A DNA stretch of 11,358 bases from Pseudomonadota bacterium (GTDB taxonomy: Bacteria > Myxococcota > JACRCW01 > JAFGSX01), in assembly GCA_043821645.1 (NCBI GenBank), contig JBDRCO010000050.1, positions 1-11,358 of the forward strand, in the 5' to 3' direction. Within the stretch, counting starts at the first letter, position 1; each line of letters opens with the position of its first letter. Below the pieces are notes generated by a model that saw nothing but the letters and a program-made list of their open reading frames with translations, was not told the origin of the DNA and made no database searches. Positions 1 through 11,358 of the stretch are shown piece after piece. Position numbers and translations under genes: made by a program.

Positions 1-149
1 TCGTCCGTCGAGCCGGTGTCGACGACGATGATCTCGTAGCCCGAAGTCGGCCACTCCAGCAGATCGAAGCTGCGCAAGGTGCGGCCAAGCAGCACGCACC
101 GATTGCGTGTTGGAATGACGACGCTCACCTTGCAACGCGTCGCCGTCAT
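1..149 (-). CDS. Glycosyltransferase family 2 (GT-A), N-terminal fragment; runs off the left edge of the window
   Basis: Not in the ORF track. Hand translation from ATG at 149 gives MTATRCKVSVVIPTRNRCVLLGRTLRSFDLLEWPTSGYEIIVVDTGSTD, the typical GT2 'SVVIPTxNR...EIIVVDxGSTD' N-terminus. ATGA overlap with the upstream stop (146-148). Confidence 0.9.
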   Translation of the reverse strand, partial: MTATRCKVSVVIPTRNRCVLLGRTLRSFDLLEWPTSGYEIIVVDTGSTD

Positions 150-1966
150 GAAGGATTCCGCCGCGAACCGGATCCCACGGCACCCTCCTGGGCGGTGGCT
201 GGGTCGCTCTCAACTTCGAGACGGGCCTGCGCTTGTGTCGAGGTCTCCTCGACCTCATCACCTGCCCTGTGCATTACCAGGCTGGTGCCTGCGATGTGGT
301 ACAGTCTGTGTGTTGCCGAAAGTTCATCGATTGCCTTCATGACACCTGGCGCATATGGCGCGTAGTCATGCCACATCACCACACCACCAGGACAGACCAT
401 GGACAAGGCAGAGCGGCTGTCCACACTCACCTGGCGATAGTGGTGGCAGGCGTCAACCAGGATGAGGTTCATCTGGTGTCGGTAAGGTGTGAAGTCGAAG
501 GTCAGCGAGTCACCGAGCAGCTGGACGATGCGTTCGGCCTCGGGCGTGCCCACGAATCGTCTCCCGACCTGCTGCGGGTACACGTCGAGCTCCGCGACTT
601 GCGGTCGGCTTCCCTCGCCAGCCGCCTGAACCGGGAGGTCGAGCGTGAACACGCGCTGAGCACCGTTTGCGGCGAGCTGGCGAGTGGTCAGGCCCTCGTA
701 GGTTCCGAACTCGAACGTGATTTTCGGCTTCAAGCATCGCACGATTTGCATGAATACGGCGAGCTCGTGAATCATCAGGCCCCCAACGGTTGGCACAAAT
801 CCAAGTAGCTGGATCGGACCCGGACGGAACCCAGGCAACACACTCGCTAATTTGTCCTGACTCAGAACGAGCGGTCGCCGCGGGCGAGACGCGATCGGAG
901 AGCAGGAATGGTCGTCCCGGTCAGCTTCTTGACCACGGATGAGCCCCACATGCGGTAGTCGCGAGTGGAGGTGGCGAACGGTCGCGCCAAAGGCGCGCCG
1001 AAGTGTCATGTCGAGAGCGCTCTTTCCAACCTGTTGGGCAGCTTGCATCATGACGATGTGACGGATCCTCGCGCGATCTGGAGCGCGCTCCAGGCCCAGC
1101 CGCTCGGCACATTCTGCGGCGAGAGATGGTTCGATGGTGATTCGTTTTGCATCGAGTTCGAAGTTGAGTCGCGACTGCCAATGTGGCGTTTGTTTATCGC
1201 CAAGGGTGAGTAAATCATAGGTGCCAGCTGGCCGGTTGGAGTCGCCCCTGTTGACGAACAGTGGGCTCGAACCGTAGATGAAGAACGGGATGCCCAACTC
1301 GATGGAGTAAAAGGCGCAAGATCCAACGACATTGCTCGTGCAGTACCGATGCGAAGACAAGATGTGGTAAAAAGAATCCACGAAATGTGGGTCGAGATGA
1401 TGACCCGCAGTGACGACGGGGATTCCGCGTTCGAGAAAAGGCTTCGCAGCGCCGCGTTTGATATCCAGCCAGTAGAGGCCGATGCTCACGGGATGGAACT
1501 CGAGAGGCAAGTCGAGCAATGCCTCGGCATAGTCCTCCCAGCGAGTATCAACCTCGATCAGCTCAGTGGAGTGGATGGGGAAGGCGATCGTCCCAGTTCG
1601 TCCACGCTTCGCAGCGTACCCGGCTTTCCGGCGGTAGTGGACAAAAGGCGAACCTGTGACGACGGAATCTCTTCCAGTCTCGTCAAGAATAGCACGACGT
1701 CGGCCTTCATTCACGACGAGTAGAGGAAGGGAGGTTCGGCGATCCCCTTCATAGACCTCATCTACTACAGGTACGCCATGATCAACGTGAACGAGCAGCG
1801 GGAACCACGAAGGTAGCGACAGCCAGGACCGGAAGCACCGGCCAATGGAGTACCATTCATGGTCCAGCCTTGAAGGTGGTAACTGCTCGTATTTACGAAT
1901 GCGAGCAAGCGCGGCAGTGAGGTCTGGTGCGCCTCCCGGTATAATTCTGAATCGTGCTGAGTTCAT
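146..1966 (-). CDS. Two-domain protein (606 aa): unassigned N-terminal domain (putative nonulosonate glycosyltransferase) fused to a C-terminal class I SAM-dependent methyltransferase (Methyltransf_24-like)
   Basis: Start moved from 2086 to ATG 1966 (MNSARF), which has an ATGA overlap with the pseI stop and GAGGA just upstream. C-terminal motifs: FEFGTYEGLTT (SAM motif I), TLDLP, ILVDACHHY, PGGVVMWHDY. The N-terminal function (FPIHST, TSNVVGSCAFYSIELGIPFF) is inferred only. Confidence 0.7.
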   Translation of the reverse strand: MNSARFRIIPGGAPDLTAALARIRKYEQLPPSRLDHEWYSIGRCFRSWLSLPSWFPLLVHVDHGVPVVDEVYEGDRRTSLPLLVVNEGRRRAILDETGRDSVVTGSPFVHYRRKAGYAAKRGRTGTIAFPIHSTELIEVDTRWEDYAEALLDLPLEFHPVSIGLYWLDIKRGAAKPFLERGIPVVTAGHHLDPHFVDSFYHILSSHRYCTSNVVGSCAFYSIELGIPFFIYGSSPLFVNRGDSNRPAGTYDLLTLGDKQTPHWQSRLNFELDAKRITIEPSLAAECAERLGLERAPDRARIRHIVMMQAAQQVGKSALDMTLRRAFGATVRHLHSRLPHVGLIRGQEADRDDHSCSPIASRPRRPLVLSQDKLASVLPGFRPGPIQLLGFVPTVGGLMIHELAVFMQIVRCLKPKITFEFGTYEGLTTRQLAANGAQRVFTLDLPVQAAGEGSRPQVAELDVYPQQVGRRFVGTPEAERIVQLLGDSLTFDFTPYRHQMNLILVDACHHYRQVSVDSRSALSMVCPGGVVMWHDYAPYAPGVMKAIDELSATHRLYHIAGTSLVMHRAGDEVEETSTQAQARLEVESDPATAQEGAVGSGSRRNPS

Positions 1967-3024
1967 GAATCCTCGTCGAGATCGCTCCAGGTCAATGGGG
2001 AGCCCCTCAATATTGTCCTGATCGCCCGGGCCTGAAGGACGCGTTCCAGGTAGCGAGGTGGAAGCCCATTCCCTGGTCGGATGCATCTTGTGTTTTGGGT
2101 GGTGAAGCGCTCGCCAGCTTGTACATCCCGTGTACAGAAAAGGGATCGTCTGAATACAGTACTCGGCCTCTCGGCCTCACTCTGTTCGTAACAGATCTCT
2201 CCCAGGGATCGTTCGGCGATGTGCGCCGCTGTAACCATTTCAGCAAACTCATGGGGTTCAAGCGAAAAGGCGCTATCCGGACCCGGATCGCCGCGCGAGA
2301 GAGTCAGGTGCTTTTCGATCACCTTGGCGCCCACTGCCACCGCAGCTACGGCCACCGTGGTTCCAAGTGTATGATCTGACAGGCCTGCCACCACTCCAAA
2401 CCGCGCAGCAAGGTCTACAATGGTCCGCAAGTTGGCTGCCGCTGGAGACGCTGGGTAGGCACTTGTGCACTTGAGCAAGCACAGACCAGGATCGGCATCG
2501 CCCCACACCTTCCGGATGGACGAGACAGCAAGTTCTATTTCCTCCAACGTCCCCATTCCTGTCGACAGGATGATGGGTTTGCGGATTGCCGCCACATACT
2601 CGATCAACGGGATATCCACCAGCTCGAAGCTGGCGATCTTGTAGACTGGCACGTCGAGCTTTTCGAGAAAGTCGACGGCAGTGCTGTCGAACGGTGTGCT
2701 GAAGAAGTCCAGCCCGAGTTCGTGGGCAAGGTCGCGCAGCGGCGCGTGCCATTCCCAGGGCGTGTAGGCCTCTTTGTAGAGGTCATACAGAGTTCGGCCG
2801 TCCCACAGGCCGCCCTGGATCTTGAACTCGTCACGATCGCAGTCGATGGTCATGGTGTCCGCGGTATAGGTCTGCAGCTTGATGGCGTCGGCACCGGCCT
2901 GCGCCGCCGCGCGCACGAGCTCCATCGCGCGCTCGAGGGAACCGTTGTGGTTGGCCGAGAGCTCGGCGATCACGTAGACGTTGTTTTTATCGCGGATCCT
3001 GTCCATGACTGAGCCTGGGTTCAT
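1963..3024 (-). CDS. pseI: Pseudaminic acid synthase (NeuB family with C-terminal SAF/antifreeze-like domain)
   Basis: IAELSANHNG, IKLQTYTADTMTID, LYDLYKEAYTPWEWH, KIASFE, LKCTSAYPA, GLSDHT, IEKHLT and C-terminal RRSL...IRPGNGL. AGGA lies 6 nt before the ATG. Clustered with pseB, pseC and pseG. Confidence 0.93.
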   Translation of the reverse strand: MNPGSVMDRIRDKNNVYVIAELSANHNGSLERAMELVRAAAQAGADAIKLQTYTADTMTIDCDRDEFKIQGGLWDGRTLYDLYKEAYTPWEWHAPLRDLAHELGLDFFSTPFDSTAVDFLEKLDVPVYKIASFELVDIPLIEYVAAIRKPIILSTGMGTLEEIELAVSSIRKVWGDADPGLCLLKCTSAYPASPAAANLRTIVDLAARFGVVAGLSDHTLGTTVAVAAVAVGAKVIEKHLTLSRGDPGPDSAFSLEPHEFAEMVTAAHIAERSLGEICYEQSEAERPSTVFRRSLFCTRDVQAGERFTTQNTRCIRPGNGLPPRYLERVLQARAIRTILRGSPLTWSDLDEDS

Positions 3025-3032
3025 GACCTATC

Positions 3033-3716
3033 CTAGCGCAGGGTCCGGATGACCTCGAAGGCCTCGGCAGCCTCGACGCCGACGACGCTGCCCCAGCGCC
3101 TGGCAACAGCGGTCAGAGCCTCGGGGGAGCGTGGGTGGGGGAAAGCGCGCGATTCCCTGCTATAGATGGCCATCGCGTCGAGCTTTTTGTCCAGGGTCGT
3201 GTGAACGTCATAGAAGACTGCCGGTCTGAAAATGGGCTCGATGCGCTGAAATGCCCACTCCGTCGAAGAGGGGATCTCGAAGCAGAGTAGCTCCTTCACA
3301 CTGGCCCCGGGATCGGGTCGACAGGCTGTCAGGGTCGCCTGGAACAGCACACGGTGGTCCACGTTGAGGTCACCCGGGTGATGGGTGAAGACAAGTGAGG
3401 GAGAGAACTCATCCAGCAAGGACTCCACGCGCTTTACCACGTCCAGCAGGTCCAGGCTGTCGAACCTATTGTCGGGCAGGCCAAAGCAAAGAACCGAGGT
3501 CGCCCCGAGAATTCGGCCGGCCTCTACGGCCTGTATGCTGAGCGTCCTCGTCTCTTCTTCAACTGCCTGCTCACGTTTCGTATGTCGCGATGTCGCACCC
3601 TCACCGAAGATGCACACCTGGACCTGGTGGCCTTCTTCGGAGAGACGGCGAATCGTTGCACCGCAGCCAAGAACTTCATCGTCGGGGTGAGCTGCCACGA
3701 CCAGGACCTTCATCAC
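3033..3716 (-). CDS. PIG-L/LmbE family metal-dependent de-N-acetylase
   Basis: VVAAHPDDEVLGCG (HPDD metal motif), THHPGDLNVDH (DH motif), FPHPRS and AEAF C-terminus. The start is GTG 3716 or the adjacent ATG 3713 (AGGAGG-C-GTG-ATG), overlapping the upstream stop. Confidence 0.92.
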   Translation of the reverse strand: MMKVLVVAAHPDDEVLGCGATIRRLSEEGHQVQVCIFGEGATSRHTKREQAVEEETRTLSIQAVEAGRILGATSVLCFGLPDNRFDSLDLLDVVKRVESLLDEFSPSLVFTHHPGDLNVDHRVLFQATLTACRPDPGASVKELLCFEIPSSTEWAFQRIEPIFRPAVFYDVHTTLDKKLDAMAIYSRESRAFPHPRSPEALTAVARRWGSVVGVEAAEAFEVIRTLR

Positions 3717-4429
3717 GCCTCCTGCTTCTGTGTGATGGATACCTGCGCCGTCAGCCTTCCTGCCTCGAGCCGGGCGTCGCGGAACTCGAACCGCAGGCTG
3801 CCCTGCTCGACAAACGCATGCGGGTACCCATCGGCATCGAGCATGCGGATGATGTCATGGAGCTGATCGAGCGACTCGTCGCCGGTGATGAGGCTCTGGC
3901 TGGGTTTGCGCCGCCTGAAAACCACCACCTCGCCCTGCTGTGGCGTCGGCTCAGGGTTCTGTTCGACGATTTGGCGAATCATGGCTGCGGAGAGCACTCC
4001 CGCCCTGACATAGATATCCTGCGCGCGGCCTTGTAATGACAAGGGTTCCTTCAAGTACACCGGCCCGGCGTCGAAGTCCTCGACCATGCGCAGAGCCGTC
4101 AACTGTGTGTCATGGTGGCCGCGCTGGATAAGGTTTTGTAGGGGACTGCCACCGCGGCCATAGGGGACGTCGGTCATGTGAAAGCAGACGCACTCGAAGC
4201 GATCAAGGATCTCCGACGGCACCCTGGCCGACCAGTGAAGAAAGAACACGTATGTGGGAGCTAGCTCAAGGAGCCTCGACAGGGTCAGCTCGGATTCGTT
4301 GCCAATAAAAGTCCAGCGCCCGGGCAAAGTTGCCAGGTGAGCGTCGAACGTTGCGCGATTCCACGGGCGACTTCCCGCCACGACGTAGGCCAGGCGAGCA
4401 CCCTCGGTAATCTTGAAGGACTGCTTCAT
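3713..4429 (-). CDS. Formyltransferase 2 (Fmt-like, N10-formyl-THF dependent; FHMTDxPxGRGGSPLQNL type), putative sugar N-formyltransferase
   Basis: FFLHWS, CVCFHMTDVPYGRGGSPLQNLI, DFDAGPVY, DIIRMLDADGYPHAF. Start corrected to ATG 4429 (ATGA overlap with the upstream stop at 4426-4428); 238 aa. Confidence 0.85.
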   Translation of the reverse strand: MKQSFKITEGARLAYVVAGSRPWNRATFDAHLATLPGRWTFIGNESELTLSRLLELAPTYVFFLHWSARVPSEILDRFECVCFHMTDVPYGRGGSPLQNLIQRGHHDTQLTALRMVEDFDAGPVYLKEPLSLQGRAQDIYVRAGVLSAAMIRQIVEQNPEPTPQQGEVVVFRRRKPSQSLITGDESLDQLHDIIRMLDADGYPHAFVEQGSLRFEFRDARLEAGRLTAQVSITQKQEA

Positions 4430-5235
4430 ATTTTTCTCTTGCCGCCAGGCACGGGATCGGTGCTGGTCGTCGATGGTAGTCGCTCGTCTGGCTCCAGCTT
4501 GATGCTCACCCACACGCGCCTACCGCGGTCCTCGAAGAAAGCACCGCGGTAGCCGGCAAAGGTCCGCGCCCGTATTCGATCGATCAGGTCGCCCGCACGC
4601 ACCAGGGCGTCCAGATCGATCCGGTCCACGGCATCGACGTCCTTCCGCTGATGGGTCGTTCCCTGAGAGCGATCCTGAGGTCTGCGGACAGCGCGCTCCT
4701 CGACAATAGACTCGAAGTGCAACTTGAACAGCGAGAGCGCATCCTGCTCCAGCCGGCGGTACAGGGTCTCGCCCGTGTCCCACGAGAGAACCTCGGTCTT
4801 GTGCTGGGCGATGATGTCTCCGGTGTCGAGGGTTTGATCCATGTAGTGCAGAGTCACGCCTGCAGGACTGCCGTCGACGATGCTCCAGACATTGGGGTAA
4901 TTCCCACGATTGAAGGGCAGATAGGCCGGATGCAAATTGATGACGCCGAGCCTGAAGCTGTTCAGAATCTTTGGGCGGATCAGGTAGTCGAATAGCACCG
5001 AGATCCCCAAGTCGGCCTTGAGCGATATCAGCCGCTCACGCACCTCAGGCTGGCGCAGCGTCGAGCCATCGAACACGCGTTCCTCTGGGCAGCCGCTGAG
5101 CTCGATGATCTCGGAGAGGTACTTTTGGCGGGAGGGCGGGTGGACCACCAGGGCTTCGATTGCCTGACCCTGCTCCCGAATCCAGCGCAACACTTCGCGC
5201 CCGAGCCAGTTGTTGGCAAAGAAGACGATCTTCAT
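4426..5235 (-). CDS. Formyltransferase 1 (Fmt/PurN fold), putative UDP-4-amino-sugar N-formyltransferase
   Basis: INLHPAYLPFNRGNYPNVWSI (catalytic N-x-H and HxSLLP-like motif), GVTLHYMDQTLDTGDII (catalytic Asp), IRARTFAGYRGAFF. Start corrected to ATG 5235 (MKIVFFANN; ATGA overlap with the pseG stop); 269 aa. Confidence 0.87.
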   Translation of the reverse strand: MKIVFFANNWLGREVLRWIREQGQAIEALVVHPPSRQKYLSEIIELSGCPEERVFDGSTLRQPEVRERLISLKADLGISVLFDYLIRPKILNSFRLGVINLHPAYLPFNRGNYPNVWSIVDGSPAGVTLHYMDQTLDTGDIIAQHKTEVLSWDTGETLYRRLEQDALSLFKLHFESIVEERAVRRPQDRSQGTTHQRKDVDAVDRIDLDALVRAGDLIDRIRARTFAGYRGAFFEDRGRRVWVSIKLEPDERLPSTTSTDPVPGGKRKI

Positions 5236-6290
5236 GTTGCGCATACCCCTGCGAGCTCCATCTCGGTGATCACGCGCTGACATCCGTGACCATCGACCAG
5301 CTTTCGGGCCCGCTCGCCCATTTCCTGCCGCCGGTCGCGATCCTCAGTCAGCTCTCGTAGTTGCGGGAGAAGACTGCGTGCGCACAACTCACTATGCCAG
5401 CCAAGATCCCTGGCGGCTCCCGCCGCCCCGGCGCTGGACGCAATGGGACGCTGGTTGTCGGCGACAGAGACCAGCAATGATGGGATTCCGAAGTGCATCA
5501 GCTCCCAGGTGGTGCTGCCGGCGGCCGAGATGGACAGGTCGGCTAGGTCGAGCGTCGCAGACATGTCCTGCACGTTCTCCAGGACACTGGCCCGCAGCAG
5601 GGAAGCCAGTCGCTCGAGTTCGAACAAGTGGGCTGTGCTTTCGCGGCTGCCCAGGACGACTGTGAGCTCCAGGTCTGGTGGCTCTCGCACCAGAGCGCCA
5701 AGTACCCGTGCGCACAGGCCCTGCGGATCGCTGCCGCCGGCGATCACCAGAAGGTTCCGGCCACGACTTCGTTGCTCCGGTGTCCTGGGTCTAGCCTGAC
5801 GCAGTGAGCGGCGCAGAAGCACGTGACGTGGTCCCAACAGGAGCGCCGATCGTTTCCTGAACTGGGGGTAGAGTTGCTCGCGGGCATGTAGGTTCTGATT
5901 GAGAACCAGGTCCGCGTGAATCGGCTCTCCTGTACCTTGGTCGTCGATAAACAGGACACGCGCCCTGGCCTGGGCGAGTTGGAGCCGATACGCGGCGTTC
6001 AGGCGATAGCCATCGAGCACGATCCAGCGAGCATTGTGCGCCTCGCTCTGTGCGACGGTCTGTTGTGCATCGTCATCGCTGCCAACCTCGGCCTTCACCC
6101 TCACAAGGTGGATGTCTTCGTCGGCCAGTAAATGCTCGAGTTGTTCACTGAGTTCGGCAGCCAGCCACGTGATACGGAGCCCCGAATCCACCAGGGCCTG
6201 GGCCAGGGCCAGACAGCGCATGAAGTGGCCGGAGCCGATCGCAGGGCTTGCGTCGACTCTGAACAGCACGTCGGCAGGCGCGTGGTTCAC
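5232..6290 (-). CDS. pseG: UDP-2,4-diacylamido-2,4,6-trideoxy-beta-L-altropyranose hydrolase (GT-B fold)
   Basis: LFRVDASPAIGSGHFMRCLALA (catalytic His), VLDGY, FIDD, VLNQN, GGSD, ISAAGSTTWEL, VADNQ, VDGHG. Start corrected to GTG 6290 (GAGG 5 nt upstream; GTGA overlap); 352 aa, with no fused GNAT domain. Confidence 0.9.
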   Translation of the reverse strand: MNHAPADVLFRVDASPAIGSGHFMRCLALAQALVDSGLRITWLAAELSEQLEHLLADEDIHLVRVKAEVGSDDDAQQTVAQSEAHNARWIVLDGYRLNAAYRLQLAQARARVLFIDDQGTGEPIHADLVLNQNLHAREQLYPQFRKRSALLLGPRHVLLRRSLRQARPRTPEQRSRGRNLLVIAGGSDPQGLCARVLGALVREPPDLELTVVLGSRESTAHLFELERLASLLRASVLENVQDMSATLDLADLSISAAGSTTWELMHFGIPSLLVSVADNQRPIASSAGAAGAARDLGWHSELCARSLLPQLRELTEDRDRRQEMGERARKLVDGHGCQRVITEMELAGVCAT

Positions 6291-7012
6291 AGATGCCTCT
6301 GCCTGACCAAGCGATTGAGTTCGCGCACATTGGGATGCTGGGTCAGGTACCTGCGTACCTCGCGCCAGGGCCAGCGACCCTGGGGATCCGCCTCGTACAC
6401 AGCCCTTACCAGCGCCAGGTCTTCTGGCGTGTCCACCGTCCATCGCTCGGCTGAGTGGTCTTCGTCGCCATACAGACCGCGCACTGTGAATTTATCGGGA
6501 TGCTGCCACAGGTAGGTCGTCACGTGCTCTCGGTACACGGGCAGCTGACCCTCGCGCCAGGCCCGATGCAACGCGTCGATGCGAAACGCCTCGCAATCGA
6601 GTCCGCGGGGGAAGCTGCGGGGCTCCACGATGTTGCTGGCGTAGTCTGTCTCGCTTGCGCTGAGCAGCAGGTTCACGACCTGATCGACGAGTTCGGGATC
6701 GATCAACGGGCAGTCCGAGGTGATGCGCACCACGAGGTCGGCTCTATGCTCCTGCGCGGCGCGCCAGTAACGATCCAGCACGTCGGTCTCGTCTCCCCGG
6801 AAGCAGGCCCAACCACGGTCGCTGCAGAGCTTCGCGATGGCATCGTCCGCTGCCAACTTGGAGGTGGCCACCACCACCTTGTCGACGCGGGTGGCCCGCA
6901 GGGTGCGCGACACCACGCGCGCCAGCATGGGCTGGCCCGCGAGGTCCATGAGCACCTTGCCCGGCAGCCGCGTCGATCCCATGCGGGCCTGGATGATTGC
7001 CACCGTCGTCAT
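6287..7012 (-). CDS. spsF: SpsF-type cytidylyltransferase (CMP-nonulosonate synthetase, presumed functional equivalent of PseF)
   Basis: MTTVAIIQARMGSTRLPGKVL, RGDETDVLDRY, VRITSDCPLIDP, FPRGLDCE, REHVT, RWTVDTPEDL. Start corrected to ATG 7012; 241 aa. Confidence 0.88.
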   Translation of the reverse strand: MTTVAIIQARMGSTRLPGKVLMDLAGQPMLARVVSRTLRATRVDKVVVATSKLAADDAIAKLCSDRGWACFRGDETDVLDRYWRAAQEHRADLVVRITSDCPLIDPELVDQVVNLLLSASETDYASNIVEPRSFPRGLDCEAFRIDALHRAWREGQLPVYREHVTTYLWQHPDKFTVRGLYGDEDHSAERWTVDTPEDLALVRAVYEADPQGRWPWREVRRYLTQHPNVRELNRLVRQRHL

Positions 7013-7013
7013 C

Positions 7014-7036
7014 GAGATCTCACTTGAGGAGATCCC
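7014..7036 (-). promoter_or_regulatory. Intergenic stem-loop over the spsF translation initiation region
   Basis: mRNA GGGAUCUC-CUCAAGU-GAGAUCUC forms an 8-bp stem (one G-U) with a 7-nt loop, starting 1 nt after the methylase stop and ending 1 nt before the spsF AUG. Function is not demonstrated. Confidence 0.4.
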
Positions 7037-7037
7037 A

Positions 7038-7661
7038 TCAGTAGGCCCGTTTCTCGAGCATGAACCAGGTGCTGTCATCCAGCGCGAATTCGGGATCCCG
7101 GTGGTAGACAAAGCCGTAGTCGACCAGCCGAAGGTCACCAAAGCGGTCGAGGAGTTCGCCTGCGAAGTCGCGCTTGAACAGGCGCTCAGCGTGCCCTCGG
7201 TACGGCACGCTGGTGGGGGTCGGGTTGTAGTACTCGCAGACCATGAGGTAGCGGCGGCTCGCCCGATACATGACGTCGTAGGCGGCGGGAAGCGCGTCCG
7301 GGTTGATGTGGATCAGGACGCCCTTGGTGAAGACCAGGTCCCACTGGAGCGGGCTTGCGAACTCGAGCAGCGACCCATTGTGCACCTCGACGCGCTCTTG
7401 GCGACGGAGCTCTGCGGCTGCCGAGGAGTTGATCTCCACCGCGGTCAGTCGTGCATGTGGCAGGAGCTGCGCGAGCGCAGCCAGATTGAGGCCGATGTTG
7501 GCGCCTAGTTCTAGCACGGAGGACACCTTGTCGGTCGCGTGCAGCGCACGGGCAAACAGCGACAGGTTGCTTGCCACGAGCGAGCTGCCCCGGTTCCTCT
7601 CGATGTAGTCCTGGCCGAACTCGCCAGCCCAGAAGCGCTCCTGTTCGGTCGCGAATGGCAT
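7038..7661 (-). CDS. Pseudaminic acid biosynthesis-associated methyltransferase (class I SAM)
   Basis: TEQERFWAGEFGQDYIERN, VLELGANIGLNL, VEIN, DLVFTKGVLIHINP, EYYNPTP, YRGH..RLFKRDFAGE, DYGFVYHRD, WFMLEK match the Pse-cluster methylase family. AAGGA Shine-Dalgarno upstream. Confidence 0.9.
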   Translation of the reverse strand: MPFATEQERFWAGEFGQDYIERNRGSSLVASNLSLFARALHATDKVSSVLELGANIGLNLAALAQLLPHARLTAVEINSSAAAELRRQERVEVHNGSLLEFASPLQWDLVFTKGVLIHINPDALPAAYDVMYRASRRYLMVCEYYNPTPTSVPYRGHAERLFKRDFAGELLDRFGDLRLVDYGFVYHRDPEFALDDSTWFMLEKRAY

Positions 7662-7678
7662 CGGAGTCCTTCCCTTTC

Positions 7679-8932
7679 TCAGGATCGGCCCGGGACCGGG
7701 CGAACGGCGGGGGGCCTGCCCTTGACCAAGGCCGCGATAACGAGATCGACGTCGGCGTCCGTCATTGCCGGGAACATGGGCAGGCTCAGGCAGCTTGCGT
7801 AGAATAGATCGGCACCGGGCAGGCCGCCTTCGGGGAGGATCGCGTCGCGCTGTTCGGGCTGCCAGTGCACGGGGATGTAGTGGACCTGGGCCAGGATGCC
7901 AGCCGCATGCAGGCTCAGGAAGAGATCCTTGCGCCTCTGCGCCAGGCCCAGCAGGCTCTCTCCTTTCGTGGGCAGCAGGCGGACCACGTAGAGATGATAG
8001 CTGCTGCGCCGGTCCGGAATTTGCGCGAGCGGCTCCAGCCAGCTCTTGAATGATTCCTGTGACAGAGCGCTGTCGTAGGCTGCTGCCAGCGCGCGCCGTC
8101 GCTGCACGAAGCGCTCGAGCTTGGCCAGCTGCGACAGGCCCAGGCTGCAGTTGAGGTCGGGCAGCCGATAGTTGAAGCCCAGCCTGGCTTGCTCATAGTA
8201 CCAGGGGCCCACATAAGCCTCATCGACGCTGCGCGCAAACTCCCCTGTGCGCTTGTGGATGCCATGGCTGCGCAGGTCTTGCACGCGGCCATGCACGTCG
8301 GCGTGCGGCGAGAGCAAGGCCCCGCCCTCGCCCGTGGTGATGTGCTTGACCGGGTGAAAGCTAAGGATGGTGGCGTCGGCCAGGCTGTGCCCTGCGATGC
8401 GGCACGCCTGTCCATCGACGTCGAGGGTTGCCCCCAGCGAGTGTGCCGCGTCCTGCAGCAGCCTCATGTCGTTCGCCCGCGCCAGCGCGTTCAGCGCTGG
8501 CAGGTCCGCGGGTTGTCCAGCAAAGTCCACAGGGATCAGCAGGCGAGGTCGCAGGCCCTGCGCGCGGAGCTGCGGTACCAGGGCCTCCACGCTCTGTGGC
8601 GCGATCAGTCCTGTTGCCGGATCCACGTCGGCCAGGGCCACGCGGCCTCCCGCGTAACGGATCGCATTGGCGCTGGCAACGAAGGTGACGGGACTGGTGA
8701 TGCCGACGTCACCCGGGCCCAGACCCAGTGCCAGGGTCGCCAGGTGCAGGGCCGCGGTGCCGTTGCTGACCACGGCGGCATGGGACGCGCCCGTCGCTTC
8801 GCACAGGGCCGCCTCGAACTGCTCCACCCGCGGCCCCTGGGTCAGATTGTCGTCGCGCAGACACGCGAGCACGGCTTTCACGTCCTCGTCGTCGATCCAC
8901 TGACGACCGTATGGCAGCGCTCTCTGATTCAT
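7679..8932 (-). CDS. pseC: UDP-4-amino-4,6-dideoxy-N-acetyl-beta-L-altrosamine transaminase (DegT/DnrJ/EryC1/StrS, PLP dependent)
   Basis: LPYGRQWID, LTQGP, SNGTAALHLA, TFVASAN, QDAAHSLGA, SFHPVKHITTGEGG (PLP Lys), WYYEQARLGFNYR, QVHYIPVH. Directly follows pseB with an ATGA overlap. Confidence 0.93.
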   Translation of the reverse strand: MNQRALPYGRQWIDDEDVKAVLACLRDDNLTQGPRVEQFEAALCEATGASHAAVVSNGTAALHLATLALGLGPGDVGITSPVTFVASANAIRYAGGRVALADVDPATGLIAPQSVEALVPQLRAQGLRPRLLIPVDFAGQPADLPALNALARANDMRLLQDAAHSLGATLDVDGQACRIAGHSLADATILSFHPVKHITTGEGGALLSPHADVHGRVQDLRSHGIHKRTGEFARSVDEAYVGPWYYEQARLGFNYRLPDLNCSLGLSQLAKLERFVQRRRALAAAYDSALSQESFKSWLEPLAQIPDRRSSYHLYVVRLLPTKGESLLGLAQRRKDLFLSLHAAGILAQVHYIPVHWQPEQRDAILPEGGLPGADLFYASCLSLPMFPAMTDADVDLVIAALVKGRPPAVRPVPGRS

Positions 8933-9960
8933 CTCGAAGCGTCCAGCGTCCAGGCGAATTTTGGATCGACGTGCAAGCGAATCAACTCGCGAAGCTCATC
9001 GACCGTGAGCCACTGGTCGTTGTGCAGGCTGTCATAGCTGAAGCCAGGCACGCACGGGTGACCGCCATTCTCGCGAGCGTACCTCCCCGTGTCCCAGAGT
9101 TGTGCGCTTGGGCAGATCACGTAACGCTGTGGGAACTCCAGACTGTTCTGGGCATCGGTCTCGGTGATCATCATTTCATGTAATTTCTCGCCTGGGCGTA
9201 CACCGATGATCTCTGTGCGGCAGCCCGGTGCCACGGCCTCTGCCACATCAGTGATTCGAAAGCTGGGGATCTTTGGCACAAATATCTCGCCTCCCCACAT
9301 GTATTCGAGTGCAAACAGAACTTGGTCCACACCCTGATCCAGGGTGATGTTGAATCGAGTCATATCCGGGCTTGTGATGGGAATCACCCCCTCGCTTCGC
9401 TTGCTCATAAACAGTGGGATGACACTTCCTCGGCTGCCCAAAACATTGCCATAACGCACCACGGAGAGTTTAAGATTGCGTTTGCCTTTGAAGTGGTTGG
9501 CAGCTACGAAAAGCTTGTCTGAACAGAGCTTTGTGGCGCCATACAGGTTGATGGGGGCTGCCGCCTTGTCAGTGCTCAGTGCGACGACGCGCTGTACTCC
9601 TTGGTCCAGGCATGCGGTGACTAAATTTTGGGCACCCAGGATGTTGGTTTTGATGAATTCGAACGGGTTGTATTCAGCGGCTGGCACCTGCTTCAACGCG
9701 GCTGCATGTACGACGATGTCGATGTCCTCGAGCGCCCTGCGCAGGCGCGGCTCATCGCGCACGTCTCCGAGAAAGAACCGCGTCTTCTGGCGGTGTTCGG
9801 GCGATAAAGTTTGGGCCATCTCGTACTGCTTGAGCTCGTCTCGACTGAACACGACCAGGCGCCGGGGTTTATGTCGCCGCAGCACCACATCGACAAATTT
9901 CTTCCCGAAGGAGCCTGTGCCTCCGGTGACAAGCACCCCTTTGTCGTCCAGGAAGCTCAC
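8929..9960 (-). CDS. pseB: UDP-N-acetylglucosamine 4,6-dehydratase (inverting)
   Basis: VTGGTGSFG, FSRDELKQ, HAAALKQVPAAEYNPFE, ALSTDKA, NLYGATK, RYGNVLGSRGSV, MTRF, GVRPGEKLHE. GTG start with GGAGG upstream, overlapping the wzt stop. Confidence 0.96.
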   Translation of the reverse strand: MSFLDDKGVLVTGGTGSFGKKFVDVVLRRHKPRRLVVFSRDELKQYEMAQTLSPEHRQKTRFFLGDVRDEPRLRRALEDIDIVVHAAALKQVPAAEYNPFEFIKTNILGAQNLVTACLDQGVQRVVALSTDKAAAPINLYGATKLCSDKLFVAANHFKGKRNLKLSVVRYGNVLGSRGSVIPLFMSKRSEGVIPITSPDMTRFNITLDQGVDQVLFALEYMWGGEIFVPKIPSFRITDVAEAVAPGCRTEIIGVRPGEKLHEMMITETDAQNSLEFPQRYVICPSAQLWDTGRYARENGGHPCVPGFSYDSLHNDQWLTVDELRELIRLHVDPKFAWTLDASR

Positions 9961-11261
9961 GCCTCCTCCCTTCGGTTCCAGCCAGGGACATGAATGGTCC
10001 CGTCCGGATGCACCCAGTGATACGGCAGAAGGACCGGAGCACTGTGCTCGATGAGTCCATCCGCCTCAATCCCATGCATGTCGAGATCCGCCGCACCTCC
10101 CGCAATTCGGAATGTGCCAATTTGGGACGCTGTCGGAATGAGGAAATGACGGCCGCTCTGATCCCGTGCCCCGAGGCTAATGTAATAAGTCTGAGGTAGA
10201 AGCATCGGCTTTTCGAACACGCAGCGCAGGCACCCGTCGCCGCTTATCTCGAGAGGGCGAAGACCGTCGAGGAGCATGTTGGCCCCACAGAAGTTCCCGG
10301 TCTCGCTGGCCAGGCCGATCCAGAAATGAGGCAAGGCGATGGGCTTGCCGGCGCGATAGTGCACTTCGATCGTGATGTCCTGCTTGACCTGCAGTGTTCT
10401 TGTTTCCCTGCCACTAGGATCGAGCACGCACACTCGACCTATCACGAAATCGAATTCGGCACTGGATGCGACGGCCCCAGACGAGTTCGCGGAAGACTCC
10501 AAGTATAGCCTGACAAGCTCAGTACTGATTCCTTGCTGGCGCAGCAGACCGCCTTCGATCCAGAAGGAACGCTGGCAGATTCGGGTCACAGCGTTGAGGT
10601 TGTGACTGACAAACATGACCGTCCGCCCCCCCCTCGCCACATCCCCCATTTTCCCCAGACATTTCTTCTGAAACGCCACATCCCCCACCGCCAGCACCTC
10701 GTCGACGAACAGGATGTCGGTCTCCAGGTGCGCTGCCACGGCGAAGGCCAGCCGCACGTACATGCCGCTACTGTAGCGCTTGACCGGGGTGTCGATGAAC
10801 TTGTCGATCTCGGCGAAGGCCACGATCTCATCGAATTTCTTGCGGATCTCGGCGCGATGCATGCCCAGGATGGCGCCGTTGAGGAAGATGTTCTCGCGGC
10901 CGGTGAGCTCGGGGTGAAAGCCGGTGCCGACCTCGAGAAGGGAGCCGACGCGGCCGTGGATGCGCGCCTCGCCCACGGTGGGCTCCGTGATGCGGCTGAG
11001 GATCTTGAGCAGGGTGCTCTTGCCCGCGCCGTTGCGGCCGATGACGCCCACCACCTCGCCGGGCATGACGTCGAAGCTCACGTCCTTGAGGGCCCAGATC
11101 TCCTCGTCGGCGGGCACCGGCTTGCCGAGCTGCTGCAGGCGGCGCAGGGGTGCCAGCGCCATCTCGGTGACCACCTCGGTCAGGCGCTTGTAGGGCGCCT
11201 GCTTCGCGCCGATGCGAAAGCGCTTGCCGAGTCCCCGGACCTGTATGGCGGGCTGGGTCAC
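9957..11261 (-). CDS. wzt: O-antigen/polysaccharide ABC exporter ATP-binding subunit with C-terminal Wzt_C-type (carbohydrate-binding) domain
   Basis: Walker A GRNGAGKST, LLEVGTGFHPELTGRENI, signature YSSGM, Walker B/D-loop ILFVDEVLAVGD, H-loop VSH, and a roughly 170-aa beta-rich C-terminal extension. Start corrected to GTG 11261 (GAGGAG upstream, 7 nt after the wzm stop); 434 aa. Confidence 0.93.
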   Translation of the reverse strand: MTQPAIQVRGLGKRFRIGAKQAPYKRLTEVVTEMALAPLRRLQQLGKPVPADEEIWALKDVSFDVMPGEVVGVIGRNGAGKSTLLKILSRITEPTVGEARIHGRVGSLLEVGTGFHPELTGRENIFLNGAILGMHRAEIRKKFDEIVAFAEIDKFIDTPVKRYSSGMYVRLAFAVAAHLETDILFVDEVLAVGDVAFQKKCLGKMGDVARGGRTVMFVSHNLNAVTRICQRSFWIEGGLLRQQGISTELVRLYLESSANSSGAVASSAEFDFVIGRVCVLDPSGRETRTLQVKQDITIEVHYRAGKPIALPHFWIGLASETGNFCGANMLLDGLRPLEISGDGCLRCVFEKPMLLPQTYYISLGARDQSGRHFLIPTASQIGTFRIAGGAADLDMHGIEADGLIEHSAPVLLPYHWVHPDGTIHVPGWNRREEA

Positions 11262-11268
11262 GCTCTCC

Positions 11269-11358
11269 TCACACGCGGTCCGCGAAGGTGCGCTCGGTGC
11301 GCCTGAAATAGTACGCGCCACCGACGAGCAACAGCAAGGTCACGCTGGTCGACACCAG
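11269..11358 (-). CDS. wzm: ABC-2 type polysaccharide exporter permease, C-terminal fragment
   Basis: Not in the ORF track. Hand translation gives LVSTSVTLLLLVGGAYYFRRTERTFADRV*, a hydrophobic helix followed by the typical Wzm 'FRRxERxFAD' tail, immediately upstream of wzt. Confidence 0.88.
   Translation of the reverse strand: MVSTSVTLLLLVGGAYYFRRTERTFADRV

Follow-up and report, generated by a model that had tools for sequence, protein, structure and literature searches.

Pseudaminic (Pse) and legionaminic (Leg) acids decorate the flagella, capsules, O antigens and S-layers of many bacteria. To our knowledge, few enzymes that attach these sugars have been recognized (Maf, FlmG, the TagB-like Tannerella enzymes, and KpsS1, which in A. 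baumannii has reportedly been named as a Pse transferase), and most Pse-containing polysaccharides have no assigned transferase that we know of. The 11,358-nucleotide stretch of DNA analyzed here (the window) poses this question for a single locus, which encodes a CMP-Pse gene set, a Wzt ATPase and, between pseI and a glycosyltransferase gene, a 606-residue protein of two domains. What does this protein do? A first-pass annotation proposed a pseudaminyltransferase joined to a methyltransferase and serving as chain terminator; the fusion, the GT-B likeness, the link to neuB-family genes and the SAM methyltransferase have stood up to the analysis below, whereas the suggested kinship with KpsS/KpsC has not. 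The relevant features are as follows.

1..149, minus strand: start of a family-2 glycosyltransferase (GT2) gene that runs past the window end (Glycos_transf_2, E 7.3e-7 over the 49 residues inside the window)
146..1966, minus strand: whole gene of the two-domain protein (uninterrupted translation, ATGA overlaps at both ends, continuous coding GC pattern)
149..286, minus strand: acidic C-terminal tail, residues 561-606 (pI 4.6; pLDDT <50 over most of it; absent in relatives)
287..766, minus strand: SAM methyltransferase domain, residues ~401-560 (Pfam Methyltransf_24 at 419-535, bases 362-712)
767..1036, minus strand: linker, residues 311-400, basic, Pro/Gly-rich and not conserved
1037..1966, minus strand: N-domain, residues 1 to ~310, of an unnamed GT-B-like family; candidate nonulosonate (Pse) transferase
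1271..1345, minus strand: 'YCTSNVVGSCAFYSIELGIPFFIYG' block, residues 208-232, a strand-helix-strand unit with N212, P227 and G232
1565..1585, minus strand: 'AFPIHST' block, residues 128-134, within the family motif GT[IV]AFPxH[ST]
1778..1780, minus strand: codon of His63 (in D62-H63-G64), the sole invariant residue in the alignment of 116 family members
1963..3024, minus strand: pseI, pseudaminic acid synthase (TIGR03586, 471 bits against a cut-off of 340; Pfam NeuB and SAF)
3033..9960, minus strand: rest of the CMP-Pse gene set (PIG-L deacetylase, two formyltransferase-like genes, pseG, cytidylyltransferase, Pse-associated methylase, pseC and pseB)
9957..11321, minus strand: Wzt ABC-transporter ATPase (ABC_tran, E 1e-20; Wzt_C, E 9.2e-12, at residues 293-391, bases 10149-10445)

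With respect to the gene set, PseB (499 bits), PseG (211 bits) and the Pse-associated methylase (Pse_Me-ase, 290 bits) score above their cut-offs, and PseC lies slightly below its own (415.7 against 423.5 bits). In the window and five fully scanned homologous loci, the recognizable transferases besides the N-domain are of the GT2 and GT4 types, and the Maf, Capsule_synth, Glyphos_transf and sialyltransferase families were all absent from this set. The gene order through the GT2 gene is matched in three homologous loci (L003, L004 and L006).

The two-domain protein is the product of one gene. Translation of bases 149-1966 on the minus strand gives 606 residues free of stops, the stop codon being at 146-148, and together with the Pfam results it confirms the uninterrupted frame of N-domain, basic linker and SAM methyltransferase first described. 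The gene is translationally coupled to pseI, which lies directly upstream and whose stop overlaps its start as ATGA (1966-1963); at the other end, its own stop overlaps the GT2 gene in the same manner (149-146). The longest ORF in this frame would begin at 2086 and yield 646 residues. We prefer the ATG at 1966 because of the overlap with pseI, a GAGGA sequence 4-8 nt upstream, and the observation that homologues align with the window protein only from residue ~11-39 onward.

The first-pass annotation had itself raised the doubt that the frame might be an assembly or sequencing artifact merging two genes, which we now regard as highly improbable. The linker is indeed unconserved and odd in composition (pI 11.4; 12 Arg and Lys versus 6 Asp and Glu; 8 Pro and 9 Gly), it differs in sequence and length between fused relatives, and GC3 changes from one half of the gene to the other (0.60 versus 0.74). 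Nonetheless, the coding pattern of GC1>GC2<GC3 continues unbroken through the linker, where both other frames contain stops, and the same domain order is found in 7 Methyltransf_24-fused and 13 FkbM-fused relatives of other origin, as well as in loci L001-L004 and L006. This recurrence in independent relatives and the continuous coding signal speak for a real fusion and, judged from the sequence, the 606-residue protein is no frame artifact.

The C-terminal domain is readily placed. Its Methyltransf_24 match (38.7 bits against a cut-off of 26.3, E 2.1e-9) covers profile positions 2-105 of 105, and eight residues (E419, G421, G425, D443, H508, Y510, D516 and H533) are invariant across nine fused relatives. 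By analogy, E419-x-G421-xxx-G425 and D443 would correspond to the glycine-rich SAM loop and to the acidic residue after strand 2. The model of residues 380-606 has a pLDDT of 62 (73-89 in the core), and a Foldseek search with it gave 246 PDB matches at E<=1e-3, all of those listed being methyltransferases, with SafC, COMT-like O-methyltransferases, SpnH, MeT1 and MycF at the top. The resemblance to small-molecule and sugar O-methyltransferases bears out the original assignment of a SAM methyltransferase, although the window domain is the most divergent of its group and its model is of moderate confidence only.

Coupling to a methyltransferase recurs throughout the family. Specifically, 23 of 42 long relatives are fused to one, and these fall into three Pfam groups: Methyltransf_21 (13), Methyltransf_24 (7) and Methyltransf_23/11-type (3). 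In a FastTree phylogeny built from 167 domains, the branches with good support require a minimum of 7, 5 and 3 gains or losses, and since the fused forms are scattered over the tree we consider the fusion both real, as originally supposed, and recurrent. A separate methyltransferase gene adjoins the domain gene in nine loci (L010, L012, L014, L015, L016, L018, L022, L031 and L053), and in L044 it is the next annotated gene, past an omitted 75-residue ORF on the opposite strand. The closest syntenic clusters, from Nodosilinea (L003 and L004), have the order Wzt-PseB-PseC-...-PseI-[domain+FkbM]-GT2 and carry a different methyltransferase fold in the position equivalent to that of the window. An alignment search restricted to sizes of 675-2000 residues returned no longer fused forms, which is weak evidence. 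A comparable union of modules is known from WsaE of Geobacillus stearothermophilus, which consists of methyltransferase and rhamnosyltransferase modules; like the window protein it has a methyltransferase and a glycosyltransferase-type module in one chain, in an assembly that depends on an ABC transporter, but the partner, the methyltransferase family and the domain order differ.

The N-domain is the more difficult part of the protein. In the window protein it had no match in Pfam, NCBIfam, PHROG or PDB sequences; among 116 relatives searched against Pfam at E<=1, no family was matched by more than three members; a PDB profile search with the N-domain family gave nothing below E 1; and phage genomes offered no match that would give it a name. 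In hhalign comparisons with alignments built from the loci, the family reached a probability of 0.4 against PseG (15 sequences) and 0.6 against GT4 (5 sequences), with unrelated controls at 0.3-3.8. Pfam, PDB profile search and hhalign thus all failed to provide a sequence-profile link to any known GT-B family. In the protein Atlas, unnamed clusters were found at 0.97-0.98 and named ones at <=0.86, the latter serving as leads only (DUF6716, clusters with Glyphos_transf and Capsule_synth shares, and Leptospira O-antigen families).

In terms of structure, the AlphaFold (AF2) model of residues 1-310 is of high confidence (pLDDT 91.6, pTM 0.90) and has an N-lobe of only three strands. All PDB matches listed by Foldseek (ranks 1-50) are GT-B glycosyltransferases or UDP-GlcNAc 2-epimerases, among them HepE, WaaG, MshA, TarM, SenB and starch synthases, with probabilities of 0.54-1.0. 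The GT-B fold put forward in the first-pass annotation is therefore upheld by the model, though the likeness is weak: the best E-value is 2.7e-4, three matches fall at E<=1e-3, TM-scores are 0.26-0.39, and the better-fitting alignments span a single lobe (160-190 columns). The epimerases, which are not transferases, rank level with the glycosyltransferases, and structures of CMP-ulosonate transferases are absent among the matches listed (ranks 1-50). In a viral structure library, glycosyltransferases rank first for the same model.

Conservation within the N-domain is concentrated at a few sites. The family amounts to 1554 representative clusters (E<=1e-3; 50% identity) from more than 10 phyla, and its typical member, as most are, is a stand-alone protein of ~320 residues lacking a methyltransferase. 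In the model, His63 directly follows the opening strand of the small N-lobe, and it may be catalytic. Six other residues (G125, F129, H132, N212, P227 and G232) are near-invariant across the 116 sequences. Both segments singled out in the first reading are present and fall on the best-conserved blocks of the family: 'AFPIHST' follows the first strand of the C-lobe in the model, and the 'YCTSNVVGSCAFYSIELGIPFFIYG' block may resemble the generic GT-B donor-binding segment. An invariant His accompanied by near-invariant Arg, His, Asp and Asn would suggest catalysis over mere binding. Tandem duplicates of the N-domain occur in two relatives (P0021 and P0027) and it is joined to a GT2 domain in L033; with such copies and fusions, it behaves like a typical glycosyltransferase module.

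We examined the genomic setting of the family in 63 homologous loci from more than 10 phyla, which were retrieved with a 20-sequence alignment and two peptide patterns (the 'AFPIHST' block and EMGIPFF[IL]) and scored for nonulosonate markers by tblastn. A NeuB/PseI-like gene is present in 38 of the 63 (26 of 32 when loci shorter than 18 kb are set aside), PseC in 32, PseB in 29 and a cytidylyltransferase in 24, so that 47 loci contain at least one of these four markers. The NeuB-bearing loci divide into 27 of Pse-type and 11 of other NeuB-type, and in 11 loci, as in the window, the end of a PseI match lies within 451 nt upstream of the domain gene and in the same orientation. Homologues on Azospirillum plasmids lie inside NeuB-family clusters under the annotation 'hypothetical protein'. 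The association with nonulosonate clusters on which the earlier interpretation depended is thus seen in the majority of homologous loci.

These results support a model in which the N-domain represents a new GT-B-like family and acts as a CMP-pseudaminate (nonulosonate) transferase; joined to it would be a sugar O-methyltransferase, both serving a pathway of the Wzm/Wzt type. We would give this reading an even chance of being correct. The N-domain would adopt a GT-B-like two-lobe fold with a reduced N-lobe, bind the CMP-activated Pse derivative made by the products of the upstream genes and transfer it to a lipid-linked glycan. The cleft would be lined on the small-lobe side by His63 and Arg112 and on the large-lobe side by the GTxAFPxHS and TSNxxGS...E.GIPF blocks. 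The C-domain, which resembles cation-dependent O-methyltransferases, could then methylate the Pse sugar or its neighbor. CMP-Pse as donor, the glycan as acceptor and the site of methylation are each inferred. Should the assignment be right, the N-domain family would qualify as a new glycosyltransferase family.

The same loci bear on a different possibility, namely that the N-domain is a glycosyltransferase with another donor that acts on or next to Pse, for instance by adding the following sugar or by polymerizing, while some other unrecognized protein transfers Pse itself. We think this unlikely, but several observations are in its favor. The best structural neighbors among the Foldseek matches listed are NDP-sugar enzymes of the GT4, GT1 and GT5 families as opposed to CMP-sugar enzymes; 16 of the 63 loci returned no nonulosonate marker by tblastn, including long ones from Saprospiraceae/Aureispira and Verrucomicrobiota with a housekeeping context; and several ORFs of no assigned family, in which a Pse transferase could be hidden, are present in related clusters, for example at L022:11675-13105, L040:14056-15081 and L006:6752-8929. 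On the other hand, the linkage is to nonulosonate genes and not to any single other sugar pathway, with the domain placed directly after pseI in the 11 loci noted above, and it extends over both Pse-type and other NeuB-type clusters, which fits a specificity on the donor side.

A role other than transfer must also be weighed, since UDP-GlcNAc 2-epimerases are among the top Foldseek matches (probability 0.99-1.0). The GT-B superfamily includes PseG and the NeuC-type hydrolases, and the N-domain might accordingly be a nucleotide-sugar hydrolase or epimerase-like protein, or a binding module that offers the methyltransferase its CMP-Pse or the end of the glycan, in which case the polypeptide could be, in essence, a targeted methyltransferase. 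The fact that a methyltransferase, of whatever fold, is the most consistent partner of the domain would agree with the latter form. We nonetheless view a non-transferase function with considerable doubt. The window already encodes PseG, and 14 loci contain PseG alongside the domain, so that the N-domain does not replace PseG; most family members stand alone and have no methyltransferase to serve; and the conserved polar residues, as well as the tandem copies and the GT2 fusion, resemble what is expected of a catalytic glycosyltransferase module.

Several established families were considered for the N-domain and set aside. No Pfam match was obtained in the window protein or the 116 relatives to TagB/TagF-like proteins (Glyphos_transf, PF04464) or to the Maf flagellin nonulosonate transferases (DUF115), and the TagF-type leads are weak (a phage TagF-like model at E 2.5e-2 and an Atlas cluster at 0.84 with Glyphos_transf in 19% of its proteins). 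KpsS and KpsC (Capsule_synth PF05159, GT107) have a GT-B-like fold and use a CMP-ulosonate donor, as our candidate would, but the family was matched neither in the window protein (E<=0.01) nor in the 116 relatives (E<=1), and no such structure is among the Foldseek matches listed (ranks 1-50); kinship with these enzymes, as first suggested, is therefore not retained. What remains of a Capsule_synth link is one language-model lead, scoring below 0.9, that points to DUF6716 clusters, 21% of which also have Capsule_synth. The layout of FlmG was likewise dismissed, as the window protein (P0001) has no TPR, though some relatives do. FlmG, a flagellin Pse/Leg transferase, combines TPR with a GT-B-type module of ~290 residues that sets donor specificity, according to PMC7591256 and bioRxiv 10.1101/2022.03.25.485807; its TPR is N-terminal whereas that of our relatives is C-terminal, and the modules themselves are compared by description only. 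Such C-terminal TPR repeats occur in P0049, P0081, P0126, L059 and L060, and the homologue on Azospirillum p5 follows a TPR gene.

A close parallel in gene arrangement comes from Tannerella forsythia, for which PMC5420450 describes TagB-like GT-B enzymes (Tanf_01245 and TFUB4_00887) encoded directly downstream of a CMP-Pse or CMP-Leg locus, in a window-like position, which move a terminal nonulosonate onto the glycan; in strain UB4, a methyltransferase gene stands between locus and transferase. These enzymes are recognizable as TagB/GT-B by sequence and have D/E-D/E-G and HP motifs and a length of 445 residues (PMC5420450), while the window domain is of ~310 residues, is fused to its methyltransferase and shows no Glyphos_transf match.

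The pathway is paralleled by WbbB (GT99) and Klebsiella pneumoniae O4 ORF7 (GT137), presented in PMC9587256 and PMC11231755 as CMP-Kdo-dependent terminators of ABC-transporter-dependent O antigens. In both systems the Wzm/Wzt cluster, with a Wzt that bears a carbohydrate-binding module (CBM), also encodes an ulosonic-acid transferase, an acidic keto-sugar caps the chain and the transporter reads the cap, an arrangement that the window cluster may share; WbbB is further credited there with a 'highly modified' GT-B-like architecture. The window protein differs in that its donor would be the nine-carbon Pse and not Kdo and its methyltransferase is fused; moreover, no coiled-coil ruler is seen in its modeled parts, and there is neither a sequence match nor a match among the structures listed. 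WbdD, a kinase/methyltransferase terminator, similarly unites a methyltransferase and a module that modifies the glycan end in one polypeptide of an ABC-transporter-dependent assembly, but it contains a long coiled coil and its C-terminus binds the membrane (PMC3482155, PMC11231755), and the window protein has another partner domain, a Methyltransf_24 domain and another domain order.

These comparisons lead to the question of capping. In studied systems, the carbohydrate-binding domain of Wzt reads a chain-terminal modification (PMC11231755). Wzt_C was found in the Wzt of the window and in L003, L022 and L040; the Wzm gene lies outside the window and is present in L022 and L044; and in all eight loci whose Wzt shows 45% identity or more, a methyltransferase is fused, adjacent or at most two genes away. 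A capping role is plausible because the window Wzt carries a CBM. The carbohydrate-binding part has no detectable similarity to that of the syntenic Nodosilinea cluster, and no long helix resembling a coiled coil was seen in the modeled residues 1-310 and 380-606, the linker (311-400) being rich in Pro and Gly. That methylated Pse is a chain-ending cap read by this domain is less probable than the transferase assignment itself, and the broader proposal, in which the ~310-residue domain founds a widespread family of CMP-nonulosonate transferases whose methyltransferase-coupled form in Wzm/Wzt clusters installs such a cap, strikes us as unlikely at present. If true, it would provide the first nine-carbon-sugar chain terminator, one working without the usual coiled-coil ruler; the export checkpoint of terminator and CBM would extend from Kdo and methyl or phosphate groups to modified nonulosonates; and glyco-engineers would gain a transferase and a methyltransferase in one chain.

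Word searches of open-access text found no paper describing the N-domain family or a Pse-capped glycan dependent on an ABC transporter. With members annotated as 'hypothetical protein' or after the fused methyltransferase, this large, nonulosonate-linked family is a testable candidate for the missing transfer step, and among the organisms that carry it are isolates amenable to culture, from Nodosilinea, Desulfopila, Desulfovibrio cuneatus and Desulfosporosinus nitroreducens.

Overall, our analysis indicates that the 606-residue product of the gene at 146–1966 (minus strand) is a real fusion, in which an N-terminal domain (N-domain, residues 1 to about 310) of predicted GT-B-like fold, with a genomic link to nonulosonates, the sugar class of pseudaminic acid (Pse) and legionaminic acid (Leg), is joined by a linker (residues 311–400) to a SAM-dependent methyltransferase (C-domain). 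The N-domain represents a large, newly recognised family without a name, which is habitually paired with a methyltransferase and makes a strong candidate for a nonulosonate transferase. Specifically, translation of 149–1966 on the minus strand gives 606 residues free of stop codons. The pseI stop and the ATG at 1966 share the overlap ATGA, with GAGGA just 5′ of this ATG, and the stop of the fusion gene likewise overlaps the start of a family 2 glycosyltransferase (GT2) gene; pseI, the fusion gene and the GT2 gene are therefore probably translationally coupled. An alternative ATG at 2086 would extend the protein by 40 residues within pseI, and no homologue aligns to this extension. The linker is basic (pI 11.4), Pro/Gly-rich and unconserved, and the GC1>GC2<GC3 coding signature runs unbroken through it, with stops in both other frames. 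Together with the recurrence of fusions in relatives, this coding signature argues against an artefact and for the single polypeptide described in the first-pass annotation. GC3 is 0.60 in the N-domain versus 0.74 in the methyltransferase part, and the two halves may have different histories.

The genes of the window form a single tight cluster, all on the minus strand:

9957–11321, minus: Wzt ABC-transporter ATPase with a C-terminal Wzt_C carbohydrate-binding domain
8929–9960, minus: pseB
7679–8932, minus: pseC
7038–7661, minus: Pse-associated methylase (TIGR03587, 290 bits)
within 6287–7141, minus: CTP_transf_3 cytidylyltransferase
within 5232–6443, minus: pseG
4426–5283 and 3713–4513, minus: two formyltransferase-like genes
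3033–3716, minus: PIG-L-type deacetylase
1963–3024, minus: pseI
146–1966, minus: the fusion gene
149 downward, minus: GT2 gene, start only, cut by the window end

Because two formyltransferase-like genes and a deacetylase are present, and no GNAT PseH was found among the window genes, the pathway probably yields a Pse derivative that is N-formylated (or otherwise re-acylated). These three genes sit between pseG and pseI (3033–5283). One formyltransferase-like gene matches Formyl_trans_N and N_formyltrans_C, and the other has a C-terminal Formyl_trans_C_2 match only; the ORFs as listed overlap at 4426–4513, so the second probably begins further downstream than listed. The listed pseG and cytidylyltransferase ORFs also overlap each other and carry long N-terminal extensions; their family matches begin at residue 58 and residue ~44, respectively, so translation of both probably begins further downstream than the first in-frame start codon. 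GC dips to 0.55–0.57 at 1001–2000 and 9001–9500, compared with 0.60–0.67 elsewhere in the window.

Searches by sequence or profile found the N-domain no match in Pfam, NCBIfam, PHROGs or the PDB, and when 116 relatives were each run against Pfam (E ≤ 1), no more than three of them matched any one family. Of 1.84 billion representatives searched exhaustively with HMMER, 1554 proteins matched at E ≤ 1e-3 (915 at 1e-10, 146 at 1e-30), most of them stand-alone proteins of ~300–350 aa. His63 is invariant in the 116-sequence alignment, and Y39, P52, R112, G125, F129, H132, L150, L153, P154, P159, D168, G188, F195, Y200, N212, P227 and G232 are at least 90% conserved; the two peptide strings quoted in the first-pass annotation (residues 128–134 and 208–232) lie on the family's best-conserved blocks. 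The KpsS/KpsC-like character proposed there for the N-domain did not hold by sequence, and Maf-like or TagB-like assignments were likewise rejected by sequence. Azospirillum plasmid homologues are 'hypothetical protein' in RefSeq, and the sole named relative is labelled by its fused domain ('FkbM family methyltransferase'). Tandem duplications with two full domain copies (proteins P0021 and P0027) and a GT2-domain fusion (L033:6811–8652) look like the behaviour of a glycosyltransferase module. A further relative, P0074, is fused to an aminoglycoside-3-N-acetyltransferase-like domain.

The AlphaFold2 model of the N-domain, built from the 116-sequence alignment, is confident (pLDDT 91.6, pTM 0.90) and places three strands in a small lobe (about residues 59–61, 82–84 and 101–103) and five in a larger Rossmann-like lobe (124–128, 160–163, 206–211, 228–230 and 236–239). 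Only three Foldseek matches to the PDB reached E ≤ 1e-3; among the matches listed, all are GT-B fold proteins, including the GT4 enzymes HepE, WaaG, MshA and TarM, starch synthases, GT1 enzymes, SenB and UDP-GlcNAc 2-epimerases. TM-scores are 0.26–0.39, and the better-fitting alignments cover one lobe (about 160–190 columns). In a viral structure library, where no match reached 1e-3, glycosyltransferases ranked top, with a TagF-like protein and pyruvyl transferases below. Profile–profile comparison was negative for both PseG and GT4 (alignments made from the locus sequences), neither of which outscored unrelated controls, and the GT-B likeness is therefore confined to structure prediction. Taken together, the model and the listed matches bear out the GT-B-like fold suggested earlier, as a predicted likeness that is real but distant; the GT-B fold includes non-transferases. 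In the model, the first strand of the small lobe leads into His63 and that of the large lobe into the GTxAFPxHS block; TSNxxGS...E.GIPF folds as a strand–helix–strand unit. In GT-B enzymes, such positions usually accommodate the catalytic base and the donor.

The genomic neighbourhood was surveyed in 63 loci from species-representative genomes, found via two conserved peptide patterns and spanning Cyanobacteria, Elusimicrobia, Bacteroidota, Spirochaetota, Patescibacteria, Planctomycetota, Pseudomonadota, Desulfobacterota, Bacillota, Fibrobacterota, Verrucomicrobiota, Melainabacteria and Actinomycetota. By tblastn with the window's own proteins, a NeuB/PseI-like gene was present in 38 of the 63, bearing out the suggested tie to nonulosonate clusters, and in 26 of the 32 loci of at least 18 kb; PseC was found in 32/63, PseB in 29/63, the cytidylyltransferase in 24/63 and PseG in 14/63, and at least one of the four main markers (NeuB/PseI, PseC, PseB and the cytidylyltransferase) in 47/63. 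The Pse-associated methylase, a second methyltransferase of the window's cluster with a putative role ('pseudaminic acid biosynthesis-associated methylase'), has homologues in 9/63. As PseI at ≥45% identity occurs in 27 loci and a more distant NeuB-type synthase in 11, the association concerns nonulosonates as a class, with Pse predominating. As in the window, a same-strand PseI match ends ≤451 nt upstream of the domain gene in 11 loci. No nonulosonate marker was detected by tblastn in 16/63 loci, some of them short contigs; Pfam identified a cytidylyltransferase (L049) and a UDP-GlcNAc 2-epimerase (L032) in two of these. In long Saprospiraceae/Aureispira loci the gene adjoins a DUF6962 gene amid housekeeping genes; in Saprospiraceae L034, L038, L039 and L046 it directly follows the DUF6962 gene, with no nonulosonate genes within 10 kb. 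A 558–565-aa form, with no Pse genes close by, occurs in two Verrucomicrobiota loci. A second NeuB at L044:14281–16530 is fused to a xylose-isomerase-like TIM barrel (AP_endonuc_2), and stand-alone AP_endonuc_2 genes directly adjoin the domain gene in L049, L051 and L054.

Among 42 relatives of at least 400 aa, the partner was Methyltransf_21 (FkbM) in 13, Methyltransf_24 in 7, a Methyltransf_23/11-type domain in 3 (one of them N-terminal), TPR repeats in 3 and an Antibiotic_NAT acetyltransferase in 1, with no recognised partner in 15. Fused forms are scattered over a quick, midpoint-rooted FastTree of 167 domain copies, on which well-supported branches force at least 7 (FkbM), 5 (Methyltransf_24) and 3 (Methyltransf_23/11-type) gains or losses, and fusion labels cluster no more than in shuffles. 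L001–L004 encode fusions of the domain to FkbM, and L006 encodes a fusion to Methyltransf_24. Separate methyltransferase genes occur immediately upstream of the domain gene in L010, L012, L014 and L031, and immediately downstream in L012, L015, L016, L018 (TylF-type, on the opposite strand), L022 and L053. The next annotated gene in L044 is also a methyltransferase gene, past a 75-aa opposite-strand ORF that was omitted, and L040 has one two genes from the domain gene. The nearest syntenic clusters, from Nodosilinea (L003/L004), read Wzt(+Wzt_C)-PseB-PseC-cytidylyltransferase-PseG-formyltransferase-PseI-[domain+FkbM]-GT2, the gene order seen in the window, with a methyltransferase of another fold at the equivalent position. 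The domain–methyltransferase pairing is therefore selected for, and selection acts on the pairing, not on which methyltransferase family supplies the activity.

The window's C-domain exceeds the Pfam cut-off for Methyltransf_24 (residues 419–535) and is the most divergent of nine Methyltransf_24-fused relatives, yet retains E419-x-G421-xxx-G425, D443, H508, Y510, D516 and H533. Its model is of moderate confidence (pLDDT 62; core 73–89; residues 444–489 poor). Foldseek returned 246 PDB matches at E ≤ 1e-3, led by catechol/CCoA-type O-methyltransferases (SafC, COMTD1) and including the sugar O-methyltransferases SpnH, which methylates rhamnose at 4′-O, MycF, and MeT1, which acts on mycobacterial methylmannose polysaccharide. 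N-methylation, the chemistry of the similarly ranked tRNA N-methylase MnmM, appears less likely than O-methylation; sugar O-methylation is the likeliest chemistry on the predicted fold.

In terms of mechanism, the upstream genes would supply a CMP-activated Pse derivative, whose sugar the N-domain would transfer to a glycan that the adjacent GT2 and further enzymes assemble on undecaprenyl; the attached methyltransferase would modify the transferred Pse or its neighbour, and Wzm/Wzt would then export the chain. The activity, donor, acceptor and capping role so proposed are unproven. In the window and five fully scanned related loci, the other recognisable transferases are only GT2 and GT4, several ORFs there are without assignment, and no Maf, Capsule_synth, Glyphos_transf or sialyltransferase-type family was found. 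The suggestion that methylated Pse ends the chain, as a putative cap read by the Wzt carbohydrate-binding domain, is likewise unproven. It is favoured by the presence of Wzt with such a domain in the window, L003, L022 and L040, and by a methyltransferase fused, adjacent or within two genes in 8/8 loci with Wzt at ≥45% identity. According to PMC11231755, the Wzt module binds the terminal epitope in every terminated O antigen studied, and terminators carry a characteristic coiled-coil ruler. Nonetheless, no such ruler was seen in the modelled parts of our protein, with its Pro/Gly-rich linker, and the L044 Wzt lacks Wzt_C at E ≤ 1e-5. Moreover, the window and Nodosilinea (L003:2970–4334) Wzt proteins are 57% identical over residues 20–320, but the window Wzt_C (10149–10445) and the L003 carbohydrate-binding part do not align by BLASTP, though both match Pfam Wzt_C; this could reflect different caps or merely fast divergence.

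In its proposed working, the protein most resembles the Tannerella forsythia Pse/Leg transferases, which PMC5420450 describes as encoded by GT-B-type genes that immediately follow the CMP-nonulosonate locus; in one strain a methyltransferase gene adjoins the transferase gene. If the cap idea holds, it would also work like the Kdo-adding terminators WbbB (GT99) and ORF7-O4 (GT137). By the tests run, it belongs to none of these families. FlmG, a flagellin Pse/Leg transferase, combines TPR with GT-B, and TPR repeats also occur in some N-domain relatives; on Azospirillum brasilense plasmid p5 (L064) a TPR gene directly upstream of the domain homologue resembles a split FlmG (TPR + GT) layout. This pair (10722–13020) lies inside a NeuB-family cluster that holds four class I methyltransferase genes. 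In Bacillota (Desulfosporosinus, Sporobacter; L020, L021, L025, L027–L030, L032, L035) the domain is extended at its C-terminus by ~110 aa that match nothing in Pfam, for ~408–435 aa in total. The gene directly follows a GT2 gene in L021, L027–L030 and L035, with pseB/pseC too in several, and this extended form may be a protein- or S-layer-glycosylation variant.

Follow-up and report, generated by a model that had tools for sequence, protein, structure and literature searches.

The window analysed here, which is the entire 11.4-kb contig (11,358 nucleotides), carries a single operon with all genes on the minus strand, and the best explanation of this operon is that it makes a CMP-activated pseudaminic-acid-type sugar, with the ATPase of a Wzt-type exporter at its head. 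A sugar N-formyltransferase (FT1) holds the usual place of the acetyltransferase PseH, and a second formyltransferase-fold protein (FT2) together with a PIG-L/LmbE-family de-N-acetylase (PIG-L) forms a separate, widely conserved module beside PseI. Because PseH is missing and N5 carries the sole acetyl, our best reading is a pseudaminic acid (Pse) that would be formylated at N7, deacetylated at N5 and probably re-formylated there. For the whole reading, in which FT1 formylates N7, PIG-L deacetylates N5 and FT2 most likely re-formylates it to give Pse5Fo7Fo, we put the chances at about even. Pseudaminic and legionaminic acids are found on flagella, capsules, O-antigens and S-layers, where their N-acyl groups govern charge, antigenicity and phage recognition. 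The enzymes of such N-modification are called "largely unknown" in a 2024 paper in Chem Sci. The operon is an uncharacterised but common variant, and its novelty had been overrated in the initial annotation: the same five-gene order is shared by five or more other loci, which belong to three phyla, and the systems described for Kuenenia and Halorubrum (see below) provide partial chemical precedent.

Operon layout and the formyltransferase in the PseH slot

The first gene encodes the Wzt-type ABC exporter ATPase with a Wzt_C glycan-binding domain (positions 9957 to 11321; ABC_tran 75.1 bits, Wzt_C 45.6 bits) and overlaps by 4 nt with the start of PseB, the inverting UDP-GlcNAc 4,6-dehydratase (8929 to 9960; TIGR03589, 499 bits against a cut-off of 407.75). 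The PseC-type aminotransferase (7679 to 8932), the kind of enzyme that yields the 4-amine destined to become N7, matches DegT_DnrJ_EryC1 with 297.6 bits and TIGR03588 with 415.7 bits, marginally under the cut-off of 423.5. It is followed by a pseudaminic-acid-associated methyltransferase (7038 to 7661; TIGR03587, 289.8 bits against 112.05) and a CMP-sugar cytidylyltransferase of the SpsF-like CTP_transf_3 type (6287 to 7012; PF02348, 114.1 bits), for which the in-frame ATG at 7012 is taken as the refined start. With only 32 bits against a cut-off of 205.7, the latter fails the PseF model TIGR03584, and we predict from its family that it stands in for PseF. The UDP-sugar hydrolase PseG (5232 to 6290; TIGR03590, 211 bits against 153.55) likely starts at the GTG at 6290, in a GTGA overlap with the upstream stop, and is without the C-terminal GNAT domain that PseG bears in most related loci. 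Then come FT1 (4426 to 5235; Formyl_trans_N, PF00551, 81 bits; N_formyltrans_C, PF18216, 55.9 bits), FT2 (3713 to 4429), PIG-L (3033 to 3713; PF02585, 92.2 bits against 28.2) and the pseudaminic acid synthase PseI (1963 to 3024; TIGR03586, 471.3 bits against 340.25). The last gene, coupled to PseI by an ATGA overlap, encodes a 606-aa protein (146 to 1966, start ATG at 1966) with a C-terminal Methyltransf_24 domain (PF13578, 38.5 bits), which matched no NCBIfam model and no PDB entry at E ≤ 1. The equivalogs PseB, PseC, PseG and PseI that define a CMP-pseudaminic acid cluster are thus found together, with PseC marginally below its cut-off.

Read from the sequence, ATGA overlaps join PseG to FT1 (5235-5232) and FT1 to FT2 (4429-4426), TGATG joins FT2 to PIG-L (3715-3711), and an 8-nt gap separates PIG-L from PseI. 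This bears out the initial annotation, which had described three translationally coupled genes between pseG and pseI in an interval running from the last base of the PIG-L stop codon (3033) to the FT1 ATG (5235). Its statement that no GNAT or hexapeptide acetyltransferase is visible also held for all 66 ORFs of at least 60 aa in the window (12 main and 54 others, searched with Pfam), the 54 minor ones having no Pfam family at E ≤ 0.001. The PseH model TIGR03585 was not matched above its cut-off of 93.1 bits in the window or in the genome, where the best score was 53.7 bits. Since this model on its own detects the cluster-type GNAT poorly, giving a genuine PseG-fused copy in the Methanoregula genome G001 only 38.5 bits, profiles were built from cluster-linked GNATs. 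In the operon's own genome the local cluster-GNAT HMM reached at best 51 bits, compared with 150-235 for most cluster-linked copies, and the profile of alignment A2 reached 46 bits, compared with 96.6 for the positive control; the best candidate resembles RimL. The search for a pseH elsewhere, which had been proposed earlier, therefore found no cluster-type PseH in this genome (7.07 Mb, 94.7% complete, one pse cluster).

FT1 adjoins PseG in the usual PseH position. Of 80 related loci anchored on FT2 and drawn from more than 10 phyla, 57 have a GNAT in this slot (strong in 53, weak or partial in 3 and accompanied by an extra short formyltransferase in 1), 8 have an FT1-type enzyme, 7 a short FT2 paralog and 8 nothing recognisable; FT1 never occurs together with the cluster-type GNAT (0/80). 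In one MAG, two clusters with sister FT2s (in a quick tree with weak support) differ in this slot, one having the GNAT (L018) and the other FT1 (L025). The short formyltransferases in the slot of other loci were considered as PseJ-like and rejected, their best PDB match being 1ZGH (E 2.7e-10) and the Asn being missing.

FT1 combines Formyl_trans_N with the canonical Asn-x-His...Asp residues of sugar N-formyltransferases, which we take to be catalytic; 8 orthologs keep Asn100, His102 and Asp137, as well as the motifs INLH and LDTGD, unchanged. Among solved structures, its nearest relatives are enzymes that formylate nucleotide-linked 4-amino-4,6-dideoxyhexoses (Rv3404c, E 2.1e-29) and PseJ (E 2.1e-24), with 4nv1 (deposited under the name "Formyltransferase") and VioF as further matches. 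PseJ ranks fourth in this search, its match is limited to residues 70-201 (about 130 residues), and FT1 has the extra PF18216 domain, so that FT1 does not qualify as a PseJ ortholog. It is nevertheless predicted to work like PseJ. It would formylate the 4-amine (N7) with N10-formyl-tetrahydrofolate as donor. The slot position, canonical residues, PDB relatives and lack of co-occurrence with the GNAT all speak for the earlier proposal that FT1 replaces PseH. However, the view of all three genes as one cassette in the pseH position did not survive, as only FT1 is there and FT2 and PIG-L stand apart, beside PseI.

FT2 and the PIG-L deacetylase as a module beside PseI

Of the 80 loci in the co-occurrence survey suggested by the initial annotation, 70 have PIG-L immediately downstream of FT2; at a distance limit of 2.5 kb from FT2, 77 have PIG-L and 73 have PseI. 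The pair mostly co-occurs with PseH and is present whatever fills the PseH slot; it is a separate, widely conserved module, independent of that slot, and ranks among the most frequent additions to pse clusters that have no assigned function. Fusions are frequent: of 62 longer PIG-L homologs listed, 35 have a GNAT, 9 a formyltransferase domain, 4 an FT2 domain (once in the combination GNAT+FT2+PIG-L) and 3 a NeuB domain, whereas none contains FolD. The 44 longer FT2 homologs comprise at least 28 with a fused GNAT (and PseG as well in 5 of them), 9 with a second formyltransferase domain, 2 with PIG-L and 1 with NeuB. A protein that joins an acetyltransferase with a deacetylase, or with another acyltransferase, is meaningful only when each part has its own nitrogen to act on. 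In other loci the pair has neighbours of the ATP-grasp, AMP-binding or WbqC type.

FT2 passes a single Pfam model, Formyl_trans_C_2 (PF21553, 74.4 bits against a cut-off of 27), and its NCBIfam matches are weak, of ArnA/Fmt type and far under cut-off. It belongs to the 1ZGH/PF21553 family (PDB 1zgh, E 7.3e-56 over residues 14-235), which comprises more than 7,600 clusters at 90% identity in more than 10 phyla; public annotation mislabels FT2 as methionyl-tRNA formyltransferase and PIG-L as LmbE-like protein. The predicted model (pLDDT 88.5) gives TM scores of 0.88/0.93 to 1ZGH, and its structural neighbours are all formyl-tetrahydrofolate enzymes (1ZGH, ArnA, Fmt, WbkC, HypX and FDH). In the hhalign alignment, His84 and Asp120 fall on His102 and Asp137 of FT1, and Cys82 falls on the invariant Asn100. 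FT2 therefore lacks the Asn two residues before the His that marks canonical formyltransferases; this position is Cys or Val in the family, with Val in 1ZGH and some FT2 homologs, whereas all characterised formyltransferases have the catalytic Asn there. The rest is strongly constrained: mean column identity across phyla is 67%, the folate loop GRGGSPLQNLI is kept, His84, Asp120, G91, G93, G94, P96, L97, Q98, N99 and L100 are invariant in 24 sequences, and R92, S95 and I101 are at least 90% conserved in the same set. From its family and gene context FT2 is predicted to be the N5 re-formylase; with the Asn missing, it may be inactive or have other chemistry. Our literature search found no assay of any FT2-family member or of this PIG-L subfamily. 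Among 401 genomes sampled around G001, 9 matched FT2 at all, and the one strong homolog was the query's own source genome.

In seven loci an Asn-less short paralog, in the PseH slot or fused to PseG, is the lone acyltransferase candidate, suggesting that Asn-less members are active. FT2 itself is the only such candidate in clusters L041 (genome G002), L045 and L076, with no GNAT, FT1 or short formyltransferase in view, and G002 has neither a cluster-type GNAT nor an FT1 ortholog genome-wide. This raises the possibility that FT2 acylates the 4-amine, and the assignment of N5 and N7 would then be blurred.

PIG-L is a clear PIG-L/LmbE-family member. Its HPDDE and GDxNxDH motifs, presumably metal-binding and catalytic, are invariant in 24 orthologs, as are the residues H9, P10, D11, D12, H112, D115, D119 and H120. 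BshB, MshB and diacetylchitobiose deacetylase share the Pfam family and the metal-binding motifs; PIG-L differs from BshB and MshB in belonging to a distinct PseI-tied subfamily and in scoring far under the equivalog cut-offs of these thiol deacetylases (BshB1 59.7 against 182.5, BshB2 50.9 against 195.25, MshB 23.8 against 224.35). Its predicted role is to take off the acetyl that N5 retains from UDP-GlcNAc. The subfamily also exists without FT2: a search of 401 Planctomycetota genomes gave matches in 30, and at 13 Planctomycetota loci sharing at least 40% identity, FT2 is adjacent in 4, another formyltransferase is present in 2, and in 7 neither lies within 1.5 kb. A locus from the search of Planctomycetota genomes (L125) has a GNAT-PIG-L fusion beside a NeuB-family synthase, with AMP-binding and radical-SAM genes and no formyltransferase at the locus, and is unlike the published description of the Kuenenia cluster.

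Proposed product and alternative assignments

From these genes we infer the substrates, the order of steps, the nitrogen served by each enzyme and a catalytic activity for FT2 as follows. PseB and PseC would produce UDP-4-amino-4,6-dideoxy-AltNAc, and FT1, in place of PseH, would transfer formyl from N10-formyl-tetrahydrofolate onto the 4-amine. PseG would strip UDP, PseI would add three carbons from PEP and the SpsF-like cytidylyltransferase would activate the product. PIG-L, a zinc-type de-N-acetylase, would remove the acetyl at N5, with the UDP-sugar, the free hexose, Pse or CMP-Pse as the possible stage at which the pair works, and FT2 would most likely formylate the freed amine, giving Pse5Fo7Fo, possibly methylated further by the TIGR03587 methylase. 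In this respect the operon is a natural experiment: because FT1 replaces PseH, N5 is the only acetyl left for PIG-L, which pins the likely site of deacetylation. The calculated masses are 334.1376 for Pse5Ac7Ac, 306.1063 for the di-formyl sugar, 320.122 for one formyl and one acetyl and 278.1114 Da for formyl plus free amine. A literature search with short names of 5,7-di-N-formyl-pseudaminic acid found no paper.

It is rather unlikely, in our estimate, that N5 stays a free amine, with FT1 and PIG-L acting as above and FT2 being dead or a structural or regulatory partner of PIG-L, so that the product would be zwitterionic Pse5N7Fo. The missing Asn of FT2, the PIG-L orthologs without any formyltransferase neighbour and the one-formyl, one-free-amine CMP-nonulosonates described in the Kuenenia preprint are all in line with such an outcome. 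On the other hand, FT2 is strongly constrained in sequence, down to His84, Asp120 and the folate-loop residues, and the lone Asn-less short paralogs point to activity; in addition, the PIG-L fusion P0124 bears a formyltransferase domain with the canonical Asn-x-His, which makes formyl transfer the expected activity of a PIG-L partner. We consider it decidedly unlikely that the roles are swapped or shared, with FT2 formylating N7 and FT1 formylating N5 after PIG-L, or both acting on N7. Although the three FT2-only clusters, and G002 across its genome, fit that arrangement, FT1 holds the exact place of PseH and excludes it, its solved relatives use NDP-4-amino-4,6-dideoxyhexoses, and it is FT2, present whatever the slot contains, that shows coupling and fusions to PIG-L.

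The ATP-grasp, AMP-binding or WbqC genes beside the pair in other loci could mean that the substrate of FT2 and PIG-L is another amino sugar of the exported glycan, or that the group transferred is not formyl. This is very unlikely given the anchoring of the pair to PseI in 73 of the 80 loci, the natural fusions to PseI, PseG and PseH, and fold neighbours of FT2 that are formyl-tetrahydrofolate enzymes only. An ordinary Pse5Ac7Ac pathway, with PseH encoded elsewhere and the three genes irrelevant, seems extremely improbable: the assembly is about 95% complete and contig ends flank the operon on both sides, leaving room for such a gene, but the cluster-type GNAT was not found in 7.07 Mb, and FT1, FT2 and PIG-L are translationally coupled within the operon.

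Returning to the preferred reading, with N5 deacetylated and re-formylated, we tentatively extend it, at rather less than even chance, to FT2 and PIG-L serving nonulosonic acids in general as a module that edits the N5 acetyl to formyl (or to a free amine), with 5,7-di-N-formyl-pseudaminic acid as the product of this operon. If such general editing were true, Pse5Ac7Ac would not be the real identity of most "pseudaminic acids" predicted from environmental genomes, and an active formyltransferase without the canonical Asn would be of enzymological interest.

Relation to known nonulosonate systems

The canonical route to CMP-Pse5Ac7Ac in Campylobacter jejuni and Helicobacter pylori is described as PseB-PseC-PseH-PseG-PseI-PseF (PMC11040635; SugarBase preprint). 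Like it, the operon starts from UDP-GlcNAc and has PseB, a PseC-type enzyme, PseG and PseI; unlike it, the operon is without PseH and has the SpsF-like cytidylyltransferase instead of PseF, and it adds two formyltransferase-fold genes, PIG-L, the methylase and the exporter ATPase. In the Pse5Ac7Fo pathway, as described, the formyltransferase PseJ (PDB 6CI2/6CI4) fills in (PMC11040635). The predicted role of FT1 resembles this route in placing a formyltransferase instead of PseH at the 4-amine, whereas FT1 has PF18216, a dimerisation domain, at its C terminus and is more similar to Rv3404c; moreover, the PseJ route keeps the N5 acetyl and the operon adds a deacetylase and a second formyltransferase.

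For Ca. Kuenenia stuttgartiensis, a preprint describes CMP-nonulosonates with one formylated and one free amine, and a leg-like cluster in which a deacetylase gene and a formyltransferase gene lie between those for the aminotransferase and the synthase, the enzyme roles being assigned by gene context (bioRxiv 10.64898/2026.04.20.719630). Compared by description only, both it and our operon are nonulosonate clusters with a deacetylase and a formyltransferase, and the Kuenenia one differs in being leg-type, with one formyltransferase and a free amine in the product. Going by that description, the formyl and free amine on CMP-sugars suggest that editing precedes glycan assembly, and the kept free amine suggests that re-acylation after deacetylation is not obligatory. 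Halorubrum sp. PV6 and the virus HRPV-1 are reported to carry 5-N-formyl-legionaminic acid, and the PV6 biosynthesis cluster contains the predicted formyltransferase HrrPV6_1050 (PMC6137143). As a natural N5-formylated nonulosonate this sugar resembles the predicted product, but it is an archaeal legionaminic acid, and the text describing its cluster mentions no deacetylase.

The name of 1ZGH, "methionyl-tRNA formyltransferase", is an automatic label on a deposited structure from Clostridium thermocellum; the one paper that our search found mentioning this code is, by its title, unrelated. 1ZGH and FT2 share the motif HMTD(L/V)P(F/Y)GRGGSPLQNLI, and both are without the Asn.

Organization of the operon

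The window corresponds to the entire contig C50 (11,358 bp) of a 7.07-Mb assembly with 140 contigs and 94.7% completeness, and it is filled by 11 genes on the minus strand. The operon starts with a Wzt-type ABC ATPase carrying a Wzt_C domain (9957-11321), followed by PseB (profile match), a PseC-type aminotransferase (7679-8932) that scored marginally below the PseC cut-off (415.7 versus 423.5 bits), a TIGR03587 "pseudaminic acid biosynthesis-associated methylase" (profile match), and a CTP_transf_3 (SpsF-like) cytidylyltransferase (6287-7012), for which the PseF model failed (32 versus 205.7 bits). Then come PseG, the formyltransferase FT1 (4426-5235; Formyl_trans_N and N_formyltrans_C dimerisation domains), the formyltransferase-like FT2 (3713-4429; PF21553 was the sole Pfam family passed), the PIG-L deacetylase (3033-3713; HPDDE and GDxNxDH motifs), PseI (profile match), and a 606-aa protein (146-1966) with a C-terminal Methyltransf_24 and no other recognizable domain.

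Start codons were refined by reading the sequence, which placed the cytidylyltransferase start at ATG 7012 and the PseG start at GTG 6290, the latter in a GTGA overlap with the upstream stop. ATGA overlaps join PseG to FT1 and FT1 to FT2, a TGATG overlap joins FT2 to PIG-L, and the gene for the 606-aa protein starts at ATG 1966 in an ATGA overlap with the PseI stop, i.e., it is translationally coupled. Neither the 12 main ORFs nor the 54 other ORFs of at least 60 aa gave a GNAT or hexapeptide match; with 66 ORFs scanned, the gene set described in the initial annotation was borne out, including the absence of an acetyltransferase.

The Wzt ATPase at the operon head suggests that a Pse-type sugar enters an ABC-transporter-exported glycan; the Wzt-PseB-PseC order also occurs in three related loci (L024, L050, and L055). 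The 606-aa protein, with no match in NCBIfam or the PDB and no tblastn homolog in 80 related loci, may function in glycan termination or transfer.

The PseH position and the FT2-PIG-L module

Among 8,000 candidates scored, more than 7,600 were FT2 relatives at E <= 1e-5, and those with source-given names were mostly called "methionyl-tRNA formyltransferase." Genome scanning revealed at least 537 loci encoding an FT2 relative. The best 80 of these were kept for counting by tblastn with the proteins of the window, and they come from Acidobacteriota, Verrucomicrobiota, Planctomycetota, Cyanobacteriota, Chloroflexota, Myxococcota, Thermodesulfobacteriota, Gemmatimonadota, Pseudomonadota, Armatimonadota, Bacteroidota, and a Methanoregula archaeon. 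The initial annotation had raised the question of whether FT2-type and PIG-L genes co-occur in clusters: PIG-L lies within 2.5 kb of FT2 in 77/80 loci, being immediately 3' of it in 70, and PseI lies within the same distance in 73. The order FT2-PIGL-PseI predominates (61/80), followed by FT2-PseI-PIGL (7/80) and PseI-FT2-PIGL (6/80). Three loci gave no PIG-L match: in L047 the sequence stops just past FT2, L074 has an unassignable ORF, and in L070 the ORF right after FT2 (935-1564) has the first 89 PIG-L residues continuing into an SCP2_2 domain, reflecting either assembly chimerism or a genuine rearrangement. The PIG-L subfamily also occurs at times without FT2 beside it. The window shares its complete PseG-FT1-FT2-PIGL-PseI order with L020, L025, L033, L062, and L083 and part of it with L051. 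Cultured carriers among the FT2 loci include Brevifollis gellanilyticus NBRC 108608, Stutzerimonas stutzeri 28a22, Moorena bouillonii PNG, and Synechococcus sp. NIES-970, the last with a publicly annotated plasmid copy.

The gene 5' of FT2 mostly encodes either PseG extended at its C terminus by a GNAT domain (approximately 500 aa in all) or a separate GNAT. Using local profiles on the same best 80 of at least 537 loci, we found that the PseH position beside PseG holds a GNAT in 57 (53 strong, 3 weak or partial, and 1 with an additional short formyltransferase), an FT1-type enzyme in 8, a short FT2 paralog in 7, and none of these in 8, while FT1 and GNAT were never found together (0/80). In a quick, weakly supported FT2 tree the occupant labels are scattered, with FT1 requiring 7 changes for 9 rows. 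Moreover, one MAG (isolate JOPF018) carries two FT2-PIGL-PseI clusters with sister FT2s, having a GNAT at the PseH position in one (L018) and an FT1-type enzyme in the other (L025). Our conclusion is that the PseH position can be occupied by FT1 as an alternative and that FT2 and PIG-L form a separate module, present regardless of that occupant. The proposed three-gene cassette at the pseH position is therefore retained for FT1, which fills the position, but not for FT2 and PIG-L, which are independent of its occupant.

The short FT2 paralog occupies the PseH position as a separate gene in L084 (6322-6981), L038 (6331-6987), and L081 (6187-6855) and is fused to PseG in L009, L023, and L039; its carriers include Stutzerimonas stutzeri 28a22 and Moorena bouillonii. 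The top PDB match of this paralog is 1ZGH, a Clostridium thermocellum structure automatically labeled methionyl-tRNA formyltransferase, and the catalytic Asn is likewise missing.

We also looked for a PseH encoded elsewhere in the genome, which contains one pse cluster. Searching with TIGR03585 (PseH) returned nothing above the cut-off (top match, 53.7 bits), but a true PseG-fused GNAT scores just 38.5 bits with this model, and we therefore built profiles from cluster-linked GNATs. The cluster-linked GNAT profile reached at most 51 bits in this genome versus 150 to 235 for most cluster-linked copies, and the alignment A2 profile reached at most 46 bits versus 96.6 for a positive control outside the seed. 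The best candidate GNAT is RimL-like. Hence, TIGR03585 and the cluster-derived profiles detected no cluster-type PseH in the 94.7% complete assembly.

Conserved residues of FT1, FT2, and PIG-L

The INLH and LDTGD residues of FT1 are invariant in 8/8 orthologs, and the solved structures most similar to it include those of M. tuberculosis Rv3404c (E = 2.1e-29), the formyltransferase 4nv1 (8.9e-28), and PseJ (2.1e-24). FT2 is clearly homologous to 1ZGH (E = 7.3e-56 by PDB sequence match), and its AlphaFold model (pLDDT 88.5) superposes on this structure with TM scores of 0.88/0.93. The next fold neighbors are ArnA, Fmt, WbkC, HypX, and the hydrolase domain of 10-formyl-THF dehydrogenase, formyl-tetrahydrofolate enzymes throughout. 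Profile-profile alignment placed Cys82, His84, and Asp120 of FT2 on Asn100, His102, and Asp137 of FT1; thus, FT2 retains both His and Asp together with the GRGGSPLQNLI loop, nearly all of these residues being invariant in 24 sequences, and has lost the Asn. In the FT2 family the Asn-equivalent position is Cys or Val (Val in 1ZGH). Lacking this Asn, FT2 may be inactive or may carry out other chemistry. In PIG-L, HPDDE and GDxNxDH are invariant across 24 orthologs, and the protein scores well under the BshB and MshB cut-offs.

Predicted acylation and natural fusions

If FT1 replaces PseH, the sole N-acetyl group in the pathway would be the one derived from UDP-GlcNAc, which later becomes N5; therefore PIG-L, if active in this pathway, must act at N5. 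The window is one more copy of a common pseudaminic acid pathway variant; what makes it useful is the exchange of PseH for FT1, by which N5 stands out as the probable site of action of the module. We infer that the number of acyltransferases fits the number of acylated amines. GNAT, FT2, and PIG-L would then yield a 7-acetyl, 5-formyl sugar; FT1, FT2, and PIG-L are predicted to give the di-formyl product put forward in the initial annotation (Pse5Fo7Fo); and one formyltransferase with one deacetylase should leave one formyl group and one free amine. The last case is the one reported for Ca. Kuenenia in a 2026 preprint, in which CMP-nonulosonates bear one formyl and one free amine and the leg-like cluster has a deacetylase and a formyltransferase (bioRxiv 10.64898/2026.04.20.719630). 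N5-formyl nonulosonates do exist, as 5-N-formyl-legionaminic acid is described from Halorubrum sp. PV6 (PMC6137143). For the enzymes of the window, the calculated nonulosonate masses would be 320.122 Da with FT1 alone (5Ac7Fo), 278.1114 Da once PIG-L frees the amine, and 306.1063 Da for the di-formyl product of PIG-L plus FT2, compared with 334.1376 Da for Pse5Ac7Ac. In the literature covered, which left out most subscription journals, we found neither a published assay of the FT2 family or PIG-L subfamily nor sugar names of the Pse5Fo* or Leg5Fo* type. In clusters L041, L045, and L076, FT2 is the sole acyltransferase candidate in view, and a genome-wide search for L041 found no cluster-type GNAT and no FT1 ortholog, so FT2 may serve the 4-amine too.

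Natural fusions link the same activities. Among 62 longer PIG-L homologs, 35 carry a GNAT domain, 9 a formyltransferase domain without PF21553, 4 an FT2 domain (one being GNAT+FT2+PIG-L), 3 a NeuB domain, and 1 each an ATP-grasp, methyltransferase, or HAD domain; in three PIG-L-formyltransferase fusions inspected, Asn-x-His is present in P0124 and absent from P0130 and P0178. The 44 longer FT2 homologs include at least 28 with GNAT (5 of them also with PseG), 9 with a second formyltransferase domain, 2 with PIG-L, and 1 with NeuB. In both tandem FT2 proteins inspected (tandem fusions include P0186 and P0196), the extra half is the Asn-less short paralog. Joining a deacetylase to an acetyltransferase, or an acetyltransferase to another acyltransferase, would be reasonable if each partner had its own nitrogen to modify on a shared sugar.

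In clusters without GNAT, FT2 and PIG-L are accompanied by ATP-grasp ligases (L006, L011, and L042) or a WbqC-like protein (L016), and ATP-grasp is fused to PIG-L in P0145 and to FT2 in P0204; such companions hint at other N-acyl groups. In the Planctomycetota locus L125 (G538:C1:3106500-3126000), a GNAT-PIG-L fusion (~9327-10469) adjoins a NeuB-family synthase, and no formyltransferase lies close by. The surrounding genes include those for an AMP-binding enzyme, a radical-SAM protein, DUF4910, an Antibiotic_NAT protein, and two cytidylyltransferases, which looks like another tailoring set built round the same deacetylase.
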